Program-made: the position numbers and the translations under genes
In this document: piece by piece, positions 1 through 64,000 of the stretch
How positions within the stretch are numbered: position 1 is the stretch's first letter
How the letters are laid out: each line of letters begins with the position of its first letter
NCBI GenBank assembly: GCA_003233345.1
Contig: QILK01000044.1
Coordinates: 4,874-68,873, forward strand
Source of the DNA: Gammaproteobacteria bacterium
GTDB lineage: Bacteria > Pseudomonadota > Gammaproteobacteria > SZUA-21
Reading direction: 5' to 3'
Length of the DNA stretch: 64,000 nt
Notes under the pieces: generated by a model
What the model was told of the DNA's origin: nothing
Database searches by the model: none
Seen by the model: the letters and a program-made list of their open reading frames with translations, nothing else

Positions 1-990
1 GCTTTTGTCCTGATTAAACTCAGTCAATAAACTGACCAATACTGCTGGTGTCAACTCTGTCTGTGGTAGCAACCTGGCCGCACCGTCTTTGGTAAGAAAC
101 TCTGCATTTGCGGTCTGGTGATCATCGACCGCATGTGGATAAGGCACCAAAATTGCGCCCACGCCCGCTGCCGCCAGTTCTGATACGGTTAATGCGCCTG
201 ATCGACACAGTACCAGATCCGCCCACGAATAGGCTTCTGCCATATCCTCAATAAAAGCACTTAGCGCAACTTCAATTCCAGCTTCTGTATAACACGATTG
301 CGCTGCGACAAAATTACGTTCGCCAGCCTGGTGTCGCACCTGCGGTCTTTGCTCTTCCGGCATCATCGCTAACGCTTTTGGTAATGCCTCATTGATGGCT
401 TGTGCGCCGAGGCTGCCGCCTATCACCAGTAGTCGAAGCCTACCTGTGTGGCTTTGCAGTCTTACTGCCGGCTCCGGCAATGCCACAATATCGGCGCGGA
501 CCGGATTACCCGTCACGGTATAATTTTTTTCTCGATCAAAAACAGCCGGGAAAGCTGAGCACACAAAGTTGGCGATTTTTGACAACATTTTATTGGTCAT
601 ACCCGCAATCGCATTCTGCTCGTGTATGCACAAGGGTCTAAACAACAACCGCGCAGCAACACCACCGGGGCCGGTGACAAAACCTCCCATTCCCAATACC
701 GCTCTGGGTCGCAAAGAAATCACAACCCATAGTGCCTGCAAACCGGAAAGTAGCAATAAAAACGGTGCCAGCAACAATTTGCTAAATTTTTTACCGCGCA
801 TTCCCGATACCGACAACCATTTAATATCGATCCCTTCGGACGGAATAATACGTGACTCCATGCCTTTACGGGTTCCCAACCAGACGACCGGAATGCCGCG
901 CGCCATTAACTCCCGCGCAACTGCCAGCGCAGGATAAATATGTCCTCCGGTACCACCAGCCATGATTAAAACAGGTCTTAATTTTGCCAC
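1..990 (-). CDS. murG: UDP-N-acetylglucosamine--N-acetylmuramyl-(pentapeptide) pyrophosphoryl-undecaprenol N-acetylglucosamine transferase MurG, N-terminal part; gene continues beyond window start
   Basis: Minus-strand translation from GTG at 990 reads VAKLRPVLIMAGGTGGHIYPALAVARELMARGIPVVWLGT, the MurG N-terminal glycine-rich motif; position directly downstream of ftsW as in dcw clusters; open frame runs to window edge. Confidence 0.85.
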   Translation of the reverse strand, partial: MAKLRPVLIMAGGTGGHIYPALAVARELMARGIPVVWLGTRKGMESRIIPSEGIDIKWLSVSGMRGKKFSKLLLAPFLLLLSGLQALWVVISLRPRAVLGMGGFVTGPGGVAARLLFRPLCIHEQNAIAGMTNKMLSKIANFVCSAFPAVFDREKNYTVTGNPVRADIVALPEPAVRLQSHTGRLRLLVIGGSLGAQAINEALPKALAMMPEEQRPQVRHQAGERNFVAAQSCYTEAGIEVALSAFIEDMAEAYSWADLVLCRSGALTVSELAAAGVGAILVPYPHAVDDHQTANAEFLTKDGAARLLPQTELTPAVLVSLLTEFNQDKS

Positions 991-991
991 C

Positions 992-2194
992 CTAACGTTT
1001 CCTCACATAATTTGGCTTGTTTTTTTTATCGTGCCGGTTTTCATAATCAATGCGTAATAGCATTGCGATTGCTATTAGCGTCACTATCAGGTTACTGCCT
1101 CCATAACTGATCAAAGGTAGGTTCAAGCCTTTGGCTGGTAAAATAACCATGCTAACGCCCATATTGATCATGGCCTGCATTGCAATCCAGGTGGCAATAC
1201 CGTAAGCGAGATAGGCTGAAAAATAGGATTTTCTATTGATTGCCTCAGTAGCAATCGAAAATGCCCGCCACACTAGCACCACAAACATCAGCATTACCAG
1301 GGTCGCGCCAATCAATCCGAGCTCCTCGCCAATAATCGAGAAAATATAATCATTATGTGGTTCAGGTAAATAATGAAGCTTCTGAATACTGCCACCCAAA
1401 CCCACGCCGTCTATTCCGCCACGACCAAATGCCATCAGCGAATTAGTGGCCTGATACCCCTTGTCAAAAGGATCACCCCAAGGGTTCAGCAACACCGATA
1501 CACGATCAAACACGTAAGGCGTTTTATCCTGTAAGTAAGGTTTTACAACTGCCAGTAATGTCACCAGCAAACCCAAGGCGATAAACGTGCTGGCGATATA
1601 TTTAAACCTGATTCCTGATAAAAACATAATGGTTAAACTGGTCGTCAACAAAACCACGGTGGCACCAAAATCCGGTTCCGCGATTAACAGCAAGCACATT
1701 AACATCACGATGATCATTGGTCGTACAAAACCCATCAATTCGTTGCGCGCCTGTTCACCGTGCCTGAGCAAGTAATCCGCCAAGTATATATATAAGAAAA
1801 GCTTCGCCAGTTCAGATGCCTGAATGCTAAAAAATCCAAGCGAAATCCAGCGTCGGCTACCATTGATGACTTTACCGACACCCGGGATCAATACCAAAAC
1901 CAACAACAGGAACCCGAGAAAGAGCAATAGCGGTGCCCATTTCTGCCAAATATCGGTGGGTGTCCTGAATACAAACATCCCAATCAATATTCCTATTAGC
2001 AAAAATACACCTTGTCTAAAAACGAAATAAGACGGTTCCAGCGACAACCGTTCCGCAACGGGTATTGACGCGGAGGCCACCATGACAAAGCCAAACCCCA
2101 GCATCGCCAGTAATACCAATACCAACGGTAAATCGAAATTAATATCGGCTTCTACTAACGATTTTGATTTTCTTTGTGGTTTTATATAATCCAT
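992..2194 (-). CDS. ftsW: peptidoglycan glycosyltransferase / lipid II flippase FtsW (SEDS family)
   Basis: 400-aa polytopic membrane protein with SEDS-family motifs, located between murD and murG. Confidence 0.9.
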   Translation of the reverse strand: MDYIKPQRKSKSLVEADINFDLPLVLVLLAMLGFGFVMVASASIPVAERLSLEPSYFVFRQGVFLLIGILIGMFVFRTPTDIWQKWAPLLLFLGFLLLVLVLIPGVGKVINGSRRWISLGFFSIQASELAKLFLYIYLADYLLRHGEQARNELMGFVRPMIIVMLMCLLLIAEPDFGATVVLLTTSLTIMFLSGIRFKYIASTFIALGLLVTLLAVVKPYLQDKTPYVFDRVSVLLNPWGDPFDKGYQATNSLMAFGRGGIDGVGLGGSIQKLHYLPEPHNDYIFSIIGEELGLIGATLVMLMFVVLVWRAFSIATEAINRKSYFSAYLAYGIATWIAMQAMINMGVSMVILPAKGLNLPLISYGGSNLIVTLIAIAMLLRIDYENRHDKKNKPNYVRKR

Positions 2195-2198
2195 TATC

Positions 2199-3575
2199 TC
2201 AATTCACATATTGCTTGACTGCGGTGATAAACTTTTCACCGCGATCTTCATAATTTCGAAACATATCGAAACTGGCGCAAGCCGGCGATAACATAATCGC
2301 GTCGCCGTCCTCGGCCATTTTGGCGGCTTTGGCGACCGCGTCATCTAAATCAACTGCATGCACTGTCTTTACCACACCGCTGACGGCCTGTTCTATCTTG
2401 TTTGCGTCCTGTCCTATTAAGACCAGTGCCCGGCCATTACTTTTGAGCACCGGCGCGAGTTTAGTAAAATCAGCATCTTTACCTTCGCCGCCAGCGATCA
2501 ATACCACTTTCCTATCCAGTCCTTCAACAGCGGCAACCGTTGCGCCAACGTTGGTACCTTTGGAATCGTTATACCAGCGAATGTGATTGCACTCGATGAT
2601 AAACTGCAGACGATGGGCAAGGCCCTTAAATTGTTTCAATGCCTTGGCCATCGGCTCTATGGGTACATCGACAGCAACCGCGACCGCTAACGCTGCGGCT
2701 GCATTGACCAGATTATGTCTGCCGGGAACTTTTAACCCGCGCTGACTCAACAATTTCTGCTTTCGATAAAAAATACAAGCGTCGCCGTCGCTATTGGCTA
2801 TGCGTATATCGTTTTCACCTTTAGCGGTTTCACCAAAGTTAATCTTGTCTCGATCGGCCGGCAATAAACCAGCGAGTTCCACTTCATCAACCGCGACTAC
2901 TATTTTTCCATGACCACTGTAAATACTCGCTTTGGCTGTTCGATAAGCCTCATAAGAATCATAACGATCCATATGATCAGGACTGATATTCAATATAAGC
3001 GAAACAGCGGCATCCAAACTGTGTGTCGTCTCCAGTTGAAAACTCGATAGCTCCAGAACATAATAGTCGGGTGGCGAAGCATCGCCTTCACGTAAAATAT
3101 CCACCACGGGTTTGCCAATATTGCCCGCAGCAATGGCGCGTTTACCCGTCGCGTTAAACATCTCGGCTAACATGGTCACCACGGTGCTCTTGCCATTGGA
3201 ACCGGTGATCGCGATTATTGGCGCATTGGCAAAACGGACAAACAATTCAATATCACCGTAACACTCAGCCCCATTTTGTTGTGCCAATCGCAATGCGGGC
3301 GTTGACATCGCCACACCCGGGCTAACAATTATTTCTTTTTGACCGACAAAGTCACTGTCTTTAAATGGCCCTAGGCGTATATCCAATTGCGGATAGTCCC
3401 TGCGTAACGCTGCCAGTGCCGGTGGATTTTCGCGACTATCAACCGCCATGACCTGTTGGCCTGATTCCAGTAAATACCGGACACACGATTCACCCGACTT
3501 ACCCAAGCCAACAATCATATAGAATTGTGCGGTTGTCGTACGTGAATTCATTAAATCAAGTGCCTCCATCGTCAT
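2199..3575 (-). CDS. murD: UDP-N-acetylmuramoylalanine--D-glutamate ligase MurD
   Basis: 458-aa Mur ligase with GSNGKST P-loop, dcw position between mraY and ftsW. Confidence 0.9.
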   Translation of the reverse strand: MTMEALDLMNSRTTTAQFYMIVGLGKSGESCVRYLLESGQQVMAVDSRENPPALAALRRDYPQLDIRLGPFKDSDFVGQKEIIVSPGVAMSTPALRLAQQNGAECYGDIELFVRFANAPIIAITGSNGKSTVVTMLAEMFNATGKRAIAAGNIGKPVVDILREGDASPPDYYVLELSSFQLETTHSLDAAVSLILNISPDHMDRYDSYEAYRTAKASIYSGHGKIVVAVDEVELAGLLPADRDKINFGETAKGENDIRIANSDGDACIFYRKQKLLSQRGLKVPGRHNLVNAAAALAVAVAVDVPIEPMAKALKQFKGLAHRLQFIIECNHIRWYNDSKGTNVGATVAAVEGLDRKVVLIAGGEGKDADFTKLAPVLKSNGRALVLIGQDANKIEQAVSGVVKTVHAVDLDDAVAKAAKMAEDGDAIMLSPACASFDMFRNYEDRGEKFITAVKQYVN

Positions 3576-4795
3576 TACCTGAGCTTTAAGGTAGCCAAAC
3601 CAATTAACACGAGGATGACCGTAATTATCCAGAAACGCACAATCACGCGCGGTTCAGGCCAACCCTTTAATTCAAAATGATGGTGCAACGGCGCCATGCG
3701 AAAAATTCTTTTTCCTGTCAACTTGAATGACGCTACCTGTAAGATCACCGAGACCGTTTCGATTACAAAAACACCGCCCATGATAAACAGGATCAATTCC
3801 TGCCTCACTATGACCGCAATAACACCTAAAGCGGCCCCTAACGCCAACGCACCGATATCACCCATAAACACGGTTGCCGGATACGTATTAAACCAGAGGA
3901 AACCTAATCCGGCGCCAACCAGTGCGCCGCAAAAGACAACAATTTCCCCGACATCATCGATGGCGGGGATACGTAAATACTGGGCAAATTCATTATGACC
4001 GGATACATAGGCAAATATACCCAACGCACCTCCGACCAGTACCGTGGGTAGAATTGCCAAGCCATCGAGCCCATCGGTCATATTAACGGCGTTGCTGGCA
4101 CCAACGACGACAAAGTAAACCAATGGAATAAACAACCAGCCTAATTGCGGATGATAATTAGCAAAAAAGGGTATCACCAATTGCGTCTCCACCGGATTCA
4201 TTACAATCGCGATAGATGCGACACCGGGGTTAATAAAAATAGCGTTACCGATCGTAGTGCCAATCGTTTCGATTACCCTGACGGCATCGCGACTGGCAGC
4301 ATCTGCCGAATAATAAAGTACAAACGCGACTGCCAGTCCAAAAACTGACTGCCAAAAATACTTGTATTTTGCCGCCAGCCCTTTTGGGTCTTGTAAAACC
4401 AACTTCTTATAATCATCGACCCAACCAATGACACCAAAGGCCAAGGTGGTTAACAATACTATCCAAATATAGTGATTGGAAAGATCCCCCCACAGTAACG
4501 TCGTTACCGATATTGCCACTAAAATTAAGGCACCGCCCATGGTGGGCGTACCTTGTTTTTTTAAATGCGTTTCCGGACCATCTGTTCTAACGGGCTGGCC
4601 TTTACCTTTAAAACTCAGTTTACGAATCATCCATGGACCAATGATAAAAGAAATAATCAACGCTGTAATAACGGCTAAAACAGATCGAAGGGTCAAATAG
4701 CGAAAAACATCAAATGCACTAAATGCACCGCCCTGTGATTTCAAATATTCTGCCAATTCGTAAAGCAACTTATTTCTCCTGCTGGCTGACGCCAT
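3575..4795 (-). CDS. mraY: phospho-N-acetylmuramoyl-pentapeptide transferase MraY (start codon uncertain, may be about 8 codons downstream)
   Basis: Polytopic membrane protein with MraY/WecA family motifs (DDxxKL..., HHHFE); dcw position. Confidence 0.9.
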
Positions 4796-6155
4796 TTCTA
4801 GTTATTAATGCTTCGACAAAACGTTCCATTCGCATTGCTCGCGAACCTTTTATCAACACGCTGCCCTCACCGTGCCATTCGTTCTGAACACGCTTTAATA
4901 ATTCCGCCGGATCGCTAAAATGTTGTCCACCTTCACCAAAATTTTCACTGGCAAATCGACTGCTCTCACCCAATGTAAAAAGCCGGCTTACCCCTGCACG
5001 CCGGGCAAGTCGGCCGGCATCTTCATGCATTTCCACGGATTGCGTACCCAACTCACCCATATCCCCCAAAATAACCCAATGCTCACCGGCGGTATTAGCC
5101 AATACCGCCAGGGCGGCGCTTAGTGATGTCGGGTTAGCGTTATAGGTATCATCCAGTATTCTCATGCCATGTTCCCCGGTGTTCCATTGCAATCTGCCCT
5201 TGACTGACTGCATGGCATCGAGGCCCAATTTAATTTCCGCAGGTGTGAATCCAATGGCGGTAGCCAAGGCGGCGGCCACCAACGCGTTCATGACATTATG
5301 AGCACCCGGCAGACGCAAACAGAAATCGATATTTGACCCGCAAATATTCATACTTATCTGACTACCCTGCGTAACGACTTTCCATGTCGCGGTAAAGTCA
5401 GCCTCATGTTTTATCGAAAAAGTAAAAATTTTTTTATCCTCAGCCTTGCTTAACCAGATATCTTTATACTGGTCGTCAATATTGATAATGGCCGTGCCCG
5501 TATTTGTTAGTCCTTCAAAAATTTCACCTTTGGCGTGCGCAACACCTTCTATTGATCCAAATCCTTCCAGATGTGCATTACCCGCATGGGTGATTGCCGC
5601 TGCGTCCGGCAAGGCGATATCGGTCAAGTATTGAATTTCGCCGTGGTGATTGGCACCCAATTCTACTACTGCAAAGTCTTGATCCTGCAGGTTAAACAAG
5701 GTCAATGGCAGTCCAATATCATTGTTTAAATTTCCTTGGGTATATAGCGTTTCACCTTTTTGGCGCATGATGGACGCGGTCATTTCCTTAACGGTTGTTT
5801 TACCATTGCTACCAGTTACCGCCACCAGTTTGCCATTAAAATTTTTTCGACAATGCCGCGCTAATGCACCCAATGCCAGTCGGGTATCCTTGACAATAAT
5901 CATTGGCAACGTCGCATTGAGCTCGCGATCCAGCAACAATGCCGCAGCACTATCAGCGTCGCCTTGATCAACAAAGTCATGGGCATCAAAACGCTCGCCT
6001 TTTAACGCAACAAACAATGAATCGGCTGTTAGTTTTCGGGTGTCGGTAGAAACGTTTTTGATAAGATTTTCCGAACTGTTTATTAAACGTCCCTGCACTG
6101 CCCCTGCGATTTCACTCAGAGAAACAGCTTTCATGTATCCTCTCCCTGTAAACAC
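4770..6155 (-). CDS. murF: UDP-N-acetylmuramoyl-tripeptide--D-alanyl-D-alanine ligase MurF
   Basis: 461-aa Mur ligase, GSNGKTT motif, dcw position. Confidence 0.9.
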
Positions 6156-7663
6156 AAAGTAACAAATTCCCGGTCGCTAAAATCTTTCACATCATCGCCG
6201 ATCAACTGGTAAGTTTCATGCCCTTTTCCAGCGACCAGAACGAGATCAGCGGGGTCGGCTGCACCTATCGTCGCCCGTATCGCCGTTGCCCGGTCATATT
6301 CTACACTGACATTCGACCTGTCTTTTAACCCTGACAAAATATCATTGACAATGGCGTCAGGTGCTTCATTACGAGGATTATCATTGGTAATAATCACCTG
6401 ATCCGCCAGCCGACTGGCGACTTCGCCCATCAACGCCCGTTTACCTTTATCTCGGTCTCCTCCACATCCAAATATACACCACACCTTGCCAGCCGCATGC
6501 TGTCGGGTCGCCGATAACACCTGCGCCAATGCACTGGGAGTATGGGCGTAATCAACAATAACACGGGGTCGATCGATCCGGCCGTTAAAGACTTCCATAC
6601 GACCTGGCGCCGTTTTTAGTGTGGACGCCAATTCACAGGCTTGCTTGAACCCGATCCCGCTGGCAACCAGTACTGACACCGTTGCCAGTAAGTTGCTGGC
6701 GTTAAACTTTCCTAATAACGACGTCTCAATTTTTGCTCTACCCCAAGGGGCTATAATCGATAACTGCATGCCCTGGGGTCGCATCGCCAGTTGCTCACAA
6801 AAAATAACCGGAATATCCTGGTTGTCAACATCCACAGACTCCATGGCAAAGCCAAGCACTTTTTCTCTCGAATCAATATTTTTTGCGATCTGCTTTCCAA
6901 ATTCATCATCCAGGTTTAGTACGGCATAATTCAAATTTGGAAAATTGAACAATATTTCTTTTGCCTGTTTATATGATTTCAGATCGCCGTGATAGTCGAG
7001 ATGATCACGGGTCAGGTTGGTCAATACCGCAATATCAAAATCGACACCGTTGACCCTGCCCTGATCCAGACCATGCGAGGACGTTTCCATCACCACACTT
7101 TGGCTGCCTTGCGCAAGCATTTCCTGTAATAGCTTATGCACGCGAATAGCATCGGGTGTGGTATGGGTCGCGGTCTGCATTGATCCCGGCAAACCATAAC
7201 CTAGGGTGCCGATGACCCCGGTTTTGATGCCCGCCTGATTTAATGCTTCCATCATAAACAAGCTACAGGAAGTTTTACCATCGGTACCGGTTATACCTAC
7301 GACTGACAGATGTTTAGATGGCTCACCATAAAACCGGCTGGCGATAACGCCGAGTTTTTGCGTCAGATTCTCTACCGCGACGATGGGCACAGCTGCATTA
7401 TTTAACGGGATCACGTCCTCGGTAAACTGCTCGTCCGGTTCCCACAATACCACGGCTACGCCGCGATCAATTACCTCTTTCAAAAATCGAAGACCATGGG
7501 TACTGGAACCGGCCAGTGCAAAAAATATATCGCCTGGAAGTGCCTGTCGGCTATCGATACACAGCCCTTCTATAGGCCGATCGTTACCCGGCTGCAATTC
7601 TGCCAAACCATCGAGCAACTTACTTAGCATAAACGCGTTAGATTTATGTGCTGCCATATTCAT
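6131..7663 (-). CDS. murE: UDP-N-acetylmuramoyl-L-alanyl-D-glutamate--2,6-diaminopimelate ligase MurE
   Basis: 510-aa Mur ligase, GTDGKTS motif, DNPR motif typical of mDAP-adding MurE. Confidence 0.9.
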   Translation of the reverse strand: MNMAAHKSNAFMLSKLLDGLAELQPGNDRPIEGLCIDSRQALPGDIFFALAGSSTHGLRFLKEVIDRGVAVVLWEPDEQFTEDVIPLNNAAVPIVAVENLTQKLGVIASRFYGEPSKHLSVVGITGTDGKTSCSLFMMEALNQAGIKTGVIGTLGYGLPGSMQTATHTTPDAIRVHKLLQEMLAQGSQSVVMETSSHGLDQGRVNGVDFDIAVLTNLTRDHLDYHGDLKSYKQAKEILFNFPNLNYAVLNLDDEFGKQIAKNIDSREKVLGFAMESVDVDNQDIPVIFCEQLAMRPQGMQLSIIAPWGRAKIETSLLGKFNASNLLATVSVLVASGIGFKQACELASTLKTAPGRMEVFNGRIDRPRVIVDYAHTPSALAQVLSATRQHAAGKVWCIFGCGGDRDKGKRALMGEVASRLADQVIITNDNPRNEAPDAIVNDILSGLKDRSNVSVEYDRATAIRATIGAADPADLVLVAGKGHETYQLIGDDVKDFSDREFVTLCLQGEDT

Positions 7664-9438
7664 AAGCGCCTGTTGACACCCTGCTTGGCTATCTGTCGCG
7701 TCTTGACCGCTTTACCGGTTGACGCCTTATTTAAAGGGATAATTTTAGACTGCACCAAGGATAACTTATCCGGTGAAATATTCAAAATCCGTAACGAATC
7801 ACGCATGACTTCAGCAAAAACGGGGGCCGCGACTTTACCGCCATAATAAACATTATTTCCGGGCTCGTTAACAATCACGACAATAGCCAGTTTCGGTTTA
7901 CTGACCGGGGCTAAACCGGCAAATAAAGCAATGTGCCTTTTATTTGAATAGCCTTTCGATGTCAATACCCGGACTGTTCCGGTTTTGCCGGCAACCCGGT
8001 AACCAGAAACTGACGCCAGTTGGCCGGTTCCAGTAACAACCACTTTTTCGAGCATACGTTTGATCTGATACGCCGCCCGCGGTGTCATTACCCGTTTTCC
8101 GGGAACATTTTTCTCAACCTTGAGAATCGATACTGGCCTGGAAATCCCGCCATTGGCAATTATCGAATAGGCTTGCACGAGCTTGAGCGCTGTCATAGAA
8201 AGTCCATAACCATATGAATGCGTAGCAGTTTCAGCCTGATTCCAGTGCTTGTAATGATTTAGCGTTCCACTACTCTCGCCCGGAAATCCACTCTTTGTCG
8301 ATTGACCCAGGCCCAGTGCTTTATAATATTTCCAAACCGTACTGGACCCGATTTTCAGTGCCAGCTTACTGGTTCCGACATTACTGGACTTGCTTAGAAT
8401 ATTGGCTACATTCAAGATGCCATAATCTTTGCTGTCCTTTACCTTTAGCCCAGCCAGCTGTAACTCCCCTGGATGGGTGTTAATCAACGTACGCGATGTA
8501 ACCTTTCCGCTTTGCAATGCGGCCGCAATAAGAAATGGCTTGATCGTCGAACCCGGCTCAAAAATATCGGTAACCGCCCGGTTTCGGTATTTATCGCCAT
8601 GATACTGCTTGCGATCATTGGGATTATAGGAAGGCCTGTTAACCATCGCTAACACTTCGCCAGTCTGCACATCAAGAATAATAAGCGATCCTGATTTTGC
8701 TTGTGCTTTTTGAACAGCACCCTTCAATGCGCGATAAGCGATATACTGCAAGCGTTTATCAATACTTAACTTAACTAACTTCCCGTGCAGGGTTGGTCGA
8801 ATATTCTCAATCGTTTCAACAATATGTCCAACACCGTCTCTAGTCACTTTGCGCGATCCGGCTAACCCGGACAGATCACTGTTATAGGCCAGCTCAACAC
8901 CTTCCTGTCCAACATCATCAACATTGGTAAAACCGACAATATGCGCCGCGACTTCTCCCGCAGGATAATGCCTTTTATATTCTTTTAACAAGTGCACACC
9001 ACCCAAACCCAGTTTTTTGGTTTTCTTAATCAAACCCGGGCGTACCTGGCGTTTTACATACATAAATTGCGATTTACGCCGGGCATGGATTTTAATACGC
9101 TTGGTTAACGTTTTATGTTTGATGCCCAAGGTCTTTGCCAGTACTCGCCACTTCGGGTCCTTTAAATCAGCCTTTTGCGGGTTCAGCCATACCGACTGAA
9201 TAGGCGTACTGACAGCCAGTGGCTGACCTCGCCTATCGACAACCATGCCACGATAAGCGTGTGTTGGTATAATACGAAGATGCCTGGCAGCACTTTGCTT
9301 GCTGAGAAATTCATACTGATAGACTTGTAAAAATGTTGCACGCGCAAATAGTGCCACGAACAGTATCGATAACACAAACAAGACAACCTGACGACGTCGG
9401 CCTAATTCTTTTATAAGTCTGTTACTCTCACGGGTCAT
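7660..9438 (-). CDS. ftsI: peptidoglycan D,D-transpeptidase FtsI (PBP3)
   Basis: 592-aa class B PBP with N-terminal TM anchor, STIK (SxxK), SSN and KTG motifs. Confidence 0.9.
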   Translation of the reverse strand: MTRESNRLIKELGRRRQVVLFVLSILFVALFARATFLQVYQYEFLSKQSAARHLRIIPTHAYRGMVVDRRGQPLAVSTPIQSVWLNPQKADLKDPKWRVLAKTLGIKHKTLTKRIKIHARRKSQFMYVKRQVRPGLIKKTKKLGLGGVHLLKEYKRHYPAGEVAAHIVGFTNVDDVGQEGVELAYNSDLSGLAGSRKVTRDGVGHIVETIENIRPTLHGKLVKLSIDKRLQYIAYRALKGAVQKAQAKSGSLIILDVQTGEVLAMVNRPSYNPNDRKQYHGDKYRNRAVTDIFEPGSTIKPFLIAAALQSGKVTSRTLINTHPGELQLAGLKVKDSKDYGILNVANILSKSSNVGTSKLALKIGSSTVWKYYKALGLGQSTKSGFPGESSGTLNHYKHWNQAETATHSYGYGLSMTALKLVQAYSIIANGGISRPVSILKVEKNVPGKRVMTPRAAYQIKRMLEKVVVTGTGQLASVSGYRVAGKTGTVRVLTSKGYSNKRHIALFAGLAPVSKPKLAIVVIVNEPGNNVYYGGKVAAPVFAEVMRDSLRILNISPDKLSLVQSKIIPLNKASTGKAVKTRQIAKQGVNRRL

Positions 9439-9701
9439 TTTAGTATCACAATATCCTTCTGTTCTGGCATATACATATGTAACCGCGTACGTGCCACTCG
9501 ATCCACTTTGCTATGACTTAGCAAAGCACTTTGTTCCAGGATTAGATGCGATGCCTCGGACTCCATCGCCTGTTGTTGATACTGCAAGATCTGCAATCCA
9601 ACTACGACTTCCCGGCTTTTATGCTTCACATATACCAGCGCCAGTGCACTGATAATGATAAAAACATATAAAACCACAGACGTTATCCTGTAGGTCTTCA
9701 T
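9435..9701 (-). CDS. ftsL: cell division protein FtsL
   Basis: 88-aa bitopic protein with single TM and coiled-coil, between rsmH and ftsI. Confidence 0.8.
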   Translation of the reverse strand: MKTYRITSVVLYVFIIISALALVYVKHKSREVVVGLQILQYQQQAMESEASHLILEQSALLSHSKVDRVARTRLHMYMPEQKDIVILK

Positions 9702-10648
9702 CGCAGCTTCTCGGCAATACGCATAACAGCACTTCTGGCTCTGGGGTTATTGCCAAGCTCCTCTTCTCCAGGCCGTATAATTTTTCCGACCGGTTTCACC
9801 TGCGGCAAAAATGGTTGCGTTATTACCGGCAATCCCCGTGGAAAATCCTCTCCCGGCCCACGGTAATTTAACCGAACAAACTGTTTTACAAGGCGATCTT
9901 CAATGCTCTGAAAACTGATAACCACCATTCTCCCTCCAATTTCAAGTACATCCAGTAGTACTTGCAAAAACCGCTTCAAATCCTCTAATTCCTGATTCAG
10001 CGCTATTCGTATTGCCTGAAACGTTCTCGTAGCCGGGTGTTTATGCTTTTCCCGTCTGGGAACGACCTCTTCAATAAGACTGGCGAGTTGCGCTGTGGTC
10101 GCAATTCCCTGGCCTTTGGCTTGCGCGATCAGCACGCGAGCAATACGGCCAGAAAAACGTTCATCGCCATACTCTCTTAAAATTTTAGCCAACGCCTCTT
10201 CGTCGATTTGGGCCAACCATGCTGATGCTGGAATACCTTTGCCAGGATCAAAACGCATGTCCAGCGGGCCATCATTCATAAAGCTGAATCCACGCGCCGG
10301 ACTATCCAGTTGCGGCGACGAAAGCCCAAGGTCGAGTAAAATTCCGTTAACCGCCCTGTCTACTTTAAGTTCAGCCAGGCAATTGACAATTTCACAATAA
10401 CTGCCATGCCATATTCTAAAACGTGAATCTTTCTCTGCTAGTTGATGCCCGACCACGACAGCTTCAGGATCCTTGTCTATGGCGATCAACTGCCCCTGGT
10501 CTGCTAACAACGACAATATTTGTTGGCTATGACCGCCACGACCAAATGTGGCATCGACATAGAGTCCATCCTGTTGAATATTTAATCCTGCTACTGCTTC
10601 GTTTAACAATACCGGCTGATGATCACCCGGTGTAAGTCCGTGTTTCAT
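9698..10648 (-). CDS. rsmH: 16S rRNA (cytosine1402-N4)-methyltransferase RsmH (MraW)
   Basis: 316-aa SAM methyltransferase, conserved dcw position after mraZ. Confidence 0.9.
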   Translation of the reverse strand: MKHGLTPGDHQPVLLNEAVAGLNIQQDGLYVDATFGRGGHSQQILSLLADQGQLIAIDKDPEAVVVGHQLAEKDSRFRIWHGSYCEIVNCLAELKVDRAVNGILLDLGLSSPQLDSPARGFSFMNDGPLDMRFDPGKGIPASAWLAQIDEEALAKILREYGDERFSGRIARVLIAQAKGQGIATTAQLASLIEEVVPRREKHKHPATRTFQAIRIALNQELEDLKRFLQVLLDVLEIGGRMVVISFQSIEDRLVKQFVRLNYRGPGEDFPRGLPVITQPFLPQVKPVGKIIRPGEEELGNNPRARSAVMRIAEKLR

Positions 10649-10658
10649 ATCAATGGAG

Positions 10659-11120
10659 TCATAATGACAAGTCTGCGAATTGCTCTTCGCCTTCTTTTCC
10701 GCCTAATACCCCACCGTTAACCCAAGAGTTGGTCATCTCATTCCAACGCTCCTGGTCCCATAATTCAAACTTGTTACCTTGTCCGACCAAGGTCGCACTT
10801 TTATCCAGTCCGGCTAGTTTTCGCAAAGGACCCGGAATCAGCAATCGTCCTTGAGAGTCAAGATCGACATCACTGGCATGTCCTATAAAAACCCGTTGCA
10901 GCTCCCTGGCCTCAGGAAGCATATTTGGCAGCTTTTCCACCTTGCGTTGGCTCTCTTCAAATTCAGGTGTGGGATAGATAAGAAGACACTTAAAACTACT
11001 GGGATCGATAGTGACGACAAACGAGCCAGCACAAACCTTATTTATTTGCTCACGGTATCGCGTCGGGATTGCAATTCGTCCCTTGGGATCAATTGAAATT
11101 TCGATCATGCCGCGAATCAC
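10659..11120 (-). CDS. mraZ: transcriptional regulator MraZ
   Basis: 153-aa protein with duplicated MraZ (SpoVT/AbrB-like) halves, first gene of the dcw cluster. Confidence 0.9.
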   Translation of the reverse strand: MIRGMIEISIDPKGRIAIPTRYREQINKVCAGSFVVTIDPSSFKCLLIYPTPEFEESQRKVEKLPNMLPEARELQRVFIGHASDVDLDSQGRLLIPGPLRKLAGLDKSATLVGQGNKFELWDQERWNEMTNSWVNGGVLGGKEGEEQFADLSL

Positions 11121-11540
11121 TTACATTTACCCCTGATGTTGAATTTAAAAATATTGAAACTAAACCACTCGACTCCATTTTTTTCCAAATCTCTCCAATA
11201 TTATCCAGATTCCACCACCATTCTGGTATTGATTTAATAGGTTGTCAAGTTATCGAAGTGCCCTTTTTTAACGTTAGACAACAACTTAGGTAAGCTTTTT
11301 AGACACGGATCACAATTCCTAATCATGTAGAAACATAGGCTTAGTTGCGTTTCTTAACTCGACCATGAGGAAAATGTAGGTGATATACAGATTATAAAAA
11401 ATTTGTAAAAAAATAGTTCGTTAAAAAAGCCTAAACAAAAGGTGAGGTAATCGCAGATAGGGCCTTTTTTACGCGCGAATGGCTTAAGTTTGCTGTTCGC
11501 TATTACCAACAATTATTTCTGTTAGAAAAAAACAACAAGT
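11121..11540 (-). promoter_or_regulatory. dcw-cluster (mraZ) promoter/leader region, AT-rich, about 420 bp
   Basis: Long non-coding AT-rich region upstream of mraZ and downstream of rnpB; by analogy with Pmra in other proteobacteria; exact -10/-35 not assigned. Confidence 0.35.
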
Positions 11541-11543
11541 AAC

Positions 11544-11919
11544 GGGTGGGAGTTAATCGATAAGCCGGATTTTGTCGAGAACAGTCATTCATCTAGTCTA
11601 TATGTCGCCATATAGATCTAGCAACCTACCCGGGAACTATACGGGCCGCATTAACGTTCCCCTATTTGGTCTTGCTCCAGGTGGGGTTTACCCTGCCACT
11701 GATGTTACCACCAGTGCGGTGCGCTCTTACCGCACCATTTCACCCTTACCAGGTTATAAAATCTAACCTGGCGGTATATTTTCTGCGGCACTGGCCGTGG
11801 ACTCGCGTCTCCCAGGCGTTACCTGGCACCTTGCCCTATGGAGTCCGGACTTTCCTCTCCCCAAAGGTTTAACCAACCAGGGTCAAACATTTGAGCAGCG
11901 ACTGCTTTGATCAACTCCC
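11544..11919 (-). ncRNA. rnpB: RNase P RNA (bacterial type A), about 376 nt
   Basis: Minus-strand sequence contains the universally conserved GGAGAGGAAAGTCCGGACTCC (P4) and CTAGATGAATGACTGTTCTCGACAAAATCCGGCTTATCGATTAACTCCC (3' end, near-identical to E. coli M1 RNA 3' region); 5' GGGAGTTGATC pairs with 3' GATTAACTCCC to form P1; a TATGTTATAAT -10-like box lies about 7 nt upstream at about 11926-11936. Confidence 0.9.
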
Positions 11920-11970
11920 GTAAAAATTATAACATACTAATCTTTCGGCTTTGCTTTTTGTTCGTTGGCA

Positions 11971-12825
11971 TTAGCTGATTTTTTGTTGCTTAGCCATTTT
12001 GTAAATTGTATTTTTTGGTAACCCGGTTAAATCAACACACATAGAGACCACCGTCTTTAATGGTAATTCTACTAATAAATTTCTTATAAATTGCTCTATT
12101 TTCTCACCCTCGATTGATAACTGCTCGCGTTCCTTTCCTGCGCTATCGTCACCTTCGATCACCAGGACAAATTCCCCTTTTTGACGATGGCTGTCTGCTT
12201 CGATCCAAGACAAGCACATGCCGATTGACAAGCGTTCGATGTGCTCAAATTTCTTGGTCATTTCTCTGGCAATGGTCAGTAATCGGTCTGGATTAAAAAC
12301 CGCTTGCATATCTGCTAACGCATCAACAATTCGGTGGCTGGACTCATAGACAACAAGGGTATAGGGAACGCGCGACAATTCCTGTAAACGTTTTAAACGT
12401 GAATTTTTTTTTGCCGGCAGAAACCCTTCAAATAAAAATCGATGTGTTGGCAAACCCGAGCAACTTAGCGCCGTAATCACTGCACTGGGACCTGGAACCG
12501 GGCACACTGTGATTTTTTCACTATGTGCCAAATCAACGAGACGGTAACCCGGATCATTAATTAAAGGGGTGCCCGCATCACAAATCAACGCAATGGACTT
12601 ACCTGATTTTAAACGGGCGAGCAACTCGTCTAGCCGTGATTGCTCATTATGTTCATGACACGATACCAGTGTTGTACTTATGTTTAACTTTTTTAGCATA
12701 AAATGACTATGCCGGGTATCTTCAGCAGCGATAATATCTACCTCGGACAACACCTTGCTGACACGCACACTTATATCATCAAGGTTACCAATCGGCGTTG
12801 CAACTATGTACAAAATCCCAGACAT
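11971..12825 (-). CDS. rsmI: 16S rRNA (cytidine1402-2'-O)-methyltransferase RsmI
   Basis: 284-aa tetrapyrrole-methylase-fold protein starting MSGILYIVATPIGNLDDIS, typical RsmI N-terminus. Confidence 0.9.
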   Translation of the reverse strand: MSGILYIVATPIGNLDDISVRVSKVLSEVDIIAAEDTRHSHFMLKKLNISTTLVSCHEHNEQSRLDELLARLKSGKSIALICDAGTPLINDPGYRLVDLAHSEKITVCPVPGPSAVITALSCSGLPTHRFLFEGFLPAKKNSRLKRLQELSRVPYTLVVYESSHRIVDALADMQAVFNPDRLLTIAREMTKKFEHIERLSIGMCLSWIEADSHRQKGEFVLVIEGDDSAGKEREQLSIEGEKIEQFIRNLLVELPLKTVVSMCVDLTGLPKNTIYKMAKQQKIS

Positions 12826-12960
12826 TTATAAACGTTTCCAACTGGATATGACAAAAGAACTATGACACACTATCCTGTAAATAGGGCACTAACACAATCC
12901 ATTTAGCATTGTGGCACTGCTTTTTAATCCTATTTTTATCCTAATAGAGTAACTAAAAAT

Positions 12961-14880
12961 ATGCTGAATATCAAAAGCCTGCTATTTATTGTCTGCCTGA
13001 ACCTGGTGTTGGTACCCTGGGCGGGAGCGCAGTCGACTGGCGCACGTATGGGAAAATCACCCGATCATAAAAAACGCATGGGTAAATCCCCGGATAGTAA
13101 AAAAGGTGGCAGCAACGAGCCACGAGATATTGCGCTAAACGCACAAAGTTATCTTGACCAGGCGCAATCCAGTTCAGATCCGGAAAAACGCGCGGCATTG
13201 CAACTGCAAGCAGCTAAAGAATATATCAAAGGCAAATATTACGAACAGGCAGACAGTATTCTAGCTGGGTTGGATGCAAGCCGGCTTAGCGAATCATTGC
13301 AGTATCCCTACAAGCTACTGGCAGCTGAAATTGCCATGTCAAAACAGGATCCCAATAAAGCCCTGTCACTGGCAACCAAACCACCACGCTCAGCGCCACA
13401 ACCGCTTCAGCTTCAAGCGCATAAAACCCGCGCAGCCGCGTTCTTGCAATTAGGTAATCGACTGCAAAGTTTTCAGGAGTTGTTAATTGCAGCGCAACTG
13501 GCACCCGCTGATGAACAGGACAAGATCAACAAAGCAATCTGGCAAACCTTGCAACAAATCCCTAATGAAGGTTTGAAATCCCTGACCGGGCAATCAGACT
13601 CCAAGCAAATGGCTGGCTGGGTCGCACTTGTTTTAGTTTATAAAAAATCAAAATTATCACCGGATGCTTTGAAAGCAAATATAGAGAGCTGGCGTAATAA
13701 ATACAGTGATCATCCTGCGCAAAAGCAGATTATCGGCACACTCACCAAAGAACTCGAGAGCATACAATCACGTCCAGAAAAACTGGCACTGCTGGTGCCA
13801 CTTGACGGCCGTATCAGCCGCTCAAGTAAAGCCATTCGAGACGGATTTATTGCCGCCCACTTTGCCACTACCAACGATCGGAAAAAAATCGAACTTCGCA
13901 TTTACAATACGTCGGGAAAAGATGTAACAAAGGTCTACGACGAAGCGGTGCAGAATGGCGCTCAACTGGTTATCGGACCATTAAAACGTAAAAATGTAAA
14001 AAAGCTAAGTCAGCATGGGTCGGTAAGCACCCCTATCTTGGCACTAAATATACTCGCTCGCGACGAAGGTACCGCACCGGAAAACATGTACTTTTTTGGT
14101 CTCTCTTATCGCGACGAAGCAAAACAGGTGGCCGAAAAAGCAATTTTCGACAACCGCACAAATGCCATCGCTATTGTTCCGCATTCACGCTGGGGTGGCA
14201 AAGTACTAAAAGCATTTTTAAGTCGATATCAACAACTCGGTGGCAAATTGTTAAAATATACCACCTATAAAAAATCACAGACCGATTTTGGTCGCCAGCT
14301 AAAACACCTGTTAAATCTTGATGAATCAAAAACCCGACACAACAACCTGCGCTCAGTCATCGATACCAAAATGCATTTTGTCACCCGCAGACGATCTGAT
14401 GCCGAGTTTATATTCGTGGTGGCATCACCACGCACGGCACGTCTAATCGCCCCCCAGCTACGCTATTATCACGCTAAGGATCTACCTATTTATTCTACCT
14501 CACACGTCTACGGCGGCACCGAAAATACGCGACAGAATGTCGATATCAATGGACTCCTGTTTTGCGATATACCACTGGTACTCGGTGATCAGAAGCAAAC
14601 CGGGAGTATCAAAGCGGAAATCGTCAAACAGTGGCCGAATAAAATCAGCAATTCCATTCGTCTTTATGCCATTGGTATAGATGCTTACAATCTAATCCCG
14701 TATCTTAAATGGTTAAAAGACAGACCTTATGAACGCTTCGCCGGTTATACTGGTAAATTATCAATAGATAAAAATAATAATGTTCATCGCACATTGCAAT
14801 GGGCAAAAATAATTAAAGGTAAAGCAACCGTTATACAGGAACGTCTTGGCACCCCTTTAGAAAACCAGGTAAAAAATTAG
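12961..14880 (+). CDS. lpoA: penicillin-binding protein activator LpoA
   Basis: 639-aa secreted protein with N-terminal TPR-like region and C-terminal periplasmic-binding-protein (type I) fold; divergent from rsmI as in other gammaproteobacteria. Confidence 0.85.
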   Translation: MLNIKSLLFIVCLNLVLVPWAGAQSTGARMGKSPDHKKRMGKSPDSKKGGSNEPRDIALNAQSYLDQAQSSSDPEKRAALQLQAAKEYIKGKYYEQADSILAGLDASRLSESLQYPYKLLAAEIAMSKQDPNKALSLATKPPRSAPQPLQLQAHKTRAAAFLQLGNRLQSFQELLIAAQLAPADEQDKINKAIWQTLQQIPNEGLKSLTGQSDSKQMAGWVALVLVYKKSKLSPDALKANIESWRNKYSDHPAQKQIIGTLTKELESIQSRPEKLALLVPLDGRISRSSKAIRDGFIAAHFATTNDRKKIELRIYNTSGKDVTKVYDEAVQNGAQLVIGPLKRKNVKKLSQHGSVSTPILALNILARDEGTAPENMYFFGLSYRDEAKQVAEKAIFDNRTNAIAIVPHSRWGGKVLKAFLSRYQQLGGKLLKYTTYKKSQTDFGRQLKHLLNLDESKTRHNNLRSVIDTKMHFVTRRRSDAEFIFVVASPRTARLIAPQLRYYHAKDLPIYSTSHVYGGTENTRQNVDINGLLFCDIPLVLGDQKQTGSIKAEIVKQWPNKISNSIRLYAIGIDAYNLIPYLKWLKDRPYERFAGYTGKLSIDKNNNVHRTLQWAKIIKGKATVIQERLGTPLENQVKN

Positions 14881-14904
14881 CTCGCCCGGTAAAATACAAA
14901 CTTG

Positions 14905-14950
14905 AAAGATACCCTGCTGCAGGCAGCAAGGTATCTTTTACTCTGTTTAC
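14905..14950 (+). terminator. rho-independent terminator downstream of lpoA
   Basis: Stem AAAGATACC...GGTATCTTT (loop CTGCTGCAGGCAGCAA) followed by TACTCTGTTT. Confidence 0.55.
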
Positions 14951-15037
14951 CACCACCAAGCACGCTAAATTCACATCGGCAACCCAAGGGCATGCCCAAG
15001 CTATTAGGCATAATAAAATACCGCAGGCGATCAGTAT

Positions 15038-15403
15038 TTGAACAAAAGATTATTAGGGTCCCAGGCTGAATATCTGGTATCAAAAACACTAGTCTCTAAT
15101 GGATATCGTGTCTGTGAACGAAACTATTACAGTCACGTAGGTGAAATTGACCTGATCGCCGAAAAAAATGAGTGGCTGGTTTTTATTGAGGTCAAATCGA
15201 GACACGACCATGACCTAATGGCTGCCGCCGAATCGGTTACCTGGAAAAAACAACGAAAAATCATACGCACAGCGCAGTATTATTTACTTGAGCACAAGCT
15301 CGGATCCGTTGCTTGCCGGTTTGATGTTATTTGTGTTACCAATGCCCGCGCCGCACACCCCGATATTCACTGGATCAAAAATGCCTTTGTGAATGGTTGC
15401 TAG
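15038..15403 (+). CDS. yraN: UPF0102 family endonuclease-like protein YraN
   Basis: 121-aa protein with GEIDLIA motif of the YraN family. Confidence 0.85.
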   Translation: MNKRLLGSQAEYLVSKTLVSNGYRVCERNYYSHVGEIDLIAEKNEWLVFIEVKSRHDHDLMAAAESVTWKKQRKIIRTAQYYLLEHKLGSVACRFDVICVTNARAAHPDIHWIKNAFVNGC

Positions 15404-15535
15404 TCAGTTACTGCCACTTTCACTGAATTATACTATTTGACTCTGTGCTATAAACTTGAGCGCCCAAAAACACCCATGAAATCACCTGCGTAATCGGGTA
15501 AGATAGTCATTTTGATTGTTAGTATGGAGTAAATA

Positions 15536-16141
15536 ATGAATCGATTAGTCTGTCCGTCATCTCTGCCAAGCATTTTCGCAGCTATTGTGGCTAGTCTTAT
15601 TTTAAGCGGTTGCGCGGGCATGCTGATTCTGGGGGGGGCTGCCGGCGTCGGAGCTGCCGTTCACGATCGTCGTAGCGTCAATACGGTGGTCGATGACCAA
15701 GCCATAGAATTCAAGGCAGCGCAACGCTTTTCCAGGGACTCGCTATTGAGAGGAAATGTAAAAATTCACGTCACCAGTTATAACCACGTCGTGCTTATGA
15801 CCGGTGAAACACCAACAGAAGAAATGAAATCACGCGCTGAAAAAATCATAAAAGGTATTCCCAATGTAAGACACGTGCAAAATGAATTGCAGATTAAACA
15901 GCCTGTTAGCTTACTGTCACGCACTCAAGATGGGTTTGTCACAACCAAAGCAAAATCCAGTCTGTTCCAAATCAAAAAACAAGGATTTGACCCACTGCGC
16001 GTCAAAATTGTCACTCGCAATGGCAATGTTTACTTAATGGGATTGGTAACGCGGGAAGAAGCTGATGAAGTGGTTAGTCATGTCCGCCATATTAGTGGCG
16101 TCAAGCGGGTAATCAAAGTATTTGAGTACATCAAAAAATAG
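15536..16141 (+). CDS. dolP: outer-membrane lipoprotein DolP/YraP (two BON domains)
   Basis: 201 aa, lipobox LILSGC, two BON-domain repeats. Confidence 0.85.
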   Translation: MNRLVCPSSLPSIFAAIVASLILSGCAGMLILGGAAGVGAAVHDRRSVNTVVDDQAIEFKAAQRFSRDSLLRGNVKIHVTSYNHVVLMTGETPTEEMKSRAEKIIKGIPNVRHVQNELQIKQPVSLLSRTQDGFVTTKAKSSLFQIKKQGFDPLRVKIVTRNGNVYLMGLVTREEADEVVSHVRHISGVKRVIKVFEYIKK

Positions 16142-16183
16142 CATTTTATCCCAACAGCCTGTCATTTAATTTTTTGCCAGCAG

Positions 16184-16336
16184 GTAGCCCGGACTTCGCG
16201 CAGCGAACGCCGGGGAAAGAACATGATATTAACCCGCTTTCTCGTGGAATATTTATTGTTCGATAGCCGAGGGCTTCTATTGAATTTATGAGCACTATTC
16301 TTTTCCCCGGCGTTCGCTGCACGAAGTCCGGGCTAC
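16184..16336. mobile_element. MITE-like element copy A (about 153 bp) with about 30-bp terminal inverted repeats GTAGCCCGGACTTCGCGCAGCGAACGCCGGG
   Basis: Perfect or near-perfect inverted termini; same termini recur at 17788-17943 and 62590-62743. Confidence 0.8.
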
Positions 16337-16359
16337 ACTGTTAATATCACTTTACGATT

Positions 16360-17778
16360 TTGGAAGTTACTAGCGTGACCACATATACCTCATCATCTTT
16401 ACCCAAAATAGTTGAAAAAAAGCTCAAAAAAATCTGTGCCAATGGATTTTCTGTTGATGAGTCTGAACGCTATGCCTATGGTTACGATAATAGTCGTAAA
16501 CACAGTATGCCGAATGCGGTTATATTTGCAGAAAACCATCAACAGATACAAGATATTATTAAAATCTGCTACGAGTATAGTGTTCCTATAGTCGCCAGAG
16601 GCCGCGGTACTGGTACTACCGGTGGATCGATACCGCTGAAAAAAGCGATCGTCTTAAGCCTGGAAAGAATGAACCGGATTCTAAAAGTTGATCCTGACAA
16701 CCGGATGATGATTGTCGAACCCGGTGTGACCAATGCCGAAGTGCAGCGCGCGGCGGCTGATTGCGGGTTTTTCTGGCCGCCAGATCCGACCAGTGCCGAA
16801 TACTGCTCAATTGGTGGAAACCTTGGCTTTAATGCCGCCGGCCCGAAAACGGTAAAATACGGTAGCACTCGCGATAATACCCTCGGCCTAAAAGCAGTAA
16901 CCGGCACTGGAGATACATTAGTTACTGGGGTAAGAACTACAAAAGGTGTTGTCGGTTATGACTTGACAAGGCTTCTCATTGGCTCAGAAGGCACTTTAGC
17001 CATTATCACTGAAGCGACTTTAAAACTAACACCACTCCCCGATTGTGTGGTAACACTTCAATTTATCTTCGACAATATTCATAATGCAGCGACAGCTGTT
17101 TCAGCAATAATGAAGCAACCCGCTACACCGTGTGCGCTAGAGTTTATGGACAAGCATTCACTAGATCTGGTCAAAAATAACCCAGATCTTAATATTCCTG
17201 AGCAGGCCGGCGCGATGTTAATCGTTGAAATAGATGGTTTTAAGTCTGAATTAACTGAAAGCATCACTATGATTAAAACAGCAGCGGCTACCAGCCCTGG
17301 GCTAATTTCATCCCAGAGCGCCACAACCCCAGCAGAGATTAACTCGCTCTGGGCTGCGAGAAAGCAGCTTTCACCGGCACTACGGCGGATTGCCCCAAAA
17401 AAAATTAATGAGGATGTTGTCGTACCCGTTGCCAATATCCCTGCTTTAATTGAATACATCGAAAACCTGAGCCTGCATTATCAAATACCAATCGTTAATT
17501 TTGGACATGCTGGCAACGGCAATATCCATGTAAATTTACTCATCGATCCAAGCAACAAGATACAAATGGAAAACGAAACCAAATGCCTTAGCGACTTATT
17601 TGATAAGGTACTGGCACTGGAGGGAACCCTGTCGGGAGAGCACGGTGTTGGTATAGAAAAGCGCGATTATATCGACCGGGAAATCTTGCCCGTCGCATTA
17701 AACCTGATGCGTCAAATAAAATCGTCATTTGATCCAAAAGGCATACTCAATCCAGACAAGATTTTCCCACGAAAGTAG
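16360..17778 (+). CDS. FAD-linked oxidase, GlcD/D-lactate dehydrogenase family (start codon uncertain: TTG 16360, GTG 16375 or downstream)
   Basis: FAD-binding PCMH-type domain (RGxGTG...), C-terminal SGEHGVG motif typical of GlcD-like oxidases; no glcE/glcF partners adjacent. Confidence 0.8.
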   Translation: MEVTSVTTYTSSSLPKIVEKKLKKICANGFSVDESERYAYGYDNSRKHSMPNAVIFAENHQQIQDIIKICYEYSVPIVARGRGTGTTGGSIPLKKAIVLSLERMNRILKVDPDNRMMIVEPGVTNAEVQRAAADCGFFWPPDPTSAEYCSIGGNLGFNAAGPKTVKYGSTRDNTLGLKAVTGTGDTLVTGVRTTKGVVGYDLTRLLIGSEGTLAIITEATLKLTPLPDCVVTLQFIFDNIHNAATAVSAIMKQPATPCALEFMDKHSLDLVKNNPDLNIPEQAGAMLIVEIDGFKSELTESITMIKTAAATSPGLISSQSATTPAEINSLWAARKQLSPALRRIAPKKINEDVVVPVANIPALIEYIENLSLHYQIPIVNFGHAGNGNIHVNLLIDPSNKIQMENETKCLSDLFDKVLALEGTLSGEHGVGIEKRDYIDREILPVALNLMRQIKSSFDPKGILNPDKIFPRK

Positions 17779-17787
17779 CCCACGAAA

Positions 17788-17943
17788 GTAGCCCGGACTT
17801 CGCGTAGCGAACGCCGGGGGAAAGAAATAGGATTCGAAATTCAATTAAAACAGGCGACTGTGCTAGGTAGTCGGTAACTGACTAAAACAGGGAGAAACAG
17901 GATGTTCGCTCTCCCGGCGTTCGCTACGCGAAGTCCGGGCTAC
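17788..17943. mobile_element. MITE-like element copy B (about 156 bp); internal sequence is the reverse complement of copy C
   Basis: Same 30-bp TIRs; begins at the glcD-like stop codon; followed by a degenerate partial right end at 17963-17998. Confidence 0.8.
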
Positions 17944-17962
17944 AGGTTGATAAAAATTTTGA

Positions 17963-17998
17963 GGATGTTCGTTCTTTTGGCGCAGTCCGGGTTGCAGC
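17963..17998. repeat. degenerate partial copy of MITE right terminus
   Basis: AGGATGTTCGTTCTTTTGGCGCAGTCCGGGTTGCAG resembles AGGATGTTCGCTCTCCCGGCGTTCGCTACGCGAAGTCCGGGCTACAG with an internal deletion. Confidence 0.5.
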
Positions 17999-18027
17999 TG
18001 ATAAAAATTCTACTGATGGACCAATAT

Positions 18028-18459
18028 TTACTTGATGATCTTTAGGGTCGGTTTACCTGAAGGTTTATTTGTTCGCTCAACGGAACGATCTGCGACATCG
18101 CTACTACTTTTTTCTCCACTCGCTATTAGCGTATCTTGCACACTGTCATTGAAAATCATACCTTGCCCGTTTTCCTTGGCAAATATTCCTAAGACAGCAA
18201 CAATAGGTGCGTGTACTTCCTGAGGGACACCTGAAAATCTGGCATTAAAACTCACCCCATCGTCATCTAGAAGCAAGTCTCGAACTGCCCGGCTGGCGAT
18301 ATTAAACTGAATGATATTATCCTTAGCCAACTCAACAGGCGCAAGCACGCCCGGTACGCTAACATCAACCAGAATTTGCGGCGTTAAGCTGTTATCTTCC
18401 ATCCACTGATACAGTGCCCGCAGCAAATAGGGCTGTAATGGGGTGACATTATCAGACAT
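18028..18459 (-). CDS. sspB: ClpXP protease specificity-enhancing factor SspB
   Basis: 143 aa, SspB fold N-terminus and C-terminal ClpX-binding tail, directly downstream of sspA. Confidence 0.85.
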   Translation of the reverse strand: MSDNVTPLQPYLLRALYQWMEDNSLTPQILVDVSVPGVLAPVELAKDNIIQFNIASRAVRDLLLDDDGVSFNARFSGVPQEVHAPIVAVLGIFAKENGQGMIFNDSVQDTLIASGEKSSSDVADRSVERTNKPSGKPTLKIIK

Positions 18460-18473
18460 AGGCTCTCTTCCGG

Positions 18474-19124
18474 TTATACATTCTTGACGTAAACCGGATT
18501 CAATTCTTTTTCATCTTCTGATAAACTTTTTTGAAATGAATCAAGCGCAAAGACTCTCTCGGCATAATCGGTTACCGGTTTTGCCTGCAACGGTAAAGTG
18601 ATACCGTATAGACCCAATCGCCAAAGCAGCGGAGCAACTGCACAGTCCAATAAAGACAGTTCATCACTTAAATAAAACGGCTTAAATGCAAATACCTCGG
18701 CACTGGCAGTTATACTTTCAGTGAGCAATCGGCGCGCCTTGTCTTGCACCTCTGGACTCCCGCTTTCTATCTCACTAACCAGCCCGTACCAGTCCCGGTC
18801 CATACGGTACAACGCAATTTTTGTTTTTGCGCGTGACACTGGATCGACAGGCATTAAGGGGGGATGCGGAAAGCGCTCGTCAAGGTACTCATTAATGACC
18901 CGGCCCTCGTATAAAACCAGTTCCCGGTCTACCAGTGTCGGCGTGGTATTGTAAGGATTCAGATCAACCAGGTCTTCTGGCAGATTATTCGGCTCAACAT
19001 CAATGACTTCATAAGTAATTCCCTTTTCCGCCAGTACGATTCGCGTACGGTGACAATGGGAACAAGTCGGTGTTGAAAACAGGGTCATTACAGACCGACG
19101 GTTGGCGATATGCGCCATATACAA
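18474..19124 (-). CDS. sspA: stringent starvation protein A (GST-like)
   Basis: 216-aa GST-fold protein, sspA-sspB operon. Confidence 0.9.
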   Translation of the reverse strand: MYMAHIANRRSVMTLFSTPTCSHCHRTRIVLAEKGITYEVIDVEPNNLPEDLVDLNPYNTTPTLVDRELVLYEGRVINEYLDERFPHPPLMPVDPVSRAKTKIALYRMDRDWYGLVSEIESGSPEVQDKARRLLTESITASAEVFAFKPFYLSDELSLLDCAVAPLLWRLGLYGITLPLQAKPVTDYAERVFALDSFQKSLSEDEKELNPVYVKNV

Positions 19125-19235
19125 CTCCTAAGGTCAAAACAAATAGTATACCCCATATGTCAAGCCCCTATATTGATCATAATATAGGCAATTTCGCCAC
19201 TTGAGATAATTCAGCATGCTATTTTAATTGTAAGT

Positions 19236-19252
19236 GGGCCTAACGGCCCGAA
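19236..19252 (-). terminator. short GC hairpin downstream of petC (candidate terminator)
   Basis: GGGCCGTTAGGCCC hairpin on minus strand immediately after petC stop, followed by AT-rich tract. Confidence 0.4.
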
Positions 19253-20059
19253 TCAATGAACGTCGCGCCAGTATTCTTTTTTCAACAAATACGCCATCGC
19301 GGTAAACAGAATCATAAACAACATCACCCAGACACCAATTCGCTGTCTCTCCAGCTTGGCCGGTTCACTGACATATTCCAGAAAAGTCACCAGATCTCTT
19401 ACCATCAGGTCATACTGGCTTGCCGTCATAGACCCTTTTGGCCCGATCGTTTTTTTCTTGAAATGTGAAAATCGGCTAGCCATATTGCCGCCTTTGCACT
19501 CTTTCTTTTTCGTCTTTGCATTCACGACCAACTCGCCACCTTCACATTTCTCGATAAACACGGCTTCCTGTAATCCTTGTAAACCAACAAGCGCATGTGG
19601 CATGCCCATACCGGTCGGATAGAGCGCATTGCCGACACCGTAATCCCCGCTAGGATCACTATAAAAAGACTTCAGAAAAGTATATAACCAACGCGTGCTT
19701 TTCGATTTCACAATTAGCGATAGATCGGGCGGCGCTTTACCCAACATGACCTCCGATTGCTTTTTAGTCATGGCGGTGGTCATATAACTACTCAGTCTTT
19801 TTTCCCGTTCCCAGGAGACAATTAGATCTTTTTGCACCTGATCCTCTTGCAGTTCCAGGTCTTTTGCAATTCGCCCATACGAGCTATATTTTAGTGAGTG
19901 ACAACCCATGCAATAATTTACAAAATACTTAGCACCGCGCTGTAAGGAATTCATATCGCCGATGTCAGTTTTAACTTTTAATAAAGGCACATTGCTACCA
20001 GACGCATACAGCATTACTGGCGAACATAATAATGATAATAGTATTGCTAGTCTTTTCAT
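19253..20059 (-). CDS. petC: ubiquinol-cytochrome c reductase cytochrome c1 subunit
   Basis: 268 aa, signal peptide, CMGCH haem-binding motif, C-terminal TM anchor. Confidence 0.9.
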   Translation of the reverse strand: MKRLAILLSLLCSPVMLYASGSNVPLLKVKTDIGDMNSLQRGAKYFVNYCMGCHSLKYSSYGRIAKDLELQEDQVQKDLIVSWEREKRLSSYMTTAMTKKQSEVMLGKAPPDLSLIVKSKSTRWLYTFLKSFYSDPSGDYGVGNALYPTGMGMPHALVGLQGLQEAVFIEKCEGGELVVNAKTKKKECKGGNMASRFSHFKKKTIGPKGSMTASQYDLMVRDLVTFLEYVSEPAKLERQRIGVWVMLFMILFTAMAYLLKKEYWRDVH

Positions 20060-21279
20060 TTTGTCACCCTATCTGGCACTGGCTTGGTTTTTTCTTTTAA
20101 ACTAGTCAAAAACAAGATCACAAAAAAGCCAAAATAAGCGATGGTCAAAACCTGTGTTGCCATCTTAAAAACCGGTGTTGGTTTTTGCATTCCCAAGTAT
20201 CCCAATACGATAAAAACCAACGCAAATGTCATCAGGTTAATTTTAAATAATGTACTTCGATAGCGTATTGACTTAATCGGGTTTCGATCGAGCCAGGGAA
20301 CAAAAAATAAAACAATGATGGATGCCGCCATAACCATGACACCCCCCAGTTTCCAGTCTACTGCACGTAGAATCGCGTAAAACGGGGTAAAATACCATAA
20401 TGGCTTGATATGTTCCGGGGTCGCCAGATGACTGGCCGGCACATTGTTATCGTGCTCAATAAACAAACCGAAAAAATCGGGAATAAAAAATACCACCGCC
20501 AGAAAAATCGTCATAAAGACGCCGACACCAAAAATATCCTTGACGGTGTAATAAGGGTGGAAGGGTATGCCATCCAGTGGAATACCGTCTGCTCCTTTCT
20601 TTTTCTTGATCTCCACACCGTCCGGGTTATTGGAACCCACTTCATGTAGCGCCAATATGTGCATGACCACTAAAACCATCAAAATCAAGGGTACAGCAAT
20701 GACATGGAAAGCAAAAAACCGGTTTAAGGTGGTGTCGGAAATAGAGAAATCGCCACGAATCCACTGGGAAATATCATCCCCGATCCAGGGAATGGCACTA
20801 AAAAGGTTGATAATGACCTTGCCACCCCACAGAGACATATTCCCCCAAGGTAACAAATAGCCAAGAAAGGCCTCTGCCATCAGGCAAACATAAATTAGCA
20901 TGCCTAAAATCCAGATCAGTTCACGCGGTTTTTTGTAAGACCCGTACATTAAGCCGCGAAACATATGCAAATAAACGACAATAAAAAAAGCTGACGCGCC
21001 CACGGCATGCAAGTAACGTATAATATAGCCGTTTGGCACTTCGCGCATGATATATTCAACCGAGGCAAATGCGGTCGCCGCACCGGGCTTGTAATTCATT
21101 GTCAGTAAGATACCGGTAATTATCTGATTAACCAGTACCAGTAGCGCCAACGAACCAAAATAGTACCAAAAATTAAAATTCTTTGGTGCATAATATTTGG
21201 CCATATGATCGTCCCACATCTTGGTCATGGGGAAACGGTCATCTATCCAAATTCGCAAATTCGCAAGCGCGCTACTCAT
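20056..21279 (-). CDS. petB: ubiquinol-cytochrome c reductase cytochrome b subunit
   Basis: 407-aa polytopic membrane protein with conserved cytochrome b His ligands and PEWY-like region. Confidence 0.9.
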   Translation of the reverse strand: MSSALANLRIWIDDRFPMTKMWDDHMAKYYAPKNFNFWYYFGSLALLVLVNQIITGILLTMNYKPGAATAFASVEYIMREVPNGYIIRYLHAVGASAFFIVVYLHMFRGLMYGSYKKPRELIWILGMLIYVCLMAEAFLGYLLPWGNMSLWGGKVIINLFSAIPWIGDDISQWIRGDFSISDTTLNRFFAFHVIAVPLILMVLVVMHILALHEVGSNNPDGVEIKKKKGADGIPLDGIPFHPYYTVKDIFGVGVFMTIFLAVVFFIPDFFGLFIEHDNNVPASHLATPEHIKPLWYFTPFYAILRAVDWKLGGVMVMAASIIVLFFVPWLDRNPIKSIRYRSTLFKINLMTFALVFIVLGYLGMQKPTPVFKMATQVLTIAYFGFFVILFLTSLKEKTKPVPDRVTK

Positions 21280-21890
21280 GATGCGGCTCCTTTTTTCTCT
21301 TTTTTAACAACACCACCAATAATAACTTTAGCATTGTTATCGGTAAACCGGTGATTCGGCACCACTAGATTGGTCGGCGCAGGAACATGTTTATAAACGC
21401 GCCCGGCGTAGTCAAAAGTTGATCCGTGGCAAGCACACAGGTAACCACCAGGCCAGTCTGCGCCGAGGTCGCCGCCTGCCTGTTCTTCTCTTGGAGAACA
21501 CCCCAGGTGTGTGCAAAGACCAATAACCACCATCATATCTTTTGTTTTTGAGCGATATTTATTTTTAGCATAATCCGGCTGTTGTTCTGCCACCTCGGAA
21601 TTGGGATCGCGTAGCTTGTCATCGTCGACCGCCTCAATCGCTTTAATCACGTCTGGTGTCCGCTTCATAATCCAGACTGGCTTGTTTCGCCATTCGACAA
21701 CCAGTAATTTTCCGGGGGGTAACTTGCTGATATCAACTTCGATCGGGGCACCCTGAGCCTTATCCTTTTCGCTGATTGTCATGTAATTGATCATCATAAG
21801 GGTCGCCGCTCCGGCACCTACTGCCCCAACGACCGATGTGCTTGCGGTTAAAAACCGACGCCTTTTTAGATCTACGCCCTCGTCATTCAT
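21276..21890 (-). CDS. petA: ubiquinol-cytochrome c reductase Rieske iron-sulfur subunit (probable start at MNDEGVDLKRRRFL)
   Basis: Tat-type RRRFL signal, CTHLGC and CACHGS Rieske boxes. Confidence 0.9.
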   Translation of the reverse strand: MNDEGVDLKRRRFLTASTSVVGAVGAGAATLMMINYMTISEKDKAQGAPIEVDISKLPPGKLLVVEWRNKPVWIMKRTPDVIKAIEAVDDDKLRDPNSEVAEQQPDYAKNKYRSKTKDMMVVIGLCTHLGCSPREEQAGGDLGADWPGGYLCACHGSTFDYAGRVYKHVPAPTNLVVPNHRFTDNNAKVIIGGVVKKEKKGAAS

Positions 21891-22187
21891 GAGGTGTTCT
21901 CCTGAATAAATAGCTACTAACAAAAATTTTGAAATATATACCCTATCCGTACCTTTACGGCGCGCTGATTCTATCAGAATATGAATACATTTTCACATAC
22001 TATAAAAGTTGGTCTTTTGAGGAGCGGTACAGAGCACTGCTGTTATATTGTTTTTCCTGATTATCAATCACTTGATATACTACAATAGGCATAGAGCTAA
22101 TTACATGAAATTATATGACGATAAAATAATATGATTATGGAATAAATTAGTCGGCATAAACGTTTAATCACAGTTGATAGTAAAAAT

Positions 22188-23360
22188 ATGCAAATGGGTA
22201 AACAACTGAAATTTATTTTACAAAGTGTACTGCTGGGTCTGGCGATCGCATTTATTGTTATTTTGATTAAACCTAATTTATTACTAGGCAATCGCAATAC
22301 CCTTTCTGCTAATAACCAGAAAGATGCGGCGAGCAGCAAACCATCACCACCGGTAATGATGTATTCCTACGCGGCGGCAGTAAAAGCGGCAGCCCCTGCT
22401 GTCGTTAATATCTATTCGGCCAAGCAAAGCATGCCGCTGGTTTATCGCTATATTGACCCCCGGTTCAACACGATTTTGCCCCCAGAACAAGCTCAGTCAA
22501 AGCCCAAGTATAAGTTAAAAAGTCTCGGTTCCGGGGTAATTTTTGACAACAAGGGTTATATCCTCACCAACAACCATCTGGTCAAAGGCGCGGATAAAAT
22601 CCAGGTACTGCTCTATGACGGTCGTACCGCCACGGCTAAATTAATTGGTAATGACCCTGGCACTGACATCGCCGTGCTAAAAATAGACTTGCCAAATTTA
22701 CCTTCGATTAAATTTGGTTCCTCAGAAAAGCTGCTAGTCGGTGATGTTGTTCTAGCCATTGGCAATCCATACGGCGTAGGCCAAACGGTCACGCAAGGCA
22801 TTATCAGCGCCAAAGGTCGAAACCGGCTGGGTCTGACAACATACGAAAATTTTCTACAAACGGATGCCGCCATTAACCCTGGCAACTCTGGCGGTGCTTT
22901 AATTAATCCTAAAGGCGAGCTGATTGGCATCAGCACGGCTATCTATTCAAAAAGCGGCGGTTCACAAGGAATCGGATTTGCAATTCCAGTCAACGATGCA
23001 AAACAGGTGATGACCAGCATCCTCAAACATGGTTATGTTATGCGCGGCTGGCTAGGCGTTGGCGTCATGAATGTTAACCAGCGAGCAAGAGATTCATTCT
23101 CGCTAAAATCCGACTCCAATGGTGTTCTGATAACACAGATAATCGCCCATGGCCCTGGTCAAATTGCCGGGCTGATGCCCTATGACATTATCATGCAAAT
23201 AAATGATACCAAGATCTTCGATTCAAAACATTTCACTAACTTTGTCGCCCAACTTGAACCGGGTACGGAAGTGGATATTTATATTCTTCGCGAGGGCAAA
23301 GGCTACAAAACCAAGGCATCGGTCACCATGCAACCGGCATTCAACTTTATCCGCCGTTAG
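22188..23360 (+). CDS. membrane-anchored periplasmic serine endoprotease, DegS/AlgW family (trypsin domain + one PDZ)
   Basis: N-terminal TM anchor, GNSGGAL catalytic serine motif, single C-terminal PDZ domain; 390 aa. Confidence 0.85.
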   Translation: MQMGKQLKFILQSVLLGLAIAFIVILIKPNLLLGNRNTLSANNQKDAASSKPSPPVMMYSYAAAVKAAAPAVVNIYSAKQSMPLVYRYIDPRFNTILPPEQAQSKPKYKLKSLGSGVIFDNKGYILTNNHLVKGADKIQVLLYDGRTATAKLIGNDPGTDIAVLKIDLPNLPSIKFGSSEKLLVGDVVLAIGNPYGVGQTVTQGIISAKGRNRLGLTTYENFLQTDAAINPGNSGGALINPKGELIGISTAIYSKSGGSQGIGFAIPVNDAKQVMTSILKHGYVMRGWLGVGVMNVNQRARDSFSLKSDSNGVLITQIIAHGPGQIAGLMPYDIIMQINDTKIFDSKHFTNFVAQLEPGTEVDIYILREGKGYKTKASVTMQPAFNFIRR

Positions 23361-23518
23361 CCCCTATCGATAAAATATTCATTCGAGCCCGAATATTTCA
23401 TAAATTTGAACTGACTAATTTAACAATTTTAAGTGCTATTAGCTGTTGTATTTTAGGCTATTTGAATTTGGGGTTATTATCCTATTTAGCAGCGCCCTTT
23501 ACATCCGCGAGCCACAAG

Positions 23519-23837
23519 ATTTTTTTCAGCGCAGACAACTGGGGTTGTAATGACGCTGAAAAAAACTTCTGACTCGCGTGAATTTAGGGGAAACCTAAAT
23601 AGCTTCACTGCTGTCCCATCATTCCGGACTTGTTCCTGAATCCGGTGTTTTCAACAACTTCCTGAATGCCGGAGCAAGTCTGGGCAGTGAAATATCTTAT
23701 AAAAAAGAATAACAATATCAAATTCACTGGAAGCCCCTCTACGGTCAGTCAGAAGATTTTTTTTCGCGTCATTACAACCCCAGTTGTCTGCGCGAAAAAA
23801 AAACTTCTGACTGACCGTAGACCGTAGAAAGAGGGGC
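23519..23837. repeat. about 320-bp nested palindromic element (MITE-like or structured RNA) between convergent degS-like and hisC
   Basis: Left unit TTTTTTTCAGCG-CAGACAACTGGGGTTGTAATGA-CGCTGAAAAAAA-CTTCTGACT and its inverse copy at the right end, outer inverted repeats CCCCTCTACGGTCAGTCAGAAG / CTTCTGACTGACCGTAG(ACCGTAG)AAAGAGGGG, plus further internal palindromes. Confidence 0.7.
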
Positions 23838-23895
23838 GTTCTAAAAAAGGATAGTAGCCCAAGCCACAGCTTAATTTTTATATTTCATAAAAAGG

Positions 23896-24957
23896 TTAAA
23901 TAGCTTTTATTAACGAATTAATAAAAGCAGCGTTCTGTTCCGGGGTACCAACAGTTACCCGCAAGCAATCTTTAAGTGCCGGGCCGGCTTTAGAGAGGTT
24001 TTTAATTAATACACCCTCATCGAGAATCGATTTAAAAACCCGGTCGCCGCTATCGGCTGGACATCGAAAAAGAATAAAATTGGCCTGACTCGGATAGACT
24101 TTCAAACTGTCGATTGCTAACATTTTTTTAAATAAATTTTCCCGCTGAATGCAAATTTCATGGGTCTGCTTGTCTATTTCGTCTCGATTAAGCAAGGCAA
24201 ATTCGGCGCTGGCCTGCGTTAACGAATTAATATTGTAGGGCAGTCTAAGCTTGTCGAGTTCACTCACCAGCGCGGCCGGTCCACACAAATAGCCCAACCG
24301 CAGACCCGCTAATCCCATTTTCGAAACGGTACGCATTAACAATAGATTATCGTACTTTTGCAGATCATCTTTAAACGAATGATCGGAAAACGCCGCATAA
24401 GCTTCATCGATCACAACCAGGCCTTGCGTCGTTTGAATAATCTCAGCGATTAACGCCGGATCAAATAAATTACCGGTCGGATTATTCGGATAGGCAATAA
24501 ATATCACCTCCGGCGACCGCCGTTTTATTGCCTTTAATATCGCTGCTTTATCTAGTTCGAAATCAGGCGTTAACGGAATGCCCTGGTAATGCAGGCGACA
24601 ATATTTGCTTATCATCTGATACATGACAAAGCTGGGTTCAACTGACATAACCGTGGCGTTGTCCGCCGCAATTGCCATTAATATTATCTGAATAAGTTCA
24701 TCCGATCCGTTTCCCAAAATAACCTGGCAGGCTTCGGGCAAATCAAATGACCGCCTGATCATTGTGTTTAGCGCACTGGCACCTGGATCTGGATAACGGT
24801 TTAGCGATACCTTCGACAAGGTCTGTAACCACGCCTGTGTCATTGATTCCGGCCAGGTATAAGGATTTTCCATTGCATCCAGTTTTATAAGCCCACTGGC
24901 ATCCGGAACATAATACGCAGAAAGCGCCTGAATATCAGGGCGAATAGGATTTTTCAT
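23896..24957 (-). CDS. hisC: histidinol-phosphate aminotransferase
   Basis: 353-aa class II aminotransferase with PLP-lysine region, follows hisD. Confidence 0.9.
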   Translation of the reverse strand: MKNPIRPDIQALSAYYVPDASGLIKLDAMENPYTWPESMTQAWLQTLSKVSLNRYPDPGASALNTMIRRSFDLPEACQVILGNGSDELIQIILMAIAADNATVMSVEPSFVMYQMISKYCRLHYQGIPLTPDFELDKAAILKAIKRRSPEVIFIAYPNNPTGNLFDPALIAEIIQTTQGLVVIDEAYAAFSDHSFKDDLQKYDNLLLMRTVSKMGLAGLRLGYLCGPAALVSELDKLRLPYNINSLTQASAEFALLNRDEIDKQTHEICIQRENLFKKMLAIDSLKVYPSQANFILFRCPADSGDRVFKSILDEGVLIKNLSKAGPALKDCLRVTVGTPEQNAAFINSLIKAI

Positions 24958-24961
24958 GGTG

Positions 24962-26293
24962 TTAATCTTTTAGTATCTTTTTATCGATTCGATTTTCTGC
25001 CGATCTTGCGTGTGCCGTCAAACCTTCACCACGCGCCAGGATTGACGCGGTCTCTCCCAACACCGATGCGCCAACCGCAGAACAGTTAATCAGGCTGGTA
25101 CGCTTTTGAAAATCATAGACGCCTAGCGGAGAAGAAAAGCGTGCTGTCTGAGCAGTCGGTAAAACGTGATTGGGCCCGGCACAATAGTCTCCCAAAGCCT
25201 CTGCGGTGTGTCGGCCCATAAAGATGGCACCCGCATGTTTAACCTGATCAATCAACGCATCCGGGTTGTCGACGGAAAGCTCTAAATGCTCGGGGGCAAT
25301 ATGGTTTACCAGTTCAATTGCCTGCTGGATATTTTCGACACTTATCAGTGCACCTCGATTTTTTAATGACTGCGTAATTATTTCCGCACGTTCCATCTCC
25401 GGCAACAACTTTTCGATGCTGGTTTGCACCTTATCGAGAAAACCTTTATCAGGAGAAATCAGAATCGCCTGCGCATCTTCATCATGCTCGGCCTGGGAAA
25501 ACAGATCCATGGCAATCCAATCCGGATCGGTGTTACCGTCGCAGACAATCAGGATCTCTGATGGTCCGGCAACCATATCGATACCAACAGCACCGAACAC
25601 CGTTCGTTTTGCTGTTGCGACATAGATATTACCCGGCCCAACGATCTTATCCACCCGGGGTACCGATTCGGTGCCGTAGGCCAACGCGGCAACCGCCTGC
25701 GCACCGCCAATCATAATCACCTTTGATACACCAGCGATAGCGGCGGCAGCCATCACCAGCGCATTGATCTCGCCTCCAGGCGCAGGCACCACCATGATAA
25801 TCTCGGAAACCTCGGCGACTTTAGCAGGAATGGCGCTCATCAACACTGAAGATGGATAGGCAGCCTTACCACCAGGCACGTATAACCCGACTCGATCCAG
25901 CGAGGTAACCTGTTGCCCGAGGACGGTTCCATCGGCCTCGGTAAACGACCAGGACTCCATTTTCTGACGCTCGGCATAGGCTTTAATACGCTCTGCTGCC
26001 AGTAATAATGCGGCGTGCTGATCACCGGTAATTTTTTTTACATACGCCGACAAAGGACCTGAATCCAGATGACAGTCATCTATCGTCAAGGCTTGCATGG
26101 AGGTCTCATTACGTCGATCAAACTTGTTAGTGTATTCCAGTACGGCGTCGTCACCCCGGGTTTTAACTTGATGCAATATCTCGTCGACCACCTTGACGAC
26201 ATCGGTATTAGAGACGCTCTCCCAACGAATTAATGCATCCACTTCGGCTTTAAAACTATTTGACTGGCTGTCCAGCCGCTTAATGTTTACCAC
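24962..26293 (-). CDS. hisD: histidinol dehydrogenase
   Basis: 443 aa, conserved HisD motifs. Confidence 0.9.
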
Positions 26294-26315
26294 GGTTTCA
26301 TCCCCAATATAATCT

Positions 26316-26954
26316 CTATTTTTTCTTTGCCACTGCGGTCTCTATCTGTCGAATAAACTGTTTGATTTGCACGTGTCGTATCTTCATGGCCGCCTTGTTA
26401 ACCACTAATCGAGAACTGATGTCAGCAATATGTGCGACCGGTGACAAGCCGTTAGCCTTTAACGTGTTGCCGGTATCGACCAGGTCAACAATACAATCAG
26501 CCAAACCAGCGATTGGCGCCAGTTCCATGGAGCCATATAATTTTATAATTTCTGCCTGTTGCCCTTTGCTGGCAAAATAATTGCGCGCGGTTTTGACATA
26601 TTTAGTCGCTACCTTAATTCGCGGCTGATCGATGGATTTTCCGTTTTCCGCTGCCACCATGATCTTGCAAACCGCTATTTTCAGGTCAACTGGCTCATAT
26701 AATCCAGTTCCATCATGCTCTAATAATACATCTTTCCCGGCAACCCCTATTTGCGCGGCACCATATTCAACATACGTCGGCACATCGGATGCCCGAATCA
26801 CCAATAATTTTATATCGGCCTGGTTAGTATCCAGAATAAGCTTGCGACTGGTGTCCGGATCATCGATCGGCGTCACACCGGCATAGGCCAATAACGGTAG
26901 CGTGTCTTTTAGAATTCTGCCTTTCGAAAGCGCAATTGTTAATATCTCACTCAT
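26316..26954 (-). CDS. hisG: ATP phosphoribosyltransferase (long form)
   Basis: 212 aa HisG. Confidence 0.9.
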
Positions 26955-26986
26955 AACCTGTCCGTTTTCCTGATTAAATGCTTTAA

Positions 26987-27099
26987 GGAACCTCTGATTT
27001 ATTCAGAGGTTCCTGCGACACAGGGAAGTGTCGCCAAAATCAATCGCTGTAAGCGATTGATTTTGTGAGCAAAGCAAAAACCACGTTTTTTGCTTTGCG
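26987..27099 (-). promoter_or_regulatory. hisG 5' leader containing four consecutive stem-loops (candidate regulatory leader and murA terminator)
   Basis: Hairpins GGAACCTCTGA/TCAGAGGTTCC, GCGACAC/GTGTCGC, AAAATCAATCGCT/AGCGATTGATTTT, GCAAAGCAAAAA/TTTTTGCTTTGC in 113 bp between murA stop and hisG start. Confidence 0.5.
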
Positions 27100-27143
27100 T
27101 GCTCTGACAATTCAGGAATGAATTGATCAGAGTTTCCATAAGT

Positions 27144-28638
<1,495 letters not shown>

Positions 28639-28833
28639 TTGCTGTCGCTCTATGGTTTTACCTAATGGAAGCTCAAAACAGGTCATCCCCGACTTGTCAG
28701 AGCATGCAAAGCAAGTGAACTTGCGCAGTATAGCAGTATAACAGATAAACACTGAATTCGGTTACCAGAGAATAAACCGCAAATAATGCAGCCCACAGTA
28801 GCGTTTTCAAATTAGTTTAGGCGGTAGAAAGAA

Positions 28834-29136
28834 TTATACGATTGGAAGAACTTGATCCAAGTTACTAACACGAACCATCTTTAACATTTGCTTGGGTAAA
28901 TTAATGAAGTGAATGACCTGATTTCGGTTTCGGGCATCGCTTAACCACTCAACCAACAAGGCGATACCCGCGCTGTCGGAATGAGTAACGCCACCCAAAT
29001 CGATTTTTACGTCGTTTTGATTTTTAAAAAAATTGACAGCCCTTTGATGCACGTCAGACACATTGACATAGCTCAATTCACCACGTATGCGAATAAGACC
29101 ATCGGCTGCTTTTTGTATTTCAATTTGATCCGTCAT
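28834..29136 (-). CDS. mlaB: STAS-domain protein, MlaB-like
   Basis: 100-aa STAS domain immediately upstream of ibaG-murA, the canonical position of mlaB. Confidence 0.65.
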   Translation of the reverse strand: MTDQIEIQKAADGLIRIRGELSYVNVSDVHQRAVNFFKNQNDVKIDLGGVTHSDSAGIALLVEWLSDARNRNQVIHFINLPKQMLKMVRVSNLDQVLPIV

Positions 29137-29349
29137 CTCTATTCCCTATGTTAAAACAACAATGCAAAAACTACTTGTTAATGCCTACACTTTAAATAGC
29201 TACACTTATTTTAACGTTTAATCATCCATATGATAATAATATCTACCCTAAATTATAACAGAAATAACATTTTTGTGACGTCCATCACGAATTTATTTTT
29301 TCACTTGCTCGTTACACACAATTTAAAACTAATCCTAATAAGGTTAAAT

Positions 29350-30096
29350 TTAATTTTCAGGAATGCTTAGGCTGACAATGGTTTCTGCCTGCATCATTAG
29401 GCGGGCTGATGGCGGAAACCCGCTAAAATATAGATATAATATGCGATGGCTTTTGTTTTGATCGATAAATTTCTTAACAAACCCTGCCAGTTCTTTTAAG
29501 TTTTTAACAGAAAAACAATTATTTACAATCGCTATTTGGGCGTTGTTGATGTTATCAATATTTGCAGGTGTTGCGCAAAAACAAATGCTTTTGTTTTTAA
29601 ACAACGCATTGTCATCATTATCTTTGGCGGCCGCATGCGGGTCATCATAAAATATATGCACGTCACCCGCTGGTAAACACAGTTTAATCGCTCTGTCGAT
29701 TTTGCTTACAGCATTTTTACCCACCTCCACCTCCAGAATAAAACCAATAAGTTTTTTTTCGAGACGCATCCACTTCTGGCGCCAAGCTTCCGCCAGATTC
29801 TCTCCAGCGATCAGCAAACTCTCAGGTATCGCTACAGAAAATTCAAATTGATCATCGATATCCTCAAGCAACTGATCTATCTGGCGCACACTCATATCCA
29901 ACGACTCACTGGCCGGGATGACCGCCGTCCTAAAGCAATTGCTATAGTAGTTAAACTGCCAGTGCCCAGGCAATTCCTCTGGATAAAACCCACCGCGCCA
30001 TTGCTCGTGACACCAACCATAGGCACCAATATCGATCACTAGTCGGGAGTGTTTCATAAGCGTTTTATCACCGATCGCGCCATTAGCAGTAAGCAA
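29350..30096 (-). CDS. DUF72 (YecE-like) family protein, divergent
   Basis: 248 aa; IGAYGW...WRGGFYP...FNYYSNCFRTAV N-terminal pattern and YLYFSG C-terminal pattern resembling DUF72. Confidence 0.5.
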   Translation of the reverse strand: MLTANGAIGDKTLMKHSRLVIDIGAYGWCHEQWRGGFYPEELPGHWQFNYYSNCFRTAVIPASESLDMSVRQIDQLLEDIDDQFEFSVAIPESLLIAGENLAEAWRQKWMRLEKKLIGFILEVEVGKNAVSKIDRAIKLCLPAGDVHIFYDDPHAAAKDNDDNALFKNKSICFCATPANIDNINNAQIAIVNNCFSVKNLKELAGFVKKFIDQNKSHRILYLYFSGFPPSARLMMQAETIVSLSIPEN

Positions 30097-30164
30097 CCGT
30101 TATAAGGTAGAATAAGGGCTTAATGCAAACACCCTTTAAAACACATCGCTTATAAAATAATGAT

Positions 30165-31151
30165 ATGGACATATTAGAATTTACACTCGCTTTGATTGGC
30201 GGATTTATCATAATCGTATACGGTGCCGACCGCTTTGTCGTTGGCGCATCGGCCACGGCACGTAATTTTGGAATACCGCCACTCATTATCGGCTTAACCA
30301 TTGTCGGCTTAGGAACATCAGCACCCGAAATATTAATTGCTATTGAGGCATCAATCGGCGGCAATACCGGACTGGCAATGGGCAACGCGATTGGTTCCAA
30401 TATTACCAATATTACCCTGATACTGGGCATTACCGCCATCACTGTACCGTTAGTCGTTAAATCCGAAATTTTAAGGAGAGAGTTTCCAATTCTGTTCGCC
30501 GCAATGCTTGTGGTGATTATTTTGATTAGCGATGGTGAGCTGAGTAAGCTCGATGGAATATTAATGATTATTGGCCTATGTGTCATCATGTACTGGATCG
30601 TTAATGTGGCATTGGGCCGCAGGGGCGATCCCATTGATGCCGAATACGAGGCTGAAATCCCCAAAGATATTTCCAATCTTATGGCACTATTCTGGCTTAT
30701 TTTCGGGATGATTCTATTAATTATCAGTTCAAAACTGCTGGTTTGGGGCGCGGTCGGCATCGCAGAATTGATGGGGATTTCACAACTGGTTATCGGATTA
30801 ACGATCATTGCTATTGGTACCAGTCTACCGGAACTGGCCGCGTCGGTTATCAGTGCCAAACGCAATGAACCTGATATTGCCATTGGCAATATCATTGGCT
30901 CTAATATGTTTAATTTATTAGCGGTCATGGCCGTTCCAGGCCTGCTTCATCCAGGTGCTGTCCCGGCAATGGTTTTGTCCCGCGACTATATTATTATGAC
31001 GATTGTCACCCTGCTTTTATTTGCAATGGCATTCGGGTTCCGCGGACCAGGCCAGATTAACCGCGTGGAAGGTTTCGTCTTGTTATTTATCTTTATTGGC
31101 TATCAGGTATTACTCTATATTCATGAATCATCGGGCCCAGCGACTGGGTGA
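30165..31151 (+). CDS. yrbG: Ca2+/Na+ antiporter family inner-membrane protein YrbG
   Basis: 328-aa polytopic protein with two internal alpha-repeat halves (GTS.PE motifs). Confidence 0.85.
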   Translation: MDILEFTLALIGGFIIIVYGADRFVVGASATARNFGIPPLIIGLTIVGLGTSAPEILIAIEASIGGNTGLAMGNAIGSNITNITLILGITAITVPLVVKSEILRREFPILFAAMLVVIILISDGELSKLDGILMIIGLCVIMYWIVNVALGRRGDPIDAEYEAEIPKDISNLMALFWLIFGMILLIISSKLLVWGAVGIAELMGISQLVIGLTIIAIGTSLPELAASVISAKRNEPDIAIGNIIGSNMFNLLAVMAVPGLLHPGAVPAMVLSRDYIIMTIVTLLLFAMAFGFRGPGQINRVEGFVLLFIFIGYQVLLYIHESSGPATG

Positions 31152-31176
31152 GCAACTTATCAAGAATTGACTCAAT

Positions 31177-32148
31177 ATGACAAAAGAACTTTTTATCACC
31201 CTTGGCCGCGCTGTGATTAAAACTGAAAGTGAAGCCATTATCGACCTTGAGAAACGCATTAATCTCGATTTTGCCGAAGCCTGCAAACTTTGCTTTAGCT
31301 GCAAAGGTAGGATTGTCGTGACCGGCATGGGTAAGTCGGGCCATATTGGTGGAAAAATTGCAGCCACACTCGCCAGTACCGGTAGCCCAGCGTTTTTTGT
31401 CCATCCCGGAGAAGCCAGCCATGGCGACCTGGGAATGATCACACCCACCGATGTGGTGCTGGCCATTTCCAATTCCGGTGAAACTAACGAAATAATGACA
31501 ATCGTTCCACTGCTAAAGCGCTTGCAGGTACCCCTGGTATCGATGACCGGGAACCCGCAGTCCACGCTCGCCAAAGAAGCCAATGTCAACCTGGATATTA
31601 GCGTCAAACAGGAAGCCTGCCCGTTAGGTCTGGCTCCCACCTCAAGCACCACCGCCACGCTGGTCATGGGCGACGCACTGGCAATCGCACTGCTGGAAGC
31701 ACGTGGGTTTACCGAAGAAGATTTTGCACGCTCACACCCGGGTGGCAGTCTTGGGCGACGTTTGTTACTGCTGGTCAGCGATGTCATGAGAACAGGCACC
31801 GATATCCCGGTGGTCGATCAAAATGCCAGTCTTGGCGATGCACTGCTGGAAATTTCCCAAAAAGGCATGGGGATGACCGCCATCATTAACGATGAGCACC
31901 GGCTTTCCGGGATTTTCACCGATGGCGATTTACGTCGAGCATTCGAAAAAAATCTCGATATTCACCAAACCCAAGTGACTGAAGTGATGACACGAAATTG
32001 CAAGACTGTTTCTGAATCTGCCCTGGCTGCCGAAGCGCTGAATATTATGGATTCCGGGAAAATCAGTGACTTGCTGGTGACTGACAATAACCAAAAAATT
32101 ATCGGCGCACTCAACATGCATGATCTGCTTAAGGCAGGCGTCGTTTAA
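31177..32148 (+). CDS. kdsD: D-arabinose 5-phosphate isomerase (SIS + tandem CBS)
   Basis: 323 aa, SIS domain GMGKSGHIG and C-terminal CBS pair. Confidence 0.9.
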   Translation: MTKELFITLGRAVIKTESEAIIDLEKRINLDFAEACKLCFSCKGRIVVTGMGKSGHIGGKIAATLASTGSPAFFVHPGEASHGDLGMITPTDVVLAISNSGETNEIMTIVPLLKRLQVPLVSMTGNPQSTLAKEANVNLDISVKQEACPLGLAPTSSTTATLVMGDALAIALLEARGFTEEDFARSHPGGSLGRRLLLLVSDVMRTGTDIPVVDQNASLGDALLEISQKGMGMTAIINDEHRLSGIFTDGDLRRAFEKNLDIHQTQVTEVMTRNCKTVSESALAAEALNIMDSGKISDLLVTDNNQKIIGALNMHDLLKAGVV

Positions 32149-32188
32149 CCATTATGCGTACTAGAGAAAAATTTCGCGGAGACAGAAA

Positions 32189-32713
32189 ATGCTAGATGTA
32201 CTGGAAAAAGCAAAGCAAATTAAATTGATTATCTTTGATGTTGATGGTGTGCTGACTGACGGCAGTTTGTTTATTGGTGACGATGGCCAGGAGTATAAAG
32301 CCTTTAACTCCCGGGACGGACACGGTATGAAAATGTTACAACGTTCAGGCGTTGATATTGCCATTATTACTGGCCGCACCTCGGAGGTGGTAAAACATCG
32401 CGTTAAAGATCTTGGAATAAAATATGTCTATCAAGGACAGCTTGACAAGGTGATTGCGATGAAGGACCTCCTGTCTACCTTAAAACTGGAACCGGATGTG
32501 GTCGCTTATGTTGGCGACGATGTTGTCGATTTGCCGGTCATGCTGAAGATTGGTCTAGCGATTGCTGTCCAGAATGCACACAAACTGGTAAAAATGCATT
32601 CTCATTGGATTACCCCTAGCGAAGGCGGCAAAGGCGCTGCCCGGGAAATCTGCGAATTGATTATGGAAGCTCAAGGAACGCTGGATGACGCGATGCAGGA
32701 ATATTTGAATTAG
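32189..32713 (+). CDS. kdsC: 3-deoxy-D-manno-octulosonate 8-phosphate phosphatase
   Basis: 174-aa HAD phosphatase, DVDGVLTDG motif. Confidence 0.9.
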   Translation: MLDVLEKAKQIKLIIFDVDGVLTDGSLFIGDDGQEYKAFNSRDGHGMKMLQRSGVDIAIITGRTSEVVKHRVKDLGIKYVYQGQLDKVIAMKDLLSTLKLEPDVVAYVGDDVVDLPVMLKIGLAIAVQNAHKLVKMHSHWITPSEGGKGAAREICELIMEAQGTLDDAMQEYLN

Positions 32714-32730
32714 AGTCTATATTTATATCT

Positions 32731-33321
32731 ATGAATACCAAAATAGTCGCCTTTTTGATAGCCATCTTGGGATTTTTCGCTGTACTTTGGTTTAACAATA
32801 TTATCGAAACCCGTACGCGGGTGGAAAAACAAAATAATTCCCAATCGCTTCCTGACTACTATGTTAATGACTTTTATATCCTTGGTGCTGATAAATTCGG
32901 CAACCCCAAATATCGATTATCCGCTAAACGAATGGAACACATTGCCGCCGATAATCATGCGGATCTGATTGAACCGAAAATGAAATTTTACCCGGATGAC
33001 CAAAGTGCGCCATGGTTAGTCAGCGCGCAAACCGGAAGAATTGATAAAAAAGGCGAACTTATTACGCTTTATGGTAAAGTAACGATATTACGTAGAGCGT
33101 CGACACTAAATCCACCTGTGACCATCGATACCAGGGATATTTCGTTTTCACCATTAACCAACCTGGTAAAAACAGACCAAAAAGTCGTCTACACCTCTAA
33201 AAATAATTTTGCTCGTGGTGTTGGTTTAGAGGCAGACTTGTCCAGGCAAATAATCACATTAAAGCGTAGAGCCAAAGCCAGTTATGTACCCGAAAAAAAC
33301 GCACAACGTAAAAAAAAGTAA
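32731..33321 (+). CDS. lptC: LPS export protein LptC
   Basis: 196 aa, N-terminal TM anchor, conserved position after kdsC. Confidence 0.8.
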   Translation: MNTKIVAFLIAILGFFAVLWFNNIIETRTRVEKQNNSQSLPDYYVNDFYILGADKFGNPKYRLSAKRMEHIAADNHADLIEPKMKFYPDDQSAPWLVSAQTGRIDKKGELITLYGKVTILRRASTLNPPVTIDTRDISFSPLTNLVKTDQKVVYTSKNNFARGVGLEADLSRQIITLKRRAKASYVPEKNAQRKKK

Positions 33322-33883
33322 GCGGGTCGATTGGCGGGTGTCAATCGTATTCTTAGCCACTGTTTTTTTGCCTATACCGGGTATTTCTTTGGAATCAGAC
33401 CGTAGCAAAATCATGCGCATTCGTGCCAACAGCGTTACCATCAATGATAAAAGCGGTGTCAGCAAATATTCCGGGCGTGTTGTGATCGTCCAGGGCTCAA
33501 TGAAAATTACTGCTGACCGGCTAAAAGTGATTTACGATAAAAATAAGCAGCTGGAAAAAATCATTGCTTTCGGCAGACCCAGCACCTATAAACAACGCCC
33601 TAACATTAGAAAAAAGGAAGTCTATGCACGCGCTAATCGAATGGATTATTTCGCAAAAAAAAATGAATTACTAATGAGAAAAAATGCCAGTTTCACCCAG
33701 GGCGTTAGTGTCTTTAAAGGCCACAAAATACGCTACAATATTAAAACCGATTACGTTGAAGCCTCGAGTAATAAATCGTCCCGTCAAAAATCAGGTTCTG
33801 ACTCTAAAGGCAGAGTTAACATTATATTTGACTCGGCAACCGATAATAAGATTCAAAAAGATAAAAAAAATGAAAAAAAATAA
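33284..33883 (+). CDS. lptA: LPS export periplasmic protein LptA (start uncertain)
   Basis: OstA-N-like beta-jellyroll protein with signal peptide, between lptC and lptB. Confidence 0.8.
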
Positions 33884-34625
33884 CGCAACATCCTCGAATC
33901 GAAAAGCACTAATCGCCTCTAAACTGGTCAAACGCTATAAAAAACGCACGGTGGTAAACAACATATCACTGCATGTTTTTCCAGGTGAAATTGTTGGTTT
34001 ACTCGGGCCGAATGGCGCTGGAAAAACCACTTGTTTCTATATGATCGTTGGACTGGTAAAAAGTGAAGGTGGGCGTATCATTCTTAACAATATCGAAATC
34101 GGCAATCACCCCATGCATGCTCGCGCGAAAGCCGGTCTAGGTTATTTGCCTCAGGAAGCATCCATATTTCGAAAACTTTCTGTCTATGAAAATATACTGG
34201 CAATTCTGCAAACAAGAAAAGGGCTTTCAAAAAAACAACAAATTGCAATCGTCAATTCGCTGCTGAATGATCTAAACATTGGGCATATAAGAGATAACCA
34301 CGGTATTTCACTCTCAGGCGGTGAGCGTCGCCGCGTTGAAATCGCCCGCGCCCTGGCGATGGAACCGCAGTATATTCTTTTGGATGAACCTTTTGCAGGC
34401 GTCGATCCTATTGCCATTGATGATATTAAGTCGATTATTCAACATTTAGCGCAGCGTAATATTGGTGTCTTGATAACGGATCATAATGTACGTGAAACCC
34501 TGGATATATGTAGTCGTGCCTATATTGTCAATGAAGGCGAGATCATATCCTGCGGAAACCCCGATACGATAATGAGCAACCAAAAAGTACGCGAGGTCTA
34601 TCTGGGCGAAGGATTTCGCATGTAA
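33870..34625 (+). CDS. lptB: LPS export ABC transporter ATPase LptB
   Basis: Walker [13 protein letters not shown] signature LSGGERRR, starts at MKKNNATSS overlapping lptA end. Confidence 0.9.
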
Positions 34626-34891
34626 ACAACCTGATTTTTTCTCCTGATAATTTTACTCACTTTACTCCAAGCTGACTGCCAATTTTGCGTCAGGTTTATA
34701 ACACTCGCATTAAACCGCTGAAATAATTTGTGTTTTTCTGTTTTAGCGATACCAATATATCGCCATCTAAGCTATAAAACAAATATTATAAATTCAGTGC
34801 AGTGGCATAGTAAATGCACTAAAATAAAACTATAGAAGTCCTGACTTAATTTAATTAGATATTACCTAACTTAAAGATACTACCTAACTAT

Positions 34892-36394
34892 ATGAAGCAA
34901 TCTATTCAACTTCGGATGGGTCAGAATTTAACAATGACCCCGCAGCTGCAGCAGGCAATACGACTGTTGCAATTATCCACGTTGGAATTGAAGCTGGAAA
35001 TCCAGTCTGCGCTTGAATCTAACTTAATGCTGGAACTGGCCGATGAAAATAGTGATGAAGCTGGCACAGCGAACGAAAATCCAGAACAAAAATCAGGCAC
35101 CGCTAACGAAGACTCAGGTACCACTGAATCCACAGAAATCACCGCATCCAGTGAACTGTCTAATGAGATGCTAAACAAGAATGAGATTCCAGACGAATTA
35201 CCGGTCGATAGTGTTTGGGAAGATGTGTACGATGGCGCAACCAGCTATTCACAATCAAAAGAAAACGACAGTGATTATCTTGAGCCTGCGCAAAACCAAA
35301 GTAAAAGTTTAAGAGAATATTTATTTTGGCAACTGGAAATGTCAAAACTCTTAGAGAAAGACCGGTTAATCGCTGTCGCGATTATTGACTCGATTAACGA
35401 TGATGGTTACCTCGGCAGCTCGATCGATGAAATCCTTCAAGGTCTCGATGCGGAACACAAGTTTACAGTTGAAGATGTCGAATACACGCTGGGGCGAATA
35501 CAACGTTTTGATCCACCGGGAGTCGGCTCTCGCGATTTATCTGAGTGCATGCTTGCCCAGCTTACCCAACTCGATAAAAATACACCTTACCGCCTAAGCG
35601 CAATAGATCTAGTGCAATCGCATTTAGGAAATCTTGCCAATCGAGAATTTCCGCTGATAATGCGCCAAATGAAAATCTCTGATCAGGATCTAAATCAAAT
35701 TATCAATCTGATCCAATCACTGAATCCACGCCCTGGCTCGCAAATATCAAATAAGGAACCTGAATATATAGTACCCGATGTTCTCGTCAAAAAAATAAAA
35801 GGTCGCTGGCGGGTGGAACTAAATCCAGATACCTTGCCAAAACTGCGTATTAATAATCTATATTCGGGTTTAATTAAACGGGCGGATAACAGCAAAGATA
35901 ATACCTATTTAAAAAATCATCTACAAGAAGCGCGTTGGTTTCTTAAAAGCCTGCATAGTCGCAACGAAACGCTGTTAAAAGTGGCTAGCTGTATCGTCGA
36001 ACGTCAACGAGGCTTTTTAGACTATGGCGATGAGGCCATGAAACCATTGGTTTTGCGCGATGTTGCCGAATCGGTAGAAATGCACGAATCAACCGTATCG
36101 CGGGTAACAACGCAGAAATTTATGCATACACCGATGGGCATATTTGAGTTTAAATACTTTTTTTCCAGTCATGTTGGCACCGCTGATGGCGGTGAATGTT
36201 CTGCAACAGCAATTCGTGCTATCATTAAAAAATTCTTGGCTGCGGAAAATCCAGGGAAACCCCTTAGTGATAGTAAAATAGCAGAGTTACTTATGAAACA
36301 AGGAATAAAGGTTGCCAGACGTACCGTCGCCAAATACAGAGAATCCATGATGATCCCCCCATCAAATGAACGAAAACGGTTAACTAAAATATAA
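34892..36394 (+). CDS. rpoN: RNA polymerase sigma-54 factor
   Basis: 500 aa; N-terminal Q/L-rich region, acidic linker, C-terminal RpoN box ARRTVAKYRE. Confidence 0.95.
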   Translation: MKQSIQLRMGQNLTMTPQLQQAIRLLQLSTLELKLEIQSALESNLMLELADENSDEAGTANENPEQKSGTANEDSGTTESTEITASSELSNEMLNKNEIPDELPVDSVWEDVYDGATSYSQSKENDSDYLEPAQNQSKSLREYLFWQLEMSKLLEKDRLIAVAIIDSINDDGYLGSSIDEILQGLDAEHKFTVEDVEYTLGRIQRFDPPGVGSRDLSECMLAQLTQLDKNTPYRLSAIDLVQSHLGNLANREFPLIMRQMKISDQDLNQIINLIQSLNPRPGSQISNKEPEYIVPDVLVKKIKGRWRVELNPDTLPKLRINNLYSGLIKRADNSKDNTYLKNHLQEARWFLKSLHSRNETLLKVASCIVERQRGFLDYGDEAMKPLVLRDVAESVEMHESTVSRVTTQKFMHTPMGIFEFKYFFSSHVGTADGGECSATAIRAIIKKFLAAENPGKPLSDSKIAELLMKQGIKVARRTVAKYRESMMIPPSNERKRLTKI

Positions 36395-36413
36395 ATCTGT
36401 AAAGGAGTCTACA

Positions 36414-36710
36414 ATGCAAATCAATCTCACTGGGCATCATTTAGACATTACCACTTCCATAAGAGATTATATAAACGACAAATTTGTTAAACTTGAACGC
36501 CATTTTGACCAGGTATCCGATGTACATGTTATTCTAAGCGTCGAAAAGCTAAGACATAAAGCGGAAGCTACCTTACATGTTAGTGGTGGAAATATGTACG
36601 CAGATGCAGTCGAAGAAGATATGTATTCTGCCATCGACGGGCTTATTGACAAACTGGATAGACAAGTAGTAAAACATAAAGAAAAATTGACTAATCATCA
36701 TCGACGATAG
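36414..36710 (+). CDS. hpf: ribosome hibernation promoting factor (short form)
   Basis: 98-aa sigma-54 modulation/YfiA family protein downstream of rpoN. Confidence 0.9.
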   Translation: MQINLTGHHLDITTSIRDYINDKFVKLERHFDQVSDVHVILSVEKLRHKAEATLHVSGGNMYADAVEEDMYSAIDGLIDKLDRQVVKHKEKLTNHHRR

Positions 36711-36760
36711 TCAGTTAATATCCAATTTATCTAAATTAACTCTGGAGCATCGCTTTTGGT

Positions 36761-37216
36761 ATGAATATCCGTGATTTGATTCAGCCTGACCGTATAAGCT
36801 GTGATTCACAGGCTACGAGTAAAAAAGTTGCCTTACAACAGCTAAGTAACTTGCTTGCCGCGAGTACGCCTAATCTAACCCCTGAAGAAATTTTCGACAG
36901 TTTGTTTGATAGAGAAAAACTCGGTAGTACCGCACTAGGTCATGGAGTAGCGCTGCCTCATGGGCGTCTTCATGGTCGAGAGCAGGCAATCGGTGCTTTT
37001 CTTAAGCTGGAAAACGGTATTGAGTATGGTGCAATCGATAATAAACCGGTAGATTTACTCTACGCACTCTTGGTTCCAGATCACTATACGGACGATCACC
37101 TGGAAATCATTTCTGAATTGGCTGAACGTTTTGAAAGTGATGATTTTCGTGACCGGCTACGGGACTGTTGTGACGAAGGCCAAATTTATCAGCAATTAAC
37201 GCACGCATTTGATTGA
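36761..37216 (+). CDS. ptsN: PTS-Ntr EIIA component PtsN
   Basis: 151 aa EIIA(Fru/Ntr) with phosphorylatable His in GHGVALPHGR. Confidence 0.9.
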   Translation: MNIRDLIQPDRISCDSQATSKKVALQQLSNLLAASTPNLTPEEIFDSLFDREKLGSTALGHGVALPHGRLHGREQAIGAFLKLENGIEYGAIDNKPVDLLYALLVPDHYTDDHLEIISELAERFESDDFRDRLRDCCDEGQIYQQLTHAFD

Positions 37217-37293
37217 TATCGTTAAATAGGTTGGGCTGATTTTCCCTGTTCTGCAAAGCCTGCTTTGCGCTAAACCCGAACTGTTTATGAAAT

Positions 37294-38247
37294 ATGCAAA
37301 TTACGGATACAAGCCTTGCAACACTTATTCATCGACTGGGTGATAAGCTACAGTTAACAACTGCGGTTACAAATCATCAACAGCTACTAGAAACCATCAG
37401 GCTATCGCTTAATACCAATCAGCAACAGATTGCAGCAAAATATAACCCGGTAATGCCTGTACAAATCGAAGTTTTCGGACCAGAGGAAATAGCCTTTCTA
37501 AGCAATCATAAAGATCCTTTCCAAGAAAAACTGGTTAGTATGCTTATTAATAACAAACCAAAATGGATTGTATTTTGCGGAAACATCGAAATTCCTGATT
37601 TGTTTTTGCAGCTGACCTTACAACACCGCGCAATACCACTTTCGTCAAGCCGTTTGTCGGCCAATCGTTTTATTGACATGGTCAACCAAACGCTGGCAAC
37701 GACGGATGAACTGGGTCAAAATCTACACGGCGTGTTTATGGACGTGCTAGGATTGGGCGTTTTACTGACAGGCACACACAATATTGGCAAAAGCGAACTG
37801 GCTCTAGACCTCATCAGTCGCGGTCATAGCCTCGTCGCTGATGACTCCCCTGAGTTTTTTAAAACCGGGGAATCGATAATAATGGGCAAATCACCGCGAA
37901 CACTGTACGAATTCCTCGAAGTAAGAGGACTTGGAATTCTTAACGTACGGGCGATGTTCGGTGATAATGCTGTCAAAAATTCAGTTATACTCAAATTAAT
38001 CATACATCTTGAGGGAAAGTCTGGAAATGATATTGATGCAGACCATCGCTTACATGGTAATATCGAGAAAAAAGAAATGTTCGATACCGAAGTAGATTGC
38101 ATCAGCCTGCCAGTCGCGCCCGGGCGTAATTTAGCAGTGCTGGTCGAGTCTGCAGTGCGACATTACCACTTACAGACAAAAGGTTATAACGCCGCCACCG
38201 AATTTATTAAACGCCAAAGATTGCATATGGAAGAAAACAAGGAATGA
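37294..38247 (+). CDS. hprK: HPr kinase/phosphorylase
   Basis: 317 aa, C-terminal kinase domain with P-loop GTHNIGKSE and LVADD motif. Confidence 0.85.
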   Translation: MQITDTSLATLIHRLGDKLQLTTAVTNHQQLLETIRLSLNTNQQQIAAKYNPVMPVQIEVFGPEEIAFLSNHKDPFQEKLVSMLINNKPKWIVFCGNIEIPDLFLQLTLQHRAIPLSSSRLSANRFIDMVNQTLATTDELGQNLHGVFMDVLGLGVLLTGTHNIGKSELALDLISRGHSLVADDSPEFFKTGESIIMGKSPRTLYEFLEVRGLGILNVRAMFGDNAVKNSVILKLIIHLEGKSGNDIDADHRLHGNIEKKEMFDTEVDCISLPVAPGRNLAVLVESAVRHYHLQTKGYNAATEFIKRQRLHMEENKE

Positions 38248-39101
38248 ACCTCGTTATCGTCACTGGATTTTCCGGGTCTGGAAAGAGCATCGCGCTCAAT
38301 GTTCTTGAAGACTTAAATCACTACTGTATCGATAACCTTCCCGTCGCCTTACTGACCTCATTCACCGAACAAATATTAGGTGAATGGGGAAAGGATAAAG
38401 CAAAAATTGCGGTAGGCATTGACGCACGTAGTAACGAATATGGACTAAACGAACTCCCGCTGTGCCTGGAAAAGTTAAGAAAAAGAGGTATCGTTTATAC
38501 TATTTTCTTCCTTCACTCGGATGAAAACACGCTATTGCAACGCTTTCATCTGACCAGAAGGAAACACCCTCTAAGCAGTGATTCGACTTCACTAATCGAA
38601 GCACTAACACTGGAAAAAAAATTACTAAAACCGTTAATGCAACAGGCAAATTATTTAATCGATACATCACGAACAAATATCCACCAGTTACGTGACGTGA
38701 TACAGGGTTATTTGAGTCCGGATCAGCACGAAAAAATGTCGGTGCAACTGCAATCATTTGGTTTTAAATATGGCGTCCCAATTGATGTTGACCTCGTTTT
38801 TGACGCCCGGTGTTTACCAAACCCCCACTGGGAATTAGAGCTAAGAAACCTGACGGGGTTTGACCAAGGCGTTATCGCATTTTTAGAAAAACATGATGAA
38901 GTTCAGTTGATGGAGAAAAATCTTGTCGATTTTCTTACGACCTGGATGCCTAAGTACGCAAAGACTAATCGAAAATATTTGAGTATTGCCATCGGTTGCA
39001 CTGGTGGCCAACACAGATCGGTATATCTGGTAAACGCAATCGAAAAATATCTAAAATTAGAGCACAAAAATATTATTGTACGCCACCGGGAATTGTCATG
39101 A
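38244..39101 (+). CDS. rapZ: RNase adapter protein RapZ (YhbJ)
   Basis: 285 aa, N-terminal Walker A GFSGSGKS, conserved position after ptsN. Confidence 0.9.
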   Translation: MNLVIVTGFSGSGKSIALNVLEDLNHYCIDNLPVALLTSFTEQILGEWGKDKAKIAVGIDARSNEYGLNELPLCLEKLRKRGIVYTIFFLHSDENTLLQRFHLTRRKHPLSSDSTSLIEALTLEKKLLKPLMQQANYLIDTSRTNIHQLRDVIQGYLSPDQHEKMSVQLQSFGFKYGVPIDVDLVFDARCLPNPHWELELRNLTGFDQGVIAFLEKHDEVQLMEKNLVDFLTTWMPKYAKTNRKYLSIAIGCTGGQHRSVYLVNAIEKYLKLEHKNIIVRHRELS

Positions 39102-39502
39102 ATACAGGGATATTACTCATTACCCACCAGCATATCGGTAAGGCTTTTGTCGATGTAGCCCAATCTATGTTAGCCAAAAAAACACAATCGATCCAAGTGA
39201 TCGAAATAGAATTGGAATGTGATCTGGATATAACGATTTCTCAGGCGGAAGCAGCCTTTAAAAAAGCCGATAATGGCAGCGGTGTATTAATTCTCACTGA
39301 TGCCTATGGATCTACGCCGAGTAATATTGCGATGAAATTGGTTTATGCTTTTCACGCCATTGCGGTCTCGGGATTAAACCTGCCAATGTTAATACGTGTT
39401 TTAAACTATTCAGAACTTCCCTTGGAAGCGCTGTCCAAGAAAGCACTTAGTGGCGGACTGGATGGCGTTACAACTTTCGACGCGACCGGCCCGACAAATT
39501 AA
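39098..39502 (+). CDS. PTS EIIA component, mannose/fructose (EIIA-Man) family
   Basis: About 134 aa starting MNTGILLITHQHIGKAF with phosphorylatable His near N-terminus; ATGA overlap with rapZ stop. Confidence 0.75.
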   Translation: MNTGILLITHQHIGKAFVDVAQSMLAKKTQSIQVIEIELECDLDITISQAEAAFKKADNGSGVLILTDAYGSTPSNIAMKLVYAFHAIAVSGLNLPMLIRVLNYSELPLEALSKKALSGGLDGVTTFDATGPTN

Positions 39503-39523
39503 TCCGGATACTAAAGATTAGCA

Positions 39524-39793
39524 ATGAAATCACTTCAGATCACCATTATTAACAAACTCGGCTTACACGCCAGAGCCGCATCGAAACTAGTGACATTAGC
39601 GGCCCACTATGACTGCGATATCAAAATATTATATAAAAACAAAAAAGCCAATGGTAAAAGTATTATGGGTGTTATGATGCTGGCAGCAGGCAAAGGCTCT
39701 ATTATTTCAATAATCACTGATGGCATAGATGAAAACCAAGCGATTGAAGCATTGGCAAAACTGATAAACAACCGATTTGATGAAGCAGTATAA
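39524..39793 (+). CDS. ptsH: phosphocarrier protein HPr/NPr
   Basis: 89 aa, GLHARAASK active-site His15 and a conserved Ser in the KSIMGVM region (HprK target). Confidence 0.85.
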   Translation: MKSLQITIINKLGLHARAASKLVTLAAHYDCDIKILYKNKKANGKSIMGVMMLAAGKGSIISIITDGIDENQAIEALAKLINNRFDEAV

Positions 39794-39796
39794 ATT

Positions 39797-41521
39797 ATGA
39801 CACTATCGCTATACGGGACGGGTATTTCACGCGGCATTGCGATTGGCAAGTCATCAATAATCGGATACAAGGAAAGCAATCTTTACCGAAAGCAAATTCA
39901 GCTAACACTGATAGGCGAAGAAGTTTCGAGATACCATCGCGCATTGAAACAGGCGGTGAACCTGCTCGAATCGTTGCGTGACCGGGACAGTATCAGCAAT
40001 AACCGCAATATCCGATCAATTATCGATAGCCATATTTTAATGCTAAACGATACGCCCTTTTCTGTCGATATTATTTCGACCATTAAAGCAAAACAGTGTA
40101 ACGCCGAATGGGCGCTTTTACTTAAACGCAACGAACTCGCCAAACTGTTTGATGCAATGGAAGATGACTACTTACAAGCTCGAAAAGATGACATCTATCA
40201 GGTGGCCAGCCAAATACTTAGATACCTGAACGACAAGCATGAAAATTCAGACTTAGAGGAACCGGCGTTTAAAGACACCATCGTATTCGCACACACACTT
40301 TCACCCGCCGAAATTTTGATGTTGCACCATAAAGGCATTCTAGGACTAGTGACTGAGGTAGGGGGTGCCCTGTCTCACGCCGCAATTATGACCAGGAATT
40401 TATCTATTCCCGCTGTGTTTGGTGCCCAATACTGCCTGGACTATGTTCGCCAGGCAGAAGAAATAATATTGGATATCGCCAACGGCGCTATCCTGCTCGA
40501 TGCGGACAAGCAACTTACAAAACATTATCAGTCGAAAATAAAGCAAATTAACAAACGATCAAGTTCTCTGAATAAAATCAAAGCCGGGCCTGCGATTACC
40601 CTTGATAACCGGCAGATCACTATTCTGTCCAATATCGACCAGTGGGAAGATGTTACCGCCACCACAGACGCCGGTGCTAATGGAATCGGCTTATTGCGAA
40701 CAGAATTGTTATTTCTTCAGCAAGATGCCTATCCTGACGAGAAAGCACAATTTGCCTATTTTCAAAAAATAATGGAGAGTCTTCACGGCCTCCCGATTAC
40801 CATTCGCACCCTGGATCTTGGCAGCGATAAGGCTATCAATAACCACAGCCAACCCTCTAACCCTGCGCTGGGTCTTAGAGGTATTCGGCTATGCCTGCAA
40901 AACTTAGCACTGTTTAAACCCCATCTTCGAGCAATACTAAGGGCATCTGCTTTGGGGAAAGTACAAATAATGATCCCCATGGTTTCCTGTATGCAGGAAA
41001 TACTTCAATTCAGATATTTGCTTGAGGAAATTAAAAAAGACCTACGAAAAAATGCCATCGCATTTGATGAAAATATTAAAATAGGCGTCATGATTGAGGT
41101 ACCGGCTGCAGCAATCTGCGTCTCACAATTTATATCTGCGTTGGATTTTCTATCAATAGGCACTAACGATCTAATTCAATATACCCTAGCCATTGATCGT
41201 ACCGATGATATAGTCAATCACCTATACGAACCAATGCACCCAGCGGTGCTCAAACTAATTAATGACATCATACGCTGTGGACATGAACACCAAAAACCGG
41301 TTTCATTATGCGGTGAATTAGCAAGCGACACCTTCGCTACCCGCTTTTTACTTGGCGTTGGACTAACTCAATTTAGCATGCAATCTGCAAGCATGCTTGA
41401 AGTCAAAGAAATCATTATGCAATCTAATTACCAACAATGTAAAACAGCTGCAAATGCAATCTTAAAAATGTCCACCTCAGATGAAATTATTTTAGCAATC
41501 ACAGATCTCAATAATCGCTAA
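39797..41521 (+). CDS. ptsI: phosphoenolpyruvate-protein phosphotransferase (Enzyme I), no GAF domain
   Basis: 574 aa, PEP-utilising enzyme mobile domain with GGxxSHAAI motif and C-terminal PEP-binding TIM barrel. Confidence 0.9.
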   Translation: MTLSLYGTGISRGIAIGKSSIIGYKESNLYRKQIQLTLIGEEVSRYHRALKQAVNLLESLRDRDSISNNRNIRSIIDSHILMLNDTPFSVDIISTIKAKQCNAEWALLLKRNELAKLFDAMEDDYLQARKDDIYQVASQILRYLNDKHENSDLEEPAFKDTIVFAHTLSPAEILMLHHKGILGLVTEVGGALSHAAIMTRNLSIPAVFGAQYCLDYVRQAEEIILDIANGAILLDADKQLTKHYQSKIKQINKRSSSLNKIKAGPAITLDNRQITILSNIDQWEDVTATTDAGANGIGLLRTELLFLQQDAYPDEKAQFAYFQKIMESLHGLPITIRTLDLGSDKAINNHSQPSNPALGLRGIRLCLQNLALFKPHLRAILRASALGKVQIMIPMVSCMQEILQFRYLLEEIKKDLRKNAIAFDENIKIGVMIEVPAAAICVSQFISALDFLSIGTNDLIQYTLAIDRTDDIVNHLYEPMHPAVLKLINDIIRCGHEHQKPVSLCGELASDTFATRFLLGVGLTQFSMQSASMLEVKEIIMQSNYQQCKTAANAILKMSTSDEIILAITDLNNR

Positions 41522-41527
41522 GCACGC

Positions 41528-42886
41528 ATGAGCAATAGTCATATTGACAATACCAATGAAGCCCGTCTTGACGAACTGACCAAGGCACTTGAAGAAGGCA
41601 CGCGCCCAAAAGTATGGAATATGCTCAATCATTTACGCGGGGCCGAAATTGCTCAACTGCTTTCATCACTACCGCCAACAGAACGACAAATTGCCTGGAG
41701 TTTGGTTGACTCTGAAAATGAAGGTAAAGTTCTCCTTCATGTAAACGACGATGTCCGCGCGGGACTCATTGAGGACATGGAAACAAACGAACTTGTTTCG
41801 GTTGTTGAAAAGCTGGATATGGATGATCTGGCCGATATCCTCGAAGACCTGCCTGAACAGGTAAAGAAAGAAGTACTACGGTCGATGGACAACCAAAATC
41901 GCCAAAGACTGGAAACCGTGCTTTCTTATCCGGATGACAGTGCTGGCGGTCTAATGAATACCGATACGGTCACTGTGCGCGCCGATATCACCCTCGAACT
42001 GGTTCACCGGTATCTGCAATTAATCGGAAAATTACCTGAACTAACCGATAAACTGCTTGTTGTTAACCGTGTTGACAAATACCTAGGGGCCTTGTCGCTT
42101 TCAACATTACTCACCAATGACCCTATATGTACGGTAGCTGACGTAATGGACTATGAACTGGATCCGATTAAGGTAAAGACAAACTCGAAAGAAGTTGCTA
42201 AACTTTTTGAACAACATGACTTAGTGTCAGCACCTGTTATTGACGAGCAGAATAAGCTCATTGGCCGAATAACAATTGACGACATTGTTGACGTCATTCG
42301 TGATGAAGCAGACCACTCCATCATGAGCATGGCCGGACTCAATGAAAACACAGATATGTTTGCACCGGTATTCTCCAGCGCAATACGCCGTGGTATCTGG
42401 CTGGGTGTTAATTTACTAACCGTTTTACTGGCCGTCTATGCGGTGGGCATGTTTACGGACGTCTTATCTAAAGAAGTCGCGTTAGCTGTACTGATGCCTA
42501 TTCCTGCCAGCATGGGCGGTATTGCCGGCACACAAACTTTGACCTTGGTCATTCGCGGACTAGCGCTCGGACAAATAGGAAAGTCAAATGCGCGATGGTT
42601 AATCTTAAAGGAAGTTGCGGTTGCCACGCTCAACGGCATTGTCTGGGCAGTGATAGTCGCTTTTGTTGCTATTTTTGTATTTTCACAATGGTACATCGGT
42701 GTTTTTCTAGGAATCGCTTTAATGGTAAATCTTTTATGTGCTGCGGTCGTGGGATTTACAATACCGTTTATTCTTAAAAAAATAGGCATAGATCCAGCAC
42801 TTGCCGGGTCTGTTATCGTCACAACCATTACAGATATATTGGGCTACGTCACTTTTTTGGGTATGGCAACTCTATATTTGTTTTAG
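41528..42886 (+). CDS. mgtE: magnesium transporter MgtE
   Basis: 452 aa: N domain, tandem CBS, C-terminal 5-TM MgtE domain. Confidence 0.9.
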   Translation: MSNSHIDNTNEARLDELTKALEEGTRPKVWNMLNHLRGAEIAQLLSSLPPTERQIAWSLVDSENEGKVLLHVNDDVRAGLIEDMETNELVSVVEKLDMDDLADILEDLPEQVKKEVLRSMDNQNRQRLETVLSYPDDSAGGLMNTDTVTVRADITLELVHRYLQLIGKLPELTDKLLVVNRVDKYLGALSLSTLLTNDPICTVADVMDYELDPIKVKTNSKEVAKLFEQHDLVSAPVIDEQNKLIGRITIDDIVDVIRDEADHSIMSMAGLNENTDMFAPVFSSAIRRGIWLGVNLLTVLLAVYAVGMFTDVLSKEVALAVLMPIPASMGGIAGTQTLTLVIRGLALGQIGKSNARWLILKEVAVATLNGIVWAVIVAFVAIFVFSQWYIGVFLGIALMVNLLCAAVVGFTIPFILKKIGIDPALAGSVIVTTITDILGYVTFLGMATLYLF

Positions 42887-42903
42887 GATAGATATTAATT
42901 ATT

Positions 42904-43464
42904 ATGAAAACTATAAAAATATTTTTACAATTACTGATCGCATTGTCATTGGTATCATGCAATAGCAGCATCAGCCAGGAAAAACTCGGGCGACAAGTAT
43001 TTAACCACTTGAAAAATAATAATTACGACGGCTATTTAAAACTTAACTTGCGTACAGAAGACCTCGGTCAAATTATCGATTCACTTAAAAAAAGCGAAAC
43101 GTTTTCACACTATGACCAAGCTAAAAAACAACGCGTTATTAATATTAGTAACAATCTTGACGCTGTCGTTTTAAAGCAGCAATCAAAACTAAAAGATAAT
43201 TTTCACTCAATTTACAACCGCGGTTTACAAAAAGGTATCGTCTGGTCAAAGGCTAGATTTGTAAATATCCGAGTTGGAATGGAACAGTCTGTCTACAATT
43301 TAGCTGAGTATAAATCGCAACACATCTATATTATTTTTAAACATAAAAAGAAAAAATATACGCTAAGATTAAGCCATGCGGCTCAGACCAAGCGGGGATG
43401 GATTATTTTTGATTATATTTTCTGGGATAAATACCAGCTTTCCGACAATAAAAAGAAAAAATAG
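42904..43464 (+). CDS. hypothetical lipoprotein (AT-rich, K-rich tail)
   Basis: 186-aa ORF with lipobox LVSC at the N-terminus, no recognisable family; strongly AT-biased codon usage relative to neighbours. Confidence 0.5.
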   Translation: MKTIKIFLQLLIALSLVSCNSSISQEKLGRQVFNHLKNNNYDGYLKLNLRTEDLGQIIDSLKKSETFSHYDQAKKQRVINISNNLDAVVLKQQSKLKDNFHSIYNRGLQKGIVWSKARFVNIRVGMEQSVYNLAEYKSQHIYIIFKHKKKKYTLRLSHAAQTKRGWIIFDYIFWDKYQLSDNKKKK

Positions 43465-43491
43465 CGTGGTAGTTTCATGTGTCAAGCGGCT

Positions 43492-44301
43492 CTATAGGCG
43501 TTTTCTATGAGAGATGGCGGGAAAATTTTCTCTTATTTTTTTCTGATGTTCTAAATCAATCTCGGCAATGGCATAGCCTTCCCCTGTTTTCACCTGCGCC
43601 AACACTTCCCCCCAAGGATCGATGATCATACTATGCCCAAACGTTTCTCTACCATTTTCATGGAGTCCACCCTGATTAGCCGCTAAAACAAAACAACTGT
43701 TTTCAACTGCCCGTGCACGCAATAGCAACTTCCAATGCGCATTTCCGGTTCGTTTTGTAAACGCCGAAGGAACCGCTATTAACGCTACGCCTGATTCGAG
43801 CAATTTTCTGTACAATTCTGGAAAACGAATATCGTAGCAAACAGAGAGTCCAATTTTTCCTAGTGGGGTATCGTGAGTAATTATTTCTGTCCCAGCCAGC
43901 GTAAATTCGGACTCCAGATATTTTTCCGTCGTGCCGGGAATCTGAACATCAAACAAGTAAATTTTATTATAAACTGCCACACAATTCCCTAAAGAATCAT
44001 AGAGTAAACTACTAGCATACACTTTTTCGTCTACCCTGCTTTTAGTTGGAATCGTGCCGGCGACGATCCATATCGAAAACTCTCGAGATATATCTGACAA
44101 AAAAGACTGGATTTTTCCTTTACCTAACGATTCCATGATATCAAGCTTATCATTATCTACTTTTTCCATCGACGCAAAATTTTCAGGGAGTACCACTAAT
44201 TCTGCGCCCTGACTTGCGGCCTGCTTTATCAATCGCCTGCTTGCCTGCAAATTTCCATCAACATCTATACCAGAAACTAATTGAATAACAGCTGCTTTCA
44301 T
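43492..44301 (-). CDS. carbon-nitrogen hydrolase (nitrilase superfamily, YafV/Nit-like)
   Basis: 269 aa with catalytic E-K-C triad context (ENF, CYD motifs). Confidence 0.85.
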   Translation of the reverse strand: MKAAVIQLVSGIDVDGNLQASRRLIKQAASQGAELVVLPENFASMEKVDNDKLDIMESLGKGKIQSFLSDISREFSIWIVAGTIPTKSRVDEKVYASSLLYDSLGNCVAVYNKIYLFDVQIPGTTEKYLESEFTLAGTEIITHDTPLGKIGLSVCYDIRFPELYRKLLESGVALIAVPSAFTKRTGNAHWKLLLRARAVENSCFVLAANQGGLHENGRETFGHSMIIDPWGEVLAQVKTGEGYAIAEIDLEHQKKIRENFPAISHRKRL

Positions 44302-45045
44302 TTACTGACCTTCGACAGAATCGGCCCAGTTGAGATCATAATTCGGACCAATCTTTCTTTTAATTTTTAAACGTTTGATTATTGGCTTTTGCCATGTCCC
44401 TTTTAAACTATACTTTGAGACTGATATCTTGCCAATTTGCTTTCCTAACACTTTATTGGCGACCCATAACCCCACCCCAACATGTGGCCCGGCAGCCAGG
44501 CCACCCATCACCGGTAAATTGGCCATTACTTTAGGGGTCACCACAACTTCCTGGTCATAATCTTGATGCGCCAGACCGATACGGCCATTAATCTTTAGCT
44601 TGATAGCCGGTCCTTCCATGGTCAGATCTTTGGTATAGGCATCGCCTTTAGCAATATCAAATCGTCCAGTAATATAATCAAAACTAAAACCTTTCTTGAA
44701 TAGGTCGCTAAAATCAAGTGTTAACCTTCTCGGTAGTGCCTGCAAACTCAGCATTCCCAATACGCGTCCTGTCCCAGGCTTTATGTCAACAATTCGCCCC
44801 TTGCGAATCGATACGGTCATCACGCCGTCCACATTTTTCATTTTGAACCAATTAGGTGGTCCATACCAAAATGCGCGCATAATCGCTTTAGTTTTCCCGC
44901 CCTTTATTCCAGTACCATATTTAAGCCTGGCAATAGCTTTACCGATATTGTCACTTTCGATATCGATATTGAATTGCGAATTATGTTTATTACCTTTAAA
45001 GTACCAGATTCCTTTTGCACTGATTTTTAAATGCTCAGAATCCAT
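44302..45045 (-). CDS. yhdP: C-terminal segment of YhdP-family (AsmA-like) protein, separated from the N-terminal 1025-aa segment by a frameshift
   Basis: 247-aa ORF matching the conserved C-terminus of YhdP (AsmA_2 C-terminal region); its reading frame is open upstream into the end of the 45096..48173 ORF. Confidence 0.7.
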   Translation of the reverse strand: MDSEHLKISAKGIWYFKGNKHNSQFNIDIESDNIGKAIARLKYGTGIKGGKTKAIMRAFWYGPPNWFKMKNVDGVMTVSIRKGRIVDIKPGTGRVLGMLSLQALPRRLTLDFSDLFKKGFSFDYITGRFDIAKGDAYTKDLTMEGPAIKLKINGRIGLAHQDYDQEVVVTPKVMANLPVMGGLAAGPHVGVGLWVANKVLGKQIGKISVSKYSLKGTWQKPIIKRLKIKRKIGPNYDLNWADSVEGQ

Positions 45046-45095
45046 GCTAAAGGTATCAAATTTTAAACCCTCAGCAACTTTACTAGCAGAAATAT

Positions 45096-48000
45096 TTAGC
45101 TTTCCATATCATTGAATATAAATTCTTTACTGCTGATTTTTAATGGCGGAAATTTTCTCGGGTCGGCGACCTCGATTTTATCGTCGTCATCTTCTTTCGC
45201 AGACAAAATCAATTTATCCAACTTGATTATCAATGGATCATACTGATCGACCCGAAGCGGTATTCTTATTTCGCCTCTAATTTCTCTTCCGCTCACATAG
45301 GCTAACCAGTGAATCGGTTTGCGCCGCGCTTTGATAGTCACCTCGTGAATATCATTTCCCAACAGTTCAAGCTTACCGAATGTAAGATCCAGAATATGAA
45401 CGGAGTCTAGTAATGCTTGACCATTGCCTTTTATACTTTTGCGTTTCTGCACCCAATCTACCCATTGCGTCACTGAAAAAGAGGGTATTTCCCCTATGAT
45501 ACGCACTTCTTTTCTTTTCGGGAGCACCGCCTTATTACCGCCAAACCTGATTTCACCACGCTCCAGTTTGCCGACCCCGTTTTTCTGTTTCACCAGCAAA
45601 GCACCACTTAATATATTGCCGTAGGCAATACTTATCTCACCCAGTTTTTCGCCGGTGATATCCGCTTCAACTGAAAATATTCTCTCCTCGTCTTTTTTCT
45701 TGTTAAACCCTTCTGGCAGTTTGACCAAACTGCCTTTTAAGTCACTCAGAAATTTAAAACTAACTTTTAATGGACGATTAACGTATTGCTTTATTTTAAA
45801 ACCTACTTTCCATATCGACGAGCCGGAAATTATTCCACGGAAAATATCCGAAAATTCTCCTGCCAGCTTATCGAAGCTCGTCTTAGCAGTAAATACTATT
45901 ATCGTTTCAAATAAATTTTCTTGTTTAGAACCCGAGGTAGATATATTTATACCAATTTTTTTTTCTCTGTACTTACCCGTCATCTGTTCAGAGTGCAGTT
46001 TTACAAAACTACCCTCACTTTCAAAATTTAATTTTCCGTCAATATTGCTTAGCTCCGATTTCCAATGCGTATGCTTAAGGCTACTTTTATAGAGTTCAAT
46101 TTTACCAAAAAATTTTCGCTTCGCCAATTCGTCTTGCGCCAAGTCATATAACGGCAAGACGATATACGCACCGATTGCGGCATTTCCAGAAGCCTTAAAG
46201 CGATCAAGAAAATCATTTTTATGTGACTTAGAAGGTATCGCTGCAAAAAATTTAATAAGGTCTTTGGTTTTCCCCAACAAGTTTCCTTGGACTGATAATG
46301 TTGACTTTTTACCAAGGCGCGGGATAGACACATTGGTTGATAACATCTCCATGCCACTGACCACACCCTCCTGTAATTGTACTGTTAAAGATTTTCCATA
46401 AAAACGAATATTCGCGGCCAAATTTTTGATGGCTGGCCAATTTTGATGATATTTTAGCTTTACCCCAGTCACATCAAAATCAACCACTAAAATATTATCG
46501 CCTTTGTTAAAGGTGCCTTTTTTTAGTATCCCCTTGTAGCTCGCCCACCCCTTAGTCAGTCGTCCTCCGGAAATAGCAGAGCGTAACCATTTTTGTACTT
46601 TGGGGTTTATTATATAGATAGGCAAGTAATGTTGATAATGGCTAATATCGCCGTTCGAAAATGTTAGCTTCAGGTCTAAAAAATCCGGTTTATCTTTCTC
46701 AATTTTCAATTTAAACTTGCTCGAGGTAGAAACATGGCTGTTTTTTAGTTTAAGATTATCGCTATAAACTTCTAAGGTTTTCCCTGTTTGTTTCCATTGA
46801 ATAACGCCCTGCGCTATATCCGTTGTAATCGGCTGGGCAAATATATGCGGTAATATTGCTTTGGTTTTTTTACTGTCCAACTTAAGATACCCACCAAGCC
46901 TGTTAGCAGCAATACTTCCGGAGAGTCCCTCAATACTGAGATTTTTGATCCAGTTTTGTATCGTAAACCGGTTAAAATCAAACTTATAGTAAAAATCTGT
47001 TTTTGCGTCTTCGGATTTTTTAATGCTGAAAACTAAATTGGAAATATCTCCCTGCAGCGAATAGCGCTCTATATTTTTTCGTATTTCATCATCATTTGGT
47101 AATAGCGAAATTAATAGCTGACCAAGATCACCAAGCCGCATAAACTTGATGGAACCTAATAAAGATCGGGTTTTCTTTTCAGGATTTTCCAGATATTTCA
47201 GATATATTCCAGACGCCGGCCATACACTGCCTAATCTTGACCACTCGATATTATTAACGTTGAGCGCCCAACCCCCCTGATGTTTTTCCCAATTAAAATT
47301 CGCCGATATAGCGTCCAGCGAATAACGTTCCTCCCGTCGCCATTTTAAGTCCTTGATGTTTATGTCACCATACAACCTTTGCACGTCTTTATATTTTTCT
47401 CCCCATAATTGAAAGACAGTATCGCCATTTTTCAATTCAAAATCAGCCACCAGTTCCTTAGTAATCCACTGGCCCAGCTGCACATTCCCCGCTAAAAAAA
47501 ATTTGGTTCGCATCGTTTCAAATTTTCGATAATTTTCAAAATTAACGATAAATCGATACTTGTTTGTTTTTTTTGATTTCTGTTTGAAAGTTCCGCTAAA
47601 ATGCAAGTAATCTCTTTTTAGTGACAACAACATATCGACATCGGTAAATCGCTGTGTTTTCGGGCTAATACGCGTGTCGGTCCAGTTTATTCGGCCTTTG
47701 GTTAACACCAATTTTTGTCTTTCTATCATCCAGTTTAGCAATTTACTATCTTTCAAATCACTATGCGTTTCTACCTTAAGACCACCAATATAATAACTAT
47801 CATTTCGGTACTCTATGTCTACCACCGCGCCAACGATATCGATTTTGCCGGGCAACAATTGCCAGTGAATAAGTGATGAAAAGACGTTAAAATAGACTTG
47901 TACTTCATCAAACTTTATCCACACCTGTGAACCATCGGGCGTATAGACTTTAACATTTTTAATGCGCATGCGTGGATTCACACCACCCCAGTCAACAATG

Positions 48001-48173
48001 ACTTCGCCAATTTTCACCGGCCGATTTAATTCCTTGGTGGCAAGCTTTTCAATATCAACTCGATATTCTTCAAAATAAGGTAAAAACAACCGGGTAATAC
48101 TCACCGCAAACGCCATGACAATAATCAGCACGGCGGCAAAAATAAATAATAAACGGGAGGACTTCTTTATCAT
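45096..48173 (-). CDS. yhdP: N-terminal 1025-aa segment of YhdP-family (AsmA-like) intermembrane transport protein
   Basis: N-terminal TM anchor, long beta-rich body; located downstream of rng-maf as in E. coli (maf-rng-yhdP). Confidence 0.8.
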   Translation of the reverse strand: MIKKSSRLLFIFAAVLIIVMAFAVSITRLFLPYFEEYRVDIEKLATKELNRPVKIGEVIVDWGGVNPRMRIKNVKVYTPDGSQVWIKFDEVQVYFNVFSSLIHWQLLPGKIDIVGAVVDIEYRNDSYYIGGLKVETHSDLKDSKLLNWMIERQKLVLTKGRINWTDTRISPKTQRFTDVDMLLSLKRDYLHFSGTFKQKSKKTNKYRFIVNFENYRKFETMRTKFFLAGNVQLGQWITKELVADFELKNGDTVFQLWGEKYKDVQRLYGDINIKDLKWRREERYSLDAISANFNWEKHQGGWALNVNNIEWSRLGSVWPASGIYLKYLENPEKKTRSLLGSIKFMRLGDLGQLLISLLPNDDEIRKNIERYSLQGDISNLVFSIKKSEDAKTDFYYKFDFNRFTIQNWIKNLSIEGLSGSIAANRLGGYLKLDSKKTKAILPHIFAQPITTDIAQGVIQWKQTGKTLEVYSDNLKLKNSHVSTSSKFKLKIEKDKPDFLDLKLTFSNGDISHYQHYLPIYIINPKVQKWLRSAISGGRLTKGWASYKGILKKGTFNKGDNILVVDFDVTGVKLKYHQNWPAIKNLAANIRFYGKSLTVQLQEGVVSGMEMLSTNVSIPRLGKKSTLSVQGNLLGKTKDLIKFFAAIPSKSHKNDFLDRFKASGNAAIGAYIVLPLYDLAQDELAKRKFFGKIELYKSSLKHTHWKSELSNIDGKLNFESEGSFVKLHSEQMTGKYREKKIGINISTSGSKQENLFETIIVFTAKTSFDKLAGEFSDIFRGIISGSSIWKVGFKIKQYVNRPLKVSFKFLSDLKGSLVKLPEGFNKKKDEERIFSVEADITGEKLGEISIAYGNILSGALLVKQKNGVGKLERGEIRFGGNKAVLPKRKEVRIIGEIPSFSVTQWVDWVQKRKSIKGNGQALLDSVHILDLTFGKLELLGNDIHEVTIKARRKPIHWLAYVSGREIRGEIRIPLRVDQYDPLIIKLDKLILSAKEDDDDKIEVADPRKFPPLKISSKEFIFNDMES

Positions 48174-49639
48174 ACAGGCACTACGTCATACTGCTCTTGT
48201 GTATAAAGAGTCTCAACCTGAAAACGTATAGGGACACCGATAAATTCCTCTAGTCGTGCAAGACTATTTGATTCCTCGTCAAGGAGTAAATCAACAACAT
48301 CTTGTGACGCTAATATCAGTAGTTGTTGTGCATCATATTGCCTGGCTTCGCGTATTAATTCGCGAAATATTTCATAACAAACACTTTCAGCGCTTTGTAT
48401 TGATCCACGCCCGCTACAAACCGGGCAAGGCTCACAGAGTATATGCTCGAGACTTTCCCGGGTACGCTTTCTGGTCATCTCGACCAAGCCTAGATTCGAT
48501 ACCTCGGTAATCTGGCTTTTTGCATGGTCGCGATCAAGATTTTTTTCCAAGGCACGTAGCACCTGCCGCTTATGATCTTCGACTGACATATCAATAAAGT
48601 CAATTATGATAATCCCACCAATATTTCTTAAACATAACTGTCTGACGATAGTTTGCGCCGCCTCAAGATTGGTTTTAAAGATCGTTTCTTCCAGATTGCG
48701 GTGGCCAACAAATGCGCCCGTATTGACATCGACCGTCGTCATCGCCTCTGTTTGATCAAAAATAAGGTGACCACCCGACTTCAGGTTAACTTTTCGCTGT
48801 AGTGCTTTTTGTATTTCATCTTCTACACTATACAAGTCAAAAATAGGTCGCTCACCGGGATAGTATTCCAGTCGTTCAACCATGCTTGGGACAAACTGTT
48901 GAGAAAAATCCATTAGTTTCTGATAGGTCTCCCGCGAGTCCACACGTATTTTTTCTATCTTATCGTCAGCAATATCACGCAGCACACGTATTGCTAACGG
49001 TAAATCTTCATACAGGCTGTTCCCCGCAGGGGTGTCGCTAATATTATTAAAAATAGATTGCCATAACTTGGATAAAAATTTTTGATCTTTTTCCAAAGAT
49101 TCTTTACCAACGCCTTCGCCTGCCGTACGAATAATATACCCTTGCCCATTCGAGCTGTCTGACAAACCCGACACAATATCTATAAGTCGCTGGCGTTCGT
49201 CTTCATCTTCAATTTTTGTCGATACATTAATGGCATTTTCATTAGGCAACAATACCAAATATCTTGAAGGAATAGTGAGACAGGTCGTCAGTCTTGCGCC
49301 TTTGGTACCGAGTGAGTCTTTTATTACCTGAACCAATATCTCCTGACCTTCAAATAACAATTCGGTAATATTCTCTGGTTTATTATTACTGGCCTCCAAC
49401 TCTTCATTCGGGCACTTTATGATATCAGACGCATGAAGAAATGCCGCTCTCTCAAGTCCAACATCAACAAACGCAGCCTGCATTCCTGGTAATACTCTTG
49501 ATACCTTGCCTTTATATATATTCCCAACAATTCCGCGCTTCCTTTCACGCTCTATAAACAACTCCTGTACGACACCATTTTCAATCACCGCGACGCGTGA
49601 TTCACGCGGTGTTACGTTAATTAGAATTTCTTCAGTCAT
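48170..49639 (-). CDS. rng: ribonuclease G
   Basis: 489 aa, S1 domain + RNase E/G catalytic core. Confidence 0.9.
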   Translation of the reverse strand: MTEEILINVTPRESRVAVIENGVVQELFIERERKRGIVGNIYKGKVSRVLPGMQAAFVDVGLERAAFLHASDIIKCPNEELEASNNKPENITELLFEGQEILVQVIKDSLGTKGARLTTCLTIPSRYLVLLPNENAINVSTKIEDEDERQRLIDIVSGLSDSSNGQGYIIRTAGEGVGKESLEKDQKFLSKLWQSIFNNISDTPAGNSLYEDLPLAIRVLRDIADDKIEKIRVDSRETYQKLMDFSQQFVPSMVERLEYYPGERPIFDLYSVEDEIQKALQRKVNLKSGGHLIFDQTEAMTTVDVNTGAFVGHRNLEETIFKTNLEAAQTIVRQLCLRNIGGIIIIDFIDMSVEDHKRQVLRALEKNLDRDHAKSQITEVSNLGLVEMTRKRTRESLEHILCEPCPVCSGRGSIQSAESVCYEIFRELIREARQYDAQQLLILASQDVVDLLLDEESNSLARLEEFIGVPIRFQVETLYTQEQYDVVPV

Positions 49640-49673
49640 ATTTTGCTTTTTTGCCTTATGGATAACATCGGTT

Positions 49674-50270
49674 TTATAATATTTCTATATTAAATTTTTT
49701 GAGCAATTGTCCCGTCTCATAAATTGGCAGCCCCATCACACCGGAATAACTACCCTCAATCCTTTTTATAAAAACCGCTCCGATACCCTGAATAGCATAA
49801 GCCCCCGCTTTGTCTGCTGGTTCACCCGAAGCCCAGTAATGTTCTATTTCTAAGCCGCTAATTTCCCGGAAAAAAACCGTACTGCTTGATAACATGCTTA
49901 CTTTTTTGTCGTCTTGTATCATACATATTGCAGAAACTACTTCGTGTTTTGAGCCTGATAGTAACCGCAGGATTTCTTTAGCTTGCGACAAATTTTCTGG
50001 TTTACCAAGCATTCTTCCAGAATGTTTCACTAATGTATCCGCGCCCAATACGGGAAGATTAAGCTGCCGGTGTTTATGTTTCCAACCCGCTTCAGCTTTC
50101 TCTTCGGCCAAACGACATACTGTCGCTTCTGCTGAATCTCCTGGTACTACTTTTTCTTGGTAATCCAAGCAAAGTTTATAAAAAGTCACCCCCACCTGCT
50201 TAAGTAGTTGCTGCCGACGAGGCGATTTTGAAGCAAGGTATAATTCCGGCTGCAATGATCTAGTGGTCAA
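49674..50270 (-). CDS. maf: Maf-like nucleoside triphosphate pyrophosphatase
   Basis: 198-aa Maf/YhdE family. Confidence 0.85.
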   Translation of the reverse strand: MTTRSLQPELYLASKSPRRQQLLKQVGVTFYKLCLDYQEKVVPGDSAEATVCRLAEEKAEAGWKHKHRQLNLPVLGADTLVKHSGRMLGKPENLSQAKEILRLLSGSKHEVVSAICMIQDDKKVSMLSSSTVFFREISGLEIEHYWASGEPADKAGAYAIQGIGAVFIKRIEGSYSGVMGLPIYETGQLLKKFNIEIL

Positions 50271-50359
50271 AATATTCGTTTATCCTGCATCGTTTGTGCT
50301 GCAAAAATCACATTTTTATTATATTTATAATCTTGACTGATACATCTTACTCTTACATC

Positions 50360-50830
50360 TTACTCTCGATGGTAAGGATGACCTTGTAAAATACTCCAAG
50401 CACGATAAATCTGCTCTATCATAATAACTCGAACCATCGCGTGCGGAAATGTTAGCGACGATAGGGACCAGATGTCGTCTGATCTTTGCAAACATTCTGG
50501 TGACAATCCATCCGCACCTCCAATTAAGAATACCGGATTAACCGCGTCTAATTGCCAGTAATCTAGCTTCTGCGAAAAATGCTTACTTGAAACTGCCTTA
50601 CCCTTCTCGTCTAATGCAATAACCGTTGAATTTTCTGGTATCGCAGCCAATATTCGTTCACTTTCCTGCTTTAGGATATTGTTTTTATTAGCAGTTTTTG
50701 TCCTCTTTACAGGATTAATCTCAATTAATTCAATGCGATATGTTTTTGGTAGTCGTTTCAAATATTGCTCATACGCCTCCGAAACCCAAGCCGGCATTTT
50801 TAGTCCAACAGAAATAATATATATATGCAT
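50360..50830 (-). CDS. rlmH: 23S rRNA (pseudouridine1915-N3)-methyltransferase RlmH (start taken at internal MHIYIISVGLKMPAWV)
   Basis: SPOUT methyltransferase about 156 aa; track ORF has 37-aa N-terminal extension unlikely to be real. Confidence 0.85.
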   Translation of the reverse strand: MHIYIISVGLKMPAWVSEAYEQYLKRLPKTYRIELIEINPVKRTKTANKNNILKQESERILAAIPENSTVIALDEKGKAVSSKHFSQKLDYWQLDAVNPVFLIGGADGLSPECLQRSDDIWSLSSLTFPHAMVRVIMIEQIYRAWSILQGHPYHRE

Positions 50831-50953
50831 TATAGTCAATCCGCGAACCGGTATTGTCAATATTCCAGAGTCGATCGGAATAATGCGGAGCAAAACCCTG
50901 GAAAACTTAAATTTATTGAATATACAGACTAGTGAAACCAAGCAAACAAGATA

Positions 50954-51304
50954 CTATTTGCTTGAATTTACAGCATTTTCATGGTCAACTGCCCAAAGTT
51001 TTTCCAACGCATAAAATTCCCTGATGTCAGGGAGCATTATATGCACGACGATATCGCCAATATCAACTAGAACCCAGTCAGCCGCCATGTCACCTTCGAC
51101 ACCGAGCACTTGCCAACCACTTTCTTTGGCTTTTTGGGCAACATAATCAGCGATCGATTTGATATGCCTAGTCGATGTACCGCTAGCAATTATCATCAAA
51201 TCCGTTATCGAGGTAACAGAGCGCACATCCAGGATCTTTATTGCGGTCGCCTTTAAATCCTCCATCGCATCAATAACCAGTTTTTTTAATTCATCAGTAT
51301 CCAT
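50954..51304 (-). CDS. rsfS: ribosomal silencing factor RsfS
   Basis: 116-aa Iojap/RsfS family. Confidence 0.9.
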   Translation of the reverse strand: MDTDELKKLVIDAMEDLKATAIKILDVRSVTSITDLMIIASGTSTRHIKSIADYVAQKAKESGWQVLGVEGDMAADWVLVDIGDIVVHIMLPDIREFYALEKLWAVDHENAVNSSK

Positions 51305-51371
51305 AACTAATCCACTTCATTTTAATTTAATTTATTGATCAAATCCCGCAGCCTTCCCATTGGGGGATTCC

Positions 51372-51400
51372 AAAGGGGGAGAATGGAATTCTCCCCCTTT
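51372..51400. terminator. perfect 13-bp-stem palindrome AAAGGGGGAGAAT-GGA-ATTCTCCCCCTTT
   Basis: Perfect inverted repeat with A/T extensions; could act bidirectionally. Confidence 0.45.
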
Positions 51401-51448
51401 GACAGCCCGTGCGAATTCACTTCGCGCGGAGCGAGATATAAAGCAATA

Positions 51449-51476
51449 AGATACCCGCCGCAAGCGGCGGGTATCT
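51449..51476 (-). terminator. nadD terminator hairpin AGATACCCGCCGC-AA-GCGGCGGGTATCT
   Basis: Perfect 13-bp GC-rich stem immediately after nadD stop followed by T-rich tract on minus strand. Confidence 0.55.
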
Positions 51477-51477
51477 C

Positions 51478-52104
51478 TTATTTATATAAATTTTCCTGGT
51501 TTATAATTTTATATACGTCATCGGTAACACAGTAGCGTACATCGATATCGGCTTGCACAAATTGCCGTATTTTCGATGACGAAAATCCAAGCTGGGTCAC
51601 TGAATATGACAAAATTGAGCCGGGGCCCGCTTCCTTAAACTCGGCAATATTATTGGTAAAATTTAATTCTAAGGAAAATTTTGTCACAGCATCTTGCAAG
51701 TTATTGGTACCGGGCCGCTCCATTACCAGGAGATGACAACGCTTAAGTATTTCCTCCCATTGCTTCCATTGATTAAACATCAAAAAAGCATCGGCACCGA
51801 TTATCAAGCACAATCGTTGATCTGTAAAATCTTTCTTTAAGGATACTAGTGTATCATACATATAAGAAGGGCCGGATCTATTCGCTTCTCTGCTATCAAG
51901 AACAAAACCGGTGAAAGGCGCTATGGCTGCTGCTACCATTTTCATGCGCATTTCGACACTGGCGACAGGTTTTTGCCTATGCGACGGATTGGCACAGGGT
52001 ATGAAACGAATATGATCGAGTTCTAACGCAGAGTAAATTTCCAATGCTGATCTAAGATGCCCTAAATGTACCGGATCAAATGTGCCACCAAAAATTCCAA
52101 TCAT
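51478..52104 (-). CDS. nadD: nicotinate-nucleotide adenylyltransferase
   Basis: 208 aa, GGTFDPVHLGH motif. Confidence 0.9.
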   Translation of the reverse strand: MIGIFGGTFDPVHLGHLRSALEIYSALELDHIRFIPCANPSHRQKPVASVEMRMKMVAAAIAPFTGFVLDSREANRSGPSYMYDTLVSLKKDFTDQRLCLIIGADAFLMFNQWKQWEEILKRCHLLVMERPGTNNLQDAVTKFSLELNFTNNIAEFKEAGPGSILSYSVTQLGFSSSKIRQFVQADIDVRYCVTDDVYKIINQENLYK

Positions 52105-52122
52105 AAATACGCCAGTCTGTGT

Positions 52123-53418
52123 TTATGTTCTTATATGACCATCACCAAATACGACGTATTTTTTTGTTGTTAAGCCCTCAAGACCAACAGGGCCTCTTAC
52201 ATGCAGCTTATCCGTACTAATACCAATTTCAGCACCCAAGCCATATTCAAATCCATCCGCAAACCGGGTCGATGCATTGACCATGACTGAACTTGAATCC
52301 ACCTGGCGAATAAAATCACGCGCCCGGGTAATATTTTCGGTAACAATAGTATCGGTATGATGCGAACCATGCGCTTCAATATGATCAATCGCCTGTTCAA
52401 AACTTTCAACCACTCTGATGGATAAGATAGGCGCCAGGTATTCTATCTCCCAGTCCTCATCCTGCGCAGGACTTATCGCCTTCAGAATTTCACAAGACCT
52501 TGCGCATCCACGTAACTCAACACCTTCTTTTTTAAATAAATCACCTAATACTGGCAATATCAACGCTGCGACTTGCTGATGAACGAGCAAGGTTTCCATT
52601 GTATTGCAGGTTCCATATCGCTGTGTCTTTGAATTAAATGCAATATTCACCGCTTTTTCTTTGTCAGCAAACCGATCTATATAGACATGACAGATACCAT
52701 CGAGGTGCTTAATAACGGGCACAGTCGCTTCATTGGAAACGCGTTCAATCAACCCTTTTCCACCGCGAGGTACAATAATATCCACATACTCGGGCATTGT
52801 AATCAATCGGCCAACCGCGTTCCTGTCGGTTGTTTCCAACACCTGTACCACGTCGGGTGAAAGCCCGGCTTTTATCAGTCCATGGTGTACACACTTGGCT
52901 ATGGCCAGGTTGGAAAGCAATGCCTCTGATCCACCTCTTAAGATACAAGCATTTCCAGACTTGAGACAAAGACCGGCTGCATCCGCTGTCACGTTTGGTC
53001 TTGATTCATATATAATACCAATCACCCCAAAGGCAACCCGCATCTGTCCAACTTGAATACCACTGGGTTGATACTTCAAGTCGGTAATTTCACCCACTGG
53101 GTCCGCTAGCGCCGCAATTTGCCTGAGTCCTTCGGCCATACCGCTAATCCGTTCTGAAGTCAGTTCCAGGCGATCTAATAACGCCTGACTCAAACCATTT
53201 TTTCGACCTTGTGCAATATCTTTGGCATTTTCCGATTTTAAAAAATCTTCGGTTTCTAACAATGATTCTGCTATAACGATTAATGCTCTATTCTTCGTTT
53301 CCGTAGATGCCGCGCTGATTTCCCGGGCAGCCCGTCTTGCCTTGGCTCCCACACTGGACATATAAGAATCTATGTCACTAATTTTTTGATCAGACTTTGT
53401 AATTGTTTGCGAATTCAT
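52123..53418 (-). CDS. proA: gamma-glutamyl phosphate reductase
   Basis: 431-aa aldehyde dehydrogenase-fold ProA. Confidence 0.9.
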
Positions 53419-53484
53419 ATTATTAAACCTTATACACTTTGATATAGCTTGTATAGCTTATATATTTTATACATCCACACTTGA

Positions 53485-54510
53485 TTATACCCTGCCAAAC
53501 AAACGATGCCCTGAAAACTCACTGGTTACCGCCAATAGCTGATCCCACATATTAGCACTGTTTATTCCTTTGATGGTTAAATCTATATTTCCACATTTAT
53601 TTACCAGGTCTATCCAAGTCGACAAGGCATGGCGCCTGATTGCGGACGCCATTAATGGTTTTCGTCTTTCCCAAATTCGATACTCATTAAAAATCAGCTC
53701 ACTATTTTCACCACAGCTGATGCGTTGAGCCATCTTCGCCAGATTGCGAATCTCGCGTGACAAGGCCCATAAAATCAGAATCGGTTCTGTGCCTTCTGAT
53801 TTTAAGCTTTCCAGCACCCGCACCGCTTTTACAACGTGACCAGAAAGACAATAATCCACTAGTGAATAAATACTAAACCGACAGCTATCGCCAATTGAAT
53901 CGCGTACAACGGACTCGTCTATCGCACCCTCACCATAACTCAACCAAAGTTTTTCTACTTCCTGGGCTGCAGCTAACAAGTTGCCTTCGGCTCTTTGCGC
54001 GATAATATCAATAGCGGTTCTAGTCAGATTTAACTTTCTCTGTCTCGCCCGGCCAGCAATCCATTGTGGCAGCTGGCTGCTGTCGATAGGCCATACTTGA
54101 ACGATCACACCTGCTTTTTCAATCGCCTTAATCCATTTGGTACGCCATTGTGCTTGTTCCAGCTTGCCGCAATTTATCAGTAAAACCACGTCTTCTAGCG
54201 GGTTACTGGCTATTGCTGTCAAAATCTGGCTACCACTATCGCCTATTTTACTAGACATTAGCTGTAATTCCACCAATTTTCGATTTGCAAACAATGATAA
54301 ATTGGCAATCTCATTGGTAAGCTGGCTCCAGTCAAAACCTCTCTGGTAGACAAATTTACTACGCTCTTGGTACCCGGACTCATCTAGCTGGCCGCGAATC
54401 AAATCCATGACCTGATGGCATATTAGCGTTTCATCGCCAGTGACCAGATAAATTGGGGAAAGCTTAACTTTCCCGACCGTCGCAATAAATTTGTCTGCGT
54501 TAATTTTCAA
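53485..54510 (-). CDS. holA: DNA polymerase III delta subunit
   Basis: 341 aa HolA, conserved lptE-holA-nadD arrangement. Confidence 0.85.
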   Translation of the reverse strand: MKINADKFIATVGKVKLSPIYLVTGDETLICHQVMDLIRGQLDESGYQERSKFVYQRGFDWSQLTNEIANLSLFANRKLVELQLMSSKIGDSGSQILTAIASNPLEDVVLLINCGKLEQAQWRTKWIKAIEKAGVIVQVWPIDSSQLPQWIAGRARQRKLNLTRTAIDIIAQRAEGNLLAAAQEVEKLWLSYGEGAIDESVVRDSIGDSCRFSIYSLVDYCLSGHVVKAVRVLESLKSEGTEPILILWALSREIRNLAKMAQRISCGENSELIFNEYRIWERRKPLMASAIRRHALSTWIDLVNKCGNIDLTIKGINSANMWDQLLAVTSEFSGHRLFGRV

Positions 54511-54514
54511 AAAA

Positions 54515-55051
54515 TTACTGGCTTTGCTGCTTGAGCTGTCTCGCTTTTAATTGATACTGTATCCTTTGCAATACACTAGATCCAATATCCCGAAGCAATT
54601 CTCTTTGAATAATTGACGCTTCAACTGATTTGCCAACAACCTGTCCTTCATCAAACGCATAATCTCGATTACGTGTGACAGTTTGTCTTTTAACTAATAT
54701 TTTTCCATCGACTGTCTTTACATCAAATGTGACAGCAATTGAAAGTCTAAACTCTCGCACTCGACCCAAGCTACCGACTGACTGAACGCGTTTCTTTCGA
54801 GTGATTTTATGAATCTTAAGGATAGCAGAGGCTGATTTTTCGTTTTTTGCCATCTCGACGCCTGATCGTGATAACTGTACTTCGAGTTGATCTGTAAAAG
54901 GCAAGCTACTGGCTTTTACGAAGACACTGCGCATTTCAGCGGGCAAAGACACTTTGCCGCGCATTTTGAAACCACAACCAGATAAGCTCGCCATAAAAAA
55001 TAAGACCGATATCGTTATTAGTAATACTTTACGATTGCAAAATTTGTTCAT
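54515..55051 (-). CDS. lptE: LPS-assembly lipoprotein LptE
   Basis: 178 aa, lipobox LSGC, after leuS. Confidence 0.85.
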   Translation of the reverse strand: MNKFCNRKVLLITISVLFFMASLSGCGFKMRGKVSLPAEMRSVFVKASSLPFTDQLEVQLSRSGVEMAKNEKSASAILKIHKITRKKRVQSVGSLGRVREFRLSIAVTFDVKTVDGKILVKRQTVTRNRDYAFDEGQVVGKSVEASIIQRELLRDIGSSVLQRIQYQLKARQLKQQSQ

Positions 55052-55073
55052 TATTTCTTCCTGATTTTATTTG

Positions 55074-57698
55074 TTAGTTAGCAACAATATTGACCAGCTT
55101 TGACGGCACGATCACCACCTTGCGAATAGTTAACGACTGTATATGTTTTTTCACATTAGGGTCACTGAGTGCAAACTCTTCAATCTGACTATTATTCCAT
55201 GCGACCATAATATCGATAGTCGCACGGCGTTTTCCATTAACCATCACTGGCATTGAAATCTGTTCAACCGCTAATGCTGCCGGGTCCGGCTGCGGCCATG
55301 CTGCGTCAGCAATAGCATCTGAAGATTTGAGTAAAGACCAAAGTGCAAAGCAAATATGCGGTACAATGGGATATAAAATTCTTATCAAAATATCAACACC
55401 TTCAGCAAAAACAGCATCTTCTGCTTTTTTGTCGCCACAGACGCCATGCAGCCCGGAAAGTATATTGAGCATTTTCATTCCGGCGGAGACCACTGTATTA
55501 AACTGGTATTTTTTAACATCACGATTAACCTGTTGCAATACATTGTGAATTTCCGTACGCAACTCTTTTAATGCTTTAGGATTTGAATCCCAATTAAATT
55601 TCTTAAATGCTTCATCTTTATAGGCTGCTTGTAGGATTGCCTGATGCCCATCATCAACCACCAGTCTCCAGACTTTCCTTAAAAACCGAAATGAGCCTTC
55701 GACCGAATCATCATTCCACTCCAAAGACTGTGTTGGCGGCGCGGTAAACATGCTGTATAGACGCACCGTGTCGGCACCGTACTTATCAATTAACGTCTGC
55801 GGATCGACGCCATTGTTTTTAGATTTTGACATTTTTTCAATGCCAGCCAAATTAACGACCTGACCATCGGCGAGCAGTTTTGCGCTAATAATTCGGCCCT
55901 TTTTATCGCGTTCAACATCCACTTCCGAAGGCGCATAGAACACTTCTTTTCCGTTAATATGTCGCGAATAAGTCTCGGCAACGACCATACCTTGTGTTAG
56001 CAGGTTGGTAAAAGGCTCATCCTTTTTGACGATACCTATGTCACGCATTAATTTATGAAAAAAGCGCGCGTAAAGCAAATGCATTACTGCGTGTTCGATA
56101 CCCCCAATATACTGATCGACGGGTAACCAATAGTCACTCCTTTCGTCAAGCATCGATTCAGACTGATCAGCACAGGTATATCTCGCGTAATACCAGGACG
56201 ATTCAAAAAAAGTATCAAAGGTATCGGTTTCCCTTTCTGCCTTGCCGCCACAATCTGGGCAACTGGTTTGATAAAATTCGCGCATTTTTTTTATCGGCGA
56301 ACCCACCCCATCGAATTTTACATCTTCGGGTAACACAACAGGCAAATCCTTTTCCGGCACGGGTACCGGGCCACACTGATCACAATATATCATTGGGATA
56401 GGCGTGCCCCAGTATCTTTGTCTCGATACACCCCAATCTCGCAAACGATAATTAGTCTGACGACAACCTCTGTTTTTCTTTTCTAACCAATCTGCTATCG
56501 CGTTAAAGGCTTGCTCGAATTCCATGCCATCAAATTCACCTGAGTTTTCCAACACCCCTTTTTCAACAAAGGCCTGGTTAGCGATATCGGCTGGGACTTT
56601 ACTATCAGGCGCAGGGGTTATTACCTGCCTGATCGGAATAGCGTACTTTTTTGCAAATTCATAATCTCGTTGATCGTGCGCAGGCACAGACATAACCGCA
56701 CCGGTTCCGTAACCCATCAATACAAAATTCGCCGCCCACACCGGAACACTTTCGCCGGTGACTGGGTGAATGGCATTGACACCGGTTGCCATGCCTTTTT
56801 TCTCCATTGTTTCCAGTACCGCTTCTGCCGTCCCCTGTTTTTTGCAATTATCGATAAAAGCTTGTAAGTCACCATTATTTTTTGCCGCAGACAATGCCAA
56901 TGGATGTTCGGCGGCGACCGCCACATAGGTAACACCCATTAAGGTATCAGGTCGCGTGGTATAAACCAGCAATGCCTCTGCGCCTTGTTCAATTTCAAAC
57001 TTAATTTCAACACCCTGTGATCGACCGATCCAATAGCGTTGCATGGTTTTAACCGAGTCTGGCCAGCCTTGCAACGTATCGATATCATTTAATAGTTCTT
57101 CGGCATAATCGGTTATTTTCATAAACCACTGTGATATTTCCTTGCGCTCAACCATGGTGTCACAACGCCAGCATTTTCCATCCTTAACCTGCTCATTGGC
57201 CAACACGGTCATATCGTTGGGACACCAGTTAACCGGTGCCGTTTTTTTATAGACCAGGCCCTTTTTATAAAGCCGGGTAAATAACCATTGCTCCCAACGA
57301 TAATATTCTGGTTTACAGGTTGTTACTTCGCGTTTCCAATCATAAGCAAATCCAAGACGCATCAGTTGTTGGCGCATATAATCGATATTTTCGTAAGTCC
57401 ATTTTGCGGGTGGAACATTGTTTTTAATGGCCGCGTTTTCCGCTGGCATACCAAACGCATCCCAGCCCATAGGCTGGAGCACATTCTTACCGAGCATGCG
57501 CTGATAGCGGGCGATAACATCGCCTATCGTATAGTTTCTGACATGACCCATATGTAAACGGCCACTGGGATAGGGAAACATAGAAAGACAATAGAATTTT
57601 TCCTTAGCTGGATCTTCTATGACTTCATTCGATCTGTTTTTTTCCCAATGTGACTGGGCACTTTTTTCTACCTTAGCCGGATTGTAATTTTGGTTCAT
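55074..57698 (-). CDS. leuS: leucine--tRNA ligase
   Basis: 874 aa, HMGH and KMSKS class I motifs. Confidence 0.95.
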
Positions 57699-57822
57699 AT
57701 ACCCGTCTTTCTATTTTGATTAATCGTTAAAATCAAATATTTTAACAATAACAGGCGGTCTATGCTTCGGTTTTATACAGGAAAACCCAAAACTGACAAA
57801 AAGCGTTAACAATTATGTGATA

Positions 57823-59904
57823 TTAGTTAGATGATTTGCGTTTTAGGAAAAAAATGGACAATAAAGCAACAATCAAAGCGAGTATCAACACCGCCCAATC
57901 ACCCGTTTTTGCATAGAGGGTCATACCCGTCATTGGCGGCACATTAGCACTAAGCACAGCCGCTTTAAACCTTGGAAGTGAGTGCAATACTTTGCCATGG
58001 GTGTCGATAACCGCGGTAACGCCATCATTAGTCGAACTGAGGATATAGCGCCCTATTTCGCGGGCACGCATTTGTGCCATTTGCAAATGTTGATAGGCCT
58101 CAAGGCTATCGCCCATCCAGGGCCTGAGCAGCGTCATCCCGCTTAATTGCCGCTCCCAAGGTTTATAAGCTGGCATCGAACTAAGGGGGGACTCGCCCAT
58201 AGACAAATTTCGGGGAGGATTATAAAACCAGGCATTATTACTAAAATTTATAAAAAAAACAGCGCCTGGCAATGCTTTCGCCATTTCGCGGCCAAAGGCA
58301 ATTTCATAACAGATATTAATGCCGATGGTATGACCCTTGACCACGATCGGTTTTTGCACCGTATCGCCAGCAGCAAAATCGCTACCGGGAACATTAAACA
58401 CATCGTAAAAATCACCCAATACCGATTCAAATGGCATAAACTCGCCAAACGGTACCAGATGTGTTTTGTCATAACGAATTAAAGAATCGGCTGTGAGCTT
58501 GATGATACTATTAAACTCAACGACCTTAGCTTTACCTCGAACCTCGCGTGTGGATGCTACGGGAATACCCAGTAACAAGCTGGCATTTTTATCTTTTAAA
58601 CCCTGCTGTAGCTCACGAATATAACCCGCCTGAATTTCGTCCAGAAACGCAGGAATAGCCGTCTCAGGCCAAATCACCAAATCAGCATCCCCTAAATTTT
58701 CAGACATCATTTTATAACGGCTTGCCGAAAGTGACTTTCCCAGTTTGGTCCATTTAATACCTTGATGGATATTTCCTTGTACAAGCCGAATAGACAATGG
58801 ATCGCCAGAGGGCTTGCTCCAATCAAGCTGCGAAAGCGCTAATGCACCCAATACTAACAAAGCACCGAAAATGACATAGATTTTTTTTAGCCATAACCCA
58901 TAAACCAGAATGCCGGCAAGTATTATCCAACACAACAAGTCTGCGCCTAACAGTGCTGATACTGAAAAAACTGCCAGCACGGCATACAAGATTCTTGCTT
59001 GCGCTGCAAACAGCAAATACACGATCGCACCCAAGGTGACAACTAGCCAGCCAATCCCGTAAACGCCCACCACCGGCGCATAATTTGCGAGTATTGTTTC
59101 AGATTGGCTATAGCCGATCGCTAACCAGGGGAAACCGGATAAAAGCCAGCTACGCAACCATTCAAATATCAACCAGAAAGCCGGTAATAATAATAGAATA
59201 CCGGTCGTCGAATATTTACTATTTTTCGATAACGCAGAGACTTTTCCGAACAACGATTTTTTCCAGATGATATCCTGATTAAACTTGTCTTCGAGTTTGT
59301 CGACGATCAATTTAGTGATATCCGCTGATACCCCCGCCACCAAAATTTTTCGTCCTTTGAATAGCTGCTTTGATTTACTCTGTCCACTCTTACCTAATTC
59401 AGCAGACACAATTGTTTTTATCGCTTTATAATCAGCTTCGCAATAGGGCGATGATGAAATGGTTATATTCAAGAGTGAATCGTCTTCCGCGTCTCCACTA
59501 CTGGCTCTTAGTAATATTTTTTTACTTTTAGAGGAATATTTTTTACTTAACCAGAATGCTAACGCAGGAAATAACGCCAGATAAGAAGCCAGTCCGACAA
59601 TGATCGCAATGGTTGCAATTAGAGGCACCTGATAATAAACATGCATACTGAAATAGATCCAGTAAACTGCCGCCACAAAATACCCGAACGAAAACCACCA
59701 GCTTCGCCGAAACGTCTGCCCCGACGTCAAGTTCGCTGTTATTATTAAAACAATAACAGGCAATATAATCGCCAACATTCCTTGATAGAAAGGCGCAAAC
59801 GAAAAAATAAACAAGGCACCGAGCAACGCGACACCCAGTGTGTTCACTAGGTGAGTCGTAATAAGCTTACTGATTAATACCGTTGAATGTACTACACGCT
59901 TCAT
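57823..59904 (-). CDS. lnt: apolipoprotein N-acyltransferase Lnt, atypically long (693 aa) with an about 105-aa insertion in an early loop and an extra predicted TM segment
   Basis: Nitrilase-like periplasmic domain with E-K-C catalytic context (WPETA..., ICYE) and flanking TM helices; aligns to E. coli Lnt except for residues about 123-228 and about 300-335. Confidence 0.85.
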   Translation of the reverse strand: MKRVVHSTVLISKLITTHLVNTLGVALLGALFIFSFAPFYQGMLAIILPVIVLIITANLTSGQTFRRSWWFSFGYFVAAVYWIYFSMHVYYQVPLIATIAIIVGLASYLALFPALAFWLSKKYSSKSKKILLRASSGDAEDDSLLNITISSSPYCEADYKAIKTIVSAELGKSGQSKSKQLFKGRKILVAGVSADITKLIVDKLEDKFNQDIIWKKSLFGKVSALSKNSKYSTTGILLLLPAFWLIFEWLRSWLLSGFPWLAIGYSQSETILANYAPVVGVYGIGWLVVTLGAIVYLLFAAQARILYAVLAVFSVSALLGADLLCWIILAGILVYGLWLKKIYVIFGALLVLGALALSQLDWSKPSGDPLSIRLVQGNIHQGIKWTKLGKSLSASRYKMMSENLGDADLVIWPETAIPAFLDEIQAGYIRELQQGLKDKNASLLLGIPVASTREVRGKAKVVEFNSIIKLTADSLIRYDKTHLVPFGEFMPFESVLGDFYDVFNVPGSDFAAGDTVQKPIVVKGHTIGINICYEIAFGREMAKALPGAVFFINFSNNAWFYNPPRNLSMGESPLSSMPAYKPWERQLSGMTLLRPWMGDSLEAYQHLQMAQMRAREIGRYILSSTNDGVTAVIDTHGKVLHSLPRFKAAVLSANVPPMTGMTLYAKTGDWAVLILALIVALLSIFFLKRKSSN

Positions 59905-59945
59905 TATTATATAAATATACCTGATATGACGCTCTACTTACAGCA

Positions 59946-60809
59946 TCAACTGCTTTCTTCATCCCGTGCATTTATCGTCACTTGAACCAAGTGGATACGT
60001 CGCGCATCAGACCTGAAAATACGAAAAGTCAAATTACCGATTGCGATTGTTTCACTGCGTTTAGGCAAACGACCAAATTTGCTGAGCAATACACCACCAA
60101 TAGTATCAAATTCATCGGCATTGAAATCAGTACCAAACTGTAGATTAAATTCTTCGACGGGCGTTAGCGCCTTAACCGTAAATCTTGAGTCACTATGCCG
60201 CAGAATATACTTTCCTTCGTCGATATCATGCTCATCGGCTATCTCGCCAACGATTTGCTCGATGACATCTTCAATCGTCACGATGCCAGCAACACCACCG
60301 TATTCGTCAACAACGATTGCCATGTGATTACGACTGGCCCTGAACTCTTTTAAAAGCACATTGAGGCGTTTACTTTCCGGGACAAATACTGCGGGCCGCA
60401 ACAAATCGCGAATCGGTACTTTATTTTGTTCCTGATCAACAACAACCCTCAACATATCTTTTGCCAATAAAATACCTATCACTTCATCGCGACTGTCACC
60501 GACTACCGGAAATCGTGAGTGTCCTGAATTAACAATGACACTTAACATAGCATCGACATCGGCGTCGAGCTCTAGAATAACGATTTGCGATCGAGGAATC
60601 ATAATATCGCGTACATGCAATTCTGATACTTGCAATACACCCTCGATCATAGTTAATGCATCTGCATCGATCAGGCTGCGTTTTTGAGAATCTCTTATAA
60701 GGTCTACAAGTTCGTTCCGGTCGTTGGGTTCAGCAGCAAATGCGTTTTTAATTCGCTCTAACCATGATGCTGTCCCAAGACCGGTGGTACTGTGGCTTTC
60801 TTTTGTCAT
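59946..60809 (-). CDS. corC: Mg2+/Co2+ efflux-associated CBS-pair/CorC_HlyC protein (YbeX)
   Basis: 287 aa, tandem CBS + transporter-associated domain. Confidence 0.9.
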   Translation of the reverse strand: MTKESHSTTGLGTASWLERIKNAFAAEPNDRNELVDLIRDSQKRSLIDADALTMIEGVLQVSELHVRDIMIPRSQIVILELDADVDAMLSVIVNSGHSRFPVVGDSRDEVIGILLAKDMLRVVVDQEQNKVPIRDLLRPAVFVPESKRLNVLLKEFRASRNHMAIVVDEYGGVAGIVTIEDVIEQIVGEIADEHDIDEGKYILRHSDSRFTVKALTPVEEFNLQFGTDFNADEFDTIGGVLLSKFGRLPKRSETIAIGNLTFRIFRSDARRIHLVQVTINARDEESS

Positions 60810-60829
60810 TTTTTTTTCGTAAGTCTCCT

Positions 60830-61336
60830 TTACATAGTCGAATCTAGGTAGGGCGACGGGAACCCCAATTGTTGCAACAGAGATGTTTCCAGGCTTTCCA
60901 TTTCTTCCGCTTGTATAATATCTTCATGATCATAGCCGAGTAAATGCAGTAGACCATGTACCAACATATGAGCCCAATGAGCCAACCATTGCTTGTGTTG
61001 CTTATTGGCTTCACTGAGAACAATGGGAACGCAAATAACGATATCGCCCAGAAGGGGCTCAAGCAGAAACGAATCGGAAACGGGGTCGGACAAGGAGAAT
61101 GAAAGGACATTGGTGGGCTTATCGATATTACGATACTCACGATTCAATGCCTGCATTTCCACTTCATTCACCAATCGAACAACAACGGGGCCTACCGGCA
61201 CTTGCAAATAGTCGAACACCTTGCTTGCCCAACATTCGAAATCTGACGCGGATGGCACATCTACGTCATCTGTCGCAAATTGGATTTCCAGCCAAGATAT
61301 AGGTTTGTCCATTATCGGTAACGCTGCGTCTCTCAT
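60830..61336 (-). CDS. ybeY: rRNA maturation endoribonuclease YbeY
   Basis: 168 aa, HxxxHxxGxxH zinc motif (HGLLHLLGYDH). Confidence 0.9.
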   Translation of the reverse strand: MRDAALPIMDKPISWLEIQFATDDVDVPSASDFECWASKVFDYLQVPVGPVVVRLVNEVEMQALNREYRNIDKPTNVLSFSLSDPVSDSFLLEPLLGDIVICVPIVLSEANKQHKQWLAHWAHMLVHGLLHLLGYDHEDIIQAEEMESLETSLLQQLGFPSPYLDSTM

Positions 61337-61342
61337 TTCAGT

Positions 61343-62320
61343 CTATTGGTTTTCATCAAGCTTTTCGTATGCGGTTACAATACGTTGCACTAACGGATGC
61401 CGAACAACATCGCGCGCGCTAAAAAAATTAAAACTTATGCCATCGACATCTTTCAGTACGTCAATCACATGGCGCAAACCGGATTTACAATTGCTGGGTA
61501 AATCCACCTGGGATATGTCGCCGGTAATGACTGCTGTCGACCCGAGGCCAATACGCGTTAGAAACATTTTCATTTGCTCGACAGTGGTATTCTGGGCTTC
61601 ATCAAGAATAATAAACGCATCATTCAACGTGCGTCCACGCATATAAGCAAGTGGCGCTATTTCAATGACACTTCTTTCAACCAGCTTTGCTACTTTTTCA
61701 AATCCGAGCATTTCGTACAATGCGTCATAAAGCGGACGCAGGTAGGGATCTATTTTTTGCGCCAAATCGCCAGGCAGGAAACCCAGTCGCTCCCCCGCCT
61801 CTACCGCAGGTCGAGTCAACACCACACGTCGTACAGTTTGCTTTTCCAGTGCATTGACCGCGCAAGCGACAGCCAAAAAAGTCTTACCCGTACCGGCTGG
61901 CCCGATTCCAAAATTGATATCGTACCGTAACATATTTTTGAGATACTGGGCTTGGTGAGGTCCGCGTCCCTTCACCTGGATTTTTCGCAAACTAACGATG
62001 ACCTCTTCCACAGACGCTTCGGGAATGCCGCCACTGTCCATCAACCCGGACTCCTGCAAACACAAATGCACTTCTTTCATAGATAGCGCGCCTGCTTCAG
62101 TCGCGTCATACAGTTTACTGATAACCAACTTGGCCAACTGGGCACTGGTCTCGTCGCCAATCACCTGAAAATGACTGCCGCGATTATTGATTTCGACACC
62201 CAGCCTGCTTTCCATTAAGCGAATATGCTCATCGAACTGGCCGCATAAATTGGCTAAGCGCAAATTGTCCGCCGGTTCCATATGCAACTCGATTGATGTC
62301 TTGGGGTGTTCTAGTTTCAT
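61343..62320 (-). CDS. ybeZ: PhoH-like ATPase YbeZ
   Basis: 325 aa, Walker A GPAGTGKT. Confidence 0.9.
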   Translation of the reverse strand: MKLEHPKTSIELHMEPADNLRLANLCGQFDEHIRLMESRLGVEINNRGSHFQVIGDETSAQLAKLVISKLYDATEAGALSMKEVHLCLQESGLMDSGGIPEASVEEVIVSLRKIQVKGRGPHQAQYLKNMLRYDINFGIGPAGTGKTFLAVACAVNALEKQTVRRVVLTRPAVEAGERLGFLPGDLAQKIDPYLRPLYDALYEMLGFEKVAKLVERSVIEIAPLAYMRGRTLNDAFIILDEAQNTTVEQMKMFLTRIGLGSTAVITGDISQVDLPSNCKSGLRHVIDVLKDVDGISFNFFSARDVVRHPLVQRIVTAYEKLDENQ

Positions 62321-62589
62321 TCGGTATTAAAAACAGGGGGAAAAGTCGTGTTAGCGTTGGAAAGAATAAAATTCTGGATACGGCCTGCCCTGCAAATATA
62401 TCGGAAGATAAATCCACAAATAAAGTTGGCACAAATACCGAATATGAAACTGACCACGGAAACAAGTCTCATGGTCAAAGTATGGTTCATGTTACCGGTA
62501 TCAGCAAGTGACAATCCATGTATATCCTCTACGAAATGTATGCTATTCATTTTTAATTTATCTGTAATTTATTTGTATATTATATATAG

Positions 62590-62743
62590 GTAGCCCGGAC
62601 TTCGCGCAGCGAACGCCGGGAGAACGAACATCCTATTTTCCTGTCTTAATCAGCTACCGGCTACCTTACGCATATTCCTGTTTTAATTGAATTTTGAACC
62701 CTATTCCTTTTCCCCGGCGTTCGCTGCGCGAAGTCCGGGCTAC
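62590..62743. mobile_element. MITE-like element copy C (about 154 bp)
   Basis: Same 30-bp TIRs as copies A and B; internal sequence is reverse complement of copy B interior. Confidence 0.8.
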
Positions 62744-62768
62744 GGGTTCTCTTAACTAAGCGAAAAAT

Positions 62769-64000
62769 TTAGCCGGTTGATGAATTTTCTAATTGTTCTT
62801 GCTCAACCAGTTCGCCCTGTAAGCTATTCGGTAATGCACTTGTTATTTTTACCGTAACAAATTGTCCAATTAAATTTTTGTCCCCGGTGAAATTGACTAC
62901 GCGGTTATTTTCAGTACGCCCCGCCATTTGCTCAGCCTGTTTTGTCGATACACGACTGACTAAAATAATTTGATCCGTTCCAACCATGCGTCGGCTTATC
63001 TGCGCACTTAGATTGCTTATCTTTTTTTGCAATAGCGCCAACCGCTGTTTCTTAGTTTCCATCGACACATCGTCTATGGCAGAAGCCGCAGGTGTCCCGG
63101 GGCGAGCACTATAAACAAAACTGTAGGAATGGTCAAAACCTATTTCATCAATCAATGCCATGGTCGCATTAAAATCGTCTTCTGTTTCGCCGGGATAACC
63201 CACAATAAAATCCGAGGATATTGAAATAGCCGGTTTGACTTTTTTCAGCGCTTTTATTTTTTCGACATACTCAGCAACGGAATGCCCCCTTTTCATCAAA
63301 GAAAGAATCCTGTCAGACCCACTTTGAACGGGTAAATGCAAATGTTCCACCAGTTGATCGACCTCGGCATGTGCCTGGATCAGGCTCGCCGTCATCTCCA
63401 CCGGATGTGAAGTGGTATAGCGAATTCTATCAACGCCATCAATTGCGGCAACATAATTAAGTAGTAACGCCAGATCCGCATCGCCGCCACCAAACAATTC
63501 TCCCTGATAGGCATTAACATTTTGACCCAATAATATAATTTCCCGAACCCCCTTGGCGACCAGCAAAACCACCTCGGCAATAACATCATCCAATGGCCGG
63601 CTGATTTCCTCGCCACGGGTATAGGGCACAACACAAAAAGTACAATATTTGCTACAGCCTTCCATGATCGAAACATAGGCCGAAGGGCCGTCGGCCCGGG
63701 GTTCAGGCAGATTGTCAAATTTCTCAATAGCCGTAAACTCAATATCAACAACGGCTTTGTGTTTTTGTCCGACTTCATCCAGTAATTGCGGCAATCGATG
63801 TAAAGTCTGCGGACCGAATACGATATCGACAAAGGGCGCTCTTTGGCGCAGCAATTCACCCTCCTGACTGGCAACGCAACCGCCGACACCGATTAGAATA
63901 TTTGGGTTAGATTCCTTTAACTCACGCCAACGGCCGAGTTCGGAAAAGACCTTTTCCTGCGCTTTTTCGCGGATAGAACACGTGTTTAACAACAATAAAT
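62769..64000 (-). CDS. miaB: tRNA-2-methylthio-N6-dimethylallyladenosine synthase MiaB, C-terminal about 410 aa; N-terminus beyond window end
   Basis: Radical-SAM CxxxCxxC ([11 protein letters not shown]) and TRAM domain; upstream of ybeZ as in miaB-ybeZ-ybeY-corC-lnt operons. Confidence 0.9.

Follow-up and report, generated by a model that had tools for sequence, protein, structure and literature searches.

A probable BIME-like mosaic of long hairpin repeats between convergent protease and hisC genes

The DNA analysed here is a single stretch of 64,000 nt (hereafter, the window) in which two genes converge on a short intergenic region: a DegS/HtrA-family serine protease gene at 22188-23360 on the plus strand (NCBIfam TIGR02037 / TIGR02038, and synteny with relatives), and hisC, encoding histidinol-phosphate transaminase, at 23896-24957 on the minus strand (NCBIfam TIGR01141, above cutoff), with hisD and then a hisG-sized ORF lying beyond it. 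The DNA belongs to an uncultured gammaproteobacterium for which the databases contain no close relative; the best named HisC matches, at 57-60% identity, come from Thiohalophilus, Woeseiaceae and Thioalkalispiraceae. Between the two genes is a palindromic block that an earlier note on this DNA had described as a 320-bp element containing two inverse copies of a ~45-bp unit, flanked by convergent degS-like and hisC genes. The block is real, all of the sequence features listed in that note are present, and the flanking genes are as named there, but both sizes need revision: homology with copies elsewhere places the feature at ~23396-23860, a length of ~465 bp, and continues weakly back to 23372 (BLAST, alignment A1), and alignment of the copies gives a repeated unit of ~130-140 nt.

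Within the block, two units in inverted orientation point their tagged ends inwards, towards a decayed GTAG-type REP that separates them. The left unit (23510-23574) and the right unit (23738-23821) are each a hairpin and are inverse copies of one another, with 56-nt arms that are 88% complementary. A 22-nt core, CAGACAACTGGGGTTGTAATGA, has exactly two matches in the window, one per strand, where none is expected from shuffled sequence. The right unit also has the outer inverted repeat that the earlier note had described, with 31-nt arms that are 97% complementary. Apart from this block, the window as a whole contains no long inverted repeats other than three doublets of a second element, GTAGCCCGGAC.

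The leftmost part of the block is the AT-rich 3′ tail of the left unit, which in its extended form occupies 23396-23472 on the minus strand and is near-identical in the copy at a metagenomic locus, L001 (BLAST, L001 1282-1724 against window 23847-23398; alignment A1). The left hairpin unit itself, wL, spans 23473-23585 on the minus strand, as judged from alignments A2/A3, its fold, the core match and a score of 107.9 bits with the covariance model described below. Read on that strand, it has an AAATTCA flank motif (23579-23585) and a hairpin (23492-23578) in which an apical stem (23527-23531 with 23554-23558) closes a 22-nt loop (23532-23553), and in which the T7 run is paired with the A7 run. 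Compared with the copy at L001, wL has lost 16 nt that include the tag and the basal left stem; it therefore lacks the outer stem and is a decayed copy. The spacer between the units (23586-23719, plus strand) comprises linker motifs and the decayed GTAG-type REP, TTCCGGACTTGTTCCTGAATCCGG, at ~23617-23647, identified by alignment with the REP doublets of the window and the L001 interior (alignment A5); at the equivalent position, L001 has an intact GTAGCCCGGAC REP. The earlier note had also reported palindromes in the interior, which indeed folds as a hairpin at ~23604-23691 (z = -3.6). The right hairpin unit, wR, is complete and spans 23720-23858 on the plus strand (covariance model score of 135.3 bits; inverted repeats I2/I5; fold with a dG of -67 kcal/mol, z = -10). 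It consists of the flank motif AAATTCACT (23720-23728), the tag GAAG (23730-23733), a hairpin (23734-23838) with the loop TCATTACAACCCCAGTTGTCTG (23769-23790), and the tail CTAAAAAAGGATAGTAGC from 23841; the 7-nt sequence GACCGTA is tandemly duplicated at 23813-23826.

Alignment of five complete units (A3) defines an oriented repeat of ~130-140 nt that we refer to as U. It reads from an AAATTCA(A/C)T motif through a G(A/T)AG tag and a ~105-nt imperfect hairpin into an AT-rich tail with the consensus CTAAAAAGGATAATAAC. The hairpin has a GC-rich base, the segments AGTCAGAAG/CTTGTGGCT, a T7 run paired with an A7 run, and a 4-5-bp GC stem beneath a conserved loop of 22 nt that has a mini-hairpin of its own. 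All four intact units have the tag, which is GTAG in L001L, the left unit at L001, and GAAG in wR, L001R and L005a.

The units are predicted to fold with dG values of -47 to -67 kcal/mol (z of -5 to -10). RNAalifold predicts 40 pairs, 7 of which change on both sides yet still pair. In a controlled count, 93.6% of cells were paired; the observed covariation was reached in 0 of 500 shuffles, and slid partners gave only 0-1 such pairs. The stem of U is kept by compensatory change; since U is a DNA palindrome, such change is equally compatible with folding as RNA and folding as DNA. In each of the five units, the 5′-tagged strand folds as stably as its complement or more so, with an advantage as RNA of 0.6, 0.6, 3.8, 7.5 and 13.5 kcal/mol, because G.U/G.T wobbles on the tagged strand are C.A mismatches on the complement; when folded as DNA, the tagged strand has an advantage of 4.6 kcal/mol for L001L and none for wR. 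GC skew is negative across positions 1-64000 and most genes are on the minus strand, suggesting that the plus strand is probably the lagging-strand template.

The covariance model (R1), which was built from alignment A3, recovers every known unit with scores of 108-141 bits, and detected no additional copies, either elsewhere in the window or at the other loci that we fetched. Weak matches to the model in one of these loci, L010, correspond to unrelated REP/MITE palindromes and were rejected as copies of U. Two gaps of ~600-700 bp in the window, at 28753-29349 and 39102-39796, contain no ORF of at least 110 aa, no long inverted repeat and no match to the model.

U is a dispersed repeat. The earlier note had proposed judging the element by whether it has other copies, and related units are found among unrelated genes on two metagenome contigs from marine sediment (L001 and L002) and, as a solo unit, on one MAG contig (L005, with the filled locus L013 being like it). 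L001 has the same two-armed block as the window, flanked by a hotdog-fold ORF on one side and the valS 3′ end on the other. The copy in L002 follows the stop codon of a DsrE-like gene, and its other side is the contig end. The L005 unit follows an HxlR gene on a contig that binning assigned to a Paraglaciecola arctica MAG (L005 being part of L014), and was found with a degenerate pattern consisting of a T-run, TTACAACCNCAG and an A-run; the same contig has a second, incomplete copy of U within a 309-bp segmental duplication. U is known from only four independent genomic contexts, at a density of one mosaic per 64 kb in the window, and one full and one incomplete unit per 14 kb in L014. It is positioned directly after stop codons at five loci, and lies between convergent genes in the window, L001 and L005/L013. 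The units in the window and in L001 form tag-to-tag inverted pairs with a REP-containing spacer of ~130 nt. An exact 20-mer of the core had no match in 185,579 representative genomes or in viral contigs, and the degenerate pattern had no match in viral contigs. Other candidates, namely four further loci with matches to the pattern in genomes (L006-L009), together with L004 from the same search and L003 from the metagenome scan, lack the stems or flanks and were discarded as chance matches, leaving L005 as the one real copy among the matches to the pattern in genomes.

Comparison of filled and empty sites indicates how U comes and goes. The hisC / protease / NIF3 / petABC gene order is kept in two relatives, with HisC proteins that are 57-59% identical, so the orthologous spacer to which the earlier note had pointed could be compared directly; synteny of the genes is retained, but the spacers of the relatives are 166 bp and 64 bp, rather than the 535 bp of the window, and do not contain the block. 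In L010 (Ga0063294_10000032), the orthologous spacer, at 8213-8378, contains a palindromic insert that is unrelated to the block and has terminal inverted repeats of 19 nt (GTTCCGAATTCCTGTCCAC), indicating that the same convergent spacer has been colonised independently. L010 also has other palindromic repeats, at 15070-15145 (a GTAGGAGCGGC-type REP pair) and at 13305-13445 (a palindrome of ~140 nt whose ends are TTTAGTGTCCGTCCATAAAC).

A rare view of the arrival of such a unit at a site comes from L012, a locus without the hairpin that aligns with L005 over 2.2 kb at ~95% identity. The two differ by a replacement, with 32 bp (a GTAG-type REP) in L012 in place of 345 bp in L005. The left break falls between AAATTCAAT and GGAAGCCCC, exactly at the tag, and AAATTCAAT is intact in the empty L012; the right break falls ~240 bp past the hairpin, at a CGA microhomology. 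There is no target duplication at these junctions. Since L012 lacks the hairpin from exactly the tag onwards, U has been gained or lost as one block, with the tag as its 5′ edge. The additional DNA of the L005 patch, in which there is a 3′ fragment of a DUF4440 gene, matches the other L005 copy at 93% identity. This is the only gain event that could be dissected, and, with ~240 bp of neighbouring DNA brought along, it could represent either transposase-driven read-through or a gene-conversion patch. Alignment of L005 2612-2725 with 5603-5712 shows the DUF4440 3′ fragment copied along with the hairpin unit, tail and REP into the HxlR/DUF4291 spacer; the donor-like locus retains only the 3′ half of the hairpin. 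Two more distant HxlR loci, L015 and L016, are not syntenic and were rejected as evidence for the ancestral state.

U is closely associated with the second palindromic family of the window. The earlier note had treated GTAGCCCGGAC as a MITE, from which the hisC-protease block was said to differ in family. Each 35-nt end of the GTAGCCCGGAC repeat consists of a GTAG tag followed by a short hairpin, and the element is a GTAG-tagged, REPIN-like REP doublet rather than a classical MITE. There are three such doublets, at 16184-16336, 17788-17943 and 62590-62743, with ends formed by GTAG and the hairpin CCCGG..TTCGC-GCA-GCGAA..CCGGG; the tags are outermost, and the spacers of 78-92 bp each contain AAATTCAAT ~20 nt from one REP. 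Directly 5′ of the 17.8-kb doublet is a partial extra copy of the head (GTAGCCCACGAAA, 17775-17787), and after it is a decayed REP-like stretch (GCGCAGTCCGGGTTGCAG, ~17975-17998), which suggests local turnover of the repeats.

The distinction drawn between the two families holds for their hairpins, which do differ, but the families are interleaved at every locus seen and have the AAATTCAAT flank in common. Three of the four AAATTCAAT sites in the window are inside the three REP doublets, and AAATTCAAT is directly 5′ of the tag in every intact U. A REP is found inside or beside U at the window, L001, L005 and L012 loci, and one copy of U starts with GGTAGCCCG, as REPs do. The tails of U and the REPs also resemble each other (AAATAGGAT ... 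AAATTCAA), a similarity that is marginal in a shuffle test (p ~0.03-0.1) and is only suggestive of homology. We infer that U is either a relative of the co-resident GTAG REPs, with a long stem, or their partner.

We propose that the block is probably a BIME-like mosaic of selfish palindromic repeats that occupies the space between convergent housekeeping genes, and that U is a REP/BIME-like non-autonomous repeat, probably mobilised by a RAYT. In sequence, U is a new family, but of a kind familiar among the selfish intergenic repeats of bacteria (REP/BIME/ERIC-like). GTAG REPs are found downstream of ORFs and between convergent ORFs, occur as inverted dimers, and are sometimes embedded in longer palindromes (PMC3733652). 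U is likewise extragenic, downstream of or between convergent ORFs, and forms inverted dimers with a spacer in the window and in L001; its hairpin, however, exceeds the 20-40 bp of these small palindromes. Some Y1 transposases occur together with long self-complementary repeats (PMC3733652), and RAYTs act on one folded DNA strand and require a 5′ tetranucleotide, changes to which reduce or abolish cleavage in the systems tested (PMC8266576). By analogy, a RAYT/TIRYT-type Y1 (HUH) transposase supplied in trans probably copies U in the form of folded single-stranded DNA, and U would land adjoining AAATTCAAT. Neither a Y1 transposase nor any other transposase was detected among the 26 ORFs scanned in the window or in the Pfam listings for genes called in L010-L016. 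Transcription reading through the ends of the protease gene and hisC would yield RNAs with very stable hairpins; any effect of these 3′-UTR structures on the host, such as pausing of the polymerase or blocking of exonucleases, would be a by-product.

An alternative possibility, which we consider unlikely, is that the ~465-bp block is a classical MITE: a deletion derivative of an IS with a DDE transposase, with the arms of the block serving as TIRs, that moves by cut-and-paste as one unit. The earlier note had listed a second MITE family among its candidates, and to the extent that this implied a mobile repeat, the dispersed copies and the empty site agree with it. The block has terminal inverted repeats (the 56-nt arms), has no coding capacity, and recurs with the same two-arm arrangement at L001. 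Moreover, it is bracketed in the window by a 12-nt exact direct repeat, ATATTTCATAAA, at 23393-23404 and 23880-23891. However, this repeat is not duplicated around the L001 copy, where TCATAAAT is part of the shared left sequence only, and the 12-nt match is therefore probably due to chance in AT-rich DNA rather than to target duplication. The comparison of filled and empty sites similarly reveals no duplication at the junctions, and the L005 unit shows that U can exist alone. Lastly, between the window and L001, the left arm and tail are ~97% identical, the right arm is only ~82% identical, and the interiors are unrelated except for the REP. These unequal identities and differing interiors indicate that the block was assembled from parts, not copied whole. 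The block shows neither the target-site duplication nor the movement as one unit that define a MITE, and the REP/BIME pattern fits it better.

It is similarly improbable that the block is maintained by selection on the host for an RNA function, either as 3′-UTR structures or as a small RNA that stabilises, processes or insulates the transcripts of the convergent genes. The location of U directly after stop codons, its very stable folds, its covariation and its conserved loop would all be expected of such an RNA, and REP, ERIC and Correia repeats are known to affect the fate of mRNAs (PMC3184786, PMC3733652). On the other hand, U is present or absent among relatives that are ~95% identical, the interior of the block is not conserved, and relatives manage with spacers of 64-166 bp that lack the block altogether. 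In the window, L001 and L002, transcription from the neighbouring genes would generate the less stable strand, with its C.A mismatches, which argues against selection for a role in mRNA, and the promoter signal is not above chance. The earlier note had also suggested a structured non-coding RNA, and had named a match to a known Rfam family as something that would refute its reading; in the block, Rfam searches returned only generic hairpin matches of the miRNA-precursor type, with scores of no more than 34 bits against cutoffs of 57-229, such that no family reached its gathering score. The sole family to do so anywhere in the window is the bacterial RNase P RNA class A, at 11545-11918 on the minus strand (332.7 bits).

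A more speculative idea, for which we see only a slim chance, retains a link to RAYTs and gives U a more active role, as the working end of a one-ended, rolling-circle-like mobilisation of single-stranded DNA that would proceed from the tag at AAATTCAAT into neighbouring DNA, copying fragments of genes as it goes. The 345-bp patch in L005, with its DUF4440 3′ fragment, would be an example. If this were true, REP-type repeats would be agents of sequence transduction in bacteria, and the 22-nt loop would be the specificity determinant for a dedicated Y1 enzyme.

The remaining explanations fare considerably worse. The earlier note had likened the stems to bidirectional intrinsic terminators, and a terminator module serving both genes would suit the position of the block between convergent genes and the homopolymer runs that adjoin its GC stems. 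Nevertheless, this is very unlikely. Either strand reads T-run, stem, loop, stem, A-run, so that a transcript would have A residues, not a U-tract, after the stem, which rules against bidirectional termination; moreover, the T-run and A-run pair with each other within a longer helix. A terminator scan called neither unit, and its only call at the block is a weak hairpin at 23867-23854 on the minus (hisC) strand that uses the tail T-run of a unit. By inspection, the sequence does not match IHF sites, integron attC cores or dif-like sites, and a retron is unlikely because there is no reverse transcriptase nearby. Least credible of all is a gene for a small hydrophobic protein, such as a type I toxin, running through the left arm: a 69-codon frame is open in the window (23363-23569) and L001 has a 59-codon ATG ORF with a hydrophobic stretch, but the window frame has no start before codon 34 and no ATG, the L002 frame is closed by the stop codon of the upstream gene with no start afterwards, an exhaustive search with the open frame found 0 homologs among 1.84 billion representative proteins, and a composite six-frame query found nothing.

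Interpreting the block as a REP/BIME-like mosaic removes the terminator-module and RNA-gene readings for this locus, and would place both repeat families of the window in one REP/BIME-type system. The covariance model and the defined unit can be used to mask or annotate such repeats in uncultured marine gammaproteobacteria. If the proposed link to RAYTs is correct, the long hairpin, GAAG tag and conserved loop of U would extend the set of substrates known for these domesticated transposases.

Several known systems resemble U in part. The ends of IS200/IS605 elements and their miniature derivatives also have hairpins that fold on one strand, and insertion next to a short flank without target duplication would fit the junction between AAATTCAAT and the tag; however, the left- and right-end hairpins of IS200/IS605 are on the same strand, whereas those of U are inverted copies, each of which can stand alone. 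ERIC/IRU (~127 bp) and Correia/NEMIS (~104-157 bp) elements are similar to U (~130 nt) in size, in being non-coding and imperfectly palindromic over their whole length, and in their location in the 3′ regions of genes, where they would be co-transcribed as a long RNA hairpin (PMC3184786). In contrast to U, these elements combine terminal inverted repeats with duplications of TA or other targets, none of which we found here; U has no sequence similarity to them and is polar, with a tag at one end and an AT-rich tail at the other. The TIR repeat families that flank TIRYT/RAYT genes, and the REP/stem-loop fusions of Pseudomonas (PMC3733652), are closer. These are long palindromes, some of them self-complementary, that occur singly, as dimers or in clusters in genomes that also have REPs, and some are degenerate GTAG units joined to other stem-loops, although several of the families have a GGGGWSAS motif that is absent from U.

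The most extensive parallels are with the GTAG REP/REPIN/BIME repeats (PMC3733652, PMC3116915, PMC8266576). U differs from these in that its hairpin, at ~105 nt with 40 predicted pairs rather than 20-40 nt, is about three times the size of any canonical REP, in that its tag is mostly GAAG (three of four intact units) rather than GTAG, and in its conserved 22-nt loop with a mini-hairpin and the T7/A7 segment in its stem. Like them, U carries what appears to be an unpaired tag of 4 nt, placed at the 5′ foot of its hairpin on a single defined strand, is located just downstream of ORFs and often between convergent ORFs, forms inverted pairs with a spacer, is interleaved with other repeat motifs, and has a stem that is kept by compensatory change. 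Indeed, U shares both its genomes and a physical linkage with a bona fide GTAG REP family.

Follow-up and report, generated by a model that had tools for sequence, protein, structure and literature searches.

A dispersed family of short inverted-repeat elements, best read as REP doublets, in intergenic spacers of an uncultured marine gammaproteobacterial lineage

Results

Genes and Repeat Elements in the Window

In the stretch of gammaproteobacterial DNA analyzed here (64,000 nt, hereafter the window), a non-coding element of 154 nt, element C, separates miaB from ybeZ, and the genes downstream of it on the minus strand run from a 77-aa open reading frame (ORF) through ybeZ/phoH and ybeY to corC (Table 1). 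Should transcription of miaB run beyond its stop codon, the 3' untranslated region of that gene would hold the element. Checked against NCBIfam, MiaB scores above its curated cutoff, and the PhoH/YbeZ-like, GlcD-like and DolP-like proteins encoded next to the copies are named from best hits that lie below cutoff; the database copy of ybeZ, at 100% identity, begins at Met14 (312 aa). The nearest named relatives of the window proteins, at ~60-70% identity, belong to vent, symbiont and sulfur-oxidiser-like Gammaproteobacteria.

Six matches to the arm pattern GTAGCCCGGACTTCGNNNAGCGAACGCCGGG are present in the window, with 0.00 expected (100 shuffles), and these six arms bound three elements, A, B and C. 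The first-pass annotation of this DNA had placed a 154-nt element between ybeZ and miaB as an inverted member of the same family, and its coordinates and arms are borne out, with nhmmer matching element C across the whole length of the model (E = 3.6e-43). The interior of C had also been described as the reverse complement of that of B, and the two indeed match at full length in this orientation (104 nt at 85% and 49 nt at 94%); C and A match in direct orientation and at their ends only. The subterminal motifs of the C spacer, GAACGAACAT on the left and TTGAATTT on the right, are common to the other spacer types of the family too. As was recognized at the outset, all three copies lie within ~45 nt of a stop codon: A starts 42 nt past the stop of the dolP-like gene (16141), with 23 nt between its end and the start of the GlcD-like ORF, B starts 9 nt past the GlcD-like stop (17778), and 25 nt separate the end of C from the miaB stop codon (62769, minus strand).

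Table 1. Positions of the repeat elements, their parts and the neighboring genes in the window.
Feature	Position	Strand	Description
Element A	16184..16336	+	REP doublet, type III spacer; between dolP-like and GlcD-like genes
13-nt tandem duplication, CCACGAAAGTAGC x2	17767..17792	+	Covers GlcD-like stop codon and first bases of B head
Element B	17788..17943	-	REP doublet, type I spacer, inverted relative to C; convergent GlcD-like/sspB spacer
Degenerate tandem duplicate of B right end and flank	17962..18008	+	11-nt deletion through hairpin center
ybeZ, phoH-like	61343..62320	-	Downstream of C on minus strand; best NCBIfam hit below cutoff
Element C	62590..62743	+	154 nt; complete REP doublet (REPIN-like), type I spacer; between miaB and ybeZ
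Left REP of C	62590..62620	+	Exact pattern match; folds alone as ssDNA, -9.9 kcal/mol; GTAG head, 5-bp stem, 2x2 internal loop, 5-bp stem, 3-nt loop
Spacer of C, type I	62621..62712	+	92 nt
Right REP of C	62713..62743	-	Inverted copy, 31/31 complementary to left REP
Tail between C and miaB stop codon	62744..62768	+	25 nt; absent, like the element, from L050 (88% identity)
miaB	62769..64000	-	5' end beyond window edge; TIGR01574, 521 bits vs cutoff 355

At the junction between the GlcD-like gene and B, the 97%-identical orthologue (L051, positions 1455-1493) holds a single copy of CCACGAAAGTAGC, and the TAG of its GlcD-like stop codon is the TAG of the B head. The window has acquired its 13-nt duplication since that state. 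As a separate observation, the 23 nt outside the right arm of C (GGGTTCTCTTAACTAAGCGAAAA, window 62744-62766) recur with 3 mismatches at positions 1635-1657 of an unrelated locus (L003, a gor-marR spacer), again outside a right arm and next to a different spacer type; this 23-mer could be a preferred target, part of a longer variant of the element, or a chance match.

Structure of the Arms and Doublets

A census of the family by Hamming-distance scanning for the arm, covering the window and 48 loci of other assemblies and requiring one near-exact arm per locus, returned 79 arms and 23 complete doublets, which agrees with the earlier description of a dispersed family rather than a local duplication. 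Each arm consists of GTAG followed by CCCGG-AC-TTCGC-GCA-GCGAA-CG-CCGGG (in outline GTAGCCCGGACTTCG...CCGGG), the latter part being a palindrome of 27 nt that folds alone as single-stranded DNA, at -8.7 to -10.1 kcal/mol, and leaves GTAG unpaired. The G, A and G of the head are each found in 72 of 74 arms and the T in all 74, with partner arms free to differ, and these values are inflated by ascertainment because one near-exact arm was demanded at every locus. Subject to the same ascertainment, pairwise diversity is 0.02-0.03 in the arms vs 0.2-0.36 in the spacers.

The doublet is a conserved unit. The GTAG heads face outward in all 23 doublets, the lengths fall between 144 and 162 nt with a single exception of 204 nt (n = 23), and the arms are perfectly complementary in 11 of the 22 independent doublets. 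Three spacer subfamilies are carried on common arms, namely type I (n = 12, including B and C), type II (n = 8) and type III (n = 2, A and one other). The doublets are homodimers of one REP type and occur as single units, the sole reiteration being a degenerate partial tandem duplication, and the family also includes solo arms, truncated copies and degenerate partial tandem duplicates. All 23 doublets lie outside long ORFs, as judged by heuristic ORF calls. Loop variants agree between the two arms in 14 of 22 doublets, which is not significant (permutation p ~0.1). A search for structure in the type I spacer yielded a weak 5-bp hairpin with almost no covariation, and Rfam at gathering thresholds returned RNase P only for the whole window, with nothing around the element at E <= 1.

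The first-pass annotation classed the element as a MITE with terminal inverted repeats. A classical MITE would be a deletion derivative of an insertion sequence (IS) with 31-nt terminal inverted repeats that are bound as double-stranded DNA by a DDE transposase acting in trans, and several features are those of such an element, including the long perfect terminal repeats, the small uniform size, the non-coding interior with its defined orientation and subfamilies, and the dispersal of copies in both orientations. What speaks against this classification is that no flanking direct repeat, and hence no target-site duplication, was found at any of the 23 complete copies, that the arms are themselves GTAG-headed hairpins which also exist as free-standing solo units, and that the window and loci yielded neither a transposase nor any longer element bounded by these ends; moreover, the arm gave no match to viral contigs or plasmid collections. 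We consider a classical MITE unlikely. The combination of GTAG-headed, self-folding arms with the absence of target-site duplication argues for a REP doublet and not for a DDE-type MITE, and the original label has to be given up, a REP doublet being a MITE in the loosest sense only.

Distribution and Abundance

Beyond the three elements in the unselected 64 kb of the window, the arm is present on at least 3 contigs of at least 2 metagenome-assembled genomes (MAGs) from one hydrothermal-vent metagenome (in a scan of one genome per species) and, in a metagenome scan, on 45 contigs, all from one marine-sediment assembly. Many of the sediment contigs start or stop within the arm, as is expected where assemblies are broken by a high-copy repeat. 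Element C is one copy of a genuine dispersed family, probably of high copy number, in an uncultured marine gammaproteobacterial lineage.

Orthologous Loci in Related Lineages

The closest comparison for element C is a sediment contig (L011) with 93% nucleotide identity to the window across 1.6 kb, in which the copy is in place. Its arms differ at 3 of 62 positions, a level of change close to that of spacer and flanks at an overall identity of 93%, as counted by eye in this single comparison. In L050, where the flanking genes are 88% identical, element C is absent; this is not a clean empty site, as L050 has 99 unrelated nt in place of 192 nt of the window (the element, its 25-nt tail and a further 13 nt).

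For elements A and B, both copies are present in L051, a Logan contig with 97% amino acid identity in the GlcD-like protein, which begins in the right arm of A and ends in the left arm of B. The end of this contig is an artificial palindrome of the arm. Both copies are absent from the syntenic locus L052 (69% amino acid identity), which is without such a REP and has 18 nt between the GlcD-like gene and sspB.

Two further syntenic loci, L055 and L054 (GlcD-like proteins 62% and 68% identical), carry other GTAG REPs, again in the dolP-glcD and glcD-sspB spacers. In L055 (2386-2480 and 9824-10000) these are GTAGCCCG...CGGG variants together with GTAGCCCGGCTCTTCAGAGCCGGG, including a heterodimer of two long GTAGCCCG...CGGG REPs, and in L054 (6056-6456 and 6935) they are GTAGGGTGCGTTGTACGCACC and GTAGCCCGGGAATACAATCCCGGG, with a pair of GTAGGGTGCGTTGTACGCACC enclosing repeats of ~113 nt. 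The presence of other GTAG REPs in the same spacers indicates that such REPs are general in this group and that these spacers tolerate them.

Position Relative to Genes

The observation that all copies abut stop codons holds for the three copies in the window and in part for the family, in which ~14 of the 23 doublets have the 3' end of a gene within 45 nt (by heuristic ORF calls). Start codons are within 45 nt of 6-7 of the 23 doublets, with several loci placing the element 2-32 nt from a downstream start; the elements almost fill short spacers, and the distance to a start codon can be as small as that to a stop codon. Spacers show no orientation bias with respect to the upstream gene, at roughly 9 to 6 (again by heuristic ORF calls).

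At several loci, the element itself appears to supply the stop codon. Heuristic ORF calls have a neighboring ORF ending at the TAG of a GTAG head in L015 (958-961, 94 aa), L042 (179-182, 238 aa) and L044 (1535-1538, 508 aa), and in the apparent ancestor of B the GlcD-like gene likewise stopped at the TAG of the head. Read from the arm sequence, its other two reading frames are free of stop codons. An element landing in the final codons of a gene would consequently be tolerable mainly in the one frame with a stop, and this frame-limited tolerance would leave copies abutting stop codons without any targeting. The closeness to stop codons is not specific, and the survival of harmless insertions fits it better than the targeting of terminators does. 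An insertion preference for terminator-like hairpins, which the first-pass annotation had suggested, is not upheld, given that downstream starts are equally near and that the TAG of the head is itself the stop codon in several cases.

RNA-Level Properties

If transcribed, the element is predicted to form a hairpin with a stem of more than 31 bp (MFE -83.1 kcal/mol, z = -9.6), in keeping with the long perfect RNA stem that had been anticipated for the arms. Recruitment of the copies as transcription terminators had been proposed as well. In a scan for intrinsic terminators at A, B and C, no terminator-like site was found and no U-run follows the hairpin, the T-run being located inside the element, before the exit arm and not after it; since there is no U-tract, recruitment as an intrinsic terminator is without sequence support. 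Similarly, no consensus site for a sigma-70-like or outward promoter was found at the window copies. With the consensus sites absent at A, B and C, both an intrinsic terminator and an outward promoter within the element were ruled out.

Effects of the element at the RNA level are nevertheless plausible by analogy with the REPs of E. coli, and the family could be viewed as a host-selected 3'-UTR hairpin that is kept locus by locus for termination or mRNA stabilization. The predicted hairpin is very stable, most copies are near the 3' end of a gene, and the REPs of Escherichia coli are described in one report as capable of acting as partially Rho-dependent terminators and as mRNA stabilizers (10.64898/2026.03.23.713779). 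Arguing against such selection are the missing U-tract and terminator-like sites at the window copies, the 88%-identical L050 with the same locus devoid of the element, the mixed orientation of the spacers by heuristic ORF calls and the equally near downstream starts. The arms of L011, which by that single by-eye count have changed about as much as spacer and flanks, also argue against selection at this locus. On balance, we regard host selection of an RNA hairpin as quite unlikely.

Discussion

REP Doublets Probably Spread by a RAYT

REPs are numerous in a genome and lie almost entirely outside genes. They are defined as palindromes of 20-50 nt that are preceded by GTAG, and an irregular stem is a feature linked to the group-2 TnpA-REP type (PMC8266576). 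From its sequence, element C is best read as a REP doublet, that is, as an ordinary REPIN and not as a new kind of transposon or terminator. More fully, we think it probable that the element is a doublet (a REPIN or "HH dimer") of a high-copy family that has been spread by a RAYT, a role that we infer from the anatomy of the family and from characterized REPs. Two copies of a single GTAG-headed REP, inverted and with their heads outward around a spacer of ~92 nt, would have spread as single-stranded hairpin DNA, by analogy with characterized REPs, through an HUH/Y1 transposase encoded in single copy (RAYT = TnpA-REP), for which the GTAG motif and the irregular stem would be the recognition signals. 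Such a single-strand mechanism would leave no target-site duplication. Copies would last where they are harmless, in short spacers and often just past a stop codon, which in some cases is the TAG of the head itself. Once transcribed, the stem could act as a barrier to 3' exonucleases, reduce read-through or recruit RNase III, effects that would be incidental and dependent on context.

A RAYT gene (PF01797), which in a REPtron stands between REPs of its own family, was sought with phmmer, using E. coli RayT (NC_000913) against six-frame ORFs, and none was found in the window and loci (188 to about 220 kb), although the E. coli control was recovered; likewise, a scan of the window and loci for the HUH motif (HxH...YxxxNP) recovered only the E. 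coli RayT control. The REPIN reading also has a counterpoint in the spacers, which exceed those of most described REPINs in length and whose orientation is defined, features that a classical MITE would match too.

The mobilizing enzyme might instead be an ordinary multi-copy TnpA, and not a domesticated RAYT, acting on a palindrome-associated derivative of IS200/IS605. TnpA-REP is closely related to the TnpA of IS200/IS605, and a derivative of this kind would follow the same single-strand hairpin logic and lack a target-site duplication. The ends of these insertion sequences, however, are two different subterminal hairpins and not one inverted GTAG palindrome at both ends, no conserved target tetranucleotide is seen beside the copies, and no TnpA was found in the window and loci. 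We hold such an origin to be very unlikely.

A further alternative is that the family is a host-domesticated 3'-end cassette, combining a stop codon with a protective or RNase III-sensitive hairpin, or that it persists without any RAYT. The basis for this reading is that the arms are near-invariant over at least 2-3 species-level lineages and three spacer subfamilies and that the head is repeatedly the stop codon of a housekeeping gene. Either version strikes us as improbable compared with a RAYT-spread REP doublet.

Comparison With Known Palindromic Repeats

Classical bacterial MITEs that act at the RNA level include the Correia elements of Neisseria and the ERIC/IRU elements of enterobacteria, non-coding palindromes that are ~100-160 nt long and co-transcribed with adjacent genes and whose long stems can be substrates of RNase III or RNase E. 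Correia elements have a TA duplication and transposase-type inverted repeats. To our knowledge, neither Correia elements nor ERIC/IRU have a GTAG-headed, self-folding arm. The element resembles both in size and in its palindromic, non-coding form but differs in being without a duplication and in having GTAG-headed arms.

Other parallels are found among REPs and REPINs. The anatomical traits of the present family are all on record for REP doublets, whether as REPINs (PMC3337134) or as HH dimers of GTAG repeats (PMC3733652). GTAG repeats are most often arranged as HH dimers around a conserved spacer of 20-100 bp (Di Nocera et al., 2013; PMC3733652), and the main text of that survey names no Alteromonas, Glaciecola or Colwellia family. 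REPIN spacers vary much more than the REPs themselves and form several classes, and singlets are apparent decay products (PMC3337134). The REPINs of Pseudomonas fluorescens SBW25 and other gammaproteobacteria (Bertels and Rainey, 2011; PMC3337134) are like the present family in having identical inverted REPs around a spacer that together form one long hairpin, in their tight spacing, in their variable spacers that fall into classes, in their singlet decay products and in their extragenic location. Unlike them, the family described here has a REP of 31 nt (vs about 16-25), a GTAG rather than a GTGG/GTGA head, an internal 2x2 mismatch, and a ~92-nt spacer that ranks among the longer ones described, with no RAYT linked and excision not observed.

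E. coli TnpA-REP recognizes GTAG together with an irregular stem (PMC8266576). The REP/BIME system of E. coli, with its group-2 TnpA-REP RayT/YafM (PMC8266576; PMC3479197), offers a second comparison, in that both systems combine GTAG with a long imperfect palindrome and a stem irregularity, pair a REP with an inverted REP across a linker, occupy spacers after genes and are sometimes reiterated together with flanking DNA. The two differ in that there is no sequence similarity beyond the head and no conserved CT cleavage dinucleotide evident beside the REP here. Moreover, BIMEs are alternating Y/Z heterodimers with defined linker motifs, often in tandem arrays, whereas the present elements are single homodimers and are not BIMEs in that sense.

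Among published sequences, a literature search with the arm returned the REP of Pseudomonas mendocina ymp only, with the first 10 nt in common. This REP, GTAGCCCGGATGCAATCCGGG, is RAYT-associated and has the same head (Nunvar et al., 2010; PMC2817692). Head and outer stem are alike in the two (GTAGCCCGG...CCGGG), and the window REP differs in its extra inner stem, TTCGC/GCGAA, and internal loop.

What is new is one more REP/REPIN family, from an uncultured vent and sediment gammaproteobacterial lineage; the REP/REPIN type itself is already known. Its value lies mainly in annotation, in that these repeats break metagenome assemblies, with many sediment contigs ending in the arm, give rise to spurious small ORFs and can pass for a novel transposon or terminator. 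Because related lineages have different GTAG REPs in the same spacers, the group would also be a reasonable one for studying the co-divergence of REPs and RAYTs, given a complete genome.

Additional Features of the Window

The 77-aa ORF between element C and ybeZ (window 62317-62550, minus strand) overlaps the start of the ybeZ ORF by 4 nt and is annotated as a gene in L050. The window, L011 and L050 share an identical core of this ORF, FIFGICANFICGFIFRYICR, and codon changes between the window and L050 number 25 nonsynonymous vs 3 synonymous; a search against NCBIfam gave no hit. The region may encode a small membrane protein, or it may be a conserved leader or regulatory region. Directly upstream of this small ORF (window 62551-62589), an 11-nt unit, ATTACAGATAA, has one copy in the window, two in L011 and three in L050.

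An unrelated palindromic repeat lies elsewhere in the window, inside a convergent spacer of 535 nt (23361-23895). It comprises two inverted hairpin units of ~60-85 nt (23510-23575 and 23738-23821) with A/T runs around a GC core, the 56-nt arms being 88% complementary and the second unit containing a perfect-like palindrome of 31 nt. From their sequence, these units look like bidirectional terminator hairpins or members of another small repeat family.
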